DNA of 64,000 bases, from the NCBI GenBank assembly GCA_048939015.1, contig JBHLPW010000019.1, positions 13,765 to 77,764 of the forward strand, given 5' to 3'. This document shows, piece by piece, positions 1 to 64,000 of the stretch. Below the pieces are notes generated by a model, which saw nothing but the letters and a program-made list of their open reading frames with translations, was not told where the DNA came from and did not search any database. Source of the DNA: Promethearchaeota archaeon. Its GTDB lineage: Archaea > Asgardarchaeota > Lokiarchaeia > Sigyniarchaeales > SOKP01. How positions within the stretch are numbered: the stretch's first letter is position 1; each line of letters begins with the position of its first letter. The translations under genes and the position numbers were made by a program.

Positions 1-367
1 ATTCATTTTTAATTTTAGCCCATGATTTATACCTAATGCTTCTCCAAAATCCTTCTTCTCTAGCTAGTTCTGTGGACAATTCAGTGCTAGGATGATGAAA
101 ATCAAAGATTGGAAGATTTTCAATTCCACCATCATTACAGAATTTACATTTGATTAAACCATTAGTAACAAATCTAAAAGCATGAATTTTATTTATCCAA
201 CTCTTTATCTGTAAGCGATATACTTCCATTTTAATATTACATGTTTTGCAAATTGAACGTTTGATATGAGGATAATCAGACCTATTTTTAAATTCGATAT
301 AATGTTTAATCTGATGACATTTACTGCATTCTCTTTCTTCTTTCTCAGGATTATTATATAATCTCAT
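1..367 (-). CDS. Zn-finger/HNH-type endonuclease-like protein (3' end runs off window)
   Basis: Not in the ORF track. Manual translation from ATG at 367 gives MRLYNNPEKEERECSKCHQIKHYIEF...SICKTC...KCKFCNDGGIENLPIFDFHHPS..., i.e. CxxC/CxxC followed by CxxC...FHH, typical of HNH-like nucleases. Open to position 1. Confidence 0.65.
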   Translation of the reverse strand, partial: MRLYNNPEKEERECSKCHQIKHYIEFKNRSDYPHIKRSICKTCNIKMEVYRLQIKSWINKIHAFRFVTNGLIKCKFCNDGGIENLPIFDFHHPSTELSTELAREEGFWRSIRYKSWAKIKNE

Positions 368-442
368 TTTTAAAATAGAATCGTATTAGTATTCAATTTA
401 CTATATTATTGATATGATTATATTTAAAATAAAAAAAAAATA

Positions 443-480
443 GGAGCCAAGTGATCGATGGTTCAATTCCCCTTCTCCCA
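443..480 (+). repeat. Degenerate tRNA 3'-half fragment (possible att-site remnant)
   Basis: GGAGCCAAGTGATCGATGGTTCAATTCCCCTTCTCCCA resembles the 3' half of the tRNA-Arg here (GGAGCCAGATATCGAGGGTTCAAATCCCCCCCGGGCCA). No 5' half: an A-run lies upstream. Confidence 0.45.
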
Positions 481-615
481 TAAATTCTTTTATAGGAGAA
501 TCTCTATATTACCCAATTTATAATAAATTACTTCTCTTTTAGTATCTAAACTTTTATTATTAAGCATTATTATCAATCACTCAAAAGTTATAAAACAGAT
601 TAGGAGGTAATTATA

Positions 616-825
616 ATTATAGGTTTAGAAGATATTCAAGATTATGAATGGGCAAATGATTGGAATATTATTGTAGAATTATTTGATGTGATTAGCAAAT
701 TAAAGGGATTATTTAATAATTTAGATGTTAGTTATCTTCGGGAGGTAGAACAAAGAATTTTAACTTTAAATTTAGAAAAATATGTGTGTTCTTTACAGAA
801 TTATATAATAGATAAATATTCTTAG
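616..825 (+). CDS. Small helical hypothetical protein (~69 aa), non-canonical ATT/ATA start
   Basis: The frame is open from the TAG at 601-603 to the TAG at 823-825 and reads (I)IGLEDIQDYEWANDWNIIVELFDVISKLKGLFNNLDVSYLREVEQRILTLNLEKYVCSLQNYIIDKYS. A perfect SD AGGAGGT sits at 602-608. Confidence 0.6.
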   Translation: MIGLEDIQDYEWANDWNIIVELFDVISKLKGLFNNLDVSYLREVEQRILTLNLEKYVCSLQNYIIDKYS

Positions 826-955
826 TATCATTATTTAAAAACACTTAATACTATACTCATTATATTAACGGAATCTTATCTACTTAGTGAAAATTTATAA
901 GTGGATTTGGGCTATTTTTTGATCAAAAATACAAAAAAAATGATGTGAGATAAAA

Positions 956-1258
956 GTGCTATGGAGTGAGTTACAAAGATCAGATAAAGTCATGTGTTTC
1001 GTAGCATTAGTTGGTGGTATAGTTGCACTAATAGAGTCTCTATTACATATGATAGGGATTCTGAATTTTTGGAGTTTTAATATTTACACGGAAATTATTG
1101 CTCTCGTTTTTGCCATATTTGCTTTATTGTTAGGAATAAAACCAATACAATATACTCCATCTATTCTTACGGTTATTGGGATTTTGTTAATAATATTTGC
1201 TAGCTGGATAGGTGGAATAATAGTACTTCTTGCGGGAATTCTAGGGCTTATAACATAA
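956..1258 (+). CDS. Small multi-pass membrane protein
   Basis: 100 aa with about 4 hydrophobic segments. Confidence 0.7.
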   Translation: MLWSELQRSDKVMCFVALVGGIVALIESLLHMIGILNFWSFNIYTEIIALVFAIFALLLGIKPIQYTPSILTVIGILLIIFASWIGGIIVLLAGILGLIT

Positions 1259-1337
1259 ATTTAAAAAAAAATTCATCTTATTTTTTTTATATATTTGGCG
1301 GTATAATAGAGAACCTCTTTAAAATTTAAAGCGCGAA

Positions 1338-2195
1338 TCAATTAGTGAGAGCAAGTGCTAATATTAAGGCACCATAAATCTCAGAGAATTTTCCAACTCG
1401 AGAAGTATCTATTATAGGATTTTTTAATCCCATATAAATAGCACCATATGCTTTACCTCCACCTAAATGAACCAATGTACGGTAAATCAAATTTCCAGAG
1501 ATGCCATTTGGAGCTAAGATTAGATTTGCTTTATCTTCTACCGCTTTTTCTATCAGTATTTCATCATGGGAAATGTTAAGATCCTTATATTTCTCTTTCA
1601 TAAATTTGACAATTTTTTCAGCATCTTGAATAGTTTGGTCAACTTTAACATCTCTCCCAAGATCACCTATTCTTCCACCACTCAATATACTGGTTTTAGG
1701 TACTACATTAATTCTATGCAATTCTTTAAAAGCTGCCTCTAAAAATGCAATTTTTTTATTAAAATTATTACATTCATCAATTCCGACTGGACCGTAGAAG
1801 AATTGATGTCCATTAACAGTTTCTAATAGGGCTAGTCTATTAATTGTTTTTATATTAAGTTTTATTTTAAGATTCTTTAGAAATTTATTTGAATTTAAAG
1901 ACCCACGTACAATTGAATCAATTGCATTCTTTTCCAAAAATTCCACAATATAATTTTCAGGATCTTGGCATTCAACAAATTTCATTCGTGATTTAATGTT
2001 AACTTTATGAGATGGCTTAATGAGCTCAACAATTTTTTTTTCAGTGCCAAATAAAAATACATTTGATTTGTATTCTTGTAAAAAACTTAAACTTGCTTTT
2101 AAGATTTTTTGGTTATGGACTTCAGATTTTCCTAATCCTATTCCAATATTTCTTTCTTTATCTTTTGCTGCTAATTCAAATTTCTGTAACATCAT
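1338..2195 (-). CDS. mtxX: MtxX / methanogenesis marker 4 family protein (phosphotransacetylase-like fold)
   Basis: Motifs VRGSL, PVGIDE, LSGGRxxDxGR, ILIE and APNGISGNLIYRTLVHLGGGKAYGA, DTSR. Confidence 0.75.
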   Translation of the reverse strand: MMLQKFELAAKDKERNIGIGLGKSEVHNQKILKASLSFLQEYKSNVFLFGTEKKIVELIKPSHKVNIKSRMKFVECQDPENYIVEFLEKNAIDSIVRGSLNSNKFLKNLKIKLNIKTINRLALLETVNGHQFFYGPVGIDECNNFNKKIAFLEAAFKELHRINVVPKTSILSGGRIGDLGRDVKVDQTIQDAEKIVKFMKEKYKDLNISHDEILIEKAVEDKANLILAPNGISGNLIYRTLVHLGGGKAYGAIYMGLKNPIIDTSRVGKFSEIYGALILALALTN

Positions 2196-2214
2196 CTTTA
2201 GAATAGAAAAATGT

Positions 2215-3351
2215 CTAAAAAAAATTGTATACTAGAAAACCTAAAATGATTGTTAGGGCGTCGTACACGCCGTGGGTAACAATAACTGCTAATAAATTTT
2301 CTTTTCTCCAATAATATATAAAACCTAATAATAGTGAAATTGCAAAATATGGAATAAAAGATAAAAGAAATGAAACTAGTAAGATTAAAGGATCCTCAAG
2401 AAACATCGTGATTACTCCTAATACGTGAATTAATGCAAAAATTAGTGCAGTAATTATAAGCCCTGCTTTGTTACCTAAACTCCGCACCAATCCTTTTTGC
2501 ATAAATCCTCTAAATAAGATCTCTTCAGATGTTCCAATAATTAGGATCATCACTGCGGATAAAAGAATGATGCTAAGAATATCTGAAGAGCCAATAATAT
2601 ATTCTATATCGCTAGTAGTAGTACTAACGGTTCTTACGATCTCAATGCCAAGGAATAATTCGAGGATAATTTCAGTTAGAAAAGACACCACTGCAACCAA
2701 AAAGAGTCCAACTATTGCAAATGCTAAACCCAATACTATTTCTTTTATTATCTTACTTTTTCCGAATCCTCGTACTGTAAATCCTAATAATCCTAATCTG
2801 TTTTCTAAATTTGGGTTTTGGAGGTATTTGGTCACATAACTAATTGGAACTACAATAAATATTATTTCAAAGAAGGAACTAAAAATTAAGAAATATGGAT
2901 TAGAAATGATATTATATAATAATTCTATATCAAATGACGTATAGATCAAAATTATTAAAATCCCAGCAGTTAAAAAATTCATTATAAGGAATGCACCTAA
3001 TGGAATTCCAATAGAGGCTTTAGTCCCCCATAAATTATAATTTTTAGGATTGGTTATCTCATCATCAGGAATTTTCTTTGGTCCATAAGAAACTCGAGGA
3101 ACACGATATTGAGGATATTGAGAAGATATAATATAAGGATTCCTAAGTTCTTCTTGTTTTAAAGTTTTATGTTCCTTAAGATACTCAAGATTCGTCCCAC
3201 AACTTATACAAAATTTAAGTTTTTGAATACTGGGTATTTTATTACCACAAACAGGACAAAATAGCCATTTATCACTCTTTAGTTCTGTTCCATCTTTATG
3301 GGAAGCATCTTTTTGATTTTTATTATTATCTTGAGCTTCTTTATCATTCAT
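2215..3351 (-). CDS. Zinc-ribbon + CPBP (Abi/CAAX type II) intramembrane metalloprotease
   Basis: N-terminal CPVC...CISC; motifs EEILFRG, FALIH, HGVYD; multiple TMs. Confidence 0.85.
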   Translation of the reverse strand: MNDKEAQDNNKNQKDASHKDGTELKSDKWLFCPVCGNKIPSIQKLKFCISCGTNLEYLKEHKTLKQEELRNPYIISSQYPQYRVPRVSYGPKKIPDDEITNPKNYNLWGTKASIGIPLGAFLIMNFLTAGILIILIYTSFDIELLYNIISNPYFLIFSSFFEIIFIVVPISYVTKYLQNPNLENRLGLLGFTVRGFGKSKIIKEIVLGLAFAIVGLFLVAVVSFLTEIILELFLGIEIVRTVSTTTSDIEYIIGSSDILSIILLSAVMILIIGTSEEILFRGFMQKGLVRSLGNKAGLIITALIFALIHVLGVITMFLEDPLILLVSFLLSFIPYFAISLLLGFIYYWRKENLLAVIVTHGVYDALTIILGFLVYNFF

Positions 3352-3450
3352 TATTAAACTACAAAAACACTTTAAATTACTAAAAACTTTGCATTTCTAA
3401 TGAAAATTCATAAATATCGAAAAAATGGTTAATTTAATAGAGTTTATCTT

Positions 3451-5352
3451 TTATAAACTATAATACTCTATGATATTCAAATCAGTCTGATAAATTCCAT
3501 GATTTACAGTCTGATGATAATTATAGGGTATAATTTCTTCGGCTTTCTCAACTTTTAACTTAAGTTTTATTGAAGGCATCCAAAATGTTTTATTTATATG
3601 TTGATATTCAGCCATTACCATATAGAGAAATTTGCCTTTTTTCTTTGGAATGATTTTAGTTTTGATTTTAGTCATTTCATTAGCTTTTAACCTTTTAATC
3701 CTTGTATACTCTAGCTTAGATTCAAAAGAATCAGACATAAAGAAATATATCTTTATATCCTTAATTTCACTTAAGTTAGGGTTCTCAATTATAACCGAAA
3801 TATTTTCTGGATGATCTAGTTTGAGTTTTTTATTCTGTACGTTAAGATCTATAAAAATAGGATATGGTATAGTTTTTTCATCTAGATCAAAACTTATATC
3901 AATGAGTTTTTGAAGATAAGGTTTGAATTTTAAACCAAATTGATTTTTTTGTTCTTTTAAAGATAAATTTTGCTTATTTCTTAACTCTTCAAACTCTTGA
4001 AGCATATAATTAATACTTTTTAAGATAATTTTATCAAATTCTGAATGTTTGACAGAAATAATTGATTGAAATTTATCATAATATTCAGACTCAGAGTTTT
4101 GAAGTAATAGATTTTCAAAAATTTCCTTAATAAAGGATTCTAAGAGTTCATCTAATTGAACCAAATTCTTATGTTCACTATCAAATTTCTCTATAATTTT
4201 TTCGAAATGAGTAATGTCCTGTAAAAAATCGCTTAACGAATTTAATAATTCAACAGCTTCAGAGATATAGGCTTCAAAAGCCTTTGATATCATTGCTTCT
4301 AACAATATATTGAATTTTCTTAAATTTTTATTTTTATAATTAATAAATTCTGTGCGATAAGATTCTAAATAATTAATTAATTTTCCAGAATGTAATTTCA
4401 ATAAATTTCTTTGATATTTTTGATATTGTTCAGAAGCTCTTTTTATCCAATTCCCAACAGTGTTTAACTTTTCAAGATTGTTTTCTTTATTAAAAATAAT
4501 ACTCTCTTCCAAAGTATCTGTAGATAACAATGGACAGTCTATCTTTATTTTGTCTAATACTTCGAGTGTATTACGCTCTAGTCGGTAAATATTTTCTATT
4601 TGATTGTATAAATTAATTTTTTGAAAATTATCAGCTTTAACTTCAATTAATTTGTTAAGTAAACTCTCTAACTTGTCAGAATAATATTTAGGATTGTTAT
4701 TTAGAAGCTTTCTTAATATCGCAGCAAATTCAGTAAGAATGATATATATTTCCTTTTTCTCATATATTTGGTTATTATCATTCTCTAAATGAACAATATT
4801 ACAATAATCCACAATATTCTGATAATTTACTTCTACAAAATGGTAATAATTAGCACATCTCTCAGGATATACTGAATTTTTAGCTAAAAAACTATAATAT
4901 AAGCCAAGTAATGATTTATTGATAATATAAGAGTTATGTCTAAAATCTTCAAATTTCTTTTTAATTTTATTATCTTTGATATAAGGTATTAGATAGTATT
5001 CAATAATAACTTCTAAATTACCCGCAGAACGAATTGAATTAAAAAGTCTAAAAGGATTAATTTCTATGTCATCTAATTTAGTTATAATGAGATGTCTGTA
5101 TTCATTGAAATCTGAGTTAAGACTATAGAAATATGATTCAATTGAAGATTTTCTTCTTTCAAGTTCTGAATTTTTAACTGGTTTTTCATTTTTAGATAAG
5201 GAGAGGCTTAAAATTTCAGATAAATAATGTTTAAGAGAATAAACAGATTCCATATATAATGTTCTTGCTCCACAATAAGGACACTGAGTTTCTGAACCCT
5301 TTATAATAGGTAATCCGCTTCCGCATTTCTTGCAAGGCATAAATGAGTTCAT
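3451..5352 (-). CDS. Hypothetical protein: N-terminal Zn ribbon, long helical region, C-terminal Ig-like beta domain
   Basis: CKKC...CPYC; helical core; C-terminal beta pattern ISVIIENPNLSEIKDIKI...IIPKKKGKF. Confidence 0.6.
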   Translation of the reverse strand: MNSFMPCKKCGSGLPIIKGSETQCPYCGARTLYMESVYSLKHYLSEILSLSLSKNEKPVKNSELERRKSSIESYFYSLNSDFNEYRHLIITKLDDIEINPFRLFNSIRSAGNLEVIIEYYLIPYIKDNKIKKKFEDFRHNSYIINKSLLGLYYSFLAKNSVYPERCANYYHFVEVNYQNIVDYCNIVHLENDNNQIYEKKEIYIILTEFAAILRKLLNNNPKYYSDKLESLLNKLIEVKADNFQKINLYNQIENIYRLERNTLEVLDKIKIDCPLLSTDTLEESIIFNKENNLEKLNTVGNWIKRASEQYQKYQRNLLKLHSGKLINYLESYRTEFINYKNKNLRKFNILLEAMISKAFEAYISEAVELLNSLSDFLQDITHFEKIIEKFDSEHKNLVQLDELLESFIKEIFENLLLQNSESEYYDKFQSIISVKHSEFDKIILKSINYMLQEFEELRNKQNLSLKEQKNQFGLKFKPYLQKLIDISFDLDEKTIPYPIFIDLNVQNKKLKLDHPENISVIIENPNLSEIKDIKIYFFMSDSFESKLEYTRIKRLKANEMTKIKTKIIPKKKGKFLYMVMAEYQHINKTFWMPSIKLKLKVEKAEEIIPYNYHQTVNHGIYQTDLNIIEYYSL

Positions 5353-5542
5353 AAGAATGAATATTCTCTTAAAAATTACTCCATAATTGTATATATCAGA
5401 GTAAATTATGGCTAGTTAGTTATTAAAATTTTATCCTTTACTTCCATTAAATCATAATATTTTGATGAGTTATTTAAGTCTTGATATTAAAATAAAGTAG
5501 TAAAATATTTGAATTCATAATTTTTGATTTCAATTACAAAAA

Positions 5543-7303
5543 TTAATGAGTAAAATAACAGAAAAGACGATTATTTTCTAACTTTATAGGATTTACAAAT
5601 CCATATCGTTCAAATTGAATTGTTTGATTCAAAGGTATTTTTAAAAGATTTATTTCACCATTTCCTTTTGATATTATCCCATCTGGCTTTAGAATTGATA
5701 TTTCTATATTTTCATCTTGAGGAACCCAATGAATAATAGAAAAGTCTCGATCCAATTCTTTACTATGATATGAAGCATTTATTTTCTTATTATTTAAATC
5801 AATTGAGTTAATCTTGATATTCATTAAATCTTTTAACCTTACTTTTTGATTCAACTTCATTTTTTCTGCATCGGAACAAGATATTAATATATTCAGCTTG
5901 TTGTTTATTGATACGCATTTTATCTTTCTATTCCCCTTTTTCGGTTCTGTCGGATTTAGTAAAGGTTCTGCCAGATACTCCTCTTCAAGAATGTCATCAA
6001 TAGTGATTAAGACAGGGTTTTCAACATAAAAATATCGATTGGAGATTTCGTCTATAATATCTTGATTTTTTGAATAGAGCCAATTTACGGAAAATGTTAT
6101 CCCTGTTTGAGACATACCTAGTTCCAATAAAGTTTTCCTTAATGCTTCAGGTTTTATTCCACGTTTTTTAAGGGATTGTAAACTCCATGTTCTAGGGTCT
6201 TCCCATCCATCATAAATTCCCTCTTGAATATTATTCCTTGATTCAGTTTTGCTTAATTTCATATCTGCAAAATTAAGTCTTCCATAATATAGTAATTCAG
6301 CTTTCTTCCACCCAAAGTGATCCCAAATAAATTCTTCAATGATACCCTCTTTAACTAAATCAATACCTCTTAATATGTGAGAAGCTTCTATTAAATGATC
6401 ATCAATAGCCCAAGAATACTCTAACATTGGCCATACTGTATATTTACTACCAACTCTTGGATGTTCTGCTTCAGAAATCCGCATAATAATTTGATCACGT
6501 AAGGCGGGATCTTTTTGATTCATTCCGGTCTTTAATCTTACTACAGCTTGACCTTCATGATACTTTTTTTGGAGCATAGCCTTCCATTCTTCTAAATTCT
6601 TTTCAACCGATTGGTTCCTGTGTGGGCAATCTTTTTTTATTTTTTTGTATTTTTCTCTAAATTCATTAGCAGTACAAAAACAGACGTAAGCCATCTGATC
6701 TTTAATTAATTTTTCACAATATTCGTAAAAAATTTCTAAGCGATCACTTTTGTAGAAAATTTTTGTATATTTTACTCCTAACCATTCTAATCCTTCTTTA
6801 ATTAGATCAAAGGCTTCTGGTAAGACGTATTTTGCTTTAGGACTGTTTCGCAATGATTTTGGGCTTCCAATGGTATCATCATAAAAAAGAATAAGATCAC
6901 CATTATATCTTTTAACATATTCATCATTTAATATTATCATCCTTGCGTTGCCAATATGCAGTGCTCCACTTGGATAAGGAGCTAAACGCATAATAACTTT
7001 CTTAAATTTAGAAAGATTTGGTAAATCTGGCAATTCTTTTTGTTCTTCTGTTTTTTCTTTCTTATCTAGTGCATGAGGATCTAATTCTAACAATTTTTCT
7101 TTTTGTTGATTAACAGTTAAATTTGAGATTTCAGAAATGATAATGTCTAATATTGGGATTATTGATTTCACTTGGGAACGTAAATCAGGTCTTGATGCCA
7201 TAAGTTTCCCCAATATTGCTTTTTTATTTGGTTTACCTTCAAAATTAACTGCGTTCTTCAATCCACTTATCCATAAAAGCTCTTTTATTTCCTCGTCATT
7301 CAT
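5543..7303 (-). CDS. gltX: Glutamate--tRNA ligase, archaeal type
   Basis: RLAPYPSGALHIGN (HIGH motif), KLSKT (KMSKS motif), GWEDPRTW, QFERYGF. Confidence 0.95.
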   Translation of the reverse strand: MNDEEIKELLWISGLKNAVNFEGKPNKKAILGKLMASRPDLRSQVKSIIPILDIIISEISNLTVNQQKEKLLELDPHALDKKEKTEEQKELPDLPNLSKFKKVIMRLAPYPSGALHIGNARMIILNDEYVKRYNGDLILFYDDTIGSPKSLRNSPKAKYVLPEAFDLIKEGLEWLGVKYTKIFYKSDRLEIFYEYCEKLIKDQMAYVCFCTANEFREKYKKIKKDCPHRNQSVEKNLEEWKAMLQKKYHEGQAVVRLKTGMNQKDPALRDQIIMRISEAEHPRVGSKYTVWPMLEYSWAIDDHLIEASHILRGIDLVKEGIIEEFIWDHFGWKKAELLYYGRLNFADMKLSKTESRNNIQEGIYDGWEDPRTWSLQSLKKRGIKPEALRKTLLELGMSQTGITFSVNWLYSKNQDIIDEISNRYFYVENPVLITIDDILEEEYLAEPLLNPTEPKKGNRKIKCVSINNKLNILISCSDAEKMKLNQKVRLKDLMNIKINSIDLNNKKINASYHSKELDRDFSIIHWVPQDENIEISILKPDGIISKGNGEINLLKIPLNQTIQFERYGFVNPIKLENNRLFCYFTH

Positions 7304-7316
7304 TAGATTTCTTCAT

Positions 7317-8618
7317 CTAATCTTTTTTTTTCTGTTCTTCTATTATTTTTTGTAATTCGTGAATTCCATTTTTCAGTATATTTTTTGCTATAAATGACGT
7401 TTCTTCTCTTTCTTTTTGAGATAAGATCTTTGCCTTTAAAGAACATGCCTTGAAAAAAATACTATCTTTAGTAGTTGAACCTTTAATTATGATATCAAGA
7501 ATATGTAAAGCCAATTGGAGTTTTCCTTTTTGAAATAGATTTTCAGCGTGAGAAAGATACTTACCTTCATCACTTATAAGTAAAAATTCTTTTGCAATTT
7601 CCTTAGATCTAGCAGGGAACAGATCTGTTGGATTTCCAGTTGTATACCACCCATGAAAAAGTCTATATACAGCATGTATCGCAAATCGATAACAACCATA
7701 TGCAGGAACTAGATACCTATGATTCTTGAATTTTTTAGGGTAAATTTCAAGCATTTCATGGTAGATTTGTTCAAACCATTTTCCTTCATTTAATCTTTTA
7801 ACAATTTCATCATAAACAAAATGCATTATCTCTGATCTGATTGATAATGCTTCTTGAACATTTTTCTTACCTTCTATTAGCGGTCCATGACCCGGTGCTA
7901 AATACATAGCATCTTTTTCCAACATTTTATCCATAGCTTTTGCCCATTGCTTAGGGTAACGTTGAACTTTAAAAGGATTACCGACATTCGGGAATGTAGG
8001 ATTTGAAACTAACTCACCCGGAAATAATACTTCCTTTTCAGGAAAAAACATCCATAGACTATCGTCTGTTTCCCCTTTATCATGATAAAGCTCAAAAGAA
8101 TAGTTGCCTAATTTAAATTTATAATTTTCATTTCCATGAATGATAATTGTTGGATTGATAGTGTCATGTGCAGAAACACCCTCTTTTGGTATTTTTCCTA
8201 TTGATGAAAATTGTTGTCTATTTATCCAAATGTGATATTTATCTAATTCCCTATATTTCTCAAATCTATCCAAAATGTTTTCGTGCCCAATAACTTGTGG
8301 CATCTCCCAGCCTTTTTTCTCAATTTCTTTAATGATCGACGCGTATCCAAAGCAATGATCATAATGCCCATGAGAATAAATGATGTATTTTATTTGCTTA
8401 TCGGAAAATTCTCTAATGTTATCGAATACTTTATGATGAAATACCCTACTTGATAAATCAAAAACTACTAAACCCTCATTGGTTTTTATCACACTGACAT
8501 TCGCGAATCCTCCAATTAGATAGCAAACATCATCTGCAAATGACCTTGGTGGAAAATTACCAAACCATTTGTTCATTGCATCCTTAGTTGAACTCATTTT
8601 TTTCCGCAAAATTTTCAA
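7317..8618 (-). CDS. MBL-fold alkyl sulfatase-like hydrolase
   Basis: SHGHYDH, GETDD, PNVGNPFKVQRY, PGHG, GWYTGNPTDL dimerisation region. Confidence 0.85.
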   Translation of the reverse strand: MKILRKKMSSTKDAMNKWFGNFPPRSFADDVCYLIGGFANVSVIKTNEGLVVFDLSSRVFHHKVFDNIREFSDKQIKYIIYSHGHYDHCFGYASIIKEIEKKGWEMPQVIGHENILDRFEKYRELDKYHIWINRQQFSSIGKIPKEGVSAHDTINPTIIIHGNENYKFKLGNYSFELYHDKGETDDSLWMFFPEKEVLFPGELVSNPTFPNVGNPFKVQRYPKQWAKAMDKMLEKDAMYLAPGHGPLIEGKKNVQEALSIRSEIMHFVYDEIVKRLNEGKWFEQIYHEMLEIYPKKFKNHRYLVPAYGCYRFAIHAVYRLFHGWYTTGNPTDLFPARSKEIAKEFLLISDEGKYLSHAENLFQKGKLQLALHILDIIIKGSTTKDSIFFKACSLKAKILSQKEREETSFIAKNILKNGIHELQKIIEEQKKKD

Positions 8619-8619
8619 T

Positions 8620-9585
8620 TTATTTATTAGCGAGATTTTGAATGATCATATTAGTTTCTTTCATAATTCGCTCAATCATATCTTTGACAGTCGGTATATC
8701 ATGAATAAGACCTACACCCTGACCAACAGAAACTACACCAACATCCAGATTACCTTCTTCATACATCATCTTAGATTTAGCACCGGCAGCAGCATTAAAT
8801 ATTTCCATTTGATCACTCTTCGAATTCTCTAACTCGACAACTTTCTGTGCCGCTGGATTATTCCATACTCGATGAGTAGCATTAAGCGATCGCATTATAA
8901 GCCTAGTATCATAGATAGAAGCTTTTATGAAAGCTTGTTTTAAATTTTCATGTATAGGACATTCTTGAGTTGCCATAAGACGAGTTCCCATAAGTGCCGC
9001 TTCTGCACCTAAAGCCAATACTGCAGCTACACCCCTACCATCCGAAATACCACCCCCCGCTACGACAGGTATGTCAATCGCATCAATTGTAGCAGGAGTT
9101 AATACTAATGTCCCAATATCATATCGTCCTGTAGCACCACCATTTTCCCAACCAACTACTTCTACTATATCAGCGCCTAATGAAGCTGCCTTTTGTGCGT
9201 ATCTTGTACCTGCACATTTGTGGATCCATGTGACCCCGTATTCCTTAAACAAAGGAATATATTTATCAGGCGCTTGATGACCAGAAGTCTCAATAATTTT
9301 AATTCCCTCATCTAGCATTACTTTTACATGATCAATCTGTTTAATTGGTTTTAACATAGGAAATAAATTTACATTCACTGCAACTGGTTTATTTGTTAAA
9401 GATTTAAGCTCTATAAGTGCTTCTCGTAATTCTTCTGGTTTTCTGTACATCACTGAAGCCATGATTCCAAGGGCACCAGCATTTGAACACGCAGCAGCAA
9501 AACTAGGATAACTAATATTCATCATATTCCCGCAGAAGATTGGATATTCTAATCCTAACATTTCTGTAACTTTTGTTTTTAACAT
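8620..9585 (-). CDS. Nitronate monooxygenase / FabK-like flavin oxidoreductase
   Basis: LGLEYPI, GWENGG, PVVAGGGISDGRG, MGTRLMATQE, GQGVGLIHDIP. Confidence 0.88.
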   Translation of the reverse strand: MLKTKVTEMLGLEYPIFCGNMMNISYPSFAAACSNAGALGIMASVMYRKPEELREALIELKSLTNKPVAVNVNLFPMLKPIKQIDHVKVMLDEGIKIIETSGHQAPDKYIPLFKEYGVTWIHKCAGTRYAQKAASLGADIVEVVGWENGGATGRYDIGTLVLTPATIDAIDIPVVAGGGISDGRGVAAVLALGAEAALMGTRLMATQECPIHENLKQAFIKASIYDTRLIMRSLNATHRVWNNPAAQKVVELENSKSDQMEIFNAAAGAKSKMMYEEGNLDVGVVSVGQGVGLIHDIPTVKDMIERIMKETNMIIQNLANK

Positions 9586-9671
9586 CTATTTACCACTTTT
9601 TCTAATTCTTATATGAATTTATTTTAATTTAATTAATAGAATCTAATATGATATTTCACTTTCTTGATTTT

Positions 9672-10349
9672 TTATTTTAGATTGAGTATACTCATTATAT
9701 CATCAAGATTAATTTCAGATAAATCCTTTATGATTAGCTGAGCTCCAGTCAATTCTTGCTTATTATGAGTAGTTGTAAGCGCAATCGATAGCATTCCTGC
9801 TCTTGTAGCAGCTTCTATACCTACAGGTGCATCTTCAATGACAAGACAATTTTCTGATTTTATGTTTAAAGTATTTGCAGCAATTGAAAAAACATCCGGT
9901 TCTGGTTTTCCTTTCTTAACGTCTGCTGCTGTCACAATAACATCAAATAAATCTTTAATTTTTAAACTATTTAAAAGAAGATCTACATTTTCAGCAGGTC
10001 CGCTTGACCCTACAGCTAATTTGAATCCCTTTAATTTTAAATCAGTTAAAATTTTGATAACTCCAGGTAATGGTTTTAATCTATCTCTTACCATTTCTCG
10101 ATAATTTTTTTCCTTAAATTCAGCCCACTTTTCAATTTGGACTTCATCTACTTTTGTACCTACTAATTTCCGAGTGATTGTGTGAGATTGTTGACCAAAT
10201 GTTAAATCAAAAAATTCTTTTGTAAATTCTATCCCAATTTCTTTTCCTAGTTTCACCCAACTCTCAAAATGAATAGGACCTGTATCAGCAAGTACACCAT
10301 CCATATCAAAAATAATACAATAATTAGAATTACTATGAGTAGAACTCAA
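9672..10349 (-). CDS. HAD-family phosphatase (beta-phosphoglucomutase-like)
   Basis: FDMDGVLAD, KGKPEPD, IEDAPVGI. Confidence 0.9.
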   Translation of the reverse strand: MSSTHSNSNYCIIFDMDGVLADTGPIHFESWVKLGKEIGIEFTKEFFDLTFGQQSHTITRKLVGTKVDEVQIEKWAEFKEKNYREMVRDRLKPLPGVIKILTDLKLKGFKLAVGSSGPAENVDLLLNSLKIKDLFDVIVTAADVKKGKPEPDVFSIAANTLNIKSENCLVIEDAPVGIEAATRAGMLSIALTTTHNKQELTGAQLIIKDLSEINLDDIMSILNLK

Positions 10350-10419
10350 AATTATAATTGATTTTATTTTTAGACTCTTAGGATAATAATAAAAAAAGAA
10401 AAAAATTAGTTATTTTTTT

Positions 10420-13245
10420 TTAATCCTTGAAAATTATTTCCTTCCTCCAATACCACATAATACTAATTAAAGATATTAATGCGGTAGTAGTAAGAAAAAT
10501 GAGAAAAAGATCAAAACCAGGGATTACAGATTCGACGGTTTTTATAATGGTTACTTCAGAAAAACCTACATTTCCATTTGTATCACTCGCGTAAAATCGG
10601 AGATTATGAGTACCTCCGGGTAATATATCCCATAGTATTTGATCTATTTGTCCTGAGAGGCCACATGAATGATTTGTTATCCCACCATCAAGAGTATACC
10701 ATATCTCATCTAAAAAATCATCTATGGCAATAACATTAAATGATGGAGCTGTTACACTAAATTCTTCATTTTGATATGGTGAATTTATAATGATTATTGG
10801 ATTTATTTTATCCAACTTTACAGATACGTCATTAGATACTATTAAACCTGCTGAATCATTAATATAAAATGTAATGGTAACAGTATCACTAAGAATTAAA
10901 TCCCAGGCACCCTGATTAATAGTGCTATTAGAGATGAAGAAATATTTAGTTAGTAAAATGTCTAGAGTATACCACATAGAGTCTGGAACCCCAGTATCTA
11001 TTTCGATTATAAAGCCAGGTGCATTCCCTCCTATCATTTGGTTTGCTATAGGTGATATAATGGAAAACGCAGGAGGATCCCACCAGATTGGATAATCATC
11101 CTGTGTACCAGCATTACCTCCAATATTTGTATAAGGAGTGTCTCCAATCCCATCATCATTGGTATCATTACCAACATAATCATCCCAATAATTACCAATA
11201 ATTCCATTATCCCAAACGTTTAATATCCCATTATCTTCAGCATTCACTTGGTTCTCTGTAAAATTATTTCTATAAATTGTATTAAAATTAGTATCATCGT
11301 GCAGAAATATCCCAAACTCATCATTGAATTGAAAGTCATTATCAAAAATGTCATTATCATCACACCATGAAGATAAAAATATCCCACTATCCTTATTTTC
11401 AGAAACCTCATTATCTAAAATGGTATTTTCATTAGCATTTTCTAGACGAATTCCATGTTGCTCATTATTGGAAATATTATTTTTTGCTATATAATGGTAT
11501 AATCCTGTTACTTCTACTCCAGACGCTCGATTATGAGTAATATTGTTATATAATACCACATTCCCAGTATTTGCTATACTTAATCCACTATCAAAATTAT
11601 TTGATATTTTATTATTAGTAATATTATTATAATCTCCACTGACACGTATTCCCCAACGAATGTTATTTTCAAAAATATTTTCTGTAATAATATTTTCATC
11701 TCCATATGCAGATAGACCATTACTTCCGCATTTTGAAAAAGTACACCCTTTAATCAAATTAAATTTGCCATTATAGTAACTCATCCCATTATAATAGCAA
11801 TTTCTAATGTGACAGTAAAAAATCCTGTTATTACTACAATTATCAAAAGATAATCCATTTTGATTACTACTCGATGATATATTAGAAATCGTATTATTAT
11901 TACAGTTGTATGCCATAATTCCGGTATAGCAATTTGAAAGATTTAAATCCCTAATATATGATTTTTCGCATCCCACTAAAATTATCTGACCAGCATTTGT
12001 GAAATTCGAAGAGTTCAATCCCGTTTTTTTAGTATAAAAATACAGTGGTTTTTTATTTACTTTATTTGAAGTATCAATATTATTAAGATGAAGTTGTTTT
12101 GTAACTCCACCGATCCAATAGCCACAGTTAGACAATTTGTTATTTGTTAAATTACATCCTATGTCAAAATATAATGCAATCCCCGCGGAAGGATGATCAG
12201 ATACAATATTATTATTTACAGTTATATTTTTACTATAGCTTACATAAATTGCACTCCTTGTAAAATTTGAGTTTGTTATAGTATTATTTTTGCTTGAATC
12301 TACATAAATTCCTATATTACAATTTGATATGTTTAAATCTGATATCTGGGAATTATTACACTGTATCAGTAATACCTGACCCGCATTAGTAAAATTAACA
12401 GAATTTAAATTTGATTGATTATAATAGAAATAAAGAGATTTATTGTTTACTAAATTTGTGGTTTCTATTGTCGTAGTCTGAGCCCAAACGGGGAATCCCT
12501 CATCATAATAATAAGAAAATCCGCAATCATTTAGCATATTAGATGAAAAATTATTATTAACACCATTCATAATGAAAAGATAGATCCCTGAGCTATTATC
12601 TTGAAAATTGTTCGCATAAATCAAACTATTTGTGACGTCGTTAACCATTTCCAATCCATATCTATTATGTTTAAATGAATTTTCAGAAATAGTGTAATTA
12701 TCTCCCTGACTGATGCCTAATCCTACGTTATTTTCGATAAATTTATTCTGGGTAACAACAAAATCTTGACAATAACTAAAAGATACTCCATTTGAATTAT
12801 TCATGAAAGTATTATTAATGATTCTTCCATATGAATCCCAAATATCAAGTCCTTGACCAGCATTCATAAATGTACAATTTCGGATAATAAAATGTGCATT
12901 TGACTCCATAATCCAGATACATGCTTGTTGTTCATAACCAATCATTGTAATGTTTTCAATCACATATGGATCACTTATAGTTCCAGTTCCAGAACACCAA
13001 TCTTGAGTTGCAGCAGTTGACCAATTTATTGAACCTGGCCAATATGAGGGAGTATCATCAATAATTATGGTTGTATCCTTAAATACCCAGTATCCTGATC
13101 TTTTTAATTGAAAATGAGAAGTCTCTTCTGTAATCTTATCATTATTTAATATTTGTTTATGGAAATCGATTAGATATGTATTTATTAATAAAATTATGAA
13201 TCCAATCATTAAAACATAAATATGCCTTTTTTGCTTGGACTTCAT
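10420..13245 (-). CDS. Cell-surface right-handed beta-helix (NosD/CASH-like) protein with Ig-like domains and Loki-CTERM/PGF-type anchor
   Basis: N-terminal hydrophobic signal; many Asn-rich beta-helix turns; GNYWDDY...DDGIGD; two WYTLD Ig-like repeats; C-terminal IPGF + TM + RK. Confidence 0.88.
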   Translation of the reverse strand: MKSKQKRHIYVLMIGFIILLINTYLIDFHKQILNNDKITEETSHFQLKRSGYWVFKDTTIIIDDTPSYWPGSINWSTAATQDWCSGTGTISDPYVIENITMIGYEQQACIWIMESNAHFIIRNCTFMNAGQGLDIWDSYGRIINNTFMNNSNGVSFSYCQDFVVTQNKFIENNVGLGISQGDNYTISENSFKHNRYGLEMVNDVTNSLIYANNFQDNSSGIYLFIMNGVNNNFSSNMLNDCGFSYYYDEGFPVWAQTTTIETTNLVNNKSLYFYYNQSNLNSVNFTNAGQVLLIQCNNSQISDLNISNCNIGIYVDSSKNNTITNSNFTRSAIYVSYSKNITVNNNIVSDHPSAGIALYFDIGCNLTNNKLSNCGYWIGGVTKQLHLNNIDTSNKVNKKPLYFYTKKTGLNSSNFTNAGQIILVGCEKSYIRDLNLSNCYTGIMAYNCNNNTISNISSSSNQNGLSFDNCSNNRIFYCHIRNCYYNGMSYYNGKFNLIKGCTFSKCGSNGLSAYGDENIITENIFENNIRWGIRVSGDYNNITNNKISNNFDSGLSIANTGNVVLYNNITHNRASGVEVTGLYHYIAKNNISNNEQHGIRLENANENTILDNEVSENKDSGIFLSSWCDDNDIFDNDFQFNDEFGIFLHDDTNFNTIYRNNFTENQVNAEDNGILNVWDNGIIGNYWDDYVGNDTNDDGIGDTPYTNIGGNAGTQDDYPIWWDPPAFSIISPIANQMIGGNAPGFIIEIDTGVPDSMWYTLDILLTKYFFISNSTINQGAWDLILSDTVTITFYINDSAGLIVSNDVSVKLDKINPIIIINSPYQNEEFSVTAPSFNVIAIDDFLDEIWYTLDGGITNHSCGLSGQIDQILWDILPGGTHNLRFYASDTNGNVGFSEVTIIKTVESVIPGFDLFLIFLTTTALISLISIMWYWRKEIIFKD

Positions 13246-13433
13246 TTCAATATACCAACATTCCGTTAGTTAATTGTCATTTGGTTAATATCCTATTTAA
13301 TTGTTATGGATAATTGACTATAATGCAATAGTGGTATTTTGTCTAAATACAATTTAAAAATATCTTCGAATGGAGAATTTAAATATAAAAATGTCATAGT
13401 GGATATTATAAGATCTTAAAAAGCGAAATAATA

Positions 13434-16400
13434 ATGAAGGTAAAAAATAAAATCAAAGTCACATGTGTATCACTCGTAATTCTATCTGTTTTAAATATCT
13501 TCTCATATCAAATCTTCAATAATAGCACAAGTTCTAACAGATTTAGCGAAAAAAATGATAGTTTTGTTTTAAAAATTGCTAATTATTGGAATCTTACAGG
13601 AACACCAATTTATATAGATGATACAGCGGTTGGTACTTATGATTGGGCAACAATTAATGCAACCTACGATTGGTGTAAAGGTTCTGGGACTAAATCAGAT
13701 CCATATATTCTTGAGAATATTATTATTGATGGATTAAATACAGGAAACTGTATTGAGATATGGTATTCAAGCGTCTACTTCATTATTAAAAACTGTACCA
13801 TTTATAATTCTGGTGAATGGGATTGTGGTATGTATTTATATGACGTTTACAATGCCAAAATTCACAACAATACAGTTCATTCCAATTTTGAGGGTATCTT
13901 TTTCCAAGGAGATGGAGATTATAATAATGTTACTAACAATATCGTTAGAGATAATGGCCGTACAGGTATTGTTTTTGAATCCTTTAATGATTATTGTATA
14001 ATTCACAATAATACCGCAATTAATAATAATCAGCATGGAATTGTTCTAAGGCAAGAATGCATAAATAACACAATATCAAATAATTTTGTAAAAGATCATG
14101 TTTATAGCGGGATTCTTATTCAAGGAGGGAGTATTAACAATACTATTATTGAAAATACCGCAGTTAGAAATGCATTTGCAGGGATCTGGGTTTACAATAG
14201 TGATGATAATATCTTTAAAAGAAACAATTTCTCTAATAACATTGGATATGGCGTTGAAATTGAAGAAAGTAATACTAATAAGTTAATCGAGAATACAATT
14301 TATAATAATACTATTTATGGAATAGAATTTTCGTCATATGTATCTAATCGTGCTGAAAAAAATAAAATAATAAATAATAATGTTAGCAGCAATGGTATGG
14401 CAGGAGTTCACCTAGATGCGTATAGTATGAATAATTCAATTTTTCTAAATAATTTTATTGACAATAATATAAATGGTTATGATGAAGGTACCAATAATAC
14501 CAATAAATGGGATAATAGTATAATCGGAAACTATTGGGATGATTATCCAGGAGTAGATGACAATGATGATGGGATTGGAGATGCTCCATACGCAGATATA
14601 GGGGGGACAGTTGGCGCTCAAGACAACTTTCCTATTTGGTGGGATGCACCGAGGTTTTCCATTGTTTCACCATTATCAAGCGAGCAATTTGGGGATGTAG
14701 CTCCATCATATACCCTTTCATTGGATGGTGGATATAATGATACAATGTGGTACACATTAGACAATGGTATAACTAATCAAACCTTCACAGCTCTTATTGG
14801 AACAATAAATCAGAGTTTATGGAATAATACCGCAATAGGTTCTGTAACAATTAGATTTTATATGAGTGATATTCGAGGATTTACATCATATAAACAAGTT
14901 TTTATAGAAAAAATACGTTTTGAGACTTATTGGTATCTTGATCCTTTTGTAATCGATGATACGGGGGGAGGAGATTATACATGGATGGAAGCAGTCTCAC
15001 AAGATTGGTGTTCGGGAAATGGAACTTTAACGGATCCTTATATAATTGATTATATAAGAATTGACGGACAAAATTCAAGTAATTGTTTAACCATTCAAAA
15101 TTCGAATGCAACTTTTGTTATCAGCAATAGTTCTTTTTATTACTCAAGTGATGGAACCTTTGATGGAGGAATTGTACTAGATCATGTAATGAATGGATTA
15201 ATTATCGATTGCAATTCTTCATTCAATAAAGGGAATGGTATTGTTTTGAGTTATTGTCAATATATTATTATAACAAGAAACTCAATAAATTCAAATAATA
15301 AAAGCGGGATTTTTCTTTTCTATAGTGACCATAATTTGATTTTTAATAACGTTGAAACCATTAATAATAACACAATTAATGGAATCCTATTACTGTATAG
15401 TGATTACAATAATATTACCAATAACATTATTAATAACAATGCTGTGGGGGTATATATTCAAGAATCGAATTATAATAATATTACTGATAATGATCTTATT
15501 AATAATCTTATACCTTATAATCTTATAAGTGGATTAGAAAATATAATAGAAGATTTTTCATTTCCAAAGGGACCAGGAGGTAAATTCCCTTTTGAGATTA
15601 TTTTAATAATTCTGATTATTGCAATAAGTGCTATTGGAATTACAGGTAGTGCCTTAATCATAAAAAAGAGAAGATCATTTGCGGGAGTTAAGAAAAAAGA
15701 AATAAGTGAGAAAAAAAGGGAAAAAATAAGAAAAAAACTTGAAACTAAATTAGAATTTGCAGATTATCTCATAAGAGAAAGGCAAATTGATTTAGCGTAC
15801 AAAAACTTAGGAAAAATTCAAGATATAGCGGATATGTATGATTTTTTTGATATTTTTAATAAAGCTATTGAAAGAGTGGAACAATGTAAAGAAATCCAAG
15901 GAATTGCTAAACCCATTATAAGTGAAGAGATTAGTAAAACTGAAAAAAGAATGAAAGAAGAGACTATAGTTCCTCCTATGATAACAAGAGACGAAGAAAA
16001 GAAATATAATCTATTTATTAGTTATTCTACTGTTGACAGGGATTATTTTCAAATAAAAAAAATAGTAAAAGAACTAAAAAAGTTTCCAAAAATCAACCAA
16101 GTTTCATATTGGGAAAGAGACAGCAAAGCAAACATTGTAGAGTTCATGGATGAAACGTTAGAAGTAAGCAATACTTTCTTACTCTTTTGCAGTGAAAATT
16201 CGATAAAATCTAATGCCGTAAAAGATGAATGGCAAGCAGCCTTCCAAATGAGAAAACAAGGTTTAATTAAACTGATTCCGATATATGAAGAACAAAAACA
16301 CATTCCAAAAATACTATGGCACCTACTCAATGTCAAATATGAAAAAGACAATTTTAAGGGCTTTATTGAAAATCTCTATAAGGAAATTTTAAGAGAATAA
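13434..16400 (+). CDS. Single-pass membrane protein: extracellular beta-helix/Ig-like domains, TM, cytoplasmic helical linker and TIR domain
   Basis: Signal-like N-terminus; two beta-helix modules; TM at ~15585-15662 followed by KKRR; C-terminal LFISYS...FLLFCSENSIKSNAVKDEWQAA...LIPI (TIR_2-like, ~16005-16397). Confidence 0.88.
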   Translation: MKVKNKIKVTCVSLVILSVLNIFSYQIFNNSTSSNRFSEKNDSFVLKIANYWNLTGTPIYIDDTAVGTYDWATINATYDWCKGSGTKSDPYILENIIIDGLNTGNCIEIWYSSVYFIIKNCTIYNSGEWDCGMYLYDVYNAKIHNNTVHSNFEGIFFQGDGDYNNVTNNIVRDNGRTGIVFESFNDYCIIHNNTAINNNQHGIVLRQECINNTISNNFVKDHVYSGILIQGGSINNTIIENTAVRNAFAGIWVYNSDDNIFKRNNFSNNIGYGVEIEESNTNKLIENTIYNNTIYGIEFSSYVSNRAEKNKIINNNVSSNGMAGVHLDAYSMNNSIFLNNFIDNNINGYDEGTNNTNKWDNSIIGNYWDDYPGVDDNDDGIGDAPYADIGGTVGAQDNFPIWWDAPRFSIVSPLSSEQFGDVAPSYTLSLDGGYNDTMWYTLDNGITNQTFTALIGTINQSLWNNTAIGSVTIRFYMSDIRGFTSYKQVFIEKIRFETYWYLDPFVIDDTGGGDYTWMEAVSQDWCSGNGTLTDPYIIDYIRIDGQNSSNCLTIQNSNATFVISNSSFYYSSDGTFDGGIVLDHVMNGLIIDCNSSFNKGNGIVLSYCQYIIITRNSINSNNKSGIFLFYSDHNLIFNNVETINNNTINGILLLYSDYNNITNNIINNNAVGVYIQESNYNNITDNDLINNLIPYNLISGLENIIEDFSFPKGPGGKFPFEIILIILIIAISAIGITGSALIIKKRRSFAGVKKKEISEKKREKIRKKLETKLEFADYLIRERQIDLAYKNLGKIQDIADMYDFFDIFNKAIERVEQCKEIQGIAKPIISEEISKTEKRMKEETIVPPMITRDEEKKYNLFISYSTVDRDYFQIKKIVKELKKFPKINQVSYWERDSKANIVEFMDETLEVSNTFLLFCSENSIKSNAVKDEWQAAFQMRKQGLIKLIPIYEEQKHIPKILWHLLNVKYEKDNFKGFIENLYKEILRE

Positions 16401-16534
16401 TAGAATCAATCCAATTATTTCTATTTTTTTTATTTTTTGTATTAGATTACATTTTTAATATTGAAATATTAAAGTTATTAGGTACATATTTAATGGAATA
16501 AATAATTATCAAAAATCTAATGAGAAACTAAGAA

Positions 16535-16609
16535 GGCCCGGTAGTCTAGTATGGATAGGGCGCTGGCTTGCGGAGCCAGATATCGAGGGTTCAAATCCCC
16601 CCCGGGCCA
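16535..16609 (+). tRNA. tRNA-Arg (anticodon GCG)
   Basis: Acceptor stem GGCCCGG/CCGGGCC-A; anticodon arm CTGGC-TT-GCG-GA-GCCAG; T arm GAGGG-TTCAAAT-CCCCC; no intron. Confidence 0.95.
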
Positions 16610-16642
16610 TACATTTAAACTCTTCGAGCCTTTTCCTTGAAT

Positions 16643-17413
16643 CTATTCAATATATTTTAAAATTTCTGAAATATTACTGATCTTCCTAAGATTTAATACA
16701 TCAATTTCTTTTTCAAAAGGAAATTTATATTTTCTCTCTAATAAAATTGATTGTAAGTTCGCTCTTTGAGCTCCAATTATATCAGCATATTCATCTCCAC
16801 ATACTAAAACTGAATTAGGAAATTTTTCTAGCCCTATTTTCTTAACTGTATGAAAAAAAATACTTGGATCTGGTTTTCTTTTTCCAAATTTAGCGGATGT
16901 AGTTATATAGTTAAAATATTTTAATAAATCATGTTTTTTTAGCACATTTTTTATTGTTTTATGATTTGGATGATTAGAGATTAAGGCAATTTTTAGATTT
17001 CTGATAGTTAATTCAGCTAATGTCTCTTTAGTGTTTTCAAAGGGTTCCCATTGTTCCTCTTCACAGGAATGATATAATTCGGCTAATTCTTCATAGGCTA
17101 TATCAGTTAACAAATCTAAATTTTTAATAATTTCCTCCTTTTCAAGTGATTCTAGAACGTCTTGAAAGATCATACTCGTAGGAAATTCATTTTTTGTTTT
17201 AATGCTTTTTCTAAAGAAATATTGCCTTTGTTTACTAAATTTATTTATGAAAGCTTCATTTGTCAAAGTTTCATTCCAAACTTGTTTCTCTTTTAAAACC
17301 CAGATTGATTTTAGTAATCCTTTCTTAAAACATTCATAATACTTCTCAACAGAAGGATTATCAAAATAAAATAATGTAAAGCCAAAATCAAAAATTACTC
17401 CTTTAATCACCAT
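16643..17413 (-). CDS. HAD-family hydrolase
   Basis: FDFGFTL, ISN, KPDPSIF, GDEYADIIGA. Confidence 0.85.
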   Translation of the reverse strand: MVIKGVIFDFGFTLFYFDNPSVEKYYECFKKGLLKSIWVLKEKQVWNETLTNEAFINKFSKQRQYFFRKSIKTKNEFPTSMIFQDVLESLEKEEIIKNLDLLTDIAYEELAELYHSCEEEQWEPFENTKETLAELTIRNLKIALISNHPNHKTIKNVLKKHDLLKYFNYITTSAKFGKRKPDPSIFFHTVKKIGLEKFPNSVLVCGDEYADIIGAQRANLQSILLERKYKFPFEKEIDVLNLRKISNISEILKYIE

Positions 17414-17540
17414 CGTGCTAATTATAATGAAAAATGATTCTTAATTTTAATTTAACCAAATTAAAATGTAAGTATGAAATCTTTCGTTTCTGTTAAATAC
17501 TTAATAAAAAACAAATTATTAACATAGGAATTTAATACTA

Positions 17541-18080
17541 GTGAGGAGTAAAATGTCAATTGAAAAATGGCTTTCTGACAAAGATAATAAAGAGGAGAGA
17601 ATGAAAAGAGAAGCCGCATTTAAGCGCTTAACTAAGGACGAGGTCCAAGATTTAAAAAAAAAGAAAATTCGAGATATAGTGAAGAAAGAAAGCCAAAAAT
17701 CAAGTGATGAATCGGGGGAAGATAAGATATTAAGTAAAGTTCTTGAATTTAAAGAATGGCTAAATAAGAGAACATATTTAAAAGGAGATATTGATAAAAT
17801 TGAAACTTGGATTAGAAATTTATCATCAATGCTTGGCGCAGAGATTGAACAAAAGCCAATTAAAAGTGATGAAAAGAAGGAATTGATTAAAAATTATAAG
17901 GCAATTCCCCCCAAGTTTCTAGATGAGAAAACTAGAGTTGCTATAAATAAAAAAATTTATGGCACAACAAGAACTAGTTCAGATAACTACTATTTGAGAA
18001 AGTTGAAAAATATAATTCAAGAAAAACTAAAAGAAGGAGAATATTACGAGATTTTAGATAAAATAATTAAAAAATTCTGA
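17541..18080 (+). CDS. Hypothetical charged helical protein
   Basis: 179-aa ORF with no recognised motif. Confidence 0.65.
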   Translation: MRSKMSIEKWLSDKDNKEERMKREAAFKRLTKDEVQDLKKKKIRDIVKKESQKSSDESGEDKILSKVLEFKEWLNKRTYLKGDIDKIETWIRNLSSMLGAEIEQKPIKSDEKKELIKNYKAIPPKFLDEKTRVAINKKIYGTTRTSSDNYYLRKLKNIIQEKLKEGEYYEILDKIIKKF

Positions 18081-18166
18081 CATAACCTATAAAATTCAAA
18101 ATACTTTTTATTTTACCGATTTTTATAATTTTATATTAAGAATTAGACAGCTTTTGAATCTATTAA

Positions 18167-19255
18167 ATGTGGCTTATCTGTCCTATAGCTGGAGTGGGTA
18201 AAAGACTACAACCTTTTACATATTCTAAGCCGAAAGCATTTTTGAAAATAGCGGGAAAAAGATTAATTGATCATATTCTTCTAAAATTAAAAAACTCATT
18301 TCCTAAAGGAACAGATATTTGTTTTATTGTTGGGTATAAAAAACGACAAATAACGGAATATCTTAAAAAAGTTCATTCGGATTACTTTAAACTGCATTTT
18401 ATTGAGCAAGAACCACTAGGATACGAAGCAGATGTCCCATTTTTTAGTGGTCTTGGAGATGCTATTCTATTAGCAAAAGATCTTGCCCAAAATGATGATT
18501 GTTTCATATTTTTGAGTGACAGGCTTCCCATCGAAGATTATTCACAAATCTTGTTGAATTTTCATCAGGATATCTGTGATGGTGTCGTAAATGTTAAACA
18601 GGTTGATAATCCACAATATTACGGTGTAATTGAATTAGATGATAATGGAACTGTTAAGAATATCGTGGAAAAACCAAAACACCCTAAATCGAATTATGCT
18701 GTATCAGGAGCTTATTTGTTTGGAATGAGTATGATCGCTCGTTTATTTGAATTATTAGAGGAACAAAGTAAAGTTATACTTGAAAATGGACAGGAGCATC
18801 AATTAACTCCTATCGTTCAGCAATTAATCGAAGAAGGTTTTAAATTAAAAATTAATGAAATGAAGGGCGATATATTAGATTTTGGTCGCCCTGAAACTTT
18901 AATTGCAGGAAATCGTTTACTTTTAGGGGAAATAAAGGTCCAAGATCCTACATATGAAAAATTATTCCAATCGAATAATATAGTCGATTCTAAAATTGTT
19001 CCACCTGTATTTATAGGAAAAAATACAAAAATAACTGATTCCGTCATTGGACCAAATGTATCTATTGGTGATGACGTAGTTATAGAGAAATGTATATTAT
19101 CAGAATCAGTAATAGGTGATGGAGCAAATTTGAAAAAAATTATATCTTCAGAGAGTATTGTCGGAGATTATTCAATATTAGAAGATTTAATCAAGAAAAG
19201 CATTACTATAGGAGATTCTTCTTATATTACCACTTCAAATATGAAGTCATTTTAA
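18167..19255 (+). CDS. Sugar-phosphate nucleotidyltransferase with C-terminal left-handed beta-helix (RmlA-long type)
   Basis: AGVGKRLQPFTYSKPK, GLGDA, IVEKP, DFGRPE, hexapeptide repeats. Confidence 0.88.
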   Translation: MWLICPIAGVGKRLQPFTYSKPKAFLKIAGKRLIDHILLKLKNSFPKGTDICFIVGYKKRQITEYLKKVHSDYFKLHFIEQEPLGYEADVPFFSGLGDAILLAKDLAQNDDCFIFLSDRLPIEDYSQILLNFHQDICDGVVNVKQVDNPQYYGVIELDDNGTVKNIVEKPKHPKSNYAVSGAYLFGMSMIARLFELLEEQSKVILENGQEHQLTPIVQQLIEEGFKLKINEMKGDILDFGRPETLIAGNRLLLGEIKVQDPTYEKLFQSNNIVDSKIVPPVFIGKNTKITDSVIGPNVSIGDDVVIEKCILSESVIGDGANLKKIISSESIVGDYSILEDLIKKSITIGDSSYITTSNMKSF

Positions 19256-19293
19256 TTATAAAAAAAAAATAATTAGAATAATTTTGACTTGGA

Positions 19294-20724
19294 TTATTCA
19301 AATTTAGGTCTTATATCTTGCCAGGGTGCAATTTCTTCAAATGCTTGAGACACTTGTAGCACCAGTAGATCTTTAAATCTATTTCCAACAATTTGCATAC
19401 CTATTGGTAAACCTTCACTTGACCATCCACACGGAACAGATGCCGCAGGATGACCTGTTATGTTGAATGGGAAAGAGAATGGCATCCATGCTGTCGGGGA
19501 TACATTTTCTCCATTGATTTTTGGTGGAAACATAATTCCTAGTTCAAAAGGAGGTATAGCTATTGTTGGAGTTATTAGAATATCATAGCTTTTAAAGAAT
19601 TTATAAAAAGTTTCATAAATTTTGGTACGTTGGCTCATAGCTCTCATTATATCAATACCAGAATAGCTTAAGCCTGCTTTTACCATTTTTACTAATTCGG
19701 GATCGATCTTTTCTTCCCATTCCTTGAATTTAGGCTTTAAATCAAAAGCATAATCAGCTGTATAGAGTATATAAAAAGGTACTTCTGGCTTTCTCATTTT
19801 AAAGCTTGCTTTTTCAACAGTCCAACCGAGTTGGGCAAATTTTTCAGCAGAATTAATTATGTTTTTCTCAACTTCTGGGTCAATCACTTTTGCATATCCT
19901 AAATCAATAGTATATCCAATTTTTAAATTATTCGGTTTTTCAGAAACGAAATCAGAATATTTAATGTTTTCCTCTGGCAGACTGTACCGATCTCCATCAT
20001 GAGGTCCTTTTATTGCATCTAACATTAACGCTGCATCTCTTACGTATCTTACTATAGGACCTACATGAACGTAGGATTCAGCATGAAGTTCTATTCTAGG
20101 ATAGACTGGAACTCTCCCAAAACTTGTTTTATGCCCGAATACTCCACAACAACCAGCAGGGATCCTTACTGACCCTCCACCATCATTTCCTAATGCTAAA
20201 GGTCCTAAACCTGATGCTACAGCGGCAGCTCCCCCACCAGTAGAACCTCCAGGAATTCTGTCAGTTTTCCAAGGATTCCGTGTTTTACCAAATATAGAAT
20301 TATGTGTTACACCAGCATATCCAAATTCAGGTGTATTCGTTTTTCCAAGAAGTACAATTCCAGCATTTTTCAATCGATTTACAGCTACGTCGTCTCGCTG
20401 AGGAACATTGTGTTCATAAATCAAACTGCCGAAAGTAGTTCTAATATCTTTAGTTAAGAATAAATCTTTGATAGAAGTGGGAATTCCATGTAATATACCT
20501 AATTTTTCACCACTTATAACAGCCTTATCAGCTTTTTTTGCCATTTCCCTTGCGAGATCGAAAGTTGGAGTGCAATATGCATTAATAATTGGATTAATTT
20601 TTTCAATCCTTTCAATTATTATATCAGTAATTTCTTGTGAAGTTAATTCTTGTCGTATTATAGCATCCTTCATATCATAGGCAGACATGAAACAAATATC
20701 TTCTTTATTTATTTTTATCACCAC
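19294..20724 (-). CDS. Amidase signature family enzyme (paralog 1)
   Basis: SIKD, GKTNTPEF, PGGSTGG, GNDGGGSVRIPA, GLPIGMQIVG. Confidence 0.92.
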   Translation of the reverse strand: MVIKINKEDICFMSAYDMKDAIIRQELTSQEITDIIIERIEKINPIINAYCTPTFDLAREMAKKADKAVISGEKLGILHGIPTSIKDLFLTKDIRTTFGSLIYEHNVPQRDDVAVNRLKNAGIVLLGKTNTPEFGYAGVTHNSIFGKTRNPWKTDRIPGGSTGGGAAAVASGLGPLALGNDGGGSVRIPAGCCGVFGHKTSFGRVPVYPRIELHAESYVHVGPIVRYVRDAALMLDAIKGPHDGDRYSLPEENIKYSDFVSEKPNNLKIGYTIDLGYAKVIDPEVEKNIINSAEKFAQLGWTVEKASFKMRKPEVPFYILYTADYAFDLKPKFKEWEEKIDPELVKMVKAGLSYSGIDIMRAMSQRTKIYETFYKFFKSYDILITPTIAIPPFELGIMFPPKINGENVSPTAWMPFSFPFNITGHPAASVPCGWSSEGLPIGMQIVGNRFKDLLVLQVSQAFEEIAPWQDIRPKFE

Positions 20725-20816
20725 ATGTTTATACTAAAAAATGTAATAATATAGAATGTGATTTAGAAAAATTTAAATGATCACAAAATAAAGGGAATGC
20801 TATAAGCTGGACAAAT

Positions 20817-22247
20817 TTAATTAAAGATAGGTTTTTTATCTTGCCATGGAGATATTTCTTCAAAAGCTTTTGAAACTTGAAGGACTTTTAAATCATCTAA
20901 CCGTTTGCCTATAATCTGCATTCCAATGGGGACTCCTTCACTTGACCATCCACATGGTATAGAGGCTGCAGGATGTCCACTCAAATTAAAAGGGTAAGTG
21001 AAAGGTAACCATGCTCCCGCTCCTACTTCTTTTCCGTCAATAATTTTAGGAAACTGAAGATCTAAATCAAAACTTGAACAAGCGAGAGTAGGAGTTATTA
21101 AAATATCAAAATTGTTAAAAAAACGAGAAATTTCCTCATATACTATTTCTCTTTGAATTTCAGCCCATTTGATATTATCTAAACTATAATTTAATCCAGT
21201 CTTTACTACTTCAATTAATTGAGGATCTAATTTATCTTTCCATTGATCTAAATAAGGTTTTAACCTATGGGCAAAACTAGTTGTCCATAAAATCCAATGT
21301 GTTTCTAATGGTTTCTGTAATTTAATTTCACTTTCTTCGATTAGCCAGTTAAATTTTTCAAATTTCTCAATACTTTTCATAACTGTCTTTTTAACTTCAG
21401 GATCTAAAGCTTCAGCGAACCCTAGATCAAAAGAGAATCCAATCTTTACATAATTTGATAATTCATATAACTTCTCCAAATAACTATAATTTGGTTTAGG
21501 TAATGAATATCTATCTAGATAATGTTCTCCAGCTAGTACATCAAGCATTAATGCCACATCCTCAACATATCTTACAATTGGTCCTTTATGTTCTAGAGTA
21601 CCTAATGAACCAACAACTCTCATATCTTCATGTGGTACACGCCCAAAATTCGGTTTAAACCCATATACCCCACAGAAACTACTAGGAATCCTTATCGAAC
21701 CACCACCATCAGATCCTGTAGCTAGTGGTCCTAAACCTGAAGCAACAGCTGCGGCAGCACCACCACTTGATCCTCCGCATGTTTTTTCCAAATTCCACGG
21801 ATTTTTTGTGGCTCCAAAAATTAAATTATCAGTTACTCCTTTATAGCCTAAAGATGGTGTATTGGTTTTTCCTAAAATTATAGCTCCAGCATCCTTTATT
21901 CTTTTAACAATAATGCTATCTCTTTTTGGGATAAAATTCTCATAAATTTTGCATCCTAAAGTTGTGCGAACTCCTTTTGTGGTTTCCAGATCTTTAAAAG
22001 ATATCGGGATTCCATGTAATAATCCCAGATTCTCTCCACTTCTATTGGTTTTAACTGCCTTATCTGCTTTGCTTGCCATATCTCGTGCTAGATCGAATGT
22101 AGGCGTACAATAGGCGTTGATTATCGGATTTATTTTTTCAATTCTTTCTATTATGGTTTCTGTTATTTCTAAAGACGTTAACTCCTGTGATCTTATTTTG
22201 TTGGTCATCTCACAAGCCGACATGAAACAAATATCTTCTTTATCCAT
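20817..22247 (-). CDS. Amidase signature family enzyme (paralog 2)
   Basis: SFKD, GGSSGG, GSDGGGSIRIPS; tandem paralog of 19294-20724. Confidence 0.92.
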   Translation of the reverse strand: MDKEDICFMSACEMTNKIRSQELTSLEITETIIERIEKINPIINAYCTPTFDLARDMASKADKAVKTNRSGENLGLLHGIPISFKDLETTKGVRTTLGCKIYENFIPKRDSIIVKRIKDAGAIILGKTNTPSLGYKGVTDNLIFGATKNPWNLEKTCGGSSGGAAAAVASGLGPLATGSDGGGSIRIPSSFCGVYGFKPNFGRVPHEDMRVVGSLGTLEHKGPIVRYVEDVALMLDVLAGEHYLDRYSLPKPNYSYLEKLYELSNYVKIGFSFDLGFAEALDPEVKKTVMKSIEKFEKFNWLIEESEIKLQKPLETHWILWTTSFAHRLKPYLDQWKDKLDPQLIEVVKTGLNYSLDNIKWAEIQREIVYEEISRFFNNFDILITPTLACSSFDLDLQFPKIIDGKEVGAGAWLPFTYPFNLSGHPAASIPCGWSSEGVPIGMQIIGKRLDDLKVLQVSKAFEEISPWQDKKPIFN

Positions 22248-22537
22248 GATTAATATTTATCTCTTTTAATTGTTATAATCTTCTTTAACTGAACTGAAAA
22301 TATTATATTATCTTAGATTTTATAATTTTTGAAATTTGATGAATATGAAGATGCCTGTGATTAATTTATCTTTTTGCCATTTTTATTTTCATTTTATTCA
22401 TTAAATCGCAATAAAACAAAAAAATAGTAGGGTTAGTAGATACATAATATTATTTTTCTAGAGGATCTGTTTTTATACGTAGTTAATTATTTTGCTAATA
22501 ACTATAGAATTATTTTTATTAGAATTATAATTGAGAG

Positions 22538-22744
22538 ATGGAAACTATGTATGCTATAAAATTAAGGCTAATAATAGCGGGATGTATCTTAATCGTGATA
22601 AGCATTATTCTAATTATTATTAGAGGCTATTTACCAATTTTTCTTGTATTATCTATAATAGGAATAGTATTGATAGTGATTGGGATTATTTGGGAACTAA
22701 AGGTGAAACAAGATAAGAATCTCAAAGATACGGAATTACATTAA
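22538..22744 (+). CDS. Small two-TM protein
   Basis: Hydrophobic hairpin upstream of the ABC genes on the same strand. Confidence 0.55.
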   Translation: METMYAIKLRLIIAGCILIVISIILIIIRGYLPIFLVLSIIGIVLIVIGIIWELKVKQDKNLKDTELH

Positions 22745-22834
22745 TCAAAAGAAGTTTTCACGGAAAATTCCATTTTTATCAATTATTTCTTAAAAGTAAA
22801 AAAAGGAAAATAAAAATCTAAGAATTATGAAATT

Positions 22835-23755
22835 ATGATTAAGATTGAAAATTTAACCAAGAAATATGGAAATCTGACAGCTGTTGATAACCTATCATTG
22901 CAAATTGAAGAAGGAGAAGTATTTGGTTTACTTGGTCCTAATGGAGCAGGTAAAACAACTACTATTCGGGTGCTTTGTTGTCTGATTTCTAAAACAAGCG
23001 GGAATGCAATGTTAAATAATTTGTCCATTGATGATAAAAAAAATAGGATTGAAATTCGTAATATAATTGGATTGTTACCGGAAAATGTAGGACTTTATGA
23101 AAGCTTGTCTGCTTATAAGAATTTGGACTTCTATGCCAAGTTATACCAATGCACTGAAAGTCAACGAAAAGAACGGATTGAATATTATCTAAAAATGTTT
23201 GATCTATGGGATAAAAAGGATGTAGCTGCAGGAACATTTTCCAAAGGAATGAAACAAAAATTGGCTTTAGCGAGAGTCCTAATTCACGATCCAAAAATCT
23301 TATTTTTAGATGAACCGACAGCAAATCTGGATCCAGAAGCCACTAAAATGGTTAGGGATTACATTCTCGAACTCAAAAAAGAGAAACGGACCATTTTTTT
23401 GAATACGCACATGCTCGATGAGGCGGAACGGATCTGTGACCGCGTGGGAATTTTGAAAACCCAATTATTAGACATTGGATCCCCCGAAAAATTACGGGAG
23501 TCCTTGTTGGGAAAGAAGTCTGTTGTTGAGGTGGATGCTGTTACTGATAACATCCTTAAAAGCATAAAATCTCTCGGATTTGAGCAAATTTCGAGAGATA
23601 ACAATAAAATGACTATTGATGTTACTGATCCTCGCAAAGATAATCCTTCCATCATACAGGCAATCCAAGATGCTGGAGGACTAGTTCAATCTATTTCAGA
23701 ACTTCTTCCAAGCTTAGAAGATATTTATTTAAAAAAGGTACGGAGGAAAGAGTAA
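22835..23755 (+). CDS. ABC-2-type exporter ATP-binding protein
   Basis: GPNGAGKTT, FSKGMKQK, LFLDEPT, NTH. Confidence 0.95.
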   Translation: MIKIENLTKKYGNLTAVDNLSLQIEEGEVFGLLGPNGAGKTTTIRVLCCLISKTSGNAMLNNLSIDDKKNRIEIRNIIGLLPENVGLYESLSAYKNLDFYAKLYQCTESQRKERIEYYLKMFDLWDKKDVAAGTFSKGMKQKLALARVLIHDPKILFLDEPTANLDPEATKMVRDYILELKKEKRTIFLNTHMLDEAERICDRVGILKTQLLDIGSPEKLRESLLGKKSVVEVDAVTDNILKSIKSLGFEQISRDNNKMTIDVTDPRKDNPSIIQAIQDAGGLVQSISELLPSLEDIYLKKVRRKE

Positions 23756-23756
23756 A

Positions 23757-24491
23757 GTGAATCGTAAAAATGTTTGGACAATAACTACAAAAGATATTGG
23801 GCTTTTTATTAAAAAGAAATTGATCTTGTATTCCGCATTGATTTTACCATTAGCTCTCTCAATTGGATTACCCATGATAGCCTGGTATGTTACAAACCAC
23901 AGAAATGTCCCAATACAGCTTTTATTTCCAATTTTTAATGCGTTTAGTTTCTTCTTCCTCGTCCTTGCCGCGGTAATTCCGACTGTTATTGGATCTTACA
24001 GTTTCGTGGGGGAAAAAACTGAAAAAACTCTTGAACCCTTATTAGCAACTCCAACTACTGACGATGAAATCTTACTCGGGAAGAGTTTAGCGGCATTTCT
24101 GCCTGTAATAATTATGATATTTATGAGCGCTGTTATATTCACGGCTCTCATGGATATTTTTACTTTCGCAAAAGTTGGGTATTTATACTTCCCAAATTGG
24201 AGCTTTGCTATTATAGTTCTTTTAAATTCTCCATTAGCATGCATTATGAGTATAGAATTCAGCGTCTTAGTTTCCTCTCGCGTGAATGATGTTCGATCCG
24301 CCCAACAATTAGCAGCTCTTATAATCATTCCATTAATTGCACTATATTTACTTACCGAACTTAGTGTAATTACACTCGATGTTAACACATTGCTACTGAT
24401 TGCGGGAATTCTTGCTATAATTGATATAGGCCTGTTTTTTGCCAATCGAGCTATATTTCAAAGAGAAGAGATCTTAACGAAATGGAAATAA
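23757..24491 (+). CDS. ABC-2-type exporter permease
   Basis: 6 TMs; GEKTEKTLEPLLATP...ILLGK motif; 1 nt downstream of the ATPase. Confidence 0.9.
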   Translation: MNRKNVWTITTKDIGLFIKKKLILYSALILPLALSIGLPMIAWYVTNHRNVPIQLLFPIFNAFSFFFLVLAAVIPTVIGSYSFVGEKTEKTLEPLLATPTTDDEILLGKSLAAFLPVIIMIFMSAVIFTALMDIFTFAKVGYLYFPNWSFAIIVLLNSPLACIMSIEFSVLVSSRVNDVRSAQQLAALIIIPLIALYLLTELSVITLDVNTLLLIAGILAIIDIGLFFANRAIFQREEILTKWK

Positions 24492-24570
24492 AAACATTAT
24501 TTTCTCATTTCACATAAATTCTATACACATGAAATATTTCTTCTATATTCACGATTAACTATGATTTGAT

Positions 24571-24978
24571 TTAAAATTTAAATTCAGATTGCCATTTCTT
24601 ATATCCAATTTGCCATAATTTCAACCGTGGTTTATTTACTTTATTATCCACTTCAATCCCCGGTTTAGGATTGTTCATTATTTCACGATAGCGTGTATAG
24701 TATTGTTCAGCATTAGGATTCCCTCTAATTAAATCTAAAATTGCAGTTTCCGTAAAGTATAATATTAAATCCGGTTTAATATTTGGATCATTTCTTGTCA
24801 TTTCCAGATGATTTTCTTTTTTTTTATACAGAAAAAAACGTAGCTTGAAATTTTCTTCATTGGTAGAGTTTTCATTAATAATGTATTCCCAACACGCTTT
24901 TACATTAAGATGCTTCATTAAATCTAAATTATTAGGAAAAAAAGTTTCTAATTTTTTGTATAATTCTTCTGTATTCAT
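24571..24978 (-). CDS. Hypothetical protein, possibly SCP2-like; paralog of 26545-27009
   Basis: PDLILYFTETAILDLI...Y...NNP...K...L...GY pattern shared with 26545-27009. Confidence 0.6.
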   Translation of the reverse strand: MNTEELYKKLETFFPNNLDLMKHLNVKACWEYIINENSTNEENFKLRFFLYKKKENHLEMTRNDPNIKPDLILYFTETAILDLIRGNPNAEQYYTRYREIMNNPKPGIEVDNKVNKPRLKLWQIGYKKWQSEFKF

Positions 24979-24987
24979 CTTATTAGA

Positions 24988-26478
24988 CTATTTTATTTTA
25001 TCTATATTTATAGGAGTCCCATCATAAATATATTTTCCATAAACAAGTTCTTGAGGATAATATTTACAACCTGCAGGATAGGCAGAGTCTTTAATTCCGC
25101 CTAAGGAAACGGTAATGTCGACAAGCATAGGTCTAGCATTTATATAGATATTCGCAGCTTCCAATTCATTCTTAAAAATCTCGATATTTTTCAGGTTTGA
25201 TGTATAAACTACTGCCCTCATGCCATAATTACTTGCATTTGCTAATTTTATTGCATCCTTAATATCATTGGCTTTAGTGATAGAACGAACTGGTCCGAAA
25301 GCCTCTTCTTTCCAAAGAAAAGGAGCTTTAGATAAATCTCCACATAGTTCTGGTTTGATCTCAACCAAAGTTGGTGTATAAAACAATCCATAATCCTCTC
25401 CGGTATCAATTTTCTCTCCACCAGTAAATATTTTAGCACCAAATTTCTTTGCATCCTCTACCATAACCTCCATCATCATTAAGATTCTCCTACTCCCCAA
25501 AGGACCAATATCAACATCTGGATCAGTTGGGTCTCCATATTTCAAGTTTTCAATTTCTTTTATAAGATATTCTAAATACTCATCATAAATATCTTTATGA
25601 ACTATTATTCGTTTCATTGAAAAGCATTGTTGCCCAGAGTTAGTAAAACTAGCTATCACATTCCACTTTGCCACGTTTTCTAAATTTACATCATCCATCA
25701 CAATACCAGCATCGTTTCCAGCACATTCAAAAAAGAAGTTTTTAAAAGGCTGAGTATACATAGGAACACCCATCGATCTATCTACAGTTTTTTTCAAAAA
25801 TCTACCATACCGAGCTAAGATATCCTTTGCTGTATGAGAAGCTGTAATAGTCATCAAAGTTTTAACCAATGGTGATTTAATGAATTCATCTACTGCCCAT
25901 TCTCCAGGAGCGATAACTAAATCTAAAGCTTCAAGAGCTGGTAGATCCATTTCTTCCATCATTGAATAAGCTTTTAACATAGTCAATGGACATGCTGTGG
26001 ATGGTTTTACTATTGCTCCATTTCCAACAAGATAATTAGCACCTAATTGATAAAGCGGAAGACTTAAAGGAGTATTACGAGGAGAAATGCATGCAGCCAA
26101 CCCATGTGGTATATATCTGATTCTAACAAGTTGTTCTCCTTCAATACTTGTTAATGGTTTTTCCTCTAAGAATTGATAATACCAATCACAGAATTTAAAA
26201 CCATTCATTACAATGCTCAATTCCCATTCGGAATATTTGATTGGTAATCCCCCTTCTGCTACAACTAAATCCTTTAATTCAGGTTTTTTAAACCGTAATT
26301 TAGTAGCAAAATTAGAAAGAAGTTGGGAACGCTCAAAAAAATCCATTTCTTTTAGGAGATGTTCATTCTTATGAATTTTTTTTATTTTTGCTCTAACAGT
26401 TTCTGGTGTGTCTGCGGGAATGGTTCCTATCAATTCACCAGTATATTTGTTTTTTATTTCTAATTCTTGTTTTGACAT
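24988..26478 (-). CDS. Aldehyde dehydrogenase, divergent
   Basis: PRNTPL, VKPS, ECAGND, SGQQCFS (catalytic Cys), EEAFGPV, ANASNYGM. Confidence 0.9.
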   Translation of the reverse strand: MSKQELEIKNKYTGELIGTIPADTPETVRAKIKKIHKNEHLLKEMDFFERSQLLSNFATKLRFKKPELKDLVVAEGGLPIKYSEWELSIVMNGFKFCDWYYQFLEEKPLTSIEGEQLVRIRYIPHGLAACISPRNTPLSLPLYQLGANYLVGNGAIVKPSTACPLTMLKAYSMMEEMDLPALEALDLVIAPGEWAVDEFIKSPLVKTLMTITASHTAKDILARYGRFLKKTVDRSMGVPMYTQPFKNFFFECAGNDAGIVMDDVNLENVAKWNVIASFTNSGQQCFSMKRIIVHKDIYDEYLEYLIKEIENLKYGDPTDPDVDIGPLGSRRILMMMEVMVEDAKKFGAKIFTGGEKIDTGEDYGLFYTPTLVEIKPELCGDLSKAPFLWKEEAFGPVRSITKANDIKDAIKLANASNYGMRAVVYTSNLKNIEIFKNELEAANIYINARPMLVDITVSLGGIKDSAYPAGCKYYPQELVYGKYIYDGTPINIDKIK

Positions 26479-26544
26479 AATTTTGACATAATTACTTATT
26501 AGTTTTTTAATTTAAAACATAGAGAAAAAGTCCAAACCTTATAT

Positions 26545-27009
26545 TTAATCATCATCCTTGAGTATACCGGCAGTCTGAGCAAACTTACCATAACCCATGT
26601 CAATTAAGGTTTGTGTTCTTTTGTGCAATATAAAATCAATCCATCCTTTTTCCTCATCTGGATCATTATAGAAAGATCCTAAAAGTTCAGCATATTCCAC
26701 TTTTGTTTTAGTTTGGATCAATTTTTCAATCGCATCAATTGAGAGTGCTAGTTCCAAATCTGAATCAACAGCACTCCCTGGTTTTATCTCAATACCATTT
26801 CCATTTCGATATACATGAAAAATATCTATAGGAGATCTCTTGTCATATGATTCAAGCGAATTATAAATTGCAAAATCAAAATCTGAACCATTTATAAGAT
26901 CAGAAAAAATTTCAGGATATTTAGAGAGAAATGTTGTATATTTCTTTGCAATTTCTGTTTTGTAGGCTTTTTGATCAACAATTTTACTCGTCATTTCTTC
27001 ATTTAACAT
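26545..27009 (-). CDS. Hypothetical protein, possibly SCP2-like; paralog of 24571-24978
   Basis: FHVYRNGNGIEIKPG..DSDLELALSIDAIEKLI. Confidence 0.6.
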   Translation of the reverse strand: MLNEEMTSKIVDQKAYKTEIAKKYTTFLSKYPEIFSDLINGSDFDFAIYNSLESYDKRSPIDIFHVYRNGNGIEIKPGSAVDSDLELALSIDAIEKLIQTKTKVEYAELLGSFYNDPDEEKGWIDFILHKRTQTLIDMGYGKFAQTAGILKDDD

Positions 27010-27011
27010 TT

Positions 27012-28016
27012 TTATGCTCCTTCTTTCTTACTTTTAGCAATATAATCTTTATACCATTCTATTGTATGTTCTAATCCCTCTCTTAGAGGTGTTATCTTAT
27101 ATCCAAGAGTTTTTATAGCTTTTTCGGAGGAGAATGCCCAATTATGGTTTATCATTTTAACAGTGGGTCTATTGGTGTATGGCATTTTTTTTGTTAATTT
27201 TGTTTTCATTTCACATAATAATGCATATAGTTTTGCTAAACTCATTGGGAAATGCCGTGGTTTTTTCTTATTTCCTGCTATTTCAGCAATTAAATTTAGC
27301 CAATCACCAAATTTTATGTTAACACCTCCAAGTATGAAACTTTCTCCTTTTAGGTCGTTTCGATCAACAACACTTACAGCACCATTAATAACATCATTGA
27401 CATATACGAAACTTCCAATTGTTTCTCCTTTTCCAGGACATCCTAAGAACTTTCTTCTTGTAATATCAAAAATAGTCTGCCCAAATATATTAAAATCTCC
27501 AGGACCATAGACTATTCCTGGATAAAAAATAGTTGTGTTTAGACCTTTATCAACATATTCATAAATTAACTTTTTAGCTTGGAATTTAGTTTTTGCGTAA
27601 TCAAGGTATAATCCATTTTCGCATTCATAAGTTTCATCAACAGGTTCTTTCGAAGTTGCCCCTAATGCAATAAATGAACTGACATATAAAAGTCGAAGAT
27701 TTTTTTCTAATGAAATTTTAGCAATATTTTCAGCACCCTTAATGTTTGTATCTTCAATAATATTCTTATCTTTTGCCCACATTCTAGTATAGGCTGCCAG
27801 ATGGTAAATCAAATCAACTTTTTCTGTTGCTTTTTGGAGAGATTCATAATCTCGAACATCACCTATTATATATTCAATATTATTGAGATTTTGAATAGGT
27901 TCTATATTGCTACTTTCTCTGATTAATAATTTTAAGTTATGTCCTAAGCTCTGTAATTTCTTTACTAATGGAATACCAATAAAACCTGTACCACCAGTAA
28001 TTAATATATTTACCAT
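27012..28016 (-). CDS. Extended SDR (NAD-dependent epimerase/dehydratase; HpnA/3-beta-HSD-like)
   Basis: TGGTGFIG, YHLAA, YVSS, YAKTK, PGIVYGPGD, SSEKAIKTLGY. Confidence 0.88.
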   Translation of the reverse strand: MVNILITGGTGFIGIPLVKKLQSLGHNLKLLIRESSNIEPIQNLNNIEYIIGDVRDYESLQKATEKVDLIYHLAAYTRMWAKDKNIIEDTNIKGAENIAKISLEKNLRLLYVSSFIALGATSKEPVDETYECENGLYLDYAKTKFQAKKLIYEYVDKGLNTTIFYPGIVYGPGDFNIFGQTIFDITRRKFLGCPGKGETIGSFVYVNDVINGAVSVVDRNDLKGESFILGGVNIKFGDWLNLIAEIAGNKKKPRHFPMSLAKLYALLCEMKTKLTKKMPYTNRPTVKMINHNWAFSSEKAIKTLGYKITPLREGLEHTIEWYKDYIAKSKKEGA

Positions 28017-28243
28017 AACAAGACTATTAATGTAATTTAAAGAAATTTTAAAATAGTAAAAAGTTACATTGTATTAAAGTTAGATCTTATAGATATTGAG
28101 GTTTTACATCTTTTAATATTAGGAAACCTCGGAATATTTAATAATATTTTTTTATTTCCATTTTAAAAGGCATTTATTAAAGAATTGCATTTATTATATT
28201 ATATATCTTCCAAAATTTTACCTAAAAAGATATTGAGATTAAA

Positions 28244-28801
28244 TTGAAAAAGAAATTAAGGAATTTTGGTAAATTTCATTCACAATTAGAACTACCATTT
28301 TCAGAAACAGATTATGAGTTATTGAAAGATATATTTAATACCCTTGAGTTTAAATTTGGTTTAAAACGCGACTCTAATCAAAAATTCATTGATTTAGGAG
28401 CTGGAAATGGAAGTGTAGTAATTTTTACTGCAATAAATTACTGTATTAACGCTTTTGGAATTGAGATTGATCATCATCTAGTAAAAGAAGCCAAGAATCG
28501 AATAAAATCATTGAAAAACAAAGGAAATTATGAAAAAAGACTAATTAATAAGATGAGAATTAAGCAAGGAGATTTCTTCACATATAATTTAGAAAAATAT
28601 GATTACATTTTCATCTATTCATTTCCATCAATACATAAATATCTAAAACATGTATTCAGAACCGTAAGAAAAGGAGCAATAATTATATCTCATAAATATA
28701 AACTTGAAAATTTTAGTACTTTTCTTAAAGAAGAAAATATATTAATCCATAAAAGACAAAATGCAGAGTTATTCACATTCTTTTATAAAAGGATTTCATA
28801 A
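28244..28801 (+). CDS. Class I SAM-dependent methyltransferase (resembles archaeal protein-lysine MTase / FAM173 type)
   Basis: IDLGAGNG, GIEID, GDFF, YIFIY, GAIIISH. Confidence 0.75.
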   Translation: MKKKLRNFGKFHSQLELPFSETDYELLKDIFNTLEFKFGLKRDSNQKFIDLGAGNGSVVIFTAINYCINAFGIEIDHHLVKEAKNRIKSLKNKGNYEKRLINKMRIKQGDFFTYNLEKYDYIFIYSFPSIHKYLKHVFRTVRKGAIIISHKYKLENFSTFLKEENILIHKRQNAELFTFFYKRIS

Positions 28802-28965
28802 AATCTAAAGAATTATATTCTAGAAAAAAATATTGAAGCAATAGTTCATCAGATATTATATTCTTTTAATATCACAAAAAATATAATTATAAATAAAATC
28901 AAAATAAATAAATATATAATTTTTTAATCGAATTAAAATTTAATTTTAAAGGTGTGTAAATACAA

Positions 28966-29667
28966 ATGGTACTTGGTTTTGAAGGATGGTTAAGTGGAAT
29001 AACTGCTTCCCTTATAGTTATATCCTCTGTGATTTTTGGGTTACTCTCTTTCTATAAATCAATAAAACTGAAAGCAAAATTACTTTCTATAGCAGGTTTA
29101 GTAATGATTTTCGTAGGATTCTTGTGGCTTGGACCAACTACCGATTTTTTCGTAAAATTAATCACAGATAATAATATTTCTCCAGCCACTACTTATGTGT
29201 TCTTAAGTTATGCATGGGTTGGACCAGCATTGTTTTTTGCCATGTATCTGGGTGGTGAACTTATGATACCTAAGTATAAATGGATTCTTGTTGGGGCTTT
29301 TGTAGTTTTGGGTGGAATTTTTGAGTTTTTTCTGTGGACTCAACCCATTCAATCATTCGATTATATAGAAGTTAGGTACCCTAATGGTATTATTGATGCG
29401 AGTTTTAACAACAGTCATCCCACTTATTTAATGGTATTAATTATGTTAATAAGTTCATTAATATTCTTAGGAATTGGAATGGCGGTAAAAGCAAAACAAT
29501 CGACAGGTTTATTAAGGAAAAAGTTTACTTATTTATCGATTGGTTTCATAATTTTTGTAGCATGTGCTGCCTTAGATTCAATTCTAGAGTTACCTTTAAC
29601 TATTGGTATCGTAAGGGTGGTTATGGCAACATTTGCGATTTGGATGTATCTCGGTTTGAAGACTTAG
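28966..29667 (+). CDS. Hypothetical ~7-TM membrane protein
   Basis: About seven hydrophobic segments in 233 aa. Confidence 0.75.
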   Translation: MVLGFEGWLSGITASLIVISSVIFGLLSFYKSIKLKAKLLSIAGLVMIFVGFLWLGPTTDFFVKLITDNNISPATTYVFLSYAWVGPALFFAMYLGGELMIPKYKWILVGAFVVLGGIFEFFLWTQPIQSFDYIEVRYPNGIIDASFNNSHPTYLMVLIMLISSLIFLGIGMAVKAKQSTGLLRKKFTYLSIGFIIFVACAALDSILELPLTIGIVRVVMATFAIWMYLGLKT

Positions 29668-29715
29668 ATGAACTTAATAACTTTTTTTTCTTTTTTACTA
29701 ATCAAATAATCCTTT

Positions 29716-30201
29716 TCAATAATCCAATGAAGTATTAATTTTTATTAAAATTTCTTTTAAATATAATTTCATGAAATATCTTTGATTATTACAGAAATCA
29801 AGTTTCTGTGTATTAGTTAAATCTGGACAGTTTGATAATATCGAGTGAATGTCATTTGAGATGGAAAGATATTCACTTGTTGAATCTTTGACGTTATCTC
29901 TCACATTATTAAATTGACCTTTATTTATTTCGTTAACAATATTTGTAACGTTCCTTGGTTCAATATCACTTGAAAATCTTTTTCTATACTCACTAAGAGA
30001 ATTAATTAACAAATCAGAAATATAATTAAAGTTTTCCTTTGATTTGATGTTATTAAACAGCTCCGAAACGAGATTAGAAACAGCATTATTCTCTAGATTA
30101 GGAGGATTATTTTGAAAATCAAAGTCTAAATTTCCAATATCTAAGTTATTATCATAAGTTATATCAGAGAAGTCTTTATTAATGAATCCTCTTGAAATTA
30201 T
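29716..30201 (-). CDS. Hypothetical protein (tracked as 29716-30012; frame stays open to 30204)
   Basis: Manual translation adds IISRGFINKDFSDITYDNNLDIGNLDF...ISD upstream of the TTG at 30012; nearest in-frame stop is TGA at 30207-30205. Confidence 0.5.
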   Translation of the reverse strand: MISRGFINKDFSDITYDNNLDIGNLDFDFQNNPPNLENNAVSNLVSELFNNIKSKENFNYISDLLINSLSEYRKRFSSDIEPRNVTNIVNEINKGQFNNVRDNVKDSTSEYLSISNDIHSILSNCPDLTNTQKLDFCNNQRYFMKLYLKEILIKINTSLDY

Positions 30202-30434
30202 TACTCATCTCGGAGAAATTAAAATTTGTATTATTTTAAACCTAATTAGTATTTATAAAAAAAGCCTCTCTGAATTTAGTGGAAATTTTATTAGCTATTT
30301 TTTACACAAATTCAATCCTAAAATTTAAAAAAATAATTATGCTGATTAAAAAAAATTTTTATAAATATTGAGAATAAAATATTATTATCTTTTAAGAATA
30401 ATCATTCTAATAAACCAAAAAACAAGGAAAAATT

Positions 30435-31847
30435 ATGTCTAAAGAACAATCTGATGTAGAGGAAGAATATACCTTAAAAAAAGCTATATTTTATAGTTTT
30501 GCTGGCTTTACAGATGTTATATTTTTACAATTTTTTACTTTTTTAATATTTACATTCTATTTTTCTATAATAGAATTGCCTGCTGGATTGATATCTCTTG
30601 GTTTCATACTTTGGGCAATATGGAATGCTTTTAATGACCCTATGCTTGGTGCTATTTCTGATAGATCAAACTTTAAAATGGGTCGAAGAAAACCTTTCAT
30701 TATAATAGGTCTAATTCCACTGCTTGTTATTAATATTCTACTATTTACTGCACCTAGAGGACCAGATCTTTTAGCATTTTTATACTTCTTGATCATAATT
30801 GTAATATGGGAGCTTTTTTATACAATGTATTCGTTAAATCAAACCAGTTTGTTTCCAGAGATGTTTCGTGATTTAGAACAAAGATCTAAAGCTAATAATT
30901 CAATCCAATTTTTTCAAGTGATATCATTATTGATTGCTTTTTTATTGCCTGGATTCATTATTACAAGCTTTACCAGTGAAGACGTACCTATTGGAACTAC
31001 ACATTTACAATACATACTAGCTGCTGTAATAATTTCTATTATTTGCGCAATAGGGGGATACATTTTTATTAAATTTGGATTAAAAGAAAGAATTGAGTTT
31101 TCTAAAGATTATGAAAGAACTCCGCCATTTAAACAAGCATTAAAATATACATTCGGATACAAATCGTTCAGGTTATATATATTTGGAAATTTTGCGTTAT
31201 GGTATGCATTTAATATGATACCCACCATAATGCCAATTTATGGATCTGTTTGTTTGGGGGTCCAAGATGCTTTAATTCTATCTTTAATACTTGGTACTGG
31301 TTTTGTTTCGGCTGCAATATTTGTATTTCCATGGCGAATAATTGTAAATAAACTTGGTGCTAAAGGATCTTATATACTATCTTTGATAGTTTTTATTATA
31401 ACATTGCTACCACTCCTATTTATTAGAGGAGTTCTTCTCGGTTTTATATTCTTCTTTTTATTAGGAATAGGGTTGGCGGGAGTATTAATTGTTAGAGATA
31501 TTACAATTGCGGCAATTATCGATGAGGATGAGTTAAAAACGGGAGTAAGAAGAGAGGGAAATTTCTATGGAATAAACGGTTTTGTTGTAAAATTTTCTAA
31601 TGTAATAGTATTTCTCTCAATAGGACTAGTATTTATTGGAACAGATTGGAATATCTTTGATCTTAGCACAGCAGAATATGCAGTGGAATTTGGACTTCGA
31701 AGTCTTATGGTTATATTTCCAATAGTATTTTTAATCATTGGAATAATAGCTATGAGTTATTTCCCAATCGACAAAGAAAGATATACACAATTAACTGAAG
31801 ATGCTAGGAAACTACACTCTGAGAAAAAGGCAAAACTGATATCTTAA
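30435..31847 (+). CDS. MFS transporter, GPH (MelB-like) sugar:cation symporter
   Basis: WNAFNDPMLGAISDR...GRRKPF; IIDEDELKTGVRREG. Confidence 0.92.
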   Translation: MSKEQSDVEEEYTLKKAIFYSFAGFTDVIFLQFFTFLIFTFYFSIIELPAGLISLGFILWAIWNAFNDPMLGAISDRSNFKMGRRKPFIIIGLIPLLVINILLFTAPRGPDLLAFLYFLIIIVIWELFYTMYSLNQTSLFPEMFRDLEQRSKANNSIQFFQVISLLIAFLLPGFIITSFTSEDVPIGTTHLQYILAAVIISIICAIGGYIFIKFGLKERIEFSKDYERTPPFKQALKYTFGYKSFRLYIFGNFALWYAFNMIPTIMPIYGSVCLGVQDALILSLILGTGFVSAAIFVFPWRIIVNKLGAKGSYILSLIVFIITLLPLLFIRGVLLGFIFFFLLGIGLAGVLIVRDITIAAIIDEDELKTGVRREGNFYGINGFVVKFSNVIVFLSIGLVFIGTDWNIFDLSTAEYAVEFGLRSLMVIFPIVFLIIGIIAMSYFPIDKERYTQLTEDARKLHSEKKAKLIS

Positions 31848-32008
31848 ATTTTAATATAGTAAAATTTTTACTTTTTTTTTTCTAATATGATGATAGAATA
31901 GAGTTGTGTAAGAATGATTTAATTTATAAATATTCATATTGAAAATTAACTATTAGATTTACTTAAAAGGTTAATAGAAAAAGAAAAAAAGATTATATTT
32001 AGAAAAAA

Positions 32009-32587
32009 TTATAGTTTAGAACCACAATTAGGACAGAAATTTCCTCCGGATTCGATTTTTTGACCACAATAAACGCAAAAATTCTTTCCTTCTGTCGATA
32101 AAGGCTCATCTATTTTTTTGGGAGGTGCAACATATTCAGTCGCAGGAGTATACTTTATTGGTTGCCCTAAGATAATTTGTCCTGAATCAGCATCAAAGCT
32201 ATACTTTAAATAACCCTGATTTCTCAGATCTACTAACACACGTAGTAATATACTAGGTTTCATACCTATTTCTAATGCAATATGTTCAAGTTTATATGTA
32301 CCTTGAAAGTTTCGTTGAGCAATAGCATTCTTAACAACTTGTTTATATTTATAATTTCGATAAAGTTGTTCGAATCCTCCAATAAAAATAAAAAACGCAG
32401 GAATAAAGAGCCAATAACCCCACCATGCAAGACCTATGAATGGTATACCAAAAGTTCTAAAAAACAGTGATAAAATTCCGACAAAAAGGAAAACTATTCC
32501 CGTAGCGAATGTTCCTATAGCTGCTTCATAAGATTCTTTATAATAATACCTATGTCGATATTTACTATCTTCACTCATTTTTCTCAT
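32009..32587 (-). CDS. Two-TM protein with PCI-like winged helix and C-terminal double zinc ribbon
   Basis: Two TMs; LEHIALEIGMKPSILLRVLVDLRNQGYLKYSFD; CVYCG...CPNCG. Confidence 0.7.
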   Translation of the reverse strand: MRKMSEDSKYRHRYYYKESYEAAIGTFATGIVFLFVGILSLFFRTFGIPFIGLAWWGYWLFIPAFFIFIGGFEQLYRNYKYKQVVKNAIAQRNFQGTYKLEHIALEIGMKPSILLRVLVDLRNQGYLKYSFDADSGQIILGQPIKYTPATEYVAPPKKIDEPLSTEGKNFCVYCGQKIESGGNFCPNCGSKL

Positions 32588-32721
32588 TTAATATTTTTTG
32601 ATAATATCTTGTAATATAACAATCAAAAAGAAACTATATTGATATTTCTTGAATAGTCCAATTTTTATAAAGTTGATCAAATAGAAACAGAAAGAGTGAG
32701 TATTTATATTAATGCTCTAGG

Positions 32722-32818
32722 AAAAAAAAAAAGCGAGAGAATTTTTGAGAAGAGTTTTTTCGAAGGGAAAAGATGATTAGCGAATGACTTAATTAGAAAA
32801 TCTTCTCACCATTCTCTC
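32722..32818 (-). terminator. Long imperfect stem-loop followed by a T11 tract downstream of the NYN gene
   Basis: Arms 32735-32759 (GAGAGAATTTTTGAGAAGAGTTTTT) and 32795-32818 (AGAAAATCTTCTCACCATTCTCTC) are complementary; the A-run at 32722-32732 is a T-run on the minus strand. Confidence 0.45.
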
Positions 32819-32893
32819 TGGTAGGAGAAAATTGTTCAGAAGAACAATCATTATTCTTAATTTTTATTTTTAAACTAGTAACTTTTTTAAAAG

Positions 32894-33409
32894 CTAATAT
32901 CGAATCTCATCCAAGATTGTATCAATATAATTTACATTTTCCTGTCCTGCCTCTTCTATCAAAGATCGTGAAATAGATTTCTTAAAACTCCAAATTTCTA
33001 TTTCTTTCTTTAATTCTTTGAGTTTTTTTACAACATCGAGAAAATCAGAGTCACCACTTATTAAAACTGCCTTATCATAAGAGTCTTCTTCAGCTAATTC
33101 TACAATATCTTTATATATAAAAATATCTACTCCTTTCTGCTTTTTTATTCCAGTCGGAGAGATTATTACCCGTTTTGGTTGAATAATAAATCCTTGTGCT
33201 TTTAAAAAGTTTAAGAATTTTAATTTTTTGGGTAGAATCTTATCAGGGATTCCCATGTAGAGGATGAAGCCAACCAAATGATGATTTTTAGCAAAGAGTT
33301 CTTTTAATTTTAAATAATCAATCCTAATTTTTAGATCTTCGATGTTATGAAATAAATTAGCATGATCACAGAATATTATCATTCTTTTTTTCTCTACTAT
33401 TTGTTCCAA
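32894..33409 (-). CDS. NYN domain (LabA/DUF88, PIN-like) protein
   Basis: FCDHANL, QKGVD, LISGDSDF, S..L. Confidence 0.9.
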   Translation of the reverse strand: MEQIVEKKRMIIFCDHANLFHNIEDLKIRIDYLKLKELFAKNHHLVGFILYMGIPDKILPKKLKFLNFLKAQGFIIQPKRVIISPTGIKKQKGVDIFIYKDIVELAEEDSYDKAVLISGDSDFLDVVKKLKELKKEIEIWSFKKSISRSLIEEAGQENVNYIDTILDEIRY

Positions 33410-33602
33410 TCCTTAATTCCCTTTGTATAATTAATTACCATTTTTGTTAAAGCAACATAAACTCTCTTAGATAATTATTTCAAATACTAATCTAATATCT
33501 GGTATAAAAAGGTGTAAATTTTTCTTCCAAGTATTATAATAGAACAAATAGCAATTAGAGACTTTGAGGATTTTGTCTCATGACATCATTATTTGAAAAC
33601 TA

Positions 33603-35219
33603 TTAAAAAATACTAAAAGCTTTTCCCATCCAATATACAACTAGGTAAGATGTTGGTACAGCTTGTTCTAAACCAATATCTTCTGGTCTATTATTACCTC
33701 CCTGTCCGTAGAATTTACTATGCTCCCATAGGAAACTATCAATTCCCATTTCTGAAACTGTTAAAGGCAAAATATATAACGGAGATTCAAAATCAATAAG
33801 ATCTTCTAACCAGGAAAATAGCCCACCATAAACATGATTATCAAAGAAGTTAAGCCACTTTTCTTTATTAGGTTCAGTTTCCATTTGAGCAATATTAGGG
33901 TTAATACTTGTCGCTCTTGTAGAATTTGGACGTACTTTGAGATTATAGTCTCTTATTCCATTTCCCCATCCTGATGTGTTAAATCTCCATAACTGATCAA
34001 GTACATCCCATCTTATCATTTCATCATTGTAGTTAGGATCTTCAAATTTGGATGGGTTATTTATTAATTTCATAAAAACGAGATGTATAATATTAAAAAA
34101 TGCGTTTCTATGGTACTTAACATATGTATAAAACTTATTTTCAAATTTTTTTATATAGTGATATTGTAAGTGGGGATTATCTTCTAAAATAATTAAAGCA
34201 AATTCAACATCCATACCAAAAGCAAGTGCATATGTATCATACACGGTATTCTGTTTTCCACCCATAGCAGCTTCATTCATAGTAAGCATTTTAGCAGCAG
34301 CATATTGATAAAGTGAGTTATATTTTTCAGGTAAAGCAGTAGCGCCTATTCTAAGTAGAGTTAATTGCCAAATACTCCCTTCAAAATAAGGATTTAAGTC
34401 AGATCCTACAGGTTCACCGTTTCCTCCTAGAACGAGCCAATTTGTTTTTTTAAATCCTTCAATCATCTGTTCGACAAGTAATTTTACACGATCAACACAC
34501 CATTGACTTTCAGAATTTAGATTGGGATCTATAAATCTTAAAACACATGCAAATCCTAAATAATATCCCGCAAGTTCATCTCTACTCGTATGGAGTCTAA
34601 CTCTCCATTTTTGGTAAACACCTGTACCATTGAAGTGTCGTTCATCTTCTTCAAACATCCAAGGATGATATTTTCGGTTTTCTGGAGCACATACAAATCT
34701 TGCAGGAGTCCCGGGATAATCTGGGCCAATTCCTCCATTAGGAGCTGCAAGCATATTACTAAAAGCGGACACACATTTTTTGACCATTCTAGTAGCATTT
34801 AATAATTCATTGGCATCACCTTCATCTAAAGCTGCTTTATATCGAAAACATTGAGCAGCCAAGGTATACCCAATTTTTAACGCTCCGTTATCTGTTCCAT
34901 GCCATGTCTCAACTTCAGTATAATTATCATTTGTAAATGTAATATCAACACTTATATTAGTAGGCATGTGGAATTTTTCCATTTGGTTATCATAAATATT
35001 AGCCATCTTTTCAAGATAAGTTATATTACCTAATATATTATCTAAATTATAAAAATAATCTGTATCGGGAGGATCCAAGTTTAAAGTAAAAGAAGCAACA
35101 TCCTCTATTATATAAAAACATAAGCCAGCAAAAGCTCCGAAACTAATGAGAGGTAGTAAAAAAAGTAATGTAACTATAGTATTTTTTTTCTTTAGGTTCT
35201 TACGGGTTCTTATCCTCAT
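33603..35219 (-). CDS. Membrane-anchored extracellular hypothetical protein, possibly an alpha/alpha-barrel glycoside-hydrolase-like enzyme
   Basis: N-terminal basic + TM segment; DNGA...LAAQCFRY, TSRDELAGYY, YLVVYWMG. Confidence 0.55.
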   Translation of the reverse strand: MRIRTRKNLKKKNTIVTLLFLLPLISFGAFAGLCFYIIEDVASFTLNLDPPDTDYFYNLDNILGNITYLEKMANIYDNQMEKFHMPTNISVDITFTNDNYTEVETWHGTDNGALKIGYTLAAQCFRYKAALDEGDANELLNATRMVKKCVSAFSNMLAAPNGGIGPDYPGTPARFVCAPENRKYHPWMFEEDERHFNGTGVYQKWRVRLHTSRDELAGYYLGFACVLRFIDPNLNSESQWCVDRVKLLVEQMIEGFKKTNWLVLGGNGEPVGSDLNPYFEGSIWQLTLLRIGATALPEKYNSLYQYAAAKMLTMNEAAMGGKQNTVYDTYALAFGMDVEFALIILEDNPHLQYHYIKKFENKFYTYVKYHRNAFFNIIHLVFMKLINNPSKFEDPNYNDEMIRWDVLDQLWRFNTSGWGNGIRDYNLKVRPNSTRATSINPNIAQMETEPNKEKWLNFFDNHVYGGLFSWLEDLIDFESPLYILPLTVSEMGIDSFLWEHSKFYGQGGNNRPEDIGLEQAVPTSYLVVYWMGKAFSIF

Positions 35220-35316
35220 TTAAACCATTAGTGTAAAAAATAAGAAATTTTTTATAAATATATTTTTGATGTCTTTTTATTTAAGTTTTGAATTCTTTTA
35301 GTTTTCGATTGTATTA

Positions 35317-36063
35317 TTATTCTTTTATTACTTCATTCAGCCAATTCGACTCTTTACTTAATTTCTCATAGATGGATTTATCTCCAAAATCTCCTCTAAA
35401 TTGATTCTTTTCCATTTTAACGACTCTAATTTTCCATTTTCGCAAATTAATTCCATTTCTTATTGCATCTGTTAATTCAATTTCACCTCGCTTAGAAGGT
35501 TTAAGAGTTTTGAGGAGTTCGAATATTTCTGTTGAAAAAATAAAAATTCCACAATTATTAAGATTTGATTTAGATTTTCCAATGGATGGTTTTTCTATGA
35601 TATCCTTTAAGTAATCATTCTTAGTATAAATGGCACCACCTTTATATGGATCTGCTGTATAATTTGATACTAGAATGAAATCTTGATTCTCTATTTTAAA
35701 TACTTCAAAAATATCCTTATAGATTTTGTAGGGAACTAAAATATCGCCCCAGGTTAAGAAAAAGTGTGAATTCTGAATTAATTCTTCGCATAGTAATGCT
35801 GCTCCACCCGTTCCATTAAGAATTTTTTGTTCTAAATATTCTATTTTTATTCCGTATTCATTACCATCCTTAAAATGATCTATTATTTGTTCTTTTCTAT
35901 ATCCTACAATAATAATTAGATTTTCAAAACCCGCATATATTAATCCTCTTACAATATATTCTAATAATGGTTTTCCATGAATTAATATCATTGATTTTTG
36001 ATATATATCGGTGTATGGCCTTAATCGTTTTCCTAAACCTGCACATAATATTACTGCTTTCAA
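35317..36063 (-). CDS. Sugar-phosphate nucleotidyltransferase
   Basis: AVILCAGLGKRLRP, GTGGA, WGD, IIEKP, SKRGEIELTDA; 4-nt overlap with the kinase. Confidence 0.9.
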   Translation of the reverse strand: MKAVILCAGLGKRLRPYTDIYQKSMILIHGKPLLEYIVRGLIYAGFENLIIIVGYRKEQIIDHFKDGNEYGIKIEYLEQKILNGTGGAALLCEELIQNSHFFLTWGDILVPYKIYKDIFEVFKIENQDFILVSNYTADPYKGGAIYTKNDYLKDIIEKPSIGKSKSNLNNCGIFIFSTEIFELLKTLKPSKRGEIELTDAIRNGINLRKWKIRVVKMEKNQFRGDFGDKSIYEKLSKESNWLNEVIKE

Positions 36064-37166
36064 AATGTTTCCACACCATTACTTAATTCCACTTTAAATG
36101 CTTCTCCTCCCATATTTTCGATTGAATCAACAAGCTGATCTTCTTTTCCAGGAAGAATAGCAAACATAGTACCGCCAAAGCCTGAACCATTAATTTTTGC
36201 TCCAAAAGCCCCTAATTCTAAACTTTTAGATATCATTTTCTCAATTTTTTCAGTTGATACACCAATATTTTCCTTTAATTGATAATGATGCTTATTCAAT
36301 AAATCTCCTAGTTTCTTATAGAAATTGTTTTTAAACATTTTATTCTTAAAATTTTCTTTAAAAGTTTTATTAAAGATTAATCCTTTTGCTTTTGTCGTTA
36401 TATCGCGATTTATAATATTTCCAATTATCTTTTTCTGATACTCTTTATTAAGATTAGGCAAAAATCCTTCTACTTCTTCTAAAGAGGTATGGTATTGGTT
36501 AAAATTTGGCATGATTTCTTTAAGTTTTATAAAACTTTTCTTTGTAATTTCTTTTACTCTAAATAGATCTTCTACAGTCTCTTTTTTTTCTAAAGAATTC
36601 CCTAAAACAAATCCCTCGAGTTTAACCTTTTTATTAATTATCTCTGGACTATTTTCCTTTGGGTTTAGATGTAATATTCCCCCAAAAACAGAAGTAAAAT
36701 GATCCATATTCCCACCTCCTTCATTAAATTCTCTTACTTCTGTATCATAGCCCATTAGAGATAATTGGTAATTATTTATTTTTTGATGATTTCCACTAAT
36801 TAAATTTAGGAAATATAACCATGCTATAACTAATGCGGATGAACTTGCGGCTCCCGCATTAATTGGGATGTCTCCAAAAATTTTAACATTATACCCTTTT
36901 TGGAATTTATAACCTTTTCTTAAGAACTGATTATAAGCGCTTCTAAGATAATCTCTATTTGATATATACTCCAGTTCTTTATTATTTAGTTTTATTTCAA
37001 TCTCTTCATTCAGATCTGCAAGGTTAATAGAAAGATATGAGCTAGAAGTCTTTTTTGCTTCTAGATAAATGTACTTCGATATTGCTAAAGCAATTACAGC
37101 ATAGCCAAGATAATCTTGATGTTCCCCAAATAGTGTAATCCGACCAGGAGCTCGTATACGTATCAT
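36060..37166 (-). CDS. GHMP sugar kinase, galactokinase-like
   Basis: APGRITLFGEHQDY, IPINAGAASSSA, GNMD, GAKINGSGFGG. Confidence 0.88.
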   Translation of the reverse strand: MIRIRAPGRITLFGEHQDYLGYAVIALAISKYIYLEAKKTSSSYLSINLADLNEEIEIKLNNKELEYISNRDYLRSAYNQFLRKGYKFQKGYNVKIFGDIPINAGAASSSALVIAWLYFLNLISGNHQKINNYQLSLMGYDTEVREFNEGGGNMDHFTSVFGGILHLNPKENSPEIINKKVKLEGFVLGNSLEKKETVEDLFRVKEITKKSFIKLKEIMPNFNQYHTSLEEVEGFLPNLNKEYQKKIIGNIINRDITTKAKGLIFNKTFKENFKNKMFKNNFYKKLGDLLNKHHYQLKENIGVSTEKIEKMISKSLELGAFGAKINGSGFGGTMFAILPGKEDQLVDSIENMGGEAFKVELSNGVETF

Positions 37167-37305
37167 AAAATATAATGATTATTATATTACACAGATATCA
37201 TGAATGTATTATAACTCTTTTTTTTTAAATTACAATAGATACTATTGAGTCATATAATAGCCATTAAATATGTTTAAAAATATAAGATATTTATCCCTGA
37301 GATAG

Positions 37306-38052
37306 ATGATTTGCGACGTTATAATAATTAAAGATGGATTACCTTTATTTTCTAAGAATTTTTCTAATTCAAACATTAATCATCTTCTATCTGAGGAAGA
37401 TAATCTTATTATGGTTTCGGGTTTTTTTTCTGCGTTAAACTCTTTTTCAGATTCATTCAATTCAATGGGTACAATTTCCGAGTTGAAATTATCAAATAAT
37501 AACTTAAAGTTATCTTTCTTAAAAGATTCAAATGTTCCAGATTTAATCTATCTCGCTACTTATGATAATAAATCGGAATTAAAATATGTGCAGCAATTCC
37601 TCCATACAATTTCCAATTTTTTTTTAAAAGAATATGGTATTGATAAAATCTCAAACTGGAATGGAAAGTTAAATTATTTCAAAAATTTCGAAAATATTAT
37701 TATAAGTTTTCTTGATGAAGAAAAGAGAAAAAATCAATATCAAACTAATGACAAAATATTTGAGTTCTTCAATAGTTTTGTGGATGATGATATTAAACCT
37801 TTAGAATTGAAAAAGGAGGAAGAAATTGTAAAAGAGATTCCTGAATTCTATGAATATATCCCGAACTTCACAACCTCAAAAAAAATTAATCCAAAATATT
37901 ATCTAACCGGAGATAATTCATGTAAAGTTTATGAAGAAATCGATGGTAAAAAATCTGTTAACCAAATATCTGAAGATCTAAATATTGATCAAACCCAAGT
38001 TTATAGTGTCTGTAAAAATCTCATAAAACTTGGATTTATCTCATTTAATTAG
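37306..38052 (+). CDS. Longin-like domain + C-terminal winged helix (Asgard eukaryotic signature protein)
   Basis: VIIIKDGLPLF...MVSGFFSALNSFS...ISELKL; C-terminal IDGKKSVNQISEDL...CKNLIKLGFI. Confidence 0.75.
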   Translation: MICDVIIIKDGLPLFSKNFSNSNINHLLSEEDNLIMVSGFFSALNSFSDSFNSMGTISELKLSNNNLKLSFLKDSNVPDLIYLATYDNKSELKYVQQFLHTISNFFLKEYGIDKISNWNGKLNYFKNFENIIISFLDEEKRKNQYQTNDKIFEFFNSFVDDDIKPLELKKEEEIVKEIPEFYEYIPNFTTSKKINPKYYLTGDNSCKVYEEIDGKKSVNQISEDLNIDQTQVYSVCKNLIKLGFISFN

Positions 38053-38188
38053 AGTATAAGTACTATTTTTACCAAAAAGTTAAAATTGATTATTTTGTTA
38101 CCCCCTCCATCACATTTTTTGGTTTCAAAAAACATTAATAATCACATATTATTTATTCATTTGTGTAAAAAAGTAGTAGGCGTTAAAA

Positions 38189-40321
38189 ATTTCATCATCA
38201 GCACAAAAACCATCAGCTATTGATGCTCTTATTGAAGAGCTAAAGAATATAACAGGATTGAAGTTAGATCAATACCAGAGAAAGTTCCTGGAAAAAAGAA
38301 TTGACTTTAGGATGAAAAATTTAAGCTTGGATTACTGTCAAGATTATATCACATATATAAGGCAGAATCCTTCTGAGATCAATCATTTCCTAGACAAATT
38401 TACAATTAATTATACATACTTCTTTCGAAATCTTTCTGTTTTCGAGAATTTTGAGAGATTTATCAATCTTTATTGTAATCAAAACAATAATAATAGGACA
38501 CTTCATATATGGTCAGCTCCTTGTGCCACTGGTGATGAGCCCTATACAATTGCCATGATTTTAGATCAGCTTAAAAGTAAAAACAAAAATTTTCCAGATT
38601 TTCATATAGTAGCTTCTGATATCGATCCTTCGGCTCTAAATATAGCTCGTAAGGGATTATATGGAGAATATGCGGTTCATGAAATTCCACATGTTTATCT
38701 TGAGCAATATTTCACGAAAAAGGATACAAAACTAGGTTCTCAATTTATATTAAATACAAGTATTAAAGAGAAAGTGGAATTCATACAAGAGGATATAATA
38801 AAAGGTCATCAAAATCATCAGAAATATGATGTTATTTTTTGTCGTAACTTTTTTATATATATCAATCAATTTGCTCGAGAAAAATTACTAAGAATTTTAG
38901 AATCTCGACTATATGATGGTGGATTATTAGTTTTAGGAGGATCAGAATCTATTCCAAAAAATTGTAGGTGTTTTGAATCAATAAATATGAGAGATAGATT
39001 ATATATTAAAAACTTACCTACTCAAGATATAAGTTTTAGAAACTCTGTTCCCTATTTGGCTAATGTTCAAAAGACTTCTATAGAAGGGAGGGAGAGAGAA
39101 AAACCAATAAATATAAGAAAACTTATACCTAATACTATAGAGATTAAAAAAATACAAGAAAAAACAGAAATTAAGGAAAATCTTAAAGAAACCTCTAAAT
39201 TTTTAGACTTTCCTGAAAAAGAAGTAAAAATACGTAAAGTAAACCAAAAAGAAATTATCCAAGATTTAAATGAACTCGAAAACATTGAGGCAGAAGTTAG
39301 AATTACTGGGATTGAAGTCAATAGTAGTTACAACGGATTTTTAAATGGAACTAAGAAGAACCAATTGAAAGAATCCGTAAAAAAAGACATAGAGAACAAT
39401 AAAGCTAACAATGAGTATGAAAGACGTAAAGAGTTGAAGCAAAGAGAATTAATTCTAGAACAAAGAGAAAAAATCATTGAAGAACGAATAGCCTATTTAG
39501 ATGGAAAGTACAAGAAAATAGAGAAAAAAAGGAAAGACATAGATAATACTCTTAAAAAAATAAAGAAAAAAGAAGAAGAAGTAAAAAACCGTATTGAAAT
39601 CTTAGAACGTCTTACTAAACAAGTGGAACAAAGAGAAAAGTTAGTTGAACAAAAAGAAAAGCAATTTGAGCGGCGTATACGGCAAGTCGGAGATTATACT
39701 AGGCAAATAGTTCATAATGAAGTTCTAATAAATGGGAAAAAAAATGGAGAAATTGAAAACAATCTCGAATTTGAGAGTTTTGATACGGAACGATTAGATC
39801 GAATTGATAATCCCAATAAAAATAAAGAATTAGTTATTCCTATGGGATATTATGCTTTGATTAATTCATTTGATAAAAATGAAACAGCAACTAAATTCAT
39901 TATTCAAGGATTAGGATCAGGTATAGCTTTAATTTTTAAAGATGCTGTGAACAACATTTTTGCTATATCCCATATTTCGTTACCTTCCTCATCCGCTTCT
40001 AAACAAGGTTATCATCTTCTTTTCCCGCATACTTTTGTGGATACTTCAGTTAAGGATTTATATAATTTTTTAATTTATAATGGTGCAAATAGCGCGAGCA
40101 TTGAGGCTCTTATAGTAGGAGGTGCGAAGCTATTTTTAGATTATGATATGACATATCAGGAAAATATTGATGCTGTGAAGAGAGAATTAGAAAAAATGCA
40201 AATAAGTATAGTAGGCGAAGATACTGGTGGATTAAGTGAACGTGCGATAATCTACGATACAATAAATGATTCTCTTCATGTTAAAAAGACTTGGGAATTT
40301 GAATATAGAAAAATTGCTTAA
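38189..40321 (+). CDS. CheR-type methyltransferase - coiled coil - CheD-like fusion protein
   Basis: CheR motifs TINYTYFFRN, IWSAPCATGDEPYTIAM, ASDID, DVIFCRN; EK-rich coiled coil; CheD motifs GLGSG...SHISLP...FVDTS...VGGAKLF...EDTGG. Tracked start is TTG at 38258, but the frame is open to ATT at 38189. Confidence 0.85.
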   Translation: MSSSAQKPSAIDALIEELKNITGLKLDQYQRKFLEKRIDFRMKNLSLDYCQDYITYIRQNPSEINHFLDKFTINYTYFFRNLSVFENFERFINLYCNQNNNNRTLHIWSAPCATGDEPYTIAMILDQLKSKNKNFPDFHIVASDIDPSALNIARKGLYGEYAVHEIPHVYLEQYFTKKDTKLGSQFILNTSIKEKVEFIQEDIIKGHQNHQKYDVIFCRNFFIYINQFAREKLLRILESRLYDGGLLVLGGSESIPKNCRCFESINMRDRLYIKNLPTQDISFRNSVPYLANVQKTSIEGREREKPINIRKLIPNTIEIKKIQEKTEIKENLKETSKFLDFPEKEVKIRKVNQKEIIQDLNELENIEAEVRITGIEVNSSYNGFLNGTKKNQLKESVKKDIENNKANNEYERRKELKQRELILEQREKIIEERIAYLDGKYKKIEKKRKDIDNTLKKIKKKEEEVKNRIEILERLTKQVEQREKLVEQKEKQFERRIRQVGDYTRQIVHNEVLINGKKNGEIENNLEFESFDTERLDRIDNPNKNKELVIPMGYYALINSFDKNETATKFIIQGLGSGIALIFKDAVNNIFAISHISLPSSSASKQGYHLLFPHTFVDTSVKDLYNFLIYNGANSASIEALIVGGAKLFLDYDMTYQENIDAVKRELEKMQISIVGEDTGGLSERAIIYDTINDSLHVKKTWEFEYRKIA

Positions 40322-40355
40322 ATTAATTTAAAGTACTGAGATTTTTAGGGAGATT

Positions 40356-40661
40356 TTATTTTTGCTTTCTTTTTTGTTGCATTTTTTTTCTTTTTTTTTC
40401 CTCATCTTGTATTTCTTCTTCTAGCGCATAGATCTGTGAATCTGCCTTACCTTGTAATTTAAATTGCCCTACAATTTTACTTTCTTCTCGTTCGCCTGAC
40501 TTTGAGATCTTTTCAAAAGCTAATTCTATAGGCAAATCTTGTTTTAATGCTAAATTTATAAAATTAATAAATCCAATATGCTTACTGGGAGCAATAGGGA
40601 ATTTTATTGTCACTTTTTTGTTCTTTTGTGTTTCTGTTTTTAATATTAGACGTAATTTCAA
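40356..40661 (-). CDS. Small basic hypothetical protein
   Basis: 101-aa ORF. Confidence 0.65.
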   Translation of the reverse strand: MKLRLILKTETQKNKKVTIKFPIAPSKHIGFINFINLALKQDLPIELAFEKISKSGEREESKIVGQFKLQGKADSQIYALEEEIQDEEKKRKKMQQKRKQK

Positions 40662-40793
40662 GGGTTCTCAATCTCTCTTTTGAATAATGAGTTAATTATA
40701 TATTTAAAATAATCAAATAAAAAAAAATTATCCTAAATTATTATGTAAAATATCTAATATTAAATAATAAAAATAGAAAAATGAAATATAGGA

Positions 40794-41426
40794 ATGCCCT
40801 CGCGTTATAGGTTACGATACATTTTTAGACCATTAATAAAAATTTTGGCAAGGGGTTTAAGTAAAATTGGTATAACTCCAAATAAGGCTACAATTATTAT
40901 GCTCTGTTTTGCTGTTCTTAGTTTTATTTCTTTAGCTTTTTTTAGAAATCTCTTCACATTTTCTATATTGGTTTTTATAACGGGGATTATGGACGGATGT
41001 GATGGTGCTATCGCTAGATTGACTCAAAAATCGAGTAAGTATGGTGGATTTTTTGATTCTATTATGGATAGAATCTCAGAATTTTTCATATTTTTAGGGT
41101 TAATTGTTTTTAACTGGAATAATTTTTTATGGAATTGCATTGATATGAAACTGATATTATCTATTTCTTATTTAATATCTTTTATGATAAGTTATTGTAG
41201 AGCAAGAGCAGAGGTTTTTTTCAAAGGAGATTTTGATATTGGTTTGATGGCAAGATCAGAAAGACTTTTCTATATATTTTTAACAATGCTACTCGCTTTT
41301 TTCTATGGATTTGCAGCTGAATTTTTATTCATTTTCATGTTGTTAGTAATTTTTACATATCTTTTTAGAACGAAAAAGATTTCTAATCAAATAAAAAAAG
41401 TAGAGACCAAGGAAATAAATCAATAA
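40794..41426 (+). CDS. CDP-alcohol phosphatidyltransferase (archaetidylinositol-phosphate synthase-like)
   Basis: ITPN, DGCDGAIAR...GGFFDSIMDR, SYCRARAE, GLMARSER. Confidence 0.88.
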   Translation: MPSRYRLRYIFRPLIKILARGLSKIGITPNKATIIMLCFAVLSFISLAFFRNLFTFSILVFITGIMDGCDGAIARLTQKSSKYGGFFDSIMDRISEFFIFLGLIVFNWNNFLWNCIDMKLILSISYLISFMISYCRARAEVFFKGDFDIGLMARSERLFYIFLTMLLAFFYGFAAEFLFIFMLLVIFTYLFRTKKISNQIKKVETKEINQ

Positions 41427-42145
41427 TCATCTTTAACTAATTCTATCCTTACACGAACGCCATCTTTTAATTTTAGCGTATCTCTTAAATAAGGTTCTGC
41501 TAAAATTTCTACTATGTTTTTTTTATGATGAGTTCTTTTAATTTTTAATATTGCCCCTTTATTTTTTTTGCTTTGATTATCTAATCGAGACACTATACAT
41601 TCGTAACATTTTACTGAACCATATTTTCTTTTAAAATCACCATTCTCCTCTTTCTCAAAGCCTTCAATTTTAATTGGAATCCGATTCTTTAAGTTTTCAT
41701 CCAACAATTTCATATTTAGATCAGTGAATTGAAGATTTAATGTTCCATAGTAGGGTTTAAATCCTAACTTTCCTTTAAATTGGTCGTAATATTCCTTAAT
41801 TCTAACATAATATCCTCCTTCACCCATTCCTTCAGTGACTTCACCAACGATTAAAATATCTTCTAAAATTTTTTTCATTTCTTTATACATTGTAAGCATT
41901 ATATCTGCACCTTCTTTAGTTATCCTAATTATCTGCTCCTTTCCTACAATTTTCCTTTGAATCCATCCCAATTCTTCTAACTGTGTTATTCTTCTTGATG
42001 CTGTTTGCTGTGACAAATTAAGTATTTTCCCAAACTCGACACTACTAATGTGTAGGGCTTTCTGGCTACCAATATTTTGGCAGAGATGAAAAAGTGCAAA
42101 CCAATTAGCATAATTATTTGAAGGAATTCTCTCTTTATCTTCCAT
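41420..42145 (-). CDS. ribK: CTP-dependent riboflavin kinase with N-terminal wHTH (RbkR type)
   Basis: LSQQTASRRITQLE HTH; GMGEGGYY, PYYGTLN, RTHH, LRDTLKLKDG; ATG at 42145 is more likely than TTG at 42184. Confidence 0.9.
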   Translation of the reverse strand: MEDKERIPSNNYANWFALFHLCQNIGSQKALHISSVEFGKILNLSQQTASRRITQLEELGWIQRKIVGKEQIIRITKEGADIMLTMYKEMKKILEDILIVGEVTEGMGEGGYYVRIKEYYDQFKGKLGFKPYYGTLNLQFTDLNMKLLDENLKNRIPIKIEGFEKEENGDFKRKYGSVKCYECIVSRLDNQSKKNKGAILKIKRTHHKKNIVEILAEPYLRDTLKLKDGVRVRIELVKDDY

Positions 42146-42149
42146 ATTC

Positions 42150-42611
42150 TCAATTGATTTGATTATTTCTTTTAAATTTTTCAATTATTTTCTGTTTAAT
42201 CAAACTTGAACTATGCAATTCGAATTTATCATAATATGTTTCTAATCTTTTAACCTCTATATGATTCAAATGTTTTTTCTTAAGCTTTTTTTCAAGAATT
42301 TCAATACTGAACTTTTGATCTGGTCCCAATAATATTATATCTGGATTAATCTCCTCAACTGTTTTAAGTGTATCGTTATCACTCCTCCCTAATCTAGCTT
42401 CTTTAACATTTTTTAAGTTCTTTATTACTTCAAGTCTTTGTTCTTGAGGAATGATTGGTCGTTCTCCAGAGAATAATTCCCGATTTTTATCTGTAGCGAC
42501 AACAACGTAAACATCTCCTAATTTTGCAGCTTCATTAATAAGATAAATGTGACCAGCATGAATAAGATCGAATGTTCCTGCGATCATTATTCGTTTCTTA
42601 ACATTTTTCAT
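42150..42611 (-). CDS. ribL: Archaeal FAD synthase
   Basis: GTFDLIHAGH, VVVATD, PDIILLGPDQ, SSSLIK; adjacent to ribK. Confidence 0.85.
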   Translation of the reverse strand: MKNVKKRIMIAGTFDLIHAGHIYLINEAAKLGDVYVVVATDKNRELFSGERPIIPQEQRLEVIKNLKNVKEARLGRSDNDTLKTVEEINPDIILLGPDQKFSIEILEKKLKKKHLNHIEVKRLETYYDKFELHSSSLIKQKIIEKFKRNNQIN

Positions 42612-42654
42612 TTTATACTACTCTTACACATATTTCAAGTTTTTATAGTTTTTA

Positions 42655-43266
42655 TTACAAATTGTCTTCGAAACATCTCTTTAAATCATCCATCTGGATT
42701 GCTAGAGAGATATCTCCCCTTGTTTTTTCGATAATCGTTCTTGCTATATCTATTTTATGTCTTAAATCTTGAGTTACTCCTGAAGGATAATCAATCGTAA
42801 ATAATCTTGTATAAATTTCATCCATACTTTCTAATATAGAATTTAAATCATTAACATTAGAATTTCTTATATTATCTAATGCATACCTTCGCAATTCTCC
42901 TATAACATCAGCTAATCCAAAAAGAAAATTTAAAGGATTAACCTTTAATTCATAAGGCGATGGAATCTCTTTTTTACTTATAATTGAGTAAAAAGAAATT
43001 GATTCAACATATTCTTGCTCTGGAGTTTTTAAATATTTGAAAAAGATTCCAGGATTTTTATTAACTAAATCAACTAAATTCTTATGGTTAATCTTAATTT
43101 TATTAATTCTTTCGTGAAATTTATCAAGTTCTCTTCTATGAACATTTTTTATGGCAATACTACAATCTCTAATTAAATCACGAGATAAGCTTAATATCTC
43201 TTCTCTATCTTGATATAATATTTCTAATAACTCTGATATTTCTGAAAAAGCTTTTTTAAGATTCAT
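42655..43266 (-). CDS. Translin/TRAX (C3PO) family protein
   Basis: REEILSLSRDL, QEYVE, GLADVIGELRR, LRHKID. Confidence 0.85.
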   Translation of the reverse strand: MNLKKAFSEISELLEILYQDREEILSLSRDLIRDCSIAIKNVHRRELDKFHERINKIKINHKNLVDLVNKNPGIFFKYLKTPEQEYVESISFYSIISKKEIPSPYELKVNPLNFLFGLADVIGELRRYALDNIRNSNVNDLNSILESMDEIYTRLFTIDYPSGVTQDLRHKIDIARTIIEKTRGDISLAIQMDDLKRCFEDNL

Positions 43267-43391
43267 TATAATAAGACTATAATTTAGTAATAATTAATTT
43301 GAATTTAGAATATTATTATATATCAAATGTAAGAAATATATTTAGAATTTATTATAACCTATTGATTACAATTATAATTTAATGGTTTATT

Positions 43392-45452
43392 ATGAAAATC
43401 TTATTAATTCATTCCCAAGACGTAGAAGTTGTTAAGAATAGAGAAGCAACGAGTACCCCTCAAGAGTTTGATGAGGAAGTTATAAAAATGAAGGGGTTAA
43501 TTATGGTTTGTTTCGTCTCTGTTGAAGATCAGGATACATATGATACTGATTTAATTGCTAGGCAAGGTGCAGAAGAAATCGAGAACGCCATATTACTAAT
43601 TACTGGATTTCCTGAAAAATTAAGGCAAAAAAATGAGGAAATTAGAGAATATAATCAAAAGATTGAAAAAGAAGAAATTAAAGGAAAAAAAAGAAAAATT
43701 TTAGAGCTTATTGAAGACCGTAATAATTATCGTGTTGATAAAGTCCTTGTTTATCCTTGGGCTCATTTAAGCAAATTTCTTAGTAGCGATCAAGAGGCTA
43801 TGGAAGTGTGTCCAAAGATTGCTAAGTATTTGGAAGAAAGGGGTATCGAAGCTATTTTTTCTCCATTTGGATGGTATAAATCGTTTAAAATCAACTGTTT
43901 GGGTCATGAAGTAGCAGAAATGTATAGAGATGTTAAGTTAGCTATTAAGCCAGAGGAACAAGTTAAAAATTCAGTATTTAAGATACTTACCACTTCTGGA
44001 AAAGAATGCGATATAAATTTTGACGAAAAGCAAAAAATTATCTTGCCAAAAGAGATAAAAGATAAGGACTTTCACACCTTTCTAAATTCTGAATTAGGCT
44101 CAAGATTGACTGAGAAAGCTTTTGAACCTGCTCATATCAAGGTAATGAAAGAATTTGAATTGTTGGATTTTGATCCAAACACTGATGCAGGAAACTTTAG
44201 ATGGTATACAAAGGGAATCATTATGAAGAATCTCATCAAAAATTATATAGAAGATAGACTAATAGATTTTGGGGCGATACTTGTTGATACTCCTGTTATG
44301 TATACAGTTAAAAATAAAAAATTAACAGCACAAACCGCCCGGTTTCCAGCAAGGAGCTACTGGGTTGAATCTGGAAGTGATAGATACATCTTAAGATATG
44401 CGTGTGATTTCCTTCTATTTGATTTATTTTCTCAAATGAATTTAAAGTCTCATTATTTTCCTTTAAGAGCGTATGAATATGAACAGTATGCATTTAGACG
44501 CGAATTAGAAGGTGAACTAAGTGGTTTAAGACGATTGCGAGCTTTTATTATGCCTGATATGCATACGATGTGTAAAGATATTGAATCCTCCATTGATGAG
44601 TTTAAAAAGCAATATGAATTAATCAAAAGTCTTGAAAAGGATTTGGGTATAAAGACTTATGTTATATTCAGAGTTACTCAAGAATTTTATAAAGAAAACA
44701 AACACTGGATTATCGATTTAATCAAGTCAGAACAGTATCCTACGTTATTAGAATTGTGGGAAGATAGATATTATTATTACGTATTAAAATTGGAAAGAAA
44801 TGTTCTTTCAGCACATGGAAAGAGTGCTACATTGGCTACTAACCAAATAGATGTAGAAAGTTCATTGGAATATATGTTTGATACGGACGGTGTTAAAAGG
44901 GAGAAATACAACATATCTTTCATTGATACTGATGGTCAAGTGAAACATCCTATTATTCTTCATAACTCTCCAACTGGTGCAGTAGAAAGAGTTTTATGGG
45001 GTTTAATCGAATCTGCTATTCGTAATAAAGATGGGCTTGTTCCAGGATTTAAAACTTGGTTATCACCAGTACAGGTCAGAATTTTAACAGTGAGTGATGA
45101 ACAAAATAACTATGCCGAAAAATTGCTTAACATTATCAATGGGGAAGAATTTAGAGCAGATTTCGATGATAGAGAGGAAACTGTAGGAAAGAAAATAAGA
45201 CAATCTGAAATTGAGTGGATTCCTTATACATTAATTATTGGGAAAAAGGAACAGGAAAATCAAACAATTTCTATAAGAAAGAGGCTAATTAATAGACCAT
45301 TTGGTCCAAAAAATCAAACGTCTGAGCAATTTAATGATGTAAAATTAGATAAATTGTTTGAAATGCTTGAAGAAGACACAAGAAATTTTCCGAGATATAA
45401 ACTACCTAAACCATTCAGGAAATTTTCAACAAGAATTTATTTTAGGCATTAA
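43392..45452 (+). CDS. thrS: Threonine--tRNA ligase, archaeal type with N-terminal editing domain
   Basis: MKILLIHS, YPWAHLS, PFGWYKSF, LRRLRAFIMPDMH, PIILHNSPTG, WLSPVQVR. Confidence 0.95.
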   Translation: MKILLIHSQDVEVVKNREATSTPQEFDEEVIKMKGLIMVCFVSVEDQDTYDTDLIARQGAEEIENAILLITGFPEKLRQKNEEIREYNQKIEKEEIKGKKRKILELIEDRNNYRVDKVLVYPWAHLSKFLSSDQEAMEVCPKIAKYLEERGIEAIFSPFGWYKSFKINCLGHEVAEMYRDVKLAIKPEEQVKNSVFKILTTSGKECDINFDEKQKIILPKEIKDKDFHTFLNSELGSRLTEKAFEPAHIKVMKEFELLDFDPNTDAGNFRWYTKGIIMKNLIKNYIEDRLIDFGAILVDTPVMYTVKNKKLTAQTARFPARSYWVESGSDRYILRYACDFLLFDLFSQMNLKSHYFPLRAYEYEQYAFRRELEGELSGLRRLRAFIMPDMHTMCKDIESSIDEFKKQYELIKSLEKDLGIKTYVIFRVTQEFYKENKHWIIDLIKSEQYPTLLELWEDRYYYYVLKLERNVLSAHGKSATLATNQIDVESSLEYMFDTDGVKREKYNISFIDTDGQVKHPIILHNSPTGAVERVLWGLIESAIRNKDGLVPGFKTWLSPVQVRILTVSDEQNNYAEKLLNIINGEEFRADFDDREETVGKKIRQSEIEWIPYTLIIGKKEQENQTISIRKRLINRPFGPKNQTSEQFNDVKLDKLFEMLEEDTRNFPRYKLPKPFRKFSTRIYFRH

Positions 45453-45526
45453 AATACTTTATATTGATTAAAATAAATTATTTATGCGATCTGTTATTTA
45501 AAGCATAAAGACACTTTTTTTTTAAA

Positions 45527-46144
45527 ATGAAAGTTAAAGCTATTATATTTGATTTAGGGGGAGTAGTAGTTGACTTAGATTTCTCAAATTTTTATAATAG
45601 AGTTATAACGCAATCTCCTTTAAACAAACCACAAACACCAATAATGTTAGAATTCTTTAGACAATCTGATATTTATCATCAGGGTAATATGACTGATGAT
45701 GAATTTTATCAATTAGCATGTGATCTACTTCAAGTATGTATGGTAGATCAAACTGAATTTTTTGAAGCCTTCAATAGTATTATATCTGACATTAACCTAG
45801 AAGTAATAGAATTAATTAAGAAAATACGAGATACTAACAAATACAAACTAATTGCTCTGTCTAACGTAAATTCAAGCCATTGGGATTTCATATTAAAAAA
45901 AAATTGGCATTTTTTGACTTATTTTAATGAATTAATACTTTCACATGAGATCCATTTAATTAAACCTGATCCTGAAATATTTAAATTTGCTATTCAAAAA
46001 GCTGGATGTAAGCCCCAACAAATTGTTTTTATAGATGATGGATTAAATAATATCCGTTCTGCTAAACAATTAGGTATTATTGGGATAAAATATACAAACT
46101 TAGATGATCTTGTTGAAGAATTAAAGAATTTAGAAATTATATAA
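45527..46144 (+). CDS. HAD-family phosphatase (YihX-like)
   Basis: FDLGGV, LSN, KPDPEIF, FIDD. Confidence 0.9.
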   Translation: MKVKAIIFDLGGVVVDLDFSNFYNRVITQSPLNKPQTPIMLEFFRQSDIYHQGNMTDDEFYQLACDLLQVCMVDQTEFFEAFNSIISDINLEVIELIKKIRDTNKYKLIALSNVNSSHWDFILKKNWHFLTYFNELILSHEIHLIKPDPEIFKFAIQKAGCKPQQIVFIDDGLNNIRSAKQLGIIGIKYTNLDDLVEELKNLEII

Positions 46145-46162
46145 ATTTAGTAATAAGTTATA

Positions 46163-46684
46163 TTAAACTCCAATATCTTCAATACATGCTTTAGCAATTT
46201 TTTCAAATGCTAGTTCGACATTTTGTCCTGTTTTTGCTGAAGTCTCTAAATAATCACAGTTTAGTCTTTTAGCGGTATCTTCCGCCTCTATTCTGTCTAC
46301 TTCTCTTTCTAAATCTGCTTTATTACCTAAAAGAATCATAGGTATTGCCTTTTTGACGGTTTTTTTGATTGAGCTTATCCAACCTGGAATTTTTAGGAGC
46401 GTTTGACTTGATGCTAAATCAAAAACTCCTAAAGCGGCATTACTTCCTTTAAAATATATAGTTCTTAATTTATGAAATTGAGGTTGACCCCCAATATCCC
46501 ATAAAAGCAAACGAATGGATTTTCCTTCAATTTCCACATCTTTAATAAGGAAATTACTTCCTATCGTCTTTTTTAAATCATCACTGAAATAGTCCTTTAT
46601 GTATCTCAACAATAAAGATGTTTTACCAACTCCACCTGGGCCAAACAAGGTTATTTTGAATTTAAATTGAGTTTCTGGGCACAT
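46163..46684 (-). CDS. Rab/Ras-like small GTPase
   Basis: G1 GPGGVGKT, G2 TIG, G3 WDIGGQ, G4 NKAD, G5 SAK; no C-terminal prenylation motif. Confidence 0.93.
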   Translation of the reverse strand: MCPETQFKFKITLFGPGGVGKTSLLLRYIKDYFSDDLKKTIGSNFLIKDVEIEGKSIRLLLWDIGGQPQFHKLRTIYFKGSNAALGVFDLASSQTLLKIPGWISSIKKTVKKAIPMILLGNKADLEREVDRIEAEDTAKRLNCDYLETSAKTGQNVELAFEKIAKACIEDIGV

Positions 46685-46887
46685 TATTAATTTCCTCGCG
46701 TGTATTCTATTTTAAATTTAATCTTTTTATTCTATTGTAAATAGATTTTTATATAATTTGAAGATGCTATAACCAATTTTATAAAAAATTAATTCTTCGC
46801 TTATTATTTCATAATATCTTTTAAAGATATTTATATCTTTATAATATAGCTTTATTATTTTTTAAGGTTCTTAAGGCAAAATCTATT

Positions 46888-48189
46888 TCAAGATTTTTTC
46901 TTATTTTTCCCCATACTTCCTATTTTTCTCATAATCCATTCAGGGGAACCAACACCACCAAAATATTTAAGCCAAACGTACATTAATAAACCTAGAAAGC
47001 CACAATAACAAACCCAAGCAATTGGTAAAAAAATAATTGAAAATTGGCCTGTATATAATGGAAGAAATAAATACTGAATAAGAAAGAGAGAGAGGCTTGT
47101 TTTACCATAGAAAAGAACTAATTTTATAACATCATTCTTTTTCTTTTTAATGTCGATTACATAAAAACATATTGCAATAAGGCAAAAAGCAACTCCAAGA
47201 TTATAGAACATGTTGTGAGCAGTGCATCTCACCATAAATATAGGCATTCCATCAAAATGAGCATAATTTTGTTGATTTGCAATGGCTAATAGATCTATGT
47301 GTAAATATTCAGATCTTATAATATAACCTATTGAGGAATGATAAGGGAAGGGAGCATAATATGGAGATCCAGGAAGAGCAGGTTGAACTCGTGAAAGTCC
47401 GATTTCCCATATATTAAAAGCTACACCTCTCGGAACAATTAAAAATATTCCCACTAAAACAAATACAATCCCATAAATGGCAAATATTCGGAATAACTTA
47501 TAATAGGATTCTTTAGTTCCTTTTATCATAGCTTCGTAAAGAAACTCACCAAATATAGTAGATATAAAGCAAACTGCTAAATATGGAAATATAGGTACTT
47601 GAGGAAGCGGAGATGTAACAATAAAATGTAAAACGATAAATAATAGGTTTCCTGCTTCCTTACCCTCGTATAATACATCCCGAATCCAAGGAGAGAAATA
47701 AATTACTAAAAGTCCAATGACAGCACGCCATTTCTTGTTAAATTTTATTGCATAATAAGATAAAATCTGAGAGATTCCAATAAACATAAGTATATTCCAC
47801 CCCCATAAATTTGCAGGGAACCCAATTGCCGTGCGTTCTGTTAATAAAGAAACAGGATTGAATAGCACACCTATTATCATAATTACTCCTCCTCTTATCA
47901 AAATCCCATTACGTATCGCTTTTTCTGAAATCTTTCCTTTTTTTCTTTTATAGCTAAAAACGACACTTAACGCTGAAAGAAATACGAATAGGGAAGGCCC
48001 GAGAACATCTAGAAATGCAAAAACAAGCCCATATACATATTTCCAATCTCGATCAAACCAACTAAGACCCGCATGTGCTAATACTATCCAAACAATTGCA
48101 AATCCTTTAACATAGTCTATTGAATCAATCCGTTTTGATGTGTTATTCTTAATATCTTGGTCGTTGTTTTCTTCAATTTCTGCCAGCAT
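46888..48189 (-). CDS. HGSNAT-catalytic-domain (DUF1624)-like membrane acyltransferase, paralog 1
   Basis: RIDSIDYVKGFAI...LAH, PSLFVFLS, WNILMFIG, P.FPY, YGKTSLSLF, PEW. Confidence 0.8.
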   Translation of the reverse strand: MLAEIEENNDQDIKNNTSKRIDSIDYVKGFAIVWIVLAHAGLSWFDRDWKYVYGLVFAFLDVLGPSLFVFLSALSVVFSYKRKKGKISEKAIRNGILIRGGVIMIIGVLFNPVSLLTERTAIGFPANLWGWNILMFIGISQILSYYAIKFNKKWRAVIGLLVIYFSPWIRDVLYEGKEAGNLLFIVLHFIVTSPLPQVPIFPYLAVCFISTIFGEFLYEAMIKGTKESYYKLFRIFAIYGIVFVLVGIFLIVPRGVAFNIWEIGLSRVQPALPGSPYYAPFPYHSSIGYIIRSEYLHIDLLAIANQQNYAHFDGMPIFMVRCTAHNMFYNLGVAFCLIAICFYVIDIKKKKNDVIKLVLFYGKTSLSLFLIQYLFLPLYTGQFSIIFLPIAWVCYCGFLGLLMYVWLKYFGGVGSPEWIMRKIGSMGKNKKKS

Positions 48190-48362
48190 GCTTAATTCTA
48201 CTCGATTTATCTAATAAATGTAGAAAATTATAATTTCCTAAGTAAAATTTTGATATTACTATTATTGAACATTTAAACTATTTAAAACCTTATTATTGTA
48301 TTTATTGTTATATGTACTCTGTAGAAATAGTGTTTTTTATAAAAAAGAGTGAAATTAGTCTA

Positions 48363-49655
48363 TTAAAAACTTACTTTAACGTGATTTACATAATATGATA
48401 TTAAACAGGCATATAATAGCACCATTAATATTAAACCTCCTAAGTTAAAAGGAAATAATTGATAAGTCAGATAATAGATCCCCCAGAATCCGACTATTAA
48501 AAATGCTATTAAATAATGAAGATATTTGAATAATTTGGAATATTTGAAATTTTTTTCAAATAAGATGAATAAAATTAGAAATGGTGCTAAAACGATGATA
48601 TGATGAGGCCAAGAATCAAAATATACAATTAACATTAAAACAATGCCCACTAAATATCCATTGATTATCTTTTTTTGCTGATTTGAAATTTGAATATAAT
48701 AATAATATATTGGTATAAAAAATATCAAGGTAATCACTAAAAAAATCAAAAATCCATTGATTTCTATACCAACCAAATCTATTAAAATTAATAAAATTCT
48801 TGTAAAGCTAAATGACGGATTAATTTCTAAACCACTTTCAGTGGTATATGTATATTCTCCAGTAAGATTTACTGCAATAAAATCTGTAAACATTTGACTG
48901 TAGATTAGAAAGTAGATTCCTGAAATTAATAATAACACAATAGATCCTAACAATCTGATCGCAGTTTTTTTGAAATTAAATATGATTTTCTTAATTCCCT
49001 TATTATAATGTAAAACTACTAAAAAGGGTAAAATTAATATGAGAGTTGGTTTGAATAGCAAACTTAATCCTATGAAGAATCCTCCTATTAAATCGTTTTT
49101 AATACCTTCTTTTAAAAAATATAATACAGAAGAGAGAATGAACAATAAAACAATAAGATTGATTTGACCTAAAAAATAATTCATAAATTGTGGGAGCATT
49201 ATAAGGTAAATGCTATATTGGTGAAGAACAGATTCATTTTCTTGATTATTAAAGATATTTCTAAAGTTATTTAGACTAGCATGAATATTGGAATCAGATC
49301 GTAATTCACTATATTTCTTGATAATTCTATACATTATATGAAGTAATAATAGGTTTAGAAAGAAATTGAAAATTTGAAATATAAAATAACCAAATCTCAA
49401 TCCTAAAAGTGAAAAAGGTGTAAAAAAGTAAGCAGATAAAGGCAAATATCTAAATGGAAATGGTGAAAGAGAAGAACTATATAATTTAGGTAAATTTTCG
49501 ATAACATTTCTTCCAGCATAATAGAAAGAGAGATAGTCATTTTCATTGATACTCATTAAAGGACTATCTAAAAAATAGAAAAATATGAAGGTTAAAATTA
49601 AATAGAAAGCATTAACAATAAAAGATATCAAGAAGAGTATTCTAGTCTTGTACAT
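48363..49655 (-). CDS. GT87 (DUF2029) GT-C glycosyltransferase
   Basis: NDYLSFYYAG, FRYLP, GQINL, FKP, NPS, WPHH; about 11 TMs. Confidence 0.82.
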   Translation of the reverse strand: MYKTRILFLISFIVNAFYLILTFIFFYFLDSPLMSINENDYLSFYYAGRNVIENLPKLYSSSLSPFPFRYLPLSAYFFTPFSLLGLRFGYFIFQIFNFFLNLLLLHIMYRIIKKYSELRSDSNIHASLNNFRNIFNNQENESVLHQYSIYLIMLPQFMNYFLGQINLIVLLFILSSVLYFLKEGIKNDLIGGFFIGLSLLFKPTLILILPFLVVLHYNKGIKKIIFNFKKTAIRLLGSIVLLLISGIYFLIYSQMFTDFIAVNLTGEYTYTTESGLEINPSFSFTRILLILIDLVGIEINGFLIFLVITLIFFIPIYYYYIQISNQQKKIINGYLVGIVLMLIVYFDSWPHHIIVLAPFLILFILFEKNFKYSKLFKYLHYLIAFLIVGFWGIYYLTYQLFPFNLGGLILMVLLYACLISYYVNHVKVSF

Positions 49656-49672
49656 TAGAAATCATATTTTAT

Positions 49673-51061
49673 TTATTCAATTTTTTCTTCGTTTTCACTG
49701 TCTTTTGATAATTTTTTCATGAAGTCTTCCATCTTCTTTACTTTTTCACGTTTTTTGATTTTATCATACATTTTTTTGGTTGTTTTCTTAACTGCTTCAC
49801 CAGATTTTTGGCCGATCCGGCCCATTTGGACCATTAACCATTCAGGTGAGCCTACACCTTTTGCATATTCCATCCAAATATACATAAAAATCCCTAAGAA
49901 TCCAATATATGAAAGACTGATGGATAGAAATAATGCTATATTTAATTGTTGAGAAAAAAGTGGCATAAATAAAAAATGTATCAAAAATAAACTTAAGGAG
50001 ACTTTTCCGTAATATACTAACATTCTAGTAAAATTATTATCTTTATTCTTAATATCAATTAAAAGGAAAAAAATTGCAATTATTGTTAATGCAGCTCCTT
50101 GATTGTAAAACATATTTGCACTAGTACCCCTTATTAAAAATAATGGTAATCCTGGAATATCAAAAAGATCCTGATTTTGTGCAATTTCTAATAATTCAAT
50201 ATGTGGATATTCAGCTTTTCCGCCAACCATAGTAGCTGCTGTTTGTAATTCAAAACCAAAAGAGGGAAGTGGAGTAAAAATTCCAAGACAGATAAAAATG
50301 ATACCCCATACTAAAAATATTCTAAAAAGTCCAACATATGCATCATTTGTTCCTTTATTCATTGCTTCAAAAATATATTCGCCAAATATTGTTGAAATAA
50401 AACAAATAGAAACCCAAGGTAAAAGAGTTAGATGTGGTGTCGGTGAGGTTACTATATAATGAAAAAAAGTTAGTACGAGATTACCTGCTTCCTTTCCTTC
50501 ATAAAGTAATGCTCTTAAAGTAGGAGAAAAAACAATTATTATTAAACCAATTAATATCCGCCATTTTTTCTTTATTTTTAAAATATAAAAGGAAAAAATC
50601 TGAGTAAATCCAATAAAAGTAATGATATTCCAGCCAAAAATCACTAAAACAACTCTCCCATCTACGATCGCTATTAAATTTGTTAGCATACCAATAGCAA
50701 TCATGACTATTCCTCTTGTAAAAATGCGATTTCTTATAATTTTAGGATGAATAATTCCTTCTTTCCTCTTAATACTGAATATAACACTTAATGCTGAGAG
50801 GAAAACGAATAAAGAAGGTCCAAGAATATCCAATAAGGCATAAAGAAGCCCATAAAGCCATCTAGAGCTAGGATCAAGCCAATATTGGGCTGTATGAGCT
50901 AATATTACAAAAATAATAGCAAATCCCTTCAGAAAATCTATAGATTGTATTCGTCGAGGTGAAGCATAATCTCGAATATCTTCTAGAGGTATTTCTTCCA
51001 TTAAATAATTAAATAACGGGGGAGATTCTGTTTCAATTTCTGATGTAGTTGAGGAAGTCAT
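49673..51061 (-). CDS. HGSNAT-catalytic-domain (DUF1624)-like membrane acyltransferase, paralog 2
   Basis: RIQSIDFLKGFAI...LAH, GPSLFVFLSALSV, YGKVSLSLF, GSPEW; closely similar to 46888-48189. Confidence 0.8.
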   Translation of the reverse strand: MTSSTTSEIETESPPLFNYLMEEIPLEDIRDYASPRRIQSIDFLKGFAIIFVILAHTAQYWLDPSSRWLYGLLYALLDILGPSLFVFLSALSVIFSIKRKEGIIHPKIIRNRIFTRGIVMIAIGMLTNLIAIVDGRVVLVIFGWNIITFIGFTQIFSFYILKIKKKWRILIGLIIIVFSPTLRALLYEGKEAGNLVLTFFHYIVTSPTPHLTLLPWVSICFISTIFGEYIFEAMNKGTNDAYVGLFRIFLVWGIIFICLGIFTPLPSFGFELQTAATMVGGKAEYPHIELLEIAQNQDLFDIPGLPLFLIRGTSANMFYNQGAALTIIAIFFLLIDIKNKDNNFTRMLVYYGKVSLSLFLIHFLFMPLFSQQLNIALFLSISLSYIGFLGIFMYIWMEYAKGVGSPEWLMVQMGRIGQKSGEAVKKTTKKMYDKIKKREKVKKMEDFMKKLSKDSENEEKIE

Positions 51062-51194
51062 TTTCTCTCAAATTTTAAGTAGGTAATTTATTATTCAAAT
51101 CTAAAATAAATTAATATTTTCAAAATTTATTTTAATATTATTCTTTTTGAGTTTTTATAATTTTTTAATATTAATGGAAAAACTTATTTGAATT

Positions 51195-51620
51195 GTGATG
51201 GAACTTAAGAAATATTTAAATTCATTGACTATAGGTCTAATTGGTTCAATTTTACTAATTATCTCTGAATTTTTTTCATGGTTTTCCAGTTATAACTTAT
51301 TTGAGATTTATCTCATCACCACTTCTGTAGAGATCGCGGATTCATTTTTATTCTTATTTCCCTTACTTAGTGGTATCATTTGTTTATTTGCCAGTCTTTT
51401 ACCCATTTATCGAATAGAGTTAAATATAAAATCAGTTATATTATCTATCGTTGGTTTAGGTTTTATGTTACTATTTTTCATTGATTATATTTCTCAAGAA
51501 ATTGAATATTTATCAAATTCTGGAATAGGATTCTATTTAGGAGTTATTGGATTTCTTTTAGTTCTTTTTAATATAATTAATATCTTAATATCATTCCAAA
51601 GACAGACAACAGGTAATTAA
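51195..51620 (+). CDS. Small 4-TM membrane protein
   Basis: Hydrophobic; FSW...GIGFYLG pattern. Confidence 0.7.
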   Translation: MMELKKYLNSLTIGLIGSILLIISEFFSWFSSYNLFEIYLITTSVEIADSFLFLFPLLSGIICLFASLLPIYRIELNIKSVILSIVGLGFMLLFFIDYISQEIEYLSNSGIGFYLGVIGFLLVLFNIINILISFQRQTTGN

Positions 51621-51622
51621 CT

Positions 51623-52496
51623 ATTTCTAGAAAGTCAAATAATACTAGTGACAAGTCTGAGGATCAAGATGCTGAATCAAGTTATTATTATGCACTTGGT
51701 CATGAAATTCGAAGAAAAATAATAAAAATTATTGGAGATAACGAGTATACTACTTTTACTTACCTTAAAAGAGAGCTTGGAGTGAGTACAGGAACTATTT
51801 ATCATCATTTAGATTCCTTATCAGAACTAATAGAACAAAAACAAGATAAAAAGTATTATTTGAAAGAATTGGGCGTTTATGCGTATAATTCTTTAAAAAA
51901 TAACATTGAAACAATTAAGTCTCCTGATTTTACTCACAGAGAGATTAAGTCCCCAATTTTACGCAAATTATTGTGGATCTCCTCAAATAGGTTTATCCAG
52001 TTTGAAAATAAAGATAAAAACATTAGGCATATTAACATTGGGTACGCTTTTATGTGGATTAAATACTTTTTATTCATTTCTGTTATTTTTTATTAATGAT
52101 AATTATTCTAATCCGCTGTTATTCTTACAAGTTTTACAATATCTTAGCTTTGTACTGAATTTTTTTATATTTTTCATAATAATTGAAGGAATAACTCGAC
52201 TGTTTTATAAGAAAGATGAAAACACATTGAATTTCTTTATTTCTTTTCCAATAGTCTATTTTCCATTGATAATTTATCTGCTAATACATTTGATCTTCAA
52301 TTTATCTGAACTTATAAGTATTAATATTTTTAATTTAATGGACAAGATTCTACTAATAATTTTCCAAGTCTGGTCTCTTTGGCTACTATCTTATAGTTTA
52401 TGTACAAATAAAGGTTTAAAAATTGAAAGTAGCTTAATAATTTCACTATTAATACATTACGGCGGTTTTACGATAATTTTGCTTTTCTTGACATAG
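51623..52496 (+). pseudogene. ArsR-like wHTH fused to a multi-TM domain, split by a frameshift near 52016-52020
   Basis: Frame A from ATT 51623 reads ...YYALGHEIRRKIIKIIG...LKRELGVSTGTIYHHL...FENKDK. Frame B (+1) continues KTLGILTLGTLLCG... with 5 TMs to 52496. Confidence 0.65.
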
Positions 52497-53775
52497 AAAT
52501 ATTGAAATTTAGGTCTTTCATTTGATTAATAATCTCATTCACTCTTATTTTAGAAGATAAATAGTCCTTTGATTTTGTAGCAATAAAACACGAGAAATAT
52601 TGTGAGTTATCTAGTGAAATAGGGGGAGTTACAAACTCTGGGATTAATTTTATAAGTTTTGGAATGAAATCTTCATAAGAGATATCCATTTTTTCGAAAT
52701 CCTTATATAGAAAGTCGAGTCGAGTGAAATGAGAATAATTTAAAAATCGTATTTCAGGTTTATTAGAAATTATGGTTTTAGAATTGAAAATTAATTCTGC
52801 ACAATTATAGTTAATAACATTTCTTAAACCCATATATGAAGTAGTTAACCTAGGATTGATTTCTAGGAAACTGACAGAATTATCATTTTTCAGAATGAAA
52901 TCAATTCCAAAATATCCTTCAATTTTGTGGAGTTTTATTTGTTCTATAATAAGAGATAAATTATTAATAATTTCATAATAGTTTTCTGAAGGGGTATTGC
53001 CTCCAAAATATTCCGATTTTCTATTTTTGATATTAACATCTTGAACATTTATACTTAAAATTAATGGATCTAATTTTGAATAATAACCCCCAATCAATGA
53101 AATACTCATATCTTTTCCTTCAACAAATTCTTGAAGTATGTAATTTCTATTCTTATCAAATTCATATTCAATATTTTTAAAGAAACTTAAGATTTGAGAT
53201 TCATCTTCAAAATATTTTATTAATTCTGCTCCTACGCCATCTTCAGGTTTAATGACGATGGGATTTTTAATTTCCCTAAACTTTTTTAATATAAATTCTA
53301 AATCTAAAACTTTCTGTTTATATGGTATTTTGTAGGTGGTGGGAGTAGATATCTTTCTCTTCCTAAAGAAATTATAAGCTTTTATTTTGGAACTACCTAA
53401 TTTAATACCATTAAGATTTGTACTTAATACCATTTTTTTATGATTTCTAACTATTTTAGTAAGATTGTATAGTATCTTTGAGCTTTCTGGCGCAATTATA
53501 AACACATAATTACAGATTTTTACTAAATTTTTAAAAATTTTTAAGTAATTATCATTCCTTTCTACTTTCCTCACATTATCTGCATTTAATATTTCTGACA
53601 AATAGAATATTCTATTATCTAACATTGTATGAATCTCAAAACCTAATACTTTGAAATCTGCTATAATTGATCTCAACATACCAAAACCTTCACAAAAAAG
53701 TGAGGAAGGGATATTAATTTGGCGAAAACCCCCACCAGAGATAAATTCAAAAATAAAAATTATATTCTTTTTCAT
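52468..53775 (-). CDS. ATP-grasp ligase, MfnD / tyramine-glutamate ligase-like
   Basis: FEFISGGG...EGFGML, IIAPE, IKPEDGVGA, QEFVEG, GYFGIDF, EINPRLTTSY. Confidence 0.75.
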   Translation of the reverse strand: MKKNIIFIFEFISGGGFRQINIPSSLFCEGFGMLRSIIADFKVLGFEIHTMLDNRIFYLSEILNADNVRKVERNDNYLKIFKNLVKICNYVFIIAPESSKILYNLTKIVRNHKKMVLSTNLNGIKLGSSKIKAYNFFRKRKISTPTTYKIPYKQKVLDLEFILKKFREIKNPIVIKPEDGVGAELIKYFEDESQILSFFKNIEYEFDKNRNYILQEFVEGKDMSISLIGGYYSKLDPLILSINVQDVNIKNRKSEYFGGNTPSENYYEIINNLSLIIEQIKLHKIEGYFGIDFILKNDNSVSFLEINPRLTTSYMGLRNVINYNCAELIFNSKTIISNKPEIRFLNYSHFTRLDFLYKDFEKMDISYEDFIPKLIKLIPEFVTPPISLDNSQYFSCFIATKSKDYLSSKIRVNEIINQMKDLNFNISMSRKAKLS

Positions 53776-53898
53776 TTCAAAAATTTTAATTTCATAATAT
53801 TAAGATTTTTCTAGATTAGTGGCTAATAAAAATGTTTTGATAGATTAGTTTTAAAATGATGATTAAATTATCATAATTAACTCAAATTTAATAAAAAA

Positions 53899-55146
53899 TT
53901 GAAGGATTTGAATATGACTTTTTTTCCGGAGGAGGTAATGCAACGTATTAGATACCTCCACTTCTCGATAAAAAAAATTGAAAGTGCTTTAGAAAAGGAA
54001 GATGAAAGTTTTACTTTAGACGATCTAAATCTTATCTTGGAATATACCAAGGTTTTAAATATAAACTACGGAAATGAAAACCATAAAGAGATTTTGAAAG
54101 ATCTAGATATCACTCCAATCTTTACTGATGCTATAGTTAAAAAAGAAATTGAAATTCGGGATATTATGTTTGAGTGTGCAAGATCTTTATGGGTTATGGC
54201 AAAAGCATATTCCCGATTAGCTGAGAAATATGAAGAGGAAGAAGAATGGGAGAATGCAATTATATCAATGACGGAATGTAGTAAGATTTATAAAACTGCT
54301 GCTTATTTCAGTGCTGCTGTTGTACATCAAAAAGATTTAGGAGTATCTATCAGTTCAGAAAACCTAGAGTTAAAATCCGAAGAATCACGAATCCTAGCTC
54401 AAAGTATCGCTGCGATACGCGAAGAAAGTAATAATAATATTTACTTTTCATCAAAATTGTATTCTGGCCTCAGTTTGTTATCAAAGCGATTGTTTTATCT
54501 AAAAAAGCATGAAGAGAAAAAAAAACAGCAAATTAGAGCACAATTTCATTATGATATGGGGAAAGCATGTTTTCTTAAAGCACGTGCTTCATTAGAATCT
54601 TCGATAACAACGATTAATCAAGAAAAAGTTAAAAAATTGCAACAAAAAGCTGGATGGTATTACATAAAAGCAAAAGATATTTGGGAAGATATGCTTAACA
54701 ATCTTACACTTTCAAGTGAAGAAAAGGACAATATTGAATTAAATTTATCAATAGTAAATGATAATTTAAAAGAAATTGATTTTGAACAACTTGAATATGA
54801 AGAAATAAAAAAAATACAAGATCCTGAACCAATTATTATCATTCCAGAGAATCTTGCTCCATTTGTACCAAAAAGTATAATATTTCTGACTAAATTTGTA
54901 CCTAAAGATTTAAATGTTAAACGTTTTAAATCTTACCAAAGAAAAAAACTGGAAGAAAAAATTCCATATAGTAGAAAAGAACAACTGATAGATAAGAAAG
55001 CTGGAGTCGTTAGAACTATAAATGAATTAAAACTTTTAAAAGAGAATAATGAGATTGAAATTGAAAAATTTGCTGAACTTATGGAAAAATACTCTACAAA
55101 ACTTAAAATGATCGATTCTGCTATAGAAAAAATAGCTAAAATGTAA
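53899..55146 (+). CDS. All-helical hypothetical protein, possible Bro1/TPR-like domain
   Basis: FECARSLWVMAKAYSRLA...SISSENLELKSEESRILAQ...SSKL resembles the Bro1 consensus. Confidence 0.5.
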   Translation: MKDLNMTFFPEEVMQRIRYLHFSIKKIESALEKEDESFTLDDLNLILEYTKVLNINYGNENHKEILKDLDITPIFTDAIVKKEIEIRDIMFECARSLWVMAKAYSRLAEKYEEEEEWENAIISMTECSKIYKTAAYFSAAVVHQKDLGVSISSENLELKSEESRILAQSIAAIREESNNNIYFSSKLYSGLSLLSKRLFYLKKHEEKKKQQIRAQFHYDMGKACFLKARASLESSITTINQEKVKKLQQKAGWYYIKAKDIWEDMLNNLTLSSEEKDNIELNLSIVNDNLKEIDFEQLEYEEIKKIQDPEPIIIIPENLAPFVPKSIIFLTKFVPKDLNVKRFKSYQRKKLEEKIPYSRKEQLIDKKAGVVRTINELKLLKENNEIEIEKFAELMEKYSTKLKMIDSAIEKIAKM

Positions 55147-55165
55147 AAGTATAAGGTTTAATGTT

Positions 55166-55627
55166 TTATTCTTGAAATCTTGACGATGATTTTTTTTTTC
55201 TTTCTATATATTTCTCTCGATTTGCTTCTATTTCAAAATCTCTTCGGGACTCCTCTAAAAAAAGCAAATCATAAACTTCTTTAAAAATAAGTCCAATTAT
55301 CATTATTTCTATTAGAAATATTAAAAAGATCATTATCATTTCTAAGTTGTGCAAATTTCTGAAAAAAAGAGAGGCAAATATAAAAGAAAAGGGGAGATAA
55401 AATAATGTTATAATTCCAATCCTCTTTCCAAATTTAATTATATTCTTGTTTTCTAACCTAAAAATCTTTTCTAATCTTAAAACATTCCATAGATAGTATA
55501 GGGAAAACAACATGTTAATCGAACATAGAAGAATAATCAAATCTCTTTCATTAGTCATTAAGTTAATATATGGTTTTAATACAATTGACCCAATCATAAA
55601 AGTTAGTGAAAAGATAAATAATATCAA
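55166..55627 (-). CDS. 4-TM hypothetical membrane protein (frame open further upstream, to ~55702)
   Basis: Four hydrophobic segments; upstream in-frame ITKKGGKDLDYKDFHDGLLSLS. Confidence 0.65.
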   Translation of the reverse strand: MILFIFSLTFMIGSIVLKPYINLMTNERDLIILLCSINMLFSLYYLWNVLRLEKIFRLENKNIIKFGKRIGIITLFYLPFSFIFASLFFRNLHNLEMIMIFLIFLIEIMIIGLIFKEVYDLLFLEESRRDFEIEANREKYIERKKKSSSRFQE

Positions 55628-55767
55628 TGATAACGATAATAAACCATCATGGAAATCTTTATAATCTAAGTCCTTACCACCCTTCTTAGTAATGTCATAA
55701 AATTAAAATTTTATTAAAGAAAGAAATTAACAATATAATATAATTATAACAAAAAAAAGAGAGATTT

Positions 55768-57444
55768 ATGAGTTTTCTAAATGAGGAAGAAATTGAAAGA
55801 CTCAAAAAAACACATCCAATTAAAAAATTATTTAGATCTGCATTTCTAATTGTTGGGATTTTCATAATTTTTTTTGGTATTATTCTAATCCTAATTGGAA
55901 TAGACTTTGGAATAACTATTGATAATATTAATATATCCTTCATCATTGATGTTTTAATAATTCTTGTCGGGATGATAATTGCATCCAAATTCTTTATAGC
56001 ACCCTATTATTTAAGAGAAAATTCATTAACAATAAAAAAAATACATGAATTAAGAGAACCTACAGATATTAACTTAAAATTTTATTCAATATCAATATCT
56101 CGATTAGGTGCTGCTATTATATTCACATTTGTTGGAGTGTTAACACTACTAATCTTTGGAACGGATGTAGGGCATAATGTAACATATGGAAGCGCGGTAG
56201 TACTAGGAGGTCCATCTTTTTTTTATGTGACAGGACTTCCGGCTTTAGCTATTGGTTTTGGATTATTTTTGTATTTTATTTTAAGCCCCTTTAGGGGAAG
56301 ATTTTCAAAATCACAAAATTTTTACTTTTTTTATGAGGTCCGACCTTTTTGTCCTTGGTTAACAGAAGTTCCTAAGAAGGATATCGAGGTAATAAGATAC
56401 CAAAATAATCATCTTGGTCCGAAACTTGGTTGGGTAATGTTGATTTTACCATTTATAGTACTTCAACTTATGACAGCAATTCCGTTATTTTTTGTTGAAA
56501 AAGCAGGTCCTAATTTTGTATTATCGTGGATATTTCTAATTATTTCTTTCTTAGAGATAATAGCTTTAATTTTACTTGTCTTATTCCAACAAAATTATTA
56601 TGAAATTGGTACTAAAACTCATTTATATGAAATGTGGTTTTCTCCTTTTAAATTTAAAAATCGGTCAGAATTACCAGAAAATTTTAGTAACTTTTTTGAA
56701 TGTGAAATTGAAGAGGATAGTGGAGAGAATCTAAATATTAGTGATACACATTTCCAATTATTTGATTTAATATTTGGACTGTTTTTAATTATATCAGCTA
56801 TTATAATGTTAACCCAAATGATTTTATTTGGACCATTATATTGGTGGGTTGCATTAATGTATGGTGTAATATTGTTATTTAAATCATTTTCTTTTGACTT
56901 TAGTAGAAAAGGGGGAGATAAATTCTATTACAATAAAGATAGGAAATTGTTTAAATTCAGGAGAAAATTTGGTTTTAAATTTCATAATATTATCGCTCAT
57001 AATGTCGAAAATGTGAAAGTAGGCAAATGGTTTAGAAAATTAGATTTTTTTGATGTTTTTTGCATTGGATCTATGCTTATTATATTAACTATTCAACAAA
57101 TCGAGGGTTGGGCGTTAGTAAATTCAATTTCTGTTATTACTGATAATATAATAAGTACAATTTATTTGGGAATTGTATTAATTTTTGTAATACTATATGT
57201 ATGTTTTCCCATTGATGTGATTGAATTTAGAACACCATCTATTATCTACCGAATTAAAATAACTTTGAAATTAAATAGTAAAAATTTAATTCATAAATAT
57301 TTCAAGAACTTAAGGGACTTTCCAAAGGAAGTATTAAAAGAGGAGTTGGTTAAAACTTTTATTATAAGGATAAGTTTGATGATTTTCTTAATATTAGGTG
57401 CTATATTTTACTCGATTTATATTCTTATTGCATTTATTGCTTAG
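55768..57444 (+). CDS. Multi-pass membrane protein with an internally repeated TM/beta module
   Basis: About 11 TMs separated by beta-rich soluble segments. Confidence 0.7.
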   Translation: MSFLNEEEIERLKKTHPIKKLFRSAFLIVGIFIIFFGIILILIGIDFGITIDNINISFIIDVLIILVGMIIASKFFIAPYYLRENSLTIKKIHELREPTDINLKFYSISISRLGAAIIFTFVGVLTLLIFGTDVGHNVTYGSAVVLGGPSFFYVTGLPALAIGFGLFLYFILSPFRGRFSKSQNFYFFYEVRPFCPWLTEVPKKDIEVIRYQNNHLGPKLGWVMLILPFIVLQLMTAIPLFFVEKAGPNFVLSWIFLIISFLEIIALILLVLFQQNYYEIGTKTHLYEMWFSPFKFKNRSELPENFSNFFECEIEEDSGENLNISDTHFQLFDLIFGLFLIISAIIMLTQMILFGPLYWWVALMYGVILLFKSFSFDFSRKGGDKFYYNKDRKLFKFRRKFGFKFHNIIAHNVENVKVGKWFRKLDFFDVFCIGSMLIILTIQQIEGWALVNSISVITDNIISTIYLGIVLIFVILYVCFPIDVIEFRTPSIIYRIKITLKLNSKNLIHKYFKNLRDFPKEVLKEELVKTFIIRISLMIFLILGAIFYSIYILIAFIA

Positions 57445-57513
57445 TTATTCTTACTTTTAAGTAAATATTTGTAAATAATTGCTATTTTTATTCTAAGTAA
57501 TCTTCTTATAATT

Positions 57514-57780
57514 ATGTCTGAACAAACTTCAATTCTTTTATATATTAAGAATATGCTTTCAGATTTAATTTATATCAACGGTATAATTGCAACTGAGTTA
57601 ATTAAAGTTACAGAGAACACAGCAACTATTCGAAGAGGAGAAGAATTTTTACAAAAAACTAGATGTCTAAAAGAACATCAAGAGTTAAATTACAAGATTA
57701 TTGAAATATTAAAGAAATATCAAAGAAAACCAGAAGATCTTGCCAGCTTAGAAAAGCATGTTTTAAAACATATAGAATAA
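57514..57780 (+). CDS. Small helical hypothetical protein
   Basis: 88-aa ORF. Confidence 0.65.
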   Translation: MSEQTSILLYIKNMLSDLIYINGIIATELIKVTENTATIRRGEEFLQKTRCLKEHQELNYKIIEILKKYQRKPEDLASLEKHVLKHIE

Positions 57781-57869
57781 TTAAATTGATATTTAATGAT
57801 ATTATAGCTGTATTTTATCACTAATAGATAGTCTAAAGAAATAAGAAAAAATTAACTGAGAATATATAT

Positions 57870-58589
57870 ATGAAGGATATAATTATTGAAAACATTGAGA
57901 TCCCTATAACAAATGATAATATACAACTTAAAGGCTCAATTTATTACTCAGAAAACCAAAGTTCTAAAGCTCCTTTTATAATTATTTTGCCTGGTTTTTT
58001 GGAACATAGAGTGAGTGGTTTTGTAAAATCTTATTCTGAGAAATTCGCAGCCGCTGGCTATTATGTTTTATCTTATGATTATCGAGCTCATGGAGAGACA
58101 AAAATAAAGTATGGTTACAGATGGAATATAACTTTTCCGTTAATATTTTCAGACATTCATATAGTTTTAGGTTGGATTATTCAAAGTCAATCTAAAAGAT
58201 TGTTAGATGACAAGATTGCATTATTCGGAAGAAGTCTTGGTGGAGCAATAGTTCTTTCACATGGTTTCATTGATAATAGAGCAAAGATTTTAATTGCACT
58301 TTCTCCTCGATATGATTATCACACAACCCAGATTAAATTTCAAGAAGAGGCTATTAAGAAATTCAGTCCTCACAACTTTTTAAAAAAAGACCCACATAAT
58401 AATGATAGAATTTTGATCGCACATTGTAAAGATGATAAAATCATTCCATTTCAAAACCTAATACAAATACAAGAATATCTTAAATTAAATGACAAAAATG
58501 TAATTATATTTAACGATGGTGGACATTCATTTAAAGGTCATAGAGAAGAAATTTTTAAATATTTTCTCGAATTCTTAAAAAAGTTGTAA
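57870..58589 (+). CDS. Alpha/beta hydrolase
   Basis: YDYRAHGE, GRSLGG nucleophile elbow, DDKIIP, GGHSF. Confidence 0.9.
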   Translation: MKDIIIENIEIPITNDNIQLKGSIYYSENQSSKAPFIIILPGFLEHRVSGFVKSYSEKFAAAGYYVLSYDYRAHGETKIKYGYRWNITFPLIFSDIHIVLGWIIQSQSKRLLDDKIALFGRSLGGAIVLSHGFIDNRAKILIALSPRYDYHTTQIKFQEEAIKKFSPHNFLKKDPHNNDRILIAHCKDDKIIPFQNLIQIQEYLKLNDKNVIIFNDGGHSFKGHREEIFKYFLEFLKKL

Positions 58590-58643
58590 ATAAGAAAAAT
58601 AAAGTTAAAATTAAATGATTTAAAATAAACATGGTGAATAAGA

Positions 58644-59546
58644 TTGGATAATATATTAATTGCTGGTCCGTCCTCACAGATATTGGGAGTAAAAATTGCT
58701 CAAGAATTGGAAATTGACTCAATAAACACAGAGATTAAAAAATTTCCAGATGGTGAAAACTATTTAAGGATAAATATAGAAGATGAGACACTGATTTCTG
58801 GGAAGAGTGTAATCATAGTACAATCTACAGGTCCAAGTGCAAGTGCTGATCAGAATGCTAGATTATTTGAACTTTTTATGATGATTGACTCCGTTAAACG
58901 AATGGGGGCAAAGAAGATTATCGTTGTAGCTCCTTATTTAGCTTATGCACGTCAAGATAAAATATTTCGACCTGGAGAAAGTCAATTTAGTAATGTTATT
59001 ATCCGGTTAATAAATTTTTTAGGTATTGATGAATTTTACGCTGTCGATATCCACGCCCCTTCAATCATGGAAGAGTGTGTGTGTAAAGCAATTAATATTG
59101 ATTCTATGAAATTACTAGCAGATTATATTAAATCTAAGGATGTTAAGGATATAGTAGTAGTATCTCCTGATAAAGGTGCTATTGAAAGATCTATGGCTTT
59201 TGCTAGACACTTTGGAGAAGATATTCCAGTAAAACTGTTAGAAAAAGAAAGAGACGTTAAAACTGGTGAAATAGATATGAGTGGTACTTTAAACATTAAG
59301 GATAAGGATGTAGTTATTGCAGATGATATTATTGCTACAGGAGGCACAATGGCAACTGCTATTAAATTGGCTAAAGAAGGCGGTGCAAGAAAGGTTTTCG
59401 CGGTGGCTACTCACGCTTTACTATTACAACAAGCTAAGTATAGGATTTTAAAAGCAGGAGCAGATGAAATTATTGGCACAGATTCAATTGACAATGAAGT
59501 GTGTAAAGTTTCATTAGCAAAAATAATTGCGGATTATTTAAAATAA
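58644..59546 (+). CDS. prs: Ribose-phosphate pyrophosphokinase
   Basis: FPDGE, PYLAYARQD, VDIH, VSPDKG, DDIIATGGT. Confidence 0.95.
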   Translation: MDNILIAGPSSQILGVKIAQELEIDSINTEIKKFPDGENYLRINIEDETLISGKSVIIVQSTGPSASADQNARLFELFMMIDSVKRMGAKKIIVVAPYLAYARQDKIFRPGESQFSNVIIRLINFLGIDEFYAVDIHAPSIMEECVCKAINIDSMKLLADYIKSKDVKDIVVVSPDKGAIERSMAFARHFGEDIPVKLLEKERDVKTGEIDMSGTLNIKDKDVVIADDIIATGGTMATAIKLAKEGGARKVFAVATHALLLQQAKYRILKAGADEIIGTDSIDNEVCKVSLAKIIADYLK

Positions 59547-59560
59547 TAATTTTACATACT

Positions 59561-60103
59561 TCAGTAGTTATCAATAATTTCTATTACCAATTTTCTCATA
59601 TTTTTCTTTAAATCTTCAATTGTTGAATTATTTTTAATTACATAATCAGCATTTTTTAAGACTTCTTCTAATCCAAATTTAATTTCTCTTGTATCTCTTT
59701 CAATTAATTCTTCAAGAGTTTTAGGATCATCACTACGACCTCTGTCAAAAAGTCTATTAAATCGTATTTCTTTATCAATAATTATCGCAATAATTGGAAA
59801 TTTCCAGTACTTTCTAAAAACATTTATCTCAGATAGAGATCTAACTCCATCAATAAAAACTACTTCTTTTTTTTTATTTTTTATTAATTCTACACACTTT
59901 TCAGCTATGATTGTAGGTCCTCCCTCTAACCTCAATTGTTTGGCAATTTTACCTATATTTATTCCAGAAGGTACTAAATTCCTTTTTTTTGTCTCGTTTC
60001 TAACAACATCTCCCATTGACACTATGATACCTAAATCTTTTATAGCATCTATGGCAGTTGTTTTTCCTGATCCTGGTTGTCCAGCAATAGCAATAACTTT
60101 CAT
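59561..60103 (-). CDS. P-loop nucleotide kinase (dephospho-CoA kinase-like, UPF0200)
   Basis: GQPGSGKT, SMGDVVR, IDGVRS, RGRSDD, ERD.RE..FG. Confidence 0.8.
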   Translation of the reverse strand: MKVIAIAGQPGSGKTTAIDAIKDLGIIVSMGDVVRNETKKRNLVPSGINIGKIAKQLRLEGGPTIIAEKCVELIKNKKKEVVFIDGVRSLSEINVFRKYWKFPIIAIIIDKEIRFNRLFDRGRSDDPKTLEELIERDTREIKFGLEEVLKNADYVIKNNSTIEDLKKNMRKLVIEIIDNY

Positions 60104-60216
60104 TTATAAAGAAAAATTTTCTTGAATATAATTTAAATATTTAGGCATTGTTTAAATTCTATATAATATAAGAAATTAAATTTTTAAAGAATACTTTTAG
60201 CCATAATCTAAATAGC

Positions 60217-61341
60217 ATGAAAAAAGGAAAAAAAAAAGATCCCTTCCACACTCCAGTTCTATTGACTTTAAAAGCATATAAAAGAATTGTAGGTTATGCA
60301 ATAAGATATGCGAGTAATGAGCTTAAACCAGAAAAATGGCGTGAAGTTTATGGAATTTTAATTGGATCTATCGAAGATAATTCAAAAGTAATTGTGAAAG
60401 ATGCTATTCCTATGATAGTTGGAGATCGAGCTGGAGTAAAATATGAAAATAAACAATACGTAGATATGGCTCAAATTGATGCCACAATTTTCGAAAGATC
60501 TATTCAAGATGACAAAACTGATTTTATTATAGGATGGTGGCACACACATCCTGGTTTTGGTTTTTTTTATAGTCCAATTGATTGTATGACCCAATTAGGA
60601 TATCAAATCCCTAATCCATACGCTGTAGGGTTAATATTTGATCATTGTGAGAAAGAATCTGATACTCATTTTTTAGGAATAGCGGGATTAAGACTTAAAG
60701 ACCCTGAATTAGGAATTTCCTCAACCTATAACTTAATAGAACTGAATTATGAGTTTGAAGAGAAAATAATGTTAGAAAAAGCTGAGAAAGTTATAAAAAA
60801 AGTCAATAAAAATATAGAAACTGTCTTAAAGGAAGTAGAATACATTGATGAGGTGCTTCGCAAGAAGGCTTTAGCTCAATTACAACGAAATTATGGACTA
60901 ATATTAGTACCTAAGGAAGATATTATAATCACTGACAATGAGGAGATAGCAGAAGAGGAAGATCAATATTTATATGAATGGGACCCTGAGTTTTTTAAAA
61001 AATCTTACAGGATTCCAAAATTTAGAGAAAAAATAGAAAATGTTATAGCAATGGCTTATGATGAATTGGATCAATTGATTGAAATTAATGCAAAAGAGAA
61101 ATATGAAAATAGACAGGAAAAATTAATTAAGAAAATCCAAAGTATTCTGAAAAAACCGAATGAATGGTATGACAAACTGATGGATGATTTTTCTAAAAAA
61201 ATTGAAATTATTTTTCCATTATATTCATATCTAGATACTAATGAAAGAAAAGTTATCGAATATTTTGAAGAGAGAATTTCAGAATACTCTAAGATTTTAG
61301 ACGAGTTAAATAAGAGATCAAATTTAATTTTAATTGAATAA
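60217..61341 (+). CDS. MPN+/JAMM metalloprotease with C-terminal helical extension (Rpn11/CSN5-like)
   Basis: EVYGILIG; IGWWHTHPGFGFFYSPID matches H-x-H-x7-S-x2-D; TQ..YQ. Confidence 0.88.
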   Translation: MKKGKKKDPFHTPVLLTLKAYKRIVGYAIRYASNELKPEKWREVYGILIGSIEDNSKVIVKDAIPMIVGDRAGVKYENKQYVDMAQIDATIFERSIQDDKTDFIIGWWHTHPGFGFFYSPIDCMTQLGYQIPNPYAVGLIFDHCEKESDTHFLGIAGLRLKDPELGISSTYNLIELNYEFEEKIMLEKAEKVIKKVNKNIETVLKEVEYIDEVLRKKALAQLQRNYGLILVPKEDIIITDNEEIAEEEDQYLYEWDPEFFKKSYRIPKFREKIENVIAMAYDELDQLIEINAKEKYENRQEKLIKKIQSILKKPNEWYDKLMDDFSKKIEIIFPLYSYLDTNERKVIEYFEERISEYSKILDELNKRSNLILIE

Positions 61342-61495
61342 TAAAAAATATTGTGTTTGGTTTTATCAAACTTTAAAAATTTAGAAACATATAATCAAAT
61401 TAGGAACTTTAGTAAAATTTTATATTCATAATAAATATTTAAGAATTAAGCTAAGCTTCTTTTTATAGAACTTTGATACGAATGAGGATTCATTC

Positions 61496-61822
61496 ATGGT
61501 TAATGAGACTACTATCATAATAAAACACCGAAATGATAAAGATAAGTCGATTAAAGACGCTATCTTTGCATTTTCTGGAGGTAGAAAATCACTTTTAATT
61601 AAGGGTGAAGGAGATGAAATCAGTACCGCTGTAGAAGTAGCTGAAATTCTAAAAAGTCGAATGTATCCTAGAATTGAAATAGCCAACGTGTCTTTAGGGA
61701 GTCGTCCTTATTTTGATACTAGACAACGTGGTTATTATAATAAAAATTATAAAGTAAATAAGAAAAAGATCGATATAATTTCTAATATTGAAATCACTCT
61801 TCAAACCAGATCAACAGTCTAA
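61496..61822 (+). CDS. Divergent Alba-family protein
   Basis: LLIKGEGDEISTAVEVAEIL...SLGS...ISNIEITL aligns to Alba VIKARGRAISKAVDVAE...SxIEI. Confidence 0.7.
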   Translation: MVNETTIIIKHRNDKDKSIKDAIFAFSGGRKSLLIKGEGDEISTAVEVAEILKSRMYPRIEIANVSLGSRPYFDTRQRGYYNKNYKVNKKKIDIISNIEITLQTRSTV

Positions 61823-61826
61823 ATCT

Positions 61827-62009
61827 ATGAATTCAAGAGTTAAAAACAATTTTGAACATTTAGGACCTCTGCTAGACGAGCAAAGAACTCCAGCAATATG
61901 TGAGATTTGTAAGAATTTCATTTATAAAAGAGTTTATTACGATGAGAATTCGGATAAAAAAAGGAAAATTGTTTTTGTATGTAAGAATTGTTTAAATAAC
62001 AATAAATAA
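61827..62009 (+). CDS. Small zinc-ribbon protein
   Basis: ATG at 61827 just after the Alba stop; CEIC...CKNC. Confidence 0.65.
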   Translation: MNSRVKNNFEHLGPLLDEQRTPAICEICKNFIYKRVYYDENSDKKRKIVFVCKNCLNNNK

Positions 62010-62014
62010 TGAAT

Positions 62015-62848
62015 CTATTCCAAATTAGAATTCTTACTTCTTTCAAGTTTTTTCTGAGCTCGTTTCTCGAGATATTTTGTCCAATCAAAAGACATTATAA
62101 AAAACATTACAGTAATTGTAACTAATAGTAAAATGGCTTCAGTGATTACGCTTGAATTATCATTAGTTTGGATTCCTTGTGAAAATAAGCCAATTACTAC
62201 AAGGATAGGCCAACAACAATAGAATAATGTCGTGAAATTTTTCCCTAACCACCCTGGAATAATACATTTCCAGAAAGGATATTTAATCATTCCTAAAGGT
62301 AAAAATAATATATCATCTGGTAGAGGAGTTAATGCAAATAAAAAAATATAGAATGGAGCTCGTTTTTCATTTTTCAAGATCAATTTTCCAAATCCATTGA
62401 CATTATCTAATAAATTTGAATCTCTATGATCTACTAATTTTTTTGCTCCATAACCAACTCCATAGCCGGTAAGTTCTCCTAATGCACTTCCTAAACCACC
62501 CAATATTGCAAGACCGATAATTTGAAACCAAAAAGGACTTGATTTTAAGATTTGTGATAATTCCAATCCCATATTAGAAAAGTTTCGATATATTGAATCA
62601 GAAAGTGAAAATAACACAAATGGAAAGGGAACAGGAAATCCTATTGATGCTGAACCTAAAAAACAAATAACTAAAGATATTAAAAGTGCCCAGAAATAGT
62701 TTACTCCTTGGGTAATTATTGTTAGATTTTGTCTTGCACTAATAATGAAATCCTGAAAACCAGGTATAAATAAAAACAGAATTATGTATATTATTACAGA
62801 GAAATAGAAAATGATAAAGACTATCGTTAAATTCTTTGAAATTGTCAT
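62015..62848 (-). CDS. VTT/DedA-family membrane protein
   Basis: GSALGELTGYGVG, FALTPLPDD, GWLGK. Confidence 0.85.
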   Translation of the reverse strand: MTISKNLTIVFIIFYFSVIIYIILFLFIPGFQDFIISARQNLTIITQGVNYFWALLISLVICFLGSASIGFPVPFPFVLFSLSDSIYRNFSNMGLELSQILKSSPFWFQIIGLAILGGLGSALGELTGYGVGYGAKKLVDHRDSNLLDNVNGFGKLILKNEKRAPFYIFLFALTPLPDDILFLPLGMIKYPFWKCIIPGWLGKNFTTLFYCCWPILVVIGLFSQGIQTNDNSSVITEAILLLVTITVMFFIMSFDWTKYLEKRAQKKLERSKNSNLE

Positions 62849-62854
62849 AATTTC

Positions 62855-63229
62855 TTATATTTTTGAAATTTTTGTATTCAATCCATTTCGGGCTTTTAAA
62901 AGTAGTTCAAGATTAATATTTATTTTTCCAATACGATTAACTTTATTTGGCATTTCAATGTCTTCAATTGCTATTATCAATTCATCAGTTTTAGGATTAT
63001 AGAGAATATCGCCCTTTTCAACACTTGTTATAGATTTAGGATTAGTACCTTTATATATTTCAACACCAGGCAACGTCCAATAATCTTTCGAACCAAAACT
63101 ATATCTCCCTCTAAGTACAAATGGTAATTTATTAATTAGAGCATCTGCAGTTAGAGGAGAGAGATGACGGATTATTTCACCTTCAATATCACCAATTCCG
63201 AATAAAGTAATCTTTATCAATACACTCAT
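62855..63229 (-). CDS. Cyclophilin-like fold protein (DUF369 type)
   Basis: SPLTADALINKLPF, VEKGDILYNP, VNRIGKI. Confidence 0.75.
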   Translation of the reverse strand: MSVLIKITLFGIGDIEGEIIRHLSPLTADALINKLPFVLRGRYSFGSKDYWTLPGVEIYKGTNPKSITSVEKGDILYNPKTDELIIAIEDIEMPNKVNRIGKININLELLLKARNGLNTKISKI

Positions 63230-63317
63230 GTTTTAAAAATAATATAATTTCCAATATTTATATTATTTTAATTAGAGTGATAAAATAAGATAAAAATTTT
63301 GTTCGTAAAAATCAAAG

Positions 63318-63352
63318 ATTTTGTTATTTCCTTTAATAACAAAATTTAAATA
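63318..63352 (+). promoter_or_regulatory. 11-bp palindrome abutting a BRE/TATA box
   Basis: ATTTTGTTATT-TCCTTT-AATAACAAAAT (63318-63345) followed by TTTAAATA (63345-63352), about 24 nt upstream of 63376. Confidence 0.55.
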
Positions 63353-63375
63353 CTCAAATTGACATATAATTATCT

Positions 63376-63830
63376 GAAAAGGACAATATGCATTGGAATT
63401 AGATACAAAATTACGGTTTTTACACCAATTTAATAGTTACGATCTAATAACCCATTTCTTTATTTGTGACTTTTTTTTTGTTCACATCCTCTTGATTCAA
63501 ATTAGATTGACATCATTTAAATTATAATTCATTTGTTCCTGCAGTGCTCAATACTGTGAAAATAATGGATCAAATAGGCACTTCATAGCAGGTAATTACA
63601 AATCTCGCTTAAAATTACGATTTTGGTATATGAAATGTTGAAAATTTGAACTCTTGTTGAAGATAAGATAATAATTATTGATACATGAGACATCAAACCA
63701 TAATACCTATAAATCGGAATAAATAAATAAATAGGAGCTTTGATTTCATAATTGCTTCATCGGATAATCATATTCAAGTCCCTTTGAATCAATTATTCTT
63801 CGACTAATCGGAGCACCTATTGTCCTTTTC
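63376..63830 (+). ncRNA. Candidate large structured ncRNA (~455 nt), family unknown
   Basis: Perfect 13-bp terminal pairing GAAAAGGACAATA/TATTGTCCTTTTC; nested TTGATTCAAA/TTTGAATCAA and other helices; no tracked ORF; TATA upstream and T9 downstream. Confidence 0.55.
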
Positions 63831-64000
63831 TCTTTTTTTTTAATTTTTGAATATCATCCTCAAAATCAATATCAAAGAAATTGTACTCATTTTCAATTTT
63901 AAAGCAGAAAATTTTCTTTTGATTTAAAAGTAGAAGATTTAAAGCCTCCCAAAGCGTTTTAATTCCATTTCTTTGGCAAAAATTTAAAATTTCGATTACT
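63817..64000 (-). CDS. C-terminal end of a nucleotidyltransferase-like protein (5' part outside window)
   Basis: Manual translation ...KTLWEALNLLLLNQKKIFCFKIENEYNFFDIDFEDDIQKLKKKRKGQ*; DID..DD terminal motif. Confidence 0.55.
   Translation of the reverse strand, partial: VIEILNFCQRNGIKTLWEALNLLLLNQKKIFCFKIENEYNFFDIDFEDDIQKLKKKRKGQ

What the first reader, a model, noticed from the sequence alone, without database searches (positions are those of the whole stretch)
10420..16400. Head-to-head paralogous pair: anchored beta-helix protein and beta-helix-TIR receptor built from shared modules
Seen: the two genes diverge across 188 bp and share closely similar blocks. The cap is IIIDDT...QDWCSGTGTISDPYVIENI vs IYIDDT...YDWCKGSGTKSDPYILENI, and it recurs inside the TIR protein as VIDDT...QDWCSGNGTLTDPYIIDYI. 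The end block is WDNGIIGNYWDDYVGNDTNDDGIGDTPY...PIWWD vs WDNSIIGNYWDDYPGVDDNDDGIGDAPY...PIWWD, with a DxNDDG possible Ca-binding loop. One protein ends in a PGF/Loki-CTERM-type anchor with no cytoplasmic domain; the other ends in TM-TIR. Inference: a co-regulated receptor plus co-receptor or decoy (like CD14 or plant receptor-like proteins), with conserved junction blocks that could support ectodomain shuffling.
Basis: partly seen in the sequence, partly recalled or inferred. Interest (0 to 1): 0.7.

Follow-up and report, generated by a model that had tools for sequence, protein, structure and literature searches.

The report
Asgard TIR receptor with swappable outside
An Asgard archaeon has a surface receptor built like an animal Toll-like receptor whose outer part has been swapped between species, and the anchored look-alike gene beside it travels with one version of that outer part but is not needed by the others.

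Summary
The two genes, the 188-bp head-to-head gap and the shared blocks are real. The blocks are not pair-specific: the cap is in 38 and the end block in 21 ORFs of this genome, and the end block is the NosD-type helix terminus. Gene B (signal, beta-helix, Ig, beta-helix, TM, TIR with catalytic E932) sits at a hypervariable site. Of 35 same-genus genomes with both flanking genes, 3 carry the A+B pair, 4 carry a receptor with the same TIR but another, longer ectodomain and no A, and 28 carry no family gene. TIRs are 82-98% identical across the two classes, ectodomains 48-54%; reciprocal AU tests and a breakpoint test show recombination in the cytoplasmic linker. So ectodomain exchange is shown. 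The co-receptor role of A is not: an A-like protein stands alone elsewhere, only 2 of 31 other TIR receptors have a head-to-head partner (both orthologues of this pair), and the variable patches of A and B have discordant histories. The scan has noted this receptor family before on other DNA; I found no paper on it. New here: two allele classes on one locus-fixed TIR.

The parts
10420..13245 (-). Gene A, 941 aa: N-terminal hydrophobic helix, cap, long beta-helix, end block, two Ig-like domains, C-terminal anchor; no cytoplasmic domain; 31 N-glycosylation sequons
12847..13077 (-). A cap module (res 57-133), N-terminal cap of the beta-helix; family-wide (52 copies in 38 ORFs of the genome)
11263..12846 (-). 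A beta-helix rod (res 134-661); fastest-changing part (51-65% aa between orthologues, dN/dS 0.29-0.37); 11280-12177 is a patch where G046 and G005 agree (80-81% nt) against this genome (60-67%)
11077..11262 (-). A end block (res 662-723), NosD-type C-terminal cap with the DxNDDG loop
10537..11076 (-). A two Ig-like domains (res 724-903); low model confidence
10420..10524 (-). A C-terminal IPGF-helix-basic anchor, Loki-CTERM-like (18.6 bits, cut-off 19.9)
13246..13433 (.). 188-bp gap: two conserved gene-proximal blocks with a variable middle; TATA-like boxes near 13295-13302 (minus strand, for A) and 13378-13385 (plus strand, for B); the B-side box is also kept in the A-less alleles. The archaeal TATA consensus is recalled, not from a call
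13434..16400 (+). Gene B, 988 aa single-pass TIR receptor; 29 sequons, none after the TM helix
13596..14912 (+). B distal unit: cap1, beta-helix 1, end block, Ig-like (res 55-493); a stand-alone anchored protein of this same unit (545 aa, 51-57%) occurs in G013 without TIR or A
14931..15557 (+). B proximal unit: cap2 + beta-helix 2 (res 500-708); defines the allele class
15591..15671 (+). B transmembrane helix (res 720-746)
15672..16004 (+). B cytoplasmic three-helix bundle (res 759-823) and low-confidence linker; holds the recombination zone (res 756-839) between ectodomain class and TIR
16005..16394 (+). TIR domain (res 858-987), catalytic-position Glu E932 (codon 16227-16229); dN/dS 0.06-0.09
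16535..16609 (+). tRNA-Arg(GCG), right border of the variable site
9672..10349 (-). HAD hydrolase gene, left anchor of the site
16643..17413 (-). HAD hydrolase gene, right anchor of the site

Best explanation
B is an outside-in receptor of a Lokiarchaeia family. Its glycosylated beta-helix rods bind an outside polymer or surface (glycan most likely; inferred from fold). Binding clusters the receptors, the TIRs self-associate and cleave NAD+ to a small signal (inferred), which may be read in trans by a RelA-TPR-SLOG protein encoded elsewhere (inferred from co-occurrence). The site between the two HAD genes keeps one TIR while the outside part is exchanged by recombination (shown). One allele class is the block A + gap + B ectodomain + TM; the other is a long ectodomain alone. 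A is an anchored member of the same surface family that is inherited with this block by linkage (shown) and probably made at the same time, but acts as its own surface binder and is not a required partner of the TIR (inferred).
For: Architecture: (pLDDT 83.5), sequons only outside. E932 aligns with the Glu of Cat1 TIR (weak: E 0.038); 51 of 53 TIR copies keep it; TIR dN/dS 0.06-0.09. Folds nearest to alginate epimerases, PL6 lyases, NosD, tailspikes. Locus states in 35 genomes with both flanks: 3 pair, 4 solo, 5 other cargo, 23 short gap (my count; loci read in 19, 26, 29). Proximal ectodomain 74-95% aa within class, 48-54% between; TIR 82-98% across classes. G005 sides with this genome 211:85 left of res 836 and with solo G066 67:6 right of it, 0 of 1000 permutations. 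AU: ectodomain rejects {G005,G066,G045}, p 9e-53; TIR rejects {G000,G046,G005}, p 0.0014. A not required: 4 solo alleles; A-like P0126 alone in L091/L092; 2 of 31 long TIR genes with a known 5' neighbour are head-to-head with a family gene. A rod patch groups G046+G005, B helix-1 patch groups G000+G046. RelA-TPR-SLOG close orthologue in 12 of 54 genomes, all 12 among the 19 with this TIR tail.
Against: A orthologues were found only where B-class ectodomains are (3 of 154 genomes of the order; only the top 8 and 11 candidates per genome were scored), and both genes stayed intact under dN/dS below 1 through 37-41% divergence of A, which fits a joint function as well as linkage. G046, a pair genome 97% complete, had no match to the SLOG protein. 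The solo state of G051 and G066 is pieced together from two contigs each, and the G047 TIR is broken. All are metagenome assemblies; chimeric contigs were not excluded by reads. Kin are not independent, so the co-occurrence count overstates. No ligand, activity or expression was measured.
Confidence: 0.55

Rival explanations
1. One reading: A is an accessory co-receptor, ligand concentrator or decoy that makes up for B's short ectodomain. The long solo alleles would carry the extra binding units in one chain.
For: A and the B-class ectodomain occur together in 3 of 3 genomes. B-class receptors are 979-989 aa, while the two complete solo alleles are 1679 and 2206 aa with 4 and 8 caps. A B-like protein (P0006) and an A-like protein (P0125) both list a longest contig of 12822 bases, perhaps a fourth pair; adjacency not shown. 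A and B are each other's best in-genome match for the end block, by a small margin.
Against: Co-occurrence of neighbours follows from linkage. The variable rods change out of step. A-like P0126 has no B. Pairing is not a family rule. A head-to-head family pair with no TIR also exists (L125).
Confidence: 0.22
2. Kin recognition: A is a surface tag and B reads the matching tag on a neighbouring cell, as in the Dictyostelium tgr locus.
For: Same gross layout: a tightly linked divergent pair of polymorphic surface genes, one with a signalling tail; PMC5288501 (passages read) describes the tgr genes as tightly linked with a 523-bp common promoter. Mosaic rods and allele classes that cut across the species tree fit selection for variety.
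Against: A tag-reader pair should change in step. Here G000 and G046 share B helix 1 (81% aa) but not the A rod (55%), and G046 and G005 share part of the A rod but not B helix 1 (51%). Solo alleles have no tag beside them. Most genomes have neither gene.
Confidence: 0.1
3. Different output for B (a separate axis from the role of A): the TIR drains NAD+ directly to stop growth, or serves as a docking scaffold, with no diffusible signal and no SLOG reader.
For: Nearest solved sequence is Cat1, a filament-forming TIR (E 0.038). 7 of 19 genomes with the TIR tail had no close SLOG orthologue, G046 among them. No effector gene lies beside B.
Against: 0 of 35 genomes without the tail have the close orthologue; it lies next to a TIR receptor gene in several fetched loci; six such receptors per genome suit a shared signal.
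Confidence: 0.3
4. Pure accident: two unrelated family members that happen to be neighbours, with no selection on the arrangement.
For: 44 family ORFs in the genome, often adjacent; the site takes unrelated cargo in other genomes.
Against: Arrangement, gap length (172-188 bp) and both reading frames are kept in three species from two flank clades.
Confidence: 0.13

Closest known systems
Animal Toll-like receptors and IL-1R family
   Same: Single-span receptor with solenoid or Ig ectodomain and cytoplasmic TIR (PMC7075850, passages).
   Different: Ectodomain is beta-helix, not LRR; no Box 2 RDxxPG or Box 3 FW motif in the B TIR (sequence); B keeps the NADase Glu, while animal TLR TIRs are non-enzymatic (PMC11249213, passages). 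An analogue in layout, not shown to be an ancestor.
Thoeris (ThsB TIR + SLOG or other effector)
   Same: Catalytic-type prokaryotic TIR; a SLOG-bearing protein co-occurs in the genome.
   Different: TIR is the tail of a surface receptor; no effector in the operon; ThsB_TIR score 20.5 is under its cut-off of 21.2; no Thoeris model in PADLOC hit.
NosD / CASH beta-helix proteins (PDB 7o0y), AlgE4/AlgG epimerases
   Same: Right-handed beta-helix; the GNYW..D.DG.GD end block aligns to NosD 296-371.
   Different: Far below the NosD cut-off (92-115 bits against 300); no nos genes beside them; fused to Ig-like domains and to anchors or signalling tails.
Head-to-head plant NLR pairs (CHS3/CSA1)
   Same: Divergent pair, allele classes with different sensor content kept side by side (10.1101/2022.05.10.491418, abstract and outline).
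   Different: Those are cytosolic, co-evolve within clades and need each other; here A is dispensable for the other allele class and the rods change out of step.
Dictyostelium tgrB1/tgrC1 locus
   Same: Tightly linked polymorphic surface pair with a shared promoter region (PMC5288501, passages).
   Different: No matched change of A and B; no TIR in Tgr proteins (recalled).
CD14 / plant receptor-like proteins
   Same: Anchored ectodomain with no cytoplasmic domain beside a signalling receptor (recalled).
   Different: No binding or dependence shown; in this genome anchored tail-less members are the commonest form of the family.

Membership tests
TIR domain (Pfam TIR_2) | Score above curated cut-off and TIR fold | tested here: met
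   50.7 bits against 28; five-strand alpha/beta order in the model; atlas structure rows all TIR_2 (93)
NADase-type TIR | Catalytic Glu after beta-C | tested here: met
   E932; 51 of 53 copies
NADase-type TIR | Measured NAD+ cleavage | not testable with these tools
   needs an assay
Toll-like receptor | Single-span ectodomain-TM-TIR order | tested here: met
Toll-like receptor | LRR ectodomain | tested here: not met
   NosD/Beta_helix, no LRR hit
Toll-like receptor | Box 2 / Box 3 TIR motifs | tested here: not met
   absent by inspection of the translation against the motifs given in PMC7075850
Thoeris | TIR gene in an operon with an effector gene | tested here: not met
   neighbours are A, tRNA-Arg and HAD genes; SLOG protein is on another contig
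Thoeris | Match to Thoeris models | tested here: not met
   ThsB_TIR 20.5 under 21.2; PADLOC only PDC-S66 at E 0.0023
Thoeris | Antiviral defence through a TIR-made signal | not testable with these tools
   needs infection or heterologous assay
NosD (copper-binding maturation factor) | TIGR04247 cut-off and nos gene context | tested here: not met
   no nos neighbours
Loki-CTERM anchored protein (gene A) | NF033507 above cut-off at the C-terminus | tested here: inconclusive
   18.6 and 17.8 bits (A and G005 orthologue) against 19.9; no hit for the G046 orthologue
Obligate receptor / co-receptor pair | Conserved linkage | tested here: met
   3 of 3 genomes with the B-class ectodomain
Obligate receptor / co-receptor pair | Neither partner occurs alone | tested here: not met
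   4 solo alleles with the same TIR; A-like P0126 alone; B distal unit alone in G013
Obligate receptor / co-receptor pair | Matched change of the variable surfaces | tested here: not met
   discordant patches, n = 3 genomes
Obligate receptor / co-receptor pair | Physical binding and co-expression | not testable with these tools
   needs bench and RNA data

The most novel reading that the evidence does not exclude
A polymorphic immune or self-recognition locus in an Asgard archaeon: a Toll-like-shaped, NAD-cleaving receptor whose sensor comes in exchangeable allele classes kept across species, one class being a two-gene receptor/co-receptor (or tag/reader) cassette and the other a single long chain, all feeding one TIR signal read by a SLOG protein. 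This would be the first paired surface TIR receptor system in a prokaryote.
Probability: 0.2. Interest if true: 0.9.

Novelty: new variant of a known kind. Interest (0 to 1): 0.6.

Why it matters
Known prokaryotic TIR systems sense inside the cell. A single-span surface receptor with an enzyme-type TIR, in the archaeal lineage closest to eukaryotes, shows that the Toll-like layout can be reached from prokaryotic parts. This locus adds direct sequence evidence that the outside part is exchanged on a fixed TIR across species, the pattern seen at immune and recognition loci. It gives a ready test set: two natural ectodomain classes, with and without the partner gene, on TIRs that are up to 98% identical.

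Tried and rejected
Complex prediction of B 50-708 with A 572-905 gave no answer (scores 0.02, 0.01; mark 0.32); the N-terminal half of A was left out for size; not counted for or against binding. Sequencing-run search: no RNA holder listed, so co-expression is untested; two rows with a 0.06 share are no evidence. No read-level check of the assembly or of strain variants was obtained. Sigma-70 promoter scan (62 sites against 48 +/- 6.8 in shuffles) does not suit archaea and was set aside. Gene conversion between A and B: rejected. Classic tRNA-integrated island: not supported, as the genes lie 5' of the tRNA, G+C is 29.4-29.6% against 29.8% for the genome, and no ORF lies between B and the right HAD gene. 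NosD function: rejected. Ca/metal binding by the DxNDDG loop: not tested; one paper search found nothing. Accession look-up to place P0006 and P0125 on one contig returned no accessions. Atlas feature hits were all under 0.9 and are leads only. An IQ-TREE flank tree timed out; FastTree was used, with weak deep support. Paper searches without a description of Asgard ectodomain-TM-TIR receptors; the library lacks most subscription papers, bioRxiv supplements are closed, and I did not open the supplements of PMC13700489 or PMC7075850, where such proteins could be listed.

Full report
Observation. Genes A (10420-13245, minus, 941 aa) and B (13434-16400, plus, 988 aa) diverge across 188 bp. Both are NosD/Beta_helix proteins and B ends in TIR_2. 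With profiles built from the genome's own ORFs, A reads cap, helix, end, Ig, Ig, anchor and B reads cap, helix, end, Ig, cap, helix, TM, helical bundle, TIR. AlphaFold2 models agree (B mean pLDDT 83.5; A 76.3, with the C-terminal third poorly modelled). All 29 sequons of B lie before the TM helix. Source names of close relatives say Lokiarchaeia or Promethearchaeota.

The shared blocks are family parts. The cap is in 38 ORFs (52 copies), the end block in 21 (29 copies), the Ig-like unit in 18 (54 copies) of this genome. The end block aligns to the C-terminal part of bacterial NosD. A-B identity is 65% for the end block (18 of 395 between-gene pairs reach it) and 48% for the first cap (216 of 1255). 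Orthologous blocks are closer (67-85%) than the A-B paralogues (about 62%), so there is no ongoing conversion. The same ectodomain parts carry other tails in this genome: six end in TM-TIR, others in Zn-ribbon-like or WD40-like tails (read from the C-terminal sequence, not scanned), and most end in a bare anchor. Of 10 adjacent family pairs, 9 are tandem and this one is head-to-head.

Synteny. The pair lies between two HAD genes, with tRNA-Arg(GCG) after B. Of 54 genomes of the genus, 35 matched both HAD genes. By my count from those coordinates: 3 have the pair (this one, G005, G046), 4 have one TIR receptor and no A (G045, G047, and G051 and G066, each pieced from two contigs), 5 have unrelated cargo, and 23 have a gap under 700 bp. 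I read the ORFs of all 12 occupied sites and of 11 of the 23 short ones. The closest relative by flanks, G020, is empty. A orthologues passed E 1e-60 in 3 of 154 genomes of the order, plus one 39% relative with no B; only the 8 best candidates per genome were scored. B's distal unit occurs as a stand-alone anchored 545-aa protein in G013. Among 80 metagenome loci, a full-length 50% A-like protein stands without B on two contigs, one locus repeats the G005 layout (probably the same source, not independent), and one other head-to-head family pair has no TIR. Among 35 long TIR genes in 60 loci fetched from relatives, 31 have a known 5' neighbour and 2 are head-to-head with a family gene, both orthologues of this pair.

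Ectodomain exchange. The membrane-proximal ectodomain is 74-95% identical within the pair class or the solo class and 48-54% between them, while intact TIRs at the site are 82-98% identical across classes and 52-68% to TIRs at other sites. G005, a pair genome, is sister to solo G045 by flanks (support 0.89). Its B gene sides with this genome at 211 of 296 informative sites left of residue 836 and with solo G066 at 67 of 73 to the right; 0 of 1000 permutations reach this; other triplets put the break at 756-839. Its TIR is 97% identical in DNA to that of G066, above the 83-87% of the flanking genes, so the latest event may be a transfer of the TIR side. Reciprocal AU tests reject each part's tree on the other part (p 9e-53 and 0.0014; 10 rows; the groups were named, so the p values are optimistic). 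G051, far away by flanks, has a solo ectodomain 81-82% like the others. Within the pair class the rods are patchwork: window 11280-12177 of A groups G046 with G005, helix 1 of B groups this genome with G046. All modules show dN/dS under 1: TIR 0.06-0.09, Ig domains and end blocks 0.10-0.20, A rod 0.29-0.37.

Gap. Three pair alleles keep about 55 nt next to A and about 60 nt next to B, with a variable middle; each block has a TATA-like box about 50 nt before the start codon, and the B-side box is kept in solo alleles. This fits two back-to-back promoters. Co-expression is untested.

Mechanism. Shown: architecture, catalytic-position Glu (E932; 51 of 53 copies; PMC7075850 passages tie this Glu to NADase activity but note it is not sufficient proof), exchange of the outside part, linkage of A to one class. 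Inferred: glycan or surface binding (nearest folds are alginate epimerases, PL6 lyases, NosD and tailspikes at 8-19% identity), clustering-driven TIR activation (established for TIR enzymes, recalled), and a reader in trans. Following an earlier scan note, I tested the RelA-TPR-SLOG protein: domains confirmed, SLOG just under its cut-off; a close orthologue is in 12 of 54 genomes, all within the 19 that have this TIR tail, but not found in G046. Kin are not independent.

Role of A. For a partner role: it is found with the B-class ectodomain in 3 of 3 genomes and stays intact. Against: linkage alone explains this; the TIR works with other ectodomains and no A; A-like proteins stand alone; the variable patches do not change together. 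I put an independent, linked surface binder at 0.55, an accessory co-receptor or decoy at 0.22, a kin tag at 0.1 and chance at 0.13.

Known systems. It works like a Toll-like receptor in layout but fails membership (no LRR, no Box 2/3). It resembles Thoeris in chemistry but fails on operon and model match; the 2025 Thoeris survey mentions TM helices only in effectors in the passages I saw (10.64898/2025.12.03.692087). PMC11249213, 10.1101/2024.10.26.620412 and PMC13700489 (passages) treat Asgard defence without such receptors. Eight searches found no description; the library is partial and supplements were not read. The scan itself has noted this family several times on other DNA; those notes are not independent support.

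Verdict. A real, conserved but optional pair at a variable TIR-receptor locus. The shuffling claim holds; the co-receptor claim is open and less likely than not. Interest 0.6; new variant of a known kind.

Noticed in passing
L033:2161-2886, L034:2081-3850, L076:3088-4857 (same site in G024, G011, G043): LAGLIDADG endonuclease genes sit between the two HAD genes (Pfam on the first two); a radical SAM gene (G054) and a Tyr/Trp-type tRNA synthetase gene (G065) occupy the site elsewhere, so it is a general insertion hot spot.
   Followed up: partly
L031:11044-16622 (G005): After B come tRNA-Arg, a duplicated 3' piece of the right HAD gene, an SBP_bac_3 histidine kinase and then the full HAD gene: looks like an insertion with target duplication. 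The kinase also follows the solo receptor in G045 and G066.
   Followed up: partly
L048:1-1995 and L070:13613-16183: The RelA-TPR-SLOG gene is 98% identical in DNA between G005 and G045 while housekeeping genes are 87-91%; G066 and G047 copies are 97-98% in protein. Suggests a recent sweep or transfer, like the TIR tail.
   Followed up: partly
L039/L040 (G024:C34:69600-90100): Five TIR receptor genes with different ectodomains in one array, ending at the RelA-TPR-SLOG gene.
   Followed up: no
G000:C6:26287-28440 (L177); L038, L041: An LRR + PCI protein lies tail-to-tail with a TIR receptor gene in three genomes.
   Followed up: no
G000:C21:52411-53991 (L176): A 526-aa protein with no Pfam hit, very conserved (44 of 54 genomes), often directly downstream of a TIR receptor gene.
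   Followed up: partly
G000:C94:11339-16105 and C21:54098-58825: Two TIR receptor genes of this genome appear split into two ORFs each (15 and 57 bp apart); the G047 receptor at this site is broken inside the TIR (L059).
   Followed up: no
P0006: A B-class protein (70%) that ends just after the TM helix with no TIR; natural tail-less form or truncation not resolved.
   Followed up: partly
window 3451-5352: 633-aa protein with an N-terminal Zn ribbon and no other Pfam hit, conserved in order next to gltX in relatives.
   Followed up: no

Follow-up and report, generated by a model that had tools for sequence, protein, structure and literature searches.

To our knowledge, the TIR proteins known from prokaryotes are cytosolic sensors and effectors of anti-virus systems. 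In Thoeris, a ThsB TIR sensor is paired with a SLOG- or Macro-reader effector, and type III systems combine several TIRs with a SLOG effector. TIRs of the SARM1, AbTir, SPARTA and Cat1 type are, in general, switched on when they assemble. A TIR placed behind an extracellular sensor domain is, in turn, a hallmark of animal immunity. Here we describe a protein with this second layout from the Lokiarchaeia, close archaeal relatives of eukaryotes, together with the family to which it belongs. This TIR-tailed receptor family of Asgard archaea is absent from the literature we searched: work on Asgard TIR proteins consisted of defence-system surveys in which these receptors are not described, and no paper found there mentions both Lokiarchaea and a TIR domain (papers beyond those searched are possible).

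The window analysed is a stretch of 64,000 nucleotides from one contig of a metagenome-assembled genome (MAG). The gene of interest, P0001, its parts and its divergent neighbour are as follows, with the basis of each assignment in parentheses.

13434..16400, + strand: whole gene P0001, encoding a 988-aa beta-helix–TM–TIR receptor (ORF and translation, Pfam, orthologues of 977–989 aa in syntenic loci)
13434..13523, + strand: N-terminal signal peptide or signal anchor, residues 1–30 (Lys-rich start and hydrophobic residues 6–29, by hydropathy and charge)
13602..14444, + strand: right-handed beta-helix module 1, membrane-distal, residues about 57–337 (Pfam Beta_helix/NosD, AF2, Foldseek)
14445..14645, + strand: module 1 cap, residues 338–404 (Asp/Gly-rich motif GNYWDDY...DDGIGD...PIWWD, also in P0002; AF2 confidence low)
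14646..14918, + strand: Ig-like beta-sandwich, residues 405–495 (AF2 strands, homology to two P0002 domains)
14919..15569, + strand: right-handed beta-helix module 2, membrane-proximal, residues 496–712 (Pfam, AF2 pLDDT above 90)
15597..15674, + strand: TM helix I722–I743, then KKRR, 744–747 (hydropathy, positive-inside charge pattern)
15708..15905, + strand: juxtamembrane three-helix bundle, residues 759–824 (AF2 pLDDT 89–98; kept in the closest roughly 25 tails)
15906..15989, + strand: flexible linker, residues 825–852 (AF2 pLDDT below 50; 29–42% identity among orthologues)
15999..16397, + strand: C-terminal TIR domain, residues 856–988 (TIR_2, ThsB_TIR, AF2, Foldseek)
16227..16229, + strand: E932 codon, GAA, in K-S-N-A-V-K-D-E-W-Q (sequence; lines up with the W..DEL Glu of Cat1 and AtTIR)
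10420..13245, - strand: P0002, head-to-head paralogue of 941 aa, a beta-helix surface protein with two Ig-like domains, a C-terminal TM anchor and no TIR (translation, Pfam)
13246..13433, no strand: divergent intergenic region, 188 bp, AT-rich, presumed promoters (sequence only)

From its N-terminus, P0001 runs through a signal-like segment, a beta-helix, an Ig-like sandwich and a second beta-helix to the TM helix and KKRR, and from there through the three-helix bundle and linker to the TIR. Searched whole against Pfam, it matches Beta_helix (1.8e-52), NosD (3.7e-40) and TIR_2 (PF13676; 3.1e-13, residues 861–965, 50.7 bits, cut-off 28). An earlier note, made from the sequence before any search, had read the frame at 13434-16400 as an ectodomain–TM–TIR protein and had proposed searching it with these three profiles and modelling its structure. 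All three profiles matched, AF2 models of the ectodomain and tail gave beta-helices and a TIR, and the proposed architecture is borne out by the reading frame, Pfam, hydropathy and AF2. P0001 is best read as a membrane receptor of type-I-like build, one of a family centred on the Lokiarchaeia.

The source MAG is split into 125 contigs with 6.5 per cent contamination, and for that reason only we considered whether P0001 might be a relic that has lost its function or a chimera created by mis-assembly. We found no support for this. The frame opens with ATG and stays uninterrupted for 988 codons in a genome of 28 per cent GC, the gene and its neighbourhood recur in independent metagenome assemblies and in an NCBI MAG, and the TIR is the best-conserved part of the protein among its orthologues (86–89% identical). 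A relic or chimera is therefore highly improbable.

Hydropathy identifies only two hydrophobic segments in P0001, at residues 6–29 and 713–745 (core I722–I743), and the first ten residues carry a net charge of +4. The ectodomain contains 28 NxS/T glycosylation sequons compared with 15.7 ± 3.3 in shuffled sequences (none of 2000 shuffles reached 28), and the tail contains none. The same asymmetry is found across ninety-two family members, in which sequon density is 3.46 per 100 aa for the ectodomains and 0.19 for the tails. Mean net charge over the fifteen residues flanking the TM is +4.6 after it and -1.2 before it, and the charge after the TM exceeds the charge before it in 89/92 proteins. 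From these patterns the TIR is predicted to be cytoplasmic, whether the N-terminal segment is cleaved or not, and the ectodomain to face outward, with one TM between them as in Toll-like and IL-1 receptors of type-I topology. Hydropathy, positive-inside charge and sequon asymmetry all agree with the earlier placing of TIR and beta-helix on opposite sides of the membrane.

In the AF2 model of the ectodomain, residues 59–327 and 505–707 form beta-helices (pLDDT above 90 in both), separated by a low-confidence cap (338–404) and a beta-sandwich (407–493, pLDDT 65–80). An N-cap motif, DWC.G.GT..DPY, occurs twice, at 79–91 and 524–536. Foldseek hits for beta-helix module 1 are AlgG/AlgE4 epimerases, PL6 lyases and phage tailspikes, and neither Pfam, AF2 nor Foldseek gave any LRR match in the ectodomain, which has the beta-helices and one Ig-like sandwich instead. 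The ectodomain is predicted to be a double beta-helix of carbohydrate-binding type, though a beta-helix protein of this kind may serve as an enzyme or as a structural part of the coat instead of as a sensor.

That ambiguity raises a second reading of the gene, as chiefly a coat, adhesin or glycan-processing protein whose TIR serves as a stand-alone suicide or dormancy module, with envelope damage or distortion (virus attachment being one example) leading straight to NAD+ depletion and no specific ligand or second messenger involved. The fold class of the ectodomain, shared with polysaccharide epimerases, lyases and tailspikes, fits this reading, as does the neighbouring P0002. The two proteins share the beta-helix modules, cap motif and Ig-like domains of NosD-type (CASH) surface proteins, with 34–37 per cent identity between modules, and their head-to-head pairing is kept in relatives; whereas P0001 continues into a 244-aa cytoplasmic tail, P0002 ends at its membrane anchor. 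Also in favour, a study of the cultured relative P. syntrophicum found no S-layer protein (PMC11284389), and most genomes of the family lack the SLOG gene described below. Against it, many family members carry solute-binding heads of the Venus-flytrap type, which are specific ligand binders, and receptors of the same architecture are linked to a SLOG reader elsewhere. The P0001 locus, moreover, lies outside any defence island. Its neighbours encode GluRS, a metallo-beta-lactamase-fold protein, an NMO, HAD hydrolases, a nucleotidyl transferase and amidases, a housekeeping neighbourhood that is syntenic across relatives, and none of these neighbours is an effector or reader gene (SLOG, Macro or others). 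We regard the coat-protein reading as unlikely. PADLOC gave no significant match, with nothing for the whole of P0001 and 15 bits for the tail (E 0.0028, a candidate family, no matched stretch), so that assignment to the Rst_2TM_1TM_TIR type, a defence system that one Asgard survey lists, is unsupported.

At the other end of the protein, the tail searched alone matches TIR_2 at 2.5e-14 (54.2 bits, cut-off 28) and ThsB_TIR at 1.8e-05 (25.5 bits, cut-off 21.2); with the whole protein as query, ThsB_TIR scores 20.5 bits, slightly below that cut-off. AF2 models residues 858–986 at a pLDDT of about 95 as five strands alternating with helices. Foldseek aligns this domain with probability 1.00 and TM scores of 0.73–0.76 to 4w8g, 8yym and 7uxu (Hydra TRR-2, MyD88 and AbTir TIRs). 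The best PDB matches by sequence are the bacterial Cat1 (E 0.046) and the plant AtTIR (E 0.28). With a profile score above the curated cut-off and a flavodoxin-like fold, the C-terminus of P0001 belongs to the TIR superfamily.

Compared with the NAD+-cleaving TIRs of SARM1, AbTir, SPARTA and Cat1, P0001 has the same fold and a Glu at the equivalent helix position, E932 in the helix that follows strand three, a feature that is necessary but not sufficient for NAD+ cleavage. The equivalent Glu is present in 206/212 family TIRs, and a Trp directly follows it in 200/212. The aromatic of the W-x-x-x-E motif is missing, however. Four residues before E932 is A928, and Ala or Ser occupies this position in 190/212 family TIRs. 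In SARM1 the corresponding aromatic (W71, four before the Glu, E75) contacts the ligand (PMC7075850), and because Ala or Ser replaces it here the pocket of the family is non-canonical. The same source reports the Glu as over 70 per cent conserved across all TIRs, the TLR1/2/6/10 group included, so the Glu is not diagnostic of enzyme activity. Its near-invariance in the P0001 family, together with that of the adjacent Trp, suggests a constrained pocket. The earlier note had reported the Glu as E932 at codon 16227-16229 and had argued from it for catalysis. The residue and its conservation stand, while its diagnostic value is weaker than was claimed, the upstream aromatic being absent.

These results bear on a third reading, in which the TIR is a non-catalytic scaffold like those of TLRs, IL-1R and MyD88, and receptors paired by ligand recruit other proteins of the cytoplasm while NAD+ chemistry plays no part. 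Scaffold TIRs, those of Hydra TRR-2, MyD88 and TLR2, are among the best Foldseek matches, and the lost aromatic and a Glu also kept in the non-enzymatic TLR1/2/6/10 point the same way. Candidate recruits would be the LRR-PCI or LRR-PCI-TIR proteins that these archaea encode: an LRR-PCI gene sits between two TIR receptors in the P0001 genome, and related MAGs encode soluble LRR-PCI-TIR proteins with a TIR of the P0001 subfamily, and tandem-TIR proteins too. On the other side, the constrained pocket, the recurrent adjacency of SLOG genes (see below), which fits small-molecule signalling better, and the general observation that prokaryotic TIRs assayed to date are mostly NAD+-consuming enzymes all favour chemistry. 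Three soluble TIR proteins were also found in the P0001 genome, each only 15–18 per cent identical to the P0001 TIR subfamily. None belongs to that subfamily, which speaks against signalling through a MyD88-type adaptor, and we rejected these three as MyD88-like adaptors. We consider a scaffold role unlikely, and prefer a TIR that consumes NAD+.

The P0001 tail retrieved 654 clusters at 50 per cent identity, 120 of them at E<=1e-30. Searched by its signature motifs, the tail family was found in Asgard MAGs only. The TIR lies nearly always at the extreme C-terminus of the retrieved proteins, and 92/198 of them have a large ectodomain, one TM and a TIR, so the architecture is conserved in the kind of Asgard genome survey that the earlier note had proposed. 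The outer domains joined to this common TM–TIR tail include beta-helices, Peripla_BP_6/ANF_receptor, SBP_bac_5, FG-GAP/PQQ/WD40 propellers, PKD and fn3. Solute-binding domains of the Venus-flytrap type are classical, specific ligand sensors. The P0001 genome alone encodes six such receptors and two multi-pass TIR proteins. This is a multi-copy, ectodomain-variable family, so far Asgard only, in which surface sensor domains are connected to a TIR by one TM helix. Among the P0001 orthologues, the distal beta-helix is the least conserved folded domain (54–83%), and its divergence alongside a conserved TIR fits a fixed output with a changing input.

In its overall plan, P0001 resembles Toll, TLR and IL-1R proteins (including Hydra TRR-2), with a signal sequence, a large solenoid or Ig ectodomain, one TM and a cytoplasmic C-terminal TIR; the TIR folds are alike (TM 0.64–0.76), and both families diversify through their ectodomains. 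The differences are considerable. The P0001 ectodomain is a right-handed beta-helix of the NosD/CASH type rather than LRR or Ig, and its TIR comes after a three-helix bundle and a flexible linker. Compared by sequence with the PDB, this TIR shows no particular closeness to those of animals, the likeness being at fold level only. None of the three soluble TIRs of the genome is in the P0001 subfamily, and the putative output is probably enzymatic. The likeness to animal TLRs is most simply convergent, and the earlier picture of a TLR analogue with a beta-helix in place of LRRs holds as an analogy in layout and probably not as homology.

A candidate reader is found elsewhere in the genome. A RelA_SpoT+TPR+SLOG gene on contig C21 (SLOG region at residues about 507–660), the sole LSDAT_prok SLOG gene of the P0001 genome, adjoins a 4TM-TIR gene whose TIR is 60 per cent identical to that of P0001. 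In eight to nine further genomes, homologues of this gene come immediately downstream of TIR genes from the P0001 family, and the SLOG-adjacent TIR genes in relatives include single-TM receptors and a 979-aa NosD beta-helix–TM–TIR protein. The SLOG domains of Thoeris read cADPR isomers made by TIRs (bioRxiv 10.64898/2025.12.03.692087). This adjacency, seen at loci of paralogues and relatives and not at the P0001 locus, is the strongest indirect argument, a genomic one, that the TIR may make a signal.

The SLOG gene was found in only 15/64 genomes with the tail family, and in one genus the tail family occurs in 26/27 genomes and the SLOG gene in 3/27. Because it is missing from most tail-family genomes, it cannot be a general partner. 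Within the same family of genomes, the tail family is found in 15/18 SLOG-positive and 35/51 SLOG-negative genomes. This co-occurrence is weak, and the link to a reader therefore rests on gene adjacency and not on phyletic co-occurrence.

The comparison with Thoeris is accordingly mixed. The P0001 TIR belongs to the TIR_2/ThsB type and keeps the Glu, a SLOG gene stands beside paralogues and orthologues from its subfamily, and the genome has several TIR genes with one candidate reader. In contrast to the cytosolic ThsB sensors known so far, the P0001 TIR is membrane-tethered and carries an extracytoplasmic domain; the candidate effector is RelA/SpoT-TPR-SLOG, not SIR2-SLOG; the P0001 gene is neither beside a reader nor in a defence island; and most genomes of the family have no reader. 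The design would be like a Toll-like receptor outside and like Thoeris ThsB inside. It probably arose through the joining of a common TM–TIR cassette to interchangeable surface domains, independently of animal TLRs.

Receptors of the P0001 type are probably outside-in, putatively NAD-based signalling devices. An external ligand, most probably a glycan or a surface bearing glycans (on a virus, on a partner cell or on the coat of the cell itself), would bind the ectodomain and alter the proximity or orientation of the tails. This rearrangement would switch on the TIR, which would consume NAD+ and probably make an ADP-ribose-derived signal. In genomes that have one, a SLOG effector such as the RelA/SpoT-TPR-SLOG protein of contig C21 would read that signal; where there is no reader, the TIR may act by NAD+ depletion alone. 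We give about an even chance to P0001 itself being a ligand-gated receptor with an NAD+-consuming TIR that either makes such a signal or depletes NAD+. The larger proposal, that Lokiarchaeia run an outside-in TIR pathway, in which single-pass receptors with swappable ectodomains respond to glycans, solutes, viruses or partner cells outside and pass a TIR-made nucleotide signal to SLOG effectors, is one that we put forward tentatively, as possible but short of an even chance.

If the TIR is enzymatic and ligand-gated, outside signals could become NAD-derived messengers in an archaeon. If the pathway exists, no transmembrane TIR receptor system would be known from prokaryotes before it, and the logic of Toll-like receptors would have a precedent outside animals. 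Several questions would then become testable: how these syntrophic archaea sense partners, viruses or nutrients, what a non-canonical (A-x-x-x-E-W) TIR pocket produces, and whether receptor-type TIR signalling has arisen more than once.

Last, we compared the juxtamembrane three-helix bundle with the Atlas. Its neighbours there are generic TPR-like helices, with feature scores (0.81) at the level of chance, and the TPR-like resemblance is only a lead.

The gene P0001 (13434-16400, +) is an unbroken open reading frame of 988 codons in an AT-rich window (GC ~28 per cent). Its product matches Pfam profiles for right-handed beta-helix repeats (Beta_helix, 1.8e-52; NosD, 3.7e-40) and, at the C-terminus, TIR_2 (residues 861-965; 3.1e-13; 50.7 bits against a cut-off of 28), the three profiles that the earlier note had anticipated. 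When the tail (residues 745-988, after the membrane span) was searched alone, it matched TIR_2 (2.5e-14) and ThsB_TIR (1.8e-05; 25.5 bits against a cut-off of 21.2). Hydropathy finds only two segments hydrophobic enough to span a membrane. Based on the reading frame, Pfam, hydropathy and codon results, every element of the signal-like N-terminus, ectodomain, TM and TIR layout described in that note is present where it was placed. AlphaFold2 (AF2) models were built from a 15-row alignment for the ectodomain and a 50-row alignment for the tail.

Features of P0001
Residues 6-29: hydrophobic segment 1, preceded by a Lys-rich N-terminus (hydropathy)
Residues 59-327: beta-helix 1 (AF2, pLDDT >90)
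Residues 338-404: Asp/Gly-rich cap (AF2, modelled poorly)
Residues 407-493: beta-sandwich (AF2)
Residues 505-707: beta-helix 2 (AF2, pLDDT >90)
Residues 713-745: hydrophobic segment 2, the TM, core I722-I743, then KKRR (hydropathy)
Residues 759-824: three-helix bundle of the tail (AF2, confident)
Residues 825-852: linker of the tail (AF2, disordered)
Residues 858-986: TIR (AF2, pLDDT ~95)
16227-16229 (+): GAA codon of E932, in the motif A-V-K-D-E-W-Q (sequence)

Several lines of evidence bear on topology. Across 92 family members (proteins with a related TM-TIR tail), mean net charge over the 15 residues flanking the TM is +4.6 after and -1.2 before, and the after-TM charge is the higher in 89/92, a positive-inside pattern. 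In paralogues of P0001, the ectodomain position is taken by solute-binding domains, a kind of domain that belongs outside the cytoplasm. NxS/T sequons are enriched in the P0001 ectodomain (28, compared with 15.7 +/- 3.3 in shuffles), and the sequon count found none in its tail; family-wide, their density per 100 aa is 3.46 in ectodomains and 0.19 in tails. The cultured Asgard archaeon P. syntrophicum is known to glycosylate N-X-S/T sites (PMC11284389). Judged from these sequence features, the charge pattern, the sequon asymmetry and the paralogue heads place the TIR in the cytoplasm and the beta-helices outside, on opposite sides of the membrane as had been proposed.

P0001 lies head-to-head with P0002 (10420-13245, -), a 941-aa paralogue that shares its beta-helix, cap and Ig-like modules (34-37 per cent identity) and ends in a bare membrane anchor. 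The pair sits among housekeeping genes: one flank has GluRS, a metallo-beta-lactamase-fold protein, NMO and a HAD hydrolase, and the other flank another HAD hydrolase, a nucleotidyl transferase and two amidases. Because the same arrangement is repeated in independent metagenome contigs and an NCBI MAG, the locus is a stable chromosomal site and no mobile defence island. P0001 was not recognised by PADLOC models. Beside this repeated arrangement and the unbroken frame, a relic or mis-assembled chimera is an extremely improbable explanation of the gene. The two flanking HAD-family genes (9672-10349, -, and 16643-17413, -) keep their positions in relatives. In the closest metagenome relatives, an insert of ~5 kb that the window lacks separates the TIR receptor gene from the HAD hydrolase gene. 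It includes a 548-aa SBP_bac_3 and HATPase_c protein (L038:11557-13203, L039:5701-7347), which resembles a sensor kinase and has a solute-binding domain.

Among orthologues, the TIR is the most conserved part of P0001 (86-89 per cent identity) and the membrane-distal beta-helix the least conserved folded part (54-83 per cent), with the linker at 29-42 per cent. An output module that stays fixed behind an input module that changes would be expected to show such a gradient. Foldseek neighbours of the ectodomain belong to the carbohydrate-active beta-helix proteins (the alginate epimerases AlgG and AlgE4, PL6 lyases and phage tailspikes); they name no particular ligand, and the modelled fold fits a surface domain that binds or processes glycans. 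A coat protein or adhesin whose tail kills the cell upon damage would also have such a surface, and P0002 bears it on a bare anchor; we regard this reading as unlikely.

The tail alone, as query, retrieved 654 clusters at 50 per cent identity (435 at E<=1e-10, 120 at E<=1e-30), mostly long proteins with the TIR nearly always at the extreme C-terminus. A survey of ectodomain-TM-TIR architectures, suggested by the earlier note, found that the layout recurs and is conserved: 92/198 retrieved TIR-bearing proteins have a large ectodomain, single TM and TIR. Another 22/198 have an N-terminal multi-pass module, typically of four helices, and 67/198 have no TM ahead of the TIR; among these, many short proteins are probably fragments. 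A few carry two to four TIRs in tandem. Ectodomains joined to the tail include beta-helix, Peripla_BP_6/ANF_receptor, SBP_bac_5, FG-GAP, PQQ and WD40 propellers, PKD and fn3. The P0001 genome has 11 TIR_2 matches: six single-TM receptors (988-2187 aa), two multi-pass TIR proteins and three unrelated soluble TIRs. Its membrane TIRs are 52-67 per cent identical to that of P0001, except in a 314-aa multi-pass protein on another contig, C125 (33 per cent); the soluble ones reach only 15-18 per cent.

The tail profile was matched in 64/301 genomes of the phylum, clustering in the P0001 genome's own taxonomic family (49/68) and order, with several copies per genome, each count a minimum since nine candidates were scored per genome. 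Scanning 185,579 species genomes for the family's motifs gave 61 loci, all in Asgard MAGs or MAGs deposited only as 'uncultured archaeon'; those with a name are mostly labelled Promethearchaeota or Promethearchaeia, besides a few Thor-, Hermod-, Hod- or Odinarchaeota. What the closest relatives are called thus bears out the earlier note's assignment to an Asgard archaeon. Four proteins of the 4TM-TIR type (P0024-P0027, 818-833 aa) represent the type that most often adjoins the SLOG gene described below; in the member scanned, P0026, membrane module and TIR are separated by a segment resembling ArnB_C (archaellum regulatory network B, C-terminal domain; 2.4e-09, no stretch passing the threshold individually).

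Is the TIR an enzyme? In Foldseek it groups with solved TIRs of every functional kind, including Hydra TRR-2 (TM 0.76), MyD88, SPARTA TIR-APAZ, AbTir, SARM1, TLR2 and Cat1. E932 aligns pairwise with the Glu of the W..DEL motif in Cat1 and AtTIR; across the family this Glu is kept in 206/212 TIRs and directly followed by Trp in 200/212. The earlier note took the Glu as a sign of NAD+ cleavage, which is too strong, because the residue is conserved in >70 per cent of all TIRs, the non-enzymatic TLR1/2/6/10 group included (PMC7075850), and because the family has Ala or Ser (190/212 TIRs) four positions before it, where SARM1 has an aromatic that contacts ligand jointly with the Glu (PMC7075850). 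A non-catalytic scaffold would suit this substitution; adjacency to a SLOG gene points the other way, and we consider a scaffold unlikely. That adjacency is a better argument for an enzyme than the Glu, both being indirect.

The genome's sole LSDAT_prok SLOG gene (C21:32706-35276, -; 856 aa) encodes a RelA_SpoT nucleotidyltransferase, TPR and LSDAT_prok SLOG. Its neighbour is a 4TM-TIR gene of the P0001 subfamily, and the contig encodes two further TIR receptors. Homologues occur in 19/301 genomes, and at nine loci in the scanned species genomes one lies directly downstream of a family TIR gene; the upstream genes include single-TM receptors and a 979-aa NosD beta-helix-TM-TIR protein. In Thoeris, TIR-made cADPR isomers are read by SLOG domains (bioRxiv 10.64898/2025.12.03.692087). 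The 856-aa protein is a candidate to read a TIR-made signal and act as its effector; its alarmone-synthetase type of output would be unusual. Its presence in only 15/64 genomes with the tail family speaks against general TIR-SLOG coupling. Elsewhere, and possibly at P0001 too, there must be different readers or simple NAD+ depletion.

P0001 resembles Toll-like receptors in layout, but has no LRR or Ig head, and its TIR resembles those of animal receptors in fold, with no specific sequence affinity to them among PDB matches. Its output is probably like that of Thoeris ThsB; unlike Thoeris, it is membrane-tethered, with no adjacent effector and no defence island. Defining features of both are missing, and the most fitting label for P0001 is a variant among TIR signalling proteins. 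No description of a P0001-type protein was found in the searchable literature. The interpretation in the earlier note is supported in part: architecture, topology and conservation hold in P0001 and its family; for ligand, clustering and chemistry we infer, with roughly even confidence, a ligand-gated TIR receptor that consumes NAD+ or makes a signal.

Other genes lie near family TIRs. A 717-aa LRR and PCI-like protein (C6:26287-28440) sits between two TIR receptors, and related LRR-PCI-TIR fusions of 477-491 aa with the same TIR subfamily occur in other Promethearchaeota MAGs (L088:1990-3420, L096:2035-3507). Some receptor tails, e.g. on contig C94, have a PCI-like segment ahead of the TIR; the LRR-PCI protein may serve as a partner module in the cytoplasm. 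Directly downstream of a TIR receptor lies a 526-aa protein (C21:52411-53991) that lacks a TM and matches no Pfam profile; its type adjoins family TIR genes in 7/61 loci, twice together with the SLOG gene, and its neighbours in the Atlas, all hypothetical proteins, come from Promethearchaeota and Bathyarchaeota. Between the C21 TIR genes are two giant genes (C21:38138-52234; 2370 and 2276 aa), the first with weak Big_13 and PKD matches only.

Follow-up and report, generated by a model that had tools for sequence, protein, structure and literature searches.

What does a CheR methyltransferase do with a CheD domain that has lost the catalytic cysteine of the deamidase? This question is raised by a single gene at positions 38189 to 40321 of the window (the whole stretch of DNA that was analysed, 64,000 nucleotides from a Loki-type Asgard archaeon; all features described here lie on its forward strand). 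The gene comprises 710 codons plus the stop, an extent that agrees with translation, Pfam and the full-length homologs described below. In one open frame with no internal stop, the 710-residue product carries CheR_N, CheR, a disordered linker, a long heptad-patterned helix and a pseudo-CheD domain. A sequence-only reading of this DNA had called a CheR-CheD fusion here. The fusion is real, with Pfam finding CheR_N, CheR and CheD in one frame and NCBIfam concurring with the domain calls.

Architecture of the fusion protein

The same reading had placed the start of the gene at an ATT codon (38189 to 38191). Downstream of the TAG at 38177-38179, no ATG, GTG or TTG that could serve as a start occurs until the TTG at 38258, and the CheR_N match starts well upstream of that TTG. 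In 6 of 8 related loci the open frame begins only two codons 5' of the equivalent ATT or ATA, in many cases preceded by a GGTG motif (...GGCGTTTTGGTGTAA), and the N-terminal peptide following the start, KIS..S.NPSSIDALIEELK, is conserved across related loci. Because the homologous frames open just before this position and the peptide that follows is conserved, ATT 38189 is the likely start.

The methyltransferase part consists of the all-alpha CheR_N domain (residues 11-61, 38219 to 38371; PF03705, E 6.7e-07, 29.4 bits against a cut-off of 27) and the SAM-dependent methyltransferase domain (residues 74-268, 38408 to 38992; PF01739, E 5e-49, 166.8 bits against a cut-off of 27). All SAM-binding and catalytic motifs are present, namely FFR, the glycine-rich motif I, the acidic post-I motif and RNxxIY. 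Bacillus subtilis CheR (PDB 5FTW) aligns to this part with 134 bits, matching FFR, IWSAxCxTGxEPY, xxDID and CRNxxIY, and across 60 family members the motifs FFR, IWSAPCATGDEPY, ASDID and CRNFFIY are invariant or nearly so. In an AlphaFold2 model built on these 60 members the CheR domain is confident at residues 10-293, and Foldseek matches its fold to 5FTW with a target TM-score of 0.92. The alignment and the invariance of the motifs bear out the earlier statement that the SAM-binding motifs are intact, and the CheR of the fusion is probably an active methyltransferase.

A disordered linker rich in K, E, N and I follows (residues 294-400, 39068 to 39388; in the model ~110 residues, 294-405, are disordered with pLDDT about 30), leading into a single long helix that is a probable coiled coil (residues 401-514, 39389 to 39730; pLDDT 77-90). 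While 51 % of the residues in the helix are charged, hydrophobic occupancy of the heptad a/d positions is 0.6-0.9. Since hydrophobic residues fill these positions, we favour a coiled coil, and a lone charged alpha-helix of the ER/K type seems the less likely reading. The helix, which has a median length of 114 residues in the family, presumably dimerises. Across 60 members the linker spans 141-279 residues and is the least conserved portion of the protein. The coiled coil of ~100 residues noted earlier thus corresponds to a heptad helix of 114 residues, and that description left out the ~110 disordered residues that the linker also holds.

Loss of the catalytic cysteine in the CheD domain

The C-terminal part (residues 534-710, 39788 to 40318) has a CheD fold without the catalytic Cys, as seen by Pfam, NCBIfam, alignment and Foldseek. 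The Pfam match (PF03975) covers residues 598-700 with E 5e-14 and 52.8 bits against a cut-off of 25, and Thermotoga maritima CheD (PDB 2F9Z chain C) aligns with E 1.2e-15. The AlphaFold2 model is confident over residues 534-710, which Foldseek superposes on 2F9Z_C with a target TM-score of 0.89 and an rmsd of 2.1. In the alignment GLGSG falls on GLGSC, putting Gly578 (GGT, 39920 to 39922) at the position of the catalytic Cys27 of T. maritima, and SHISLP falls on AHVMLP, putting His595 (CAT, 39971 to 39973) at the position of the catalytic His44. The column of T. maritima Thr21, which we take to be the third residue of the triad, holds Ile572; it is not diagnostic because free-standing CheDs vary there too (T 33, I 23, A 19).

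A dead CheD with Gly in place of Cys at codon 39920-39922 had been proposed from the sequence, with the suggestion to look at homologs and at independent data for that position. Both the alignment to 2F9Z_C and the codon agree with the proposal. A contig from a different, independent study spans 39887-40093 with zero differences, the GGT included. Among 106 aligned family members the site is G in 84, S in 19 and E in 2 (G/S/E in 105/106), and Cys is absent from the site motif of every member of that alignment. With the contig identical and the homologs lacking Cys, Gly578 is fixed, being neither an error nor a private mutation. With the CheD domain as query, an exhaustive HMMER search found Cys in 104/112 and His in 109/112 of the aligned free-standing CheDs (those of 140-260 residues), and at the Cys site of fusion-length proteins G 21, T 3, S 2, D 1 and Cys 2. 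The His position in the 106 members is occupied by H in 85, N in 12 and Y in 9, and Ser577 is replaced by Ala in 13 members. Among 60 family members we found no alternative invariant pair of residues for catalysis.

Apart from the Cys, the fusion family keeps every canonical CheD motif. Among the retained residues is the Phe of GGAKLF (Phe649, 40133 to 40135), conserved in at least 80 % of the family and, by our own reading of the GGAxMF motif, the putative equivalent of F102 of B. subtilis CheD. In B. subtilis, M101 and F102 are residues of the interface with CheC and with a receptor mimic (PMC3513319). Over 60 members, pairwise identity averages 0.61 in the CheD domain, the highest value for any part of the protein, against 0.58 in CheR, 0.35 in the helix and 0.22 in the disordered stretch. 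Compared with five related genes, dN/dS is 0.11-0.16 in the CheD domain, 0.06-0.13 in CheR and 0.32-0.48 in the disordered part. The dead CheD domain is therefore under purifying selection and about as conserved as CheR.

Distribution and origin of the family

A homolog search covering 5.8 billion proteins returned about 110 clusters whose members share this architecture over their full length, at 35-74 % identity. All clusters with a labelled source derive from Asgard MAGs or from sediment or subsurface metagenomes. A bacterial locus (L055) that seemingly matched the whole query turned out to be several separate genes with no fusion. Of 151 Asgard species genomes that were sampled, 16 contain CheD. 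Within this sample the fusion is confined to the genus of the window, and for this reason we consider the family patchy.

We looked at what accompanies the fusion in 8 other carriers. Five of them also hold a canonical cheB-cheD-cheC operon, whose CheD has 180-189 residues with GLGSC and SHILLP kept, which suggests that the fusion is a specialised paralog. Of the free-standing CheDs, the one in this operon is most closely related to the dead domain (42 % identity). Neither canonical CheD nor CheC was found in three carriers, the genome of the window (G000) and two further genomes (G155 and G157), so the fusion does not depend on CheC.

Two short-linker CheR-CheD proteins, P0124 (403 aa) and P0131 (469 aa, from a Lokiarchaeota MAG), share the domain order, the archaeal group and a related CheD with the fusion of the window. 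They differ from it in a linker of only ~100 residues and in having GLGSC and the His intact, which presumably makes them active deamidases. They appear to represent the ancestral state of the fusion. In a quick tree of the CheD domain the long-linker dead forms group together (SH-aLRT 94), next to P0124, and a tree in which all fusions are held together has a likelihood 7.1 log units above the free tree (p-AU 0.62). These data are compatible with, and do not prove, a single fusion event that would have been followed by growth of the linker and loss of the Cys.

Chemosensory genes of the same genome and co-occurrence with MCPs

The gene had been described as an orphan, on the ground that no che genes are present around it. 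This holds within the window and not for the genome. The assembly (4.86 Mb, 125 contigs, 94.9 % complete) contains 21 genes with MCP signalling domains, a cheW-cheY-cheA cluster on contig 108, cheB on contig 77 and a second, free-standing cheR on contig 34. A che/MCP system thus exists elsewhere in the genome, yet the homologs of the fusion lack the Cys; the sequence-only reading had named such a system, together with homologs that retain the Cys, as its refutation, and of these two conditions just the first holds. Neither a second CheD nor CheF nor archaellin was found in this 94.9 % complete genome, and CheC was found neither by Pfam search nor by tblastn with a CheC of the same genus. Putative chemoreceptor arrays have been seen by cryo-tomography in Lokiarchaeum ossiferum, for which a che gene set is also reported (PMC9834061).

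In 17 of the 21 MCPs we found the heptad-spaced pair SASSEQQTAS / TASMEEITAT, which corresponds to the classical modification consensus with Gln encoded. None of the 21 carries a C-terminal pentapeptide tether of the NWETF type. In the linker of the fusion itself no methylation site was found even with a loose consensus. Together with the low conservation of the linker and the sites in the receptors, this speaks against the earlier suggestion that the protein methylates its own coiled coil. Given the consensus sites in the receptors and the co-occurrence of the fusion with MCPs, the predicted substrate of its CheR is the glutamates of the MCPs.

This co-occurrence was examined within the genus on five genomes. 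The genome of the window, with its 21 MCPs, has an intact fusion, and so does G150, which has 7 MCPs, a full che operon and a fusion that is 65 % identical. G132, which is without MCP and CheW, holds a broken copy at the same syntenic place, consisting of a CheR-only frame of 278 residues and then an 81-residue CheD remnant; this copy lacks the linker and the N-terminal half of CheD. In G008 and G049 (99 % complete) CheW was not found and no MCP scored above the Pfam cut-off; the fusion gene is absent and the longin-wHTH gene adjoins the 101-residue gene, with the rest of the gene order kept. All 8 other fusion carriers examined have MCPs, from 1 to 14 each. An intact fusion is found only alongside MCPs, and within the genus its loss goes with that of MCPs and CheW, a pattern drawn from genomes 94-99 % complete. 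Because these genomes are few and related, we consider the co-loss suggestive and not statistical.

Members that are 52-75 % identical share a conserved gene order, which runs NTP-transferase, GHMP kinase, longin-wHTH, fusion, 101-residue gene, CDP-alcohol phosphatidyltransferase and genes of 254 and 153 residues. No che gene stands beside the fusion in this housekeeping neighbourhood. We also weighed a functional tie between the fusion and the longin-wHTH gene upstream of it but discarded the idea, as this gene stays in relatives without fusion or MCPs. In a divergent MAG, BC3 (32 % identity, Thr at the Cys site), the fusion comes immediately after cheB and an MCP gene lies 4.7 kb downstream of it.

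A proposed docking role for the dead CheD domain

We hypothesize, with a probability of roughly 60 %, that the fusion is an MCP glutamate methyltransferase acting inside the chemosensory system of the archaeon, with the dead CheD as its docking module. The pseudo-CheD would have retained the CheD fold and the surface for the receptor modification helix and lost deamidation. The ~110 disordered residues and a helix of ~17 nm, probably dimerising, would hold CheR at the receptor arrays, and CheR docked in this way would methylate EE/EQ sites on the same or neighbouring receptors. The dead CheD may thus stand in for the C-terminal pentapeptide tether known from Escherichia coli and absent from these MCPs. 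In B. subtilis the binding of CheD to receptors and to CheC outweighs its deamidase activity for chemotaxis (PMC3513319). The sequence-only reading had already offered the dead CheD as a docking domain, and with the dead fold conserved this is the best reading of the data, the binding of MCPs by the domain being what we infer. Several points stand against it. In the lineage of the window the gene lies among housekeeping genes, away from the che genes, and with a separate CheR in the genome a second methyltransferase is not obviously needed. The receptor regions recognised by CheR and by CheD overlap, which makes simultaneous binding of the two hard to picture. Finally, with His595 kept and Ser at the Cys site in 19/106, some members may have residual chemistry.

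Other roles can be envisaged for the domain. It may be a non-catalytic activator or 'reader' of receptors, so that the fusion co-delivers two receptor-activating functions and tethering is secondary. The strong conservation of the dead domain would fit this role, as would the Gln encoded at the sites of 17/21 MCPs and the finding that CheD binding raises the capacity of B. subtilis receptors to activate CheA (PMC3513319). We consider it improbable, given that a long linker of conserved length (141-279 residues) suits a tether more than co-delivery, but the present data do not separate it from the docking reading. There is also a small chance that the dead CheD mainly binds CheC. CheC bound to CheY-P would then sequester CheR, yielding an adaptation loop of the CheC/CheD type acting on methylation. 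The cheB-cheD-cheC operon in 5/8 other carriers, the conserved Phe of the CheC interface and the structure 2F9Z, a complex of CheD with CheC, all point in this direction, but the fusion is present in three carriers where no CheC was found (G000, G155 and G157) and CheC, where present, adjoins a canonical CheD.

A repurposed methyltransferase acting outside chemotaxis, with its own coiled coil or something other than an MCP as substrate, was the proposal made from the sequence. EE/EQ pairs do occur in the helix, the window and the syntenic loci are without che genes, and archaellin and CheF were not found in the genome. This proposal is nevertheless very unlikely to be right, because the poorly conserved linker has no site of even the loose consensus, the gene decays or vanishes together with MCPs and CheW in genomes of the same genus, and in the BC3 MAG it is linked to cheB. 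The least probable of these roles is that of a hydrolase with another nucleophile or another substrate. Such an enzyme might use His595 and Ser577, or the Ser found at the Cys site in 19/106 members and the Thr in a side group; yet most members have Gly at the Cys site, a residue without a side chain, 13 members have Ala in place of Ser577, the His gives way to N or Y in 21/106 and there is no invariant alternative pair.

A tentative and in our opinion rather unlikely elaboration is that the dead CheD is a substrate-trapping 'reader' of the still-amidated EQQ site found in 17/21 receptors, so that methylation would be directed by the amidation state of the receptor. The bound EQQ would stay unconverted, and CheR would be parked one heptad away at the MEE site or on neighbouring dimers. 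If true, CheR would have a third targeting route in addition to the pentapeptide and TPR tethers, one restricted to Loki-type Asgard archaea. These archaea show chemoreceptor arrays, but no archaellum was found in this genome.

Comparison with known systems

The fusion proteins are already in databases under automatic names, either 'CheR family methyltransferase' or CheR/CheD. Our literature searches found no published description of the CheR-CheD architecture, of its dead CheD or of the family-wide loss of the nucleophile. If the docking reading is true, the fusion provides a natural separation-of-function CheD that only binds, like the mutant built by hand in B. subtilis, and the non-catalytic role of CheD becomes directly testable. 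The fusion may also show how receptor methylation is organised in Asgard archaea. Both domains belong to textbook chemotaxis families.

With the CheD deamidases of T. maritima (2F9Z) and B. subtilis the dead domain shares the fold and the GLGS, SHxxLP, GGAxxF and DxGG motifs. It differs from them in the replacement of Cys by Gly, with the site devoid of Cys family-wide, and in being fused C-terminally to CheR through a linker of ~240 residues. It also has a longer, highly conserved loop following the His (KQGYHLLFPHTF). The CheR part shares the N-terminal helical domain, the SAM domain and all motifs with CheR of B. subtilis (5FTW) and Salmonella (1AF7/1BC5), from which the fusion is set apart by the more than 400 residues that follow its CheR part. 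Tethering as in E. coli and Salmonella would not apply here, the MCPs of the organism being without the pentapeptide. CheR proteins with extra C-terminal interaction domains are known, for example in the TPR-bearing FrzF and WspC, and CheB-CheR fusions (P0112-P0116) were among the proteins returned by our homolog search. In both, too, CheR carries a further module that steers or regulates the modification of receptors. Unlike FrzF, WspC or CheB-CheR, the fusion has as its added module an inactive version of a second receptor-modifying enzyme.

Start and neighbourhood of the fusion gene

The gene that joins CheR, a disordered linker, a long helix and a CheD lacking the catalytic Cys appears to start at an ATT codon (38189-38191, within the stretch 38177-38191). 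In related loci (L040-L046 and L029) the reading frame opens two codons upstream of the ATT/ATA, which is preceded by a conserved GGCGTTTTGGTGTAA; the GGTG part of this element is absent from the window and from L040, its closest relative. Public gene calls place the start further 3', at 38231 (ATT) or 38258 (TTG).

The gene upstream of the fusion (37306-38052, + strand) encodes a weakly recognized longin-like domain and a C-terminal TrmB-type wHTH. Its position beside the fusion is conserved, and relatives with neither the fusion nor MCPs still retain it. The longin-like part shares 33 % identity (E 2e-8) with the C-terminal half of another protein of the same assembly (G000), which is 270 residues long and encoded on contig 108 immediately 5' of cheW-cheY-cheA.

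A decayed copy of the fusion is found in G132, a genome of the same genus without MCPs (L030, G132:C23:27889-31758, at 1570-2698). It consists of a CheR frame of 278 residues and a CheD remnant of 81 residues, the linker being deleted.

Chemosensory genes of the genome

The whole genome of G000 encodes CheA, CheW, CheY, CheB, two CheRs and 21 MCPs, while archaellin, CheF and CheC were not found in this 94.9 % complete assembly. The sole cheB (contig 77, L012:1480-2616) is isolated from other che genes and adjoins ribosomal protein genes. It shares just 42 % identity with the cheB of G150, a genome of the same genus where the gene is part of a cheB-cheD-cheC operon that is absent from G000.

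The second CheR (contig 34, L039:4513-6549; 356 residues) carries an insertion separating FFRD from the IWS strand. Its gene is directly preceded by that of a Ras-family small GTPase ending in a C-terminal ribbon-helix-helix.

In related genomes (G151:C28:20788-21912, G153:C56:4216-5007 and G158:C2:4319-5431), contigs bearing the che operons or the fusion also contain open frames of 658-671 residues, in which a CheC-type repeat occurs three to four times.

Chemoreceptors

Many of the 21 MCPs (21 loci, for example L133-L145) are short. In the 13 that were aligned, the signalling hairpin is very short (about 165 residues) and, judged by eye, the preceding N-terminal region resembles several membrane spans. 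The C-terminal pentapeptide that tethers CheR in E. coli was found in 0 of the 21, and the paired EQQ/MEE modification sites are nearly invariant among all of them.

Follow-up and report, generated by a model that had tools for sequence, protein, structure and literature searches.

A candidate gene for a structured noncoding RNA of about 460 nucleotides, conserved in one family of Loki-type Asgard archaea

Near one end of the 64-kb stretch of Promethearchaeota DNA that was analysed here (the window), the list of open reading frames leaves a gene-free gap at 63230-63816, between two genes on the minus strand. Does this gap hold a gene of its own? An earlier note on the same DNA had proposed a stand-alone large noncoding RNA (ncRNA) of an undescribed class, with a miniature transposable element (MITE) as the alternative. 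We conclude that 63376 to about 63835 on the plus strand is very probably a real structured ncRNA gene of about 460 nt that belongs to a new family. The elements of the locus are as follows.

62855-63229, minus strand: gene for a cyclophilin-like protein (Pfam Cyclophil_like2), to the left of the gap
63333-63352, plus strand: archaeal-type promoter, a purine-rich BRE-like stretch followed by the TATA box TTTAAATA at 63345-63352
63376-63835, plus strand: predicted ncRNA of about 460 nt, with the conserved promoter and the oligo-T tract as bounds of its putative ends
63833-63841, plus strand: oligo-T tract (T9), the putative terminator
63817-63999, minus strand: 3' end of an NTP-transferase gene from the list of open reading frames, convergent with the RNA and truncated by the contig end; the full-length orthologue matches Pfam NTP_transferase

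The ends of the element, 63376-63388 and 63818-63830, form a perfect 13-bp inverted repeat, as the earlier note had claimed. Five distinct 13-nt repeats of this perfect kind, with arms at most 600 nt apart, occur in the window, and a first-order Markov simulation gives a mean of 6.2 such seeds. Other perfect inverted repeats of 13 to 15 nt lie at 3621/4183, 16051/16423, 49609/50080 and 59675/60171, a number at chance level for this composition. The folding energy of the element (RNAfold, -84.9 kcal/mol) shows no significant drop below that of shuffled sequences: in this comparison, which the earlier note had proposed as a check, z is -1.6 on the plus strand, below significance, and -1.3 on the minus strand. 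Its GC content of 28.7% is that of the genome average (window mean, 28.8%), unlike that of the known stable RNAs of the same genome (RNase P RNA, 46.7%; SRP RNA, 42.6%; a tRNA, 62.7%), which counts against the proposal. Since the terminal repeat and the fold are at chance level in an AT-rich window, the case for an RNA gene rests on comparison with relatives.

The element matches its own locus alone in the 4.86-Mb host assembly. BLAST recovered the whole 631-nt region, at 93-66% identity, from 23 of the 24 other species sampled in the same GTDB genus and gave no convincing match in sister families. A covariance model of the 3' domain, called R1, was scanned over 151 genomes of the order and found one copy per genome in 92 of them, all in family f1 (genus g1, 47/52; g14, 38/42; g16, 5/8; g23, 1/1), and in none of 19 genomes from three sister families; it scores 117 bits on the plus strand versus 36 on the minus strand. 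The genera missed by R1 (g12, g13, g15 and g18) also have the element at the same syntenic position, in a diverged form that keeps the TATA box, the 5' GGACAAUAG..GCAUUGG and the 3' CUAUUGUCC with its T-run. In total, the syntenic position is confirmed to hold the element in eight genera, all in one GTDB family of Promethearchaeota. An exact two-block pattern was present in 46 species genomes, all of them Asgard MAGs and mostly titled Promethearchaeota, with a few labelled Thor-, Hermod- or Hodarchaeota by their submitters. A search of 400 genomes of the phylum with the 5' pattern found it in 76 of 134 genomes of the family, including a ninth genus, g17, by pattern match only (3/6). The same pattern matched 20 genomes outside the family; ten were checked, and all ten matches had neither the TATA box nor the 3' partner and are thus chance matches. 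A genome of a sister family (G030) has its cyclophilin-like homologue in another neighbourhood with no gap, and no copy was found in two large or closed sister-family genomes. These searches suggest that the RNA occurs in a single family of Loki-type Asgard archaea and nowhere else.

Some individual copies deserve mention. One MAG with 9% contamination (G138) has copies of the 3' domain on two contigs, C57 and C117, more likely from mixed strains than from a true duplication. In two species, loci L028 and L029 (genomes G018 and G021) have copies without about 100 nt of the 5' domain, including GCAUUGG, and keep the terminal helix and the other domains; these shortened copies count against the proposal.

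The gene order around the element was identical in 14 of 14 inspected loci from genera g1, g14, g16 and g23: from left to right, a VTT/DedA-type membrane protein (minus), the cyclophilin-like protein (minus), the RNA (plus), the NTP-transferase (minus) and methionine aminopeptidase (minus). Further upstream in the window, 1.5 kb from the RNA, lies a gene for an Alba-family RNA/DNA-binding protein; 61496-61822 and 61788-62009, both on the plus strand, are the Alba gene and an ORF that overlaps it. This ORF of 73 amino acids, a CxxC zinc ribbon, has a sub-threshold Pfam match (18.3 bits, cut-off 23.8) to SNAPC3, a subunit of the snRNA-activating complex; the match is probably mere zinc-ribbon likeness. 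A JAB/MPN-domain protein of 374 amino acids (60217-61341, plus strand) has a C-terminal extension of about 240 amino acids without a Pfam match.

The conserved locus has signals of its own at both ends. The promoter motif TTAATAA.AA.ATTTAAATA is near-invariant in all homologues, whose lengths range from 372 to 528 nt, and its end lies 22-23 nt from the first base of the terminal helix in every one of them. In the window this distance is 23 nt, from the TATA box to G63376, close to the 24 nt that the earlier note had given. Because archaeal TATA boxes are centred at about -26, the first transcribed base is predicted within 1-2 bases of G63376. The RNase P RNA gene of the same genome has TTTATATA at a comparable distance upstream, about 24 nt. 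At the other end, every homologue has a T-run of 7-13 nt downstream of the helix; the T9 of the window stands where the earlier note had placed it. U-tracts of U4-U7 terminate archaeal transcription, and a Lokiarchaeal aCPSF1 cooperates with them (PMC8716108). A BRE/TATA of its own at about -25 and an oligo-T tract, both conserved, are what a stand-alone archaeal ncRNA gene should have, and we propose that the RNA is separately transcribed from its own promoter, with both ends at the positions predicted from these signals. A scan of metagenomes matched 45 DNA contigs of 1.2-194 kb; none was RNA-sized, and there is thus no hint of transcript-derived assemblies.

Within these bounds, comparison of the homologues points to the following helices and conserved blocks, all on the plus strand.

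63376-63388: 5' strand of the terminal helix P1, GAAAAGGACAAUA, perfect over 13 bp in the window
63818-63830: 3' strand of P1, UAUUGUCCUUUUC, in which CUAUUGUCC is invariant in 78 of 79 sequences
63390-63396: GCAUUGG, likely the 5' strand of P2, invariant and found in every genus including the most diverged (exceptions: L028 and L029)
63414-63427: small hairpin CGGU/ACCA (ACCG in most relatives), with changes on both sides at 4 of 4 pairs
63466-63485: hairpin GUGAC/GUUCAC with U9 (63471-63479) in its loop; the U-tract is conserved in homologues
63534-63592: central helix, UGUUCC..AGUGC (63534-63547) with GCACU..GCAGG (63578-63592), and a variable tip; based on covariation
63618-63716: long-range domain-closing helix, CGAUUUUGGUAUAUG (63618-63632) with CAUAAUACC..AAAUCG (63699-63716); based on duplex z-scores
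63651-63660 and 63680-63692: enclosed blocks CUCUUGUUGA and GAUACAUGAGACA, among the best-conserved columns of the 79-sequence alignment
63730-63745: near-invariant block AAUAGGAGCUUUGAUU
63748-63796: 3' hairpin P13, AUAAUUG-C-UUCA..GGA with UCC..UGAA-U-CAAUUAU; based on covariation after realignment with R1
63806-63814: AAUCGGAGC, 3' strand for P2 (63390-63396) or for P12 (63737-63745), as alternative pairings

Global RNAalifold on a 22-sequence MAFFT alignment gave almost no structure, the alignment being wrong in the variable regions and, for this clade, in the 5' strand; clade-wise folds and anchored tests were therefore used. In a blind search for helices that took in every pair of columns, G/U-rich low-complexity pairings drowned out everything else. 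An eight-helix model, counted on an alignment of 79 sequences from four genera, pairs in 83.9% of cells versus 40-48% in slid controls, and none of 500 shuffles reaches its covariation score. Canonical pairs make up 83.6% of cells on the plus strand versus 73.9% on the minus strand, in line with the remark of the earlier note that G-U pairs favour the plus strand. Compensatory changes maintain P1, the central helix and the 3' hairpin, as is expected of a stand-alone ncRNA. In P1, the core GGACAAUAG/CUAUUGUCC is paired in 97.2% of cells; the pair that follows it (columns 17/637) is G-C in 35 sequences, U-A in 34 and A-U in 5, the pair at columns 11/643 is seen as C-G, U-G and U-A, and g18, a diverged genus, has A-U in place of the outermost G-C. 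The invariant GCAUUGG faces UCGGAGC in the window, CUAAUGC in g13 (7/7 pairs) and UCAAUG in g15, the changes in g13 and g15 improving the pairing. In the central helix, AGUGC/GCACU has double changes at 5 of 5 pairs with 79% of cells paired, and UGUUCC/GGAGCA at 4 of 6 with 76% paired, hence 9 of 11 for both; in the clade of the window GGAGCA has become AUAGCA, and by a register shift the pairing CCUGC/GCAGG substitutes. The lower stem of P13 has compensatory changes at 6 of 7 pairs after the R1 realignment, e.g., from AUAAUUG/CAAUUAU to CAGAUUUG/CAAAUCUG. After realignment with the covariance model, the whole 3' domain is paired in 86.4% of cells versus 33-52% in the control, with double changes at 12 of 23 pairs, and 0 of 500 shuffles reach its covariation.

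Other parts of the model vary more between clades. The small hairpin pairs in 62.7% of cells family-wide, and its closing pair is a C-A mismatch in this genome. The stems that flank the U-tract differ by clade (UGUGA/UCACA, UCCGA/UCGGG, UCUGG/CCAGA); 55% of sequences have a stem of 5 bp or more around the U-loop versus 33% after shuffling, weakly above the control. The domain-closing helix, which encloses the invariant blocks CUCUUGUYGA and GAUACNNGAGACA, recurs with other sequences in other clades; most clades of the genus give it duplex z-scores of -2 to -3.7. For P12, GCUUUGAUU (63737-63745) is an alternative partner of 63806-63814, with 9 bp in the window; 91.6% of cells pair, double changes occur at 1 of 8 pairs, and the helix is broken in three clades. 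Constrained folds with P2 or with P12 differ by 3 kcal/mol, and energy does not separate them. CUCUUGU/AUAGGAG pairs in 89.6% of cells with double changes at no pair. The RNA has purine blocks (GGAGC three times, and GAGAC) and pyrimidine blocks, which make several mutually exclusive pairings possible. An internal AUAGG was rejected as the partner of the 3' CCUAU, since changes in this 3' strand are matched at the 5' end rather than in the internal copy.

The fold drawn in the earlier note from the single sequence survives in part. As a whole it pairs in 59.2% of cells versus 36-45% when slid (78 distinct homologues), and about half of its internal helices find no support. Its terminal helix is supported, and the inward extension of that helix holds for GC/GC and UUG/CGG, with the reservation that the same 3' strand can pair in P12 instead. 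Among its three 5' hairpins, GGU/ACC is borne out and UGUGAC/GUUCACA is so in this clade only, and GUUA/UAAC (52%) is not. The homologues give no support to its second long-range helix, UUGAUUCAAA/UUUGAAUCAA, which is paired in 56% of cells and competes with a covarying hairpin, nor to GCAGUG/UACUGU (58% of cells), CACUUCAUA/UAUGAAAUG (43-56%) and GUAAUU/AAUUAC (about 51-54%). Its remaining helix, AUGAG..AUCAAA/UUUGAU..UUCAU, is ambiguous at 71%, and the CCUAU/AUAGG part of it finds no support at 57%.

Could the gap instead be a MITE, a missed protein gene, or a spacer conserved at the DNA level with chance pairing? A MITE would resemble the element in its size of about 450 bp, its lack of coding capacity and its perfect 13-bp terminal inverted repeat, although such repeats are expected by chance in the window. 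Dispersed copies were sought in the 4.86-Mb assembly and only the locus itself was found, so the element is not a MITE; it differs from one in its single copy, its fixed synteny and its vertical inheritance across the family, and the arms of the repeat covary as an RNA helix. An ORF of 44 amino acids does exist on the plus strand, but in-frame stop codons interrupt it in 74 of 78 homologues, 47 homologues have it out of frame, and a period-3 conservation signal is absent: the autocorrelation decays steadily in the element, while that of the neighbouring gene has maxima at lags 3 and 6. Chance pairing would have to account for compensatory changes in several helices. We therefore regard all three versions of this explanation as extremely improbable.

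Nor does the element belong to a described family. At the gathering threshold of Rfam 15, whose families include OLE, GOLLD, ROOL, group I and II introns, snoRNAs and ribozymes, the sole match in the window is a tRNA at 16535. With E-values up to 10, the best matches in 63150-64000 reach 15-18 bits against thresholds of 35-64, and 62 kb covering 17 homologous loci gave no match with E up to 5; the Rfam scan that the earlier note had called for thus places neither the element nor its homologues in any family. That note had also seen no motifs of RNase P or SRP RNA, and the covariance models agree. For archaeal RNase P RNA (RF00373; at least 84 bits required), 63150-64000 has no match up to E = 10, and the genome's own copy, at 129 bits, is on another contig (G000:C19:1733-2055). 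Archaeal SRP RNA (RF01857) likewise has no match in the region, the genome's SRP RNA being at C111:42426-42662 (63 bits, E = 1.4e-13). As a candidate, Y RNA with its Ro60 RNP was rejected: PF05731 (TROVE) was detected in 0 of 151 genomes of the order, and the positive controls were detected. A literature search found no published description of the RNA. The proposal of a stand-alone large ncRNA of an undescribed class is thus upheld by its single copy per genome, its fixed syntenic position, the promoter, helix and terminator conserved in eight genera, the compensatory changes and the absence of coding capacity.

The 3' end of the RNA gene is shared with its neighbour. The NTP-transferase reading frame of the window ends with a stop at 63817-63819, a codon that abuts the 3' strand of P1 and overlaps it. 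In most of the 14 loci the stop falls inside the 3' strand of the terminal helix; in L030, L126 and L135 the listed ORF extends deeper into the RNA. This overlap of about 25 nt is retained in each genus examined. In the window, the complement of the 3' helix strand and T-run (63817-63841) encodes the last codons of the NTP-transferase (..KKKRKGQ, stop), and the C-terminus of the protein and the end of the RNA are therefore mutually constrained. Across homologues, the overlapping C-terminus is just 33-70% identical at the protein level while the RNA blocks are invariant. The arrangement invites the idea of a cis-acting element, in which convergent transcription and the overlap would control the NTP-transferase, or divergent promoters the cyclophilin-like gene, the RNA being a by-product. 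The position of the NTP-transferase stop at the 3' strand of P1 in every genus and the two divergent promoters less than 150 bp apart fit this idea, which is nonetheless very unlikely in our judgement: such interference requires neither conserved internal sequences nor covarying helices 100-400 nt from the overlap, and P1 sequesters the overlapping segment.

A difficulty for a full-length RNA is the U-tract inside the gene. A run of 5-12 U stands at about +95 to +105 and is kept by 78 of 79 homologues; the copy in the window is the internal T9 at 63471-63479, about which the earlier note had already cautioned. In archaea, where U-tracts act as transcription terminators (PMC8716108), such a conserved U5-U12 tract should promote termination, and it counts against the full-length reading. 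The main product might accordingly be a short 5' RNA of about 100 nt that stops at this tract, with full length reached by rare read-through as in an attenuator. To this explanation we assign a thin chance: covariation links the 5' end to the 3' strand of P1, and no part of the RNA is better conserved than the 3' domain, a pattern that makes sense only for a functional full-length RNA. A second U-tract stands just before GAUACNNGAGACA in most genera and has been lost from the clade of the window.

We propose an architecture of four domains, closed by P1 and P2: a 5' region of hairpins that includes the U-tract, the central helix and its variable tip, a domain with CUCUUGUYGA and GAUACNNGAGACA, and a 3' hairpin. 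What could such an RNA do? By analogy with known large RNAs, we tentatively favour a stable, protein-bound scaffold that would act in trans, a mechanism that we consider possible rather than probable. In this scaffold, exonucleases would be kept off by the paired ends, proteins or another RNA would dock at the invariant blocks (GCAUUGG, the GGAGC/GAGAC purine blocks and the U-tracts), and a conformational switch may arise from the competing pairings of AAUCGGAGC. The invariant blocks could also be read as single-stranded seeds (GCAUUGG, CUCUUGUYGA, GAUACNNGAGACA) that pair with mRNAs, rRNA or tRNA and are presented by the body of the RNA, i.e., as those of a trans-acting antisense regulator. 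Blocks of 7-13 nt that stay invariant across genera while the surrounding helices change fit such sequence-specific recognition. An antisense role is unlikely all the same, because the element, at 460 nt and with several covarying domains, greatly exceeds known archaeal antisense sRNAs in size, and because in g13 and g15 a partner within the RNA itself compensates for changes opposite GCAUUGG. Large ribozymes are typically multi-domain RNAs with invariant internal-loop nucleotides, and the element resembles them in size, internal loops and architecture. A new class of catalytic RNA is nevertheless a highly doubtful reading: no Rfam ribozyme family matches, a compact catalytic core would not usually have so low a GC content and so weak a predicted stability, and no substrate or cleavage site is apparent.

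Several known systems come close to the element. With archaeal RNase P RNA (RF00373) the element shares a single-copy stand-alone gene, a TATA box about 24 nt upstream, an end-closing helix and a multi-domain body in the range of 300-450 nt, whereas the conserved regions of RNase P RNA were not noticed in it and its GC content is 28.7% rather than 46.7%. SRP (7S) RNA (RF01857), an abundant housekeeping RNA, has similarly paired termini and an elongated multi-helix body; it is universal, and the element is limited to one family. OLE, GOLLD, ROOL and raiA are orphan large ncRNAs of bacteria, all in Rfam, whose function was unknown at discovery. The element is like them in exceeding 400 nt, in its restriction to a single lineage and in its invariant blocks interleaved with covarying helices; it is archaeal, not bacterial, matches none of them in sequence or structure and, unlike them, has ordinary housekeeping genes as neighbours, with no dedicated partner gene adjoining. 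Sm/LSm sites are single-stranded U-tracts flanked by stems, and the element has comparable features (U-tracts between stems, A-U5-9-G/A, a 3' oligo-U tail); this is a resemblance only, as no Rfam snRNA model matches and U-tracts are common in an AT-rich genome and also serve as terminators. It is quite improbable, in our view, that a new Asgard-specific ribonucleoprotein machine is built around this RNA, either as an Sm-like particle on the U-tracts or as a new large ribozyme. If that were true, the invariant loops would perform a defined biochemical task beyond that of regulatory antisense seeds.

Structured RNAs of more than 400 nt are rare, and almost all that are understood are ribozymes or the cores of major RNP machines. 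The present candidate poses puzzles of its own, in its genome-average GC content and in the conserved U-tracts within an archaeal RNA gene, and its impact is limited by its confinement to one family. Asgard archaea are thought to be the source of eukaryotes and are their closest living relatives. By the comparisons made here, the element is under strong purifying selection across one family of Lokiarchaeia-type Asgard archaea, and it offers a concrete, clonable target for the study of Asgard RNA machinery beyond the universal set.
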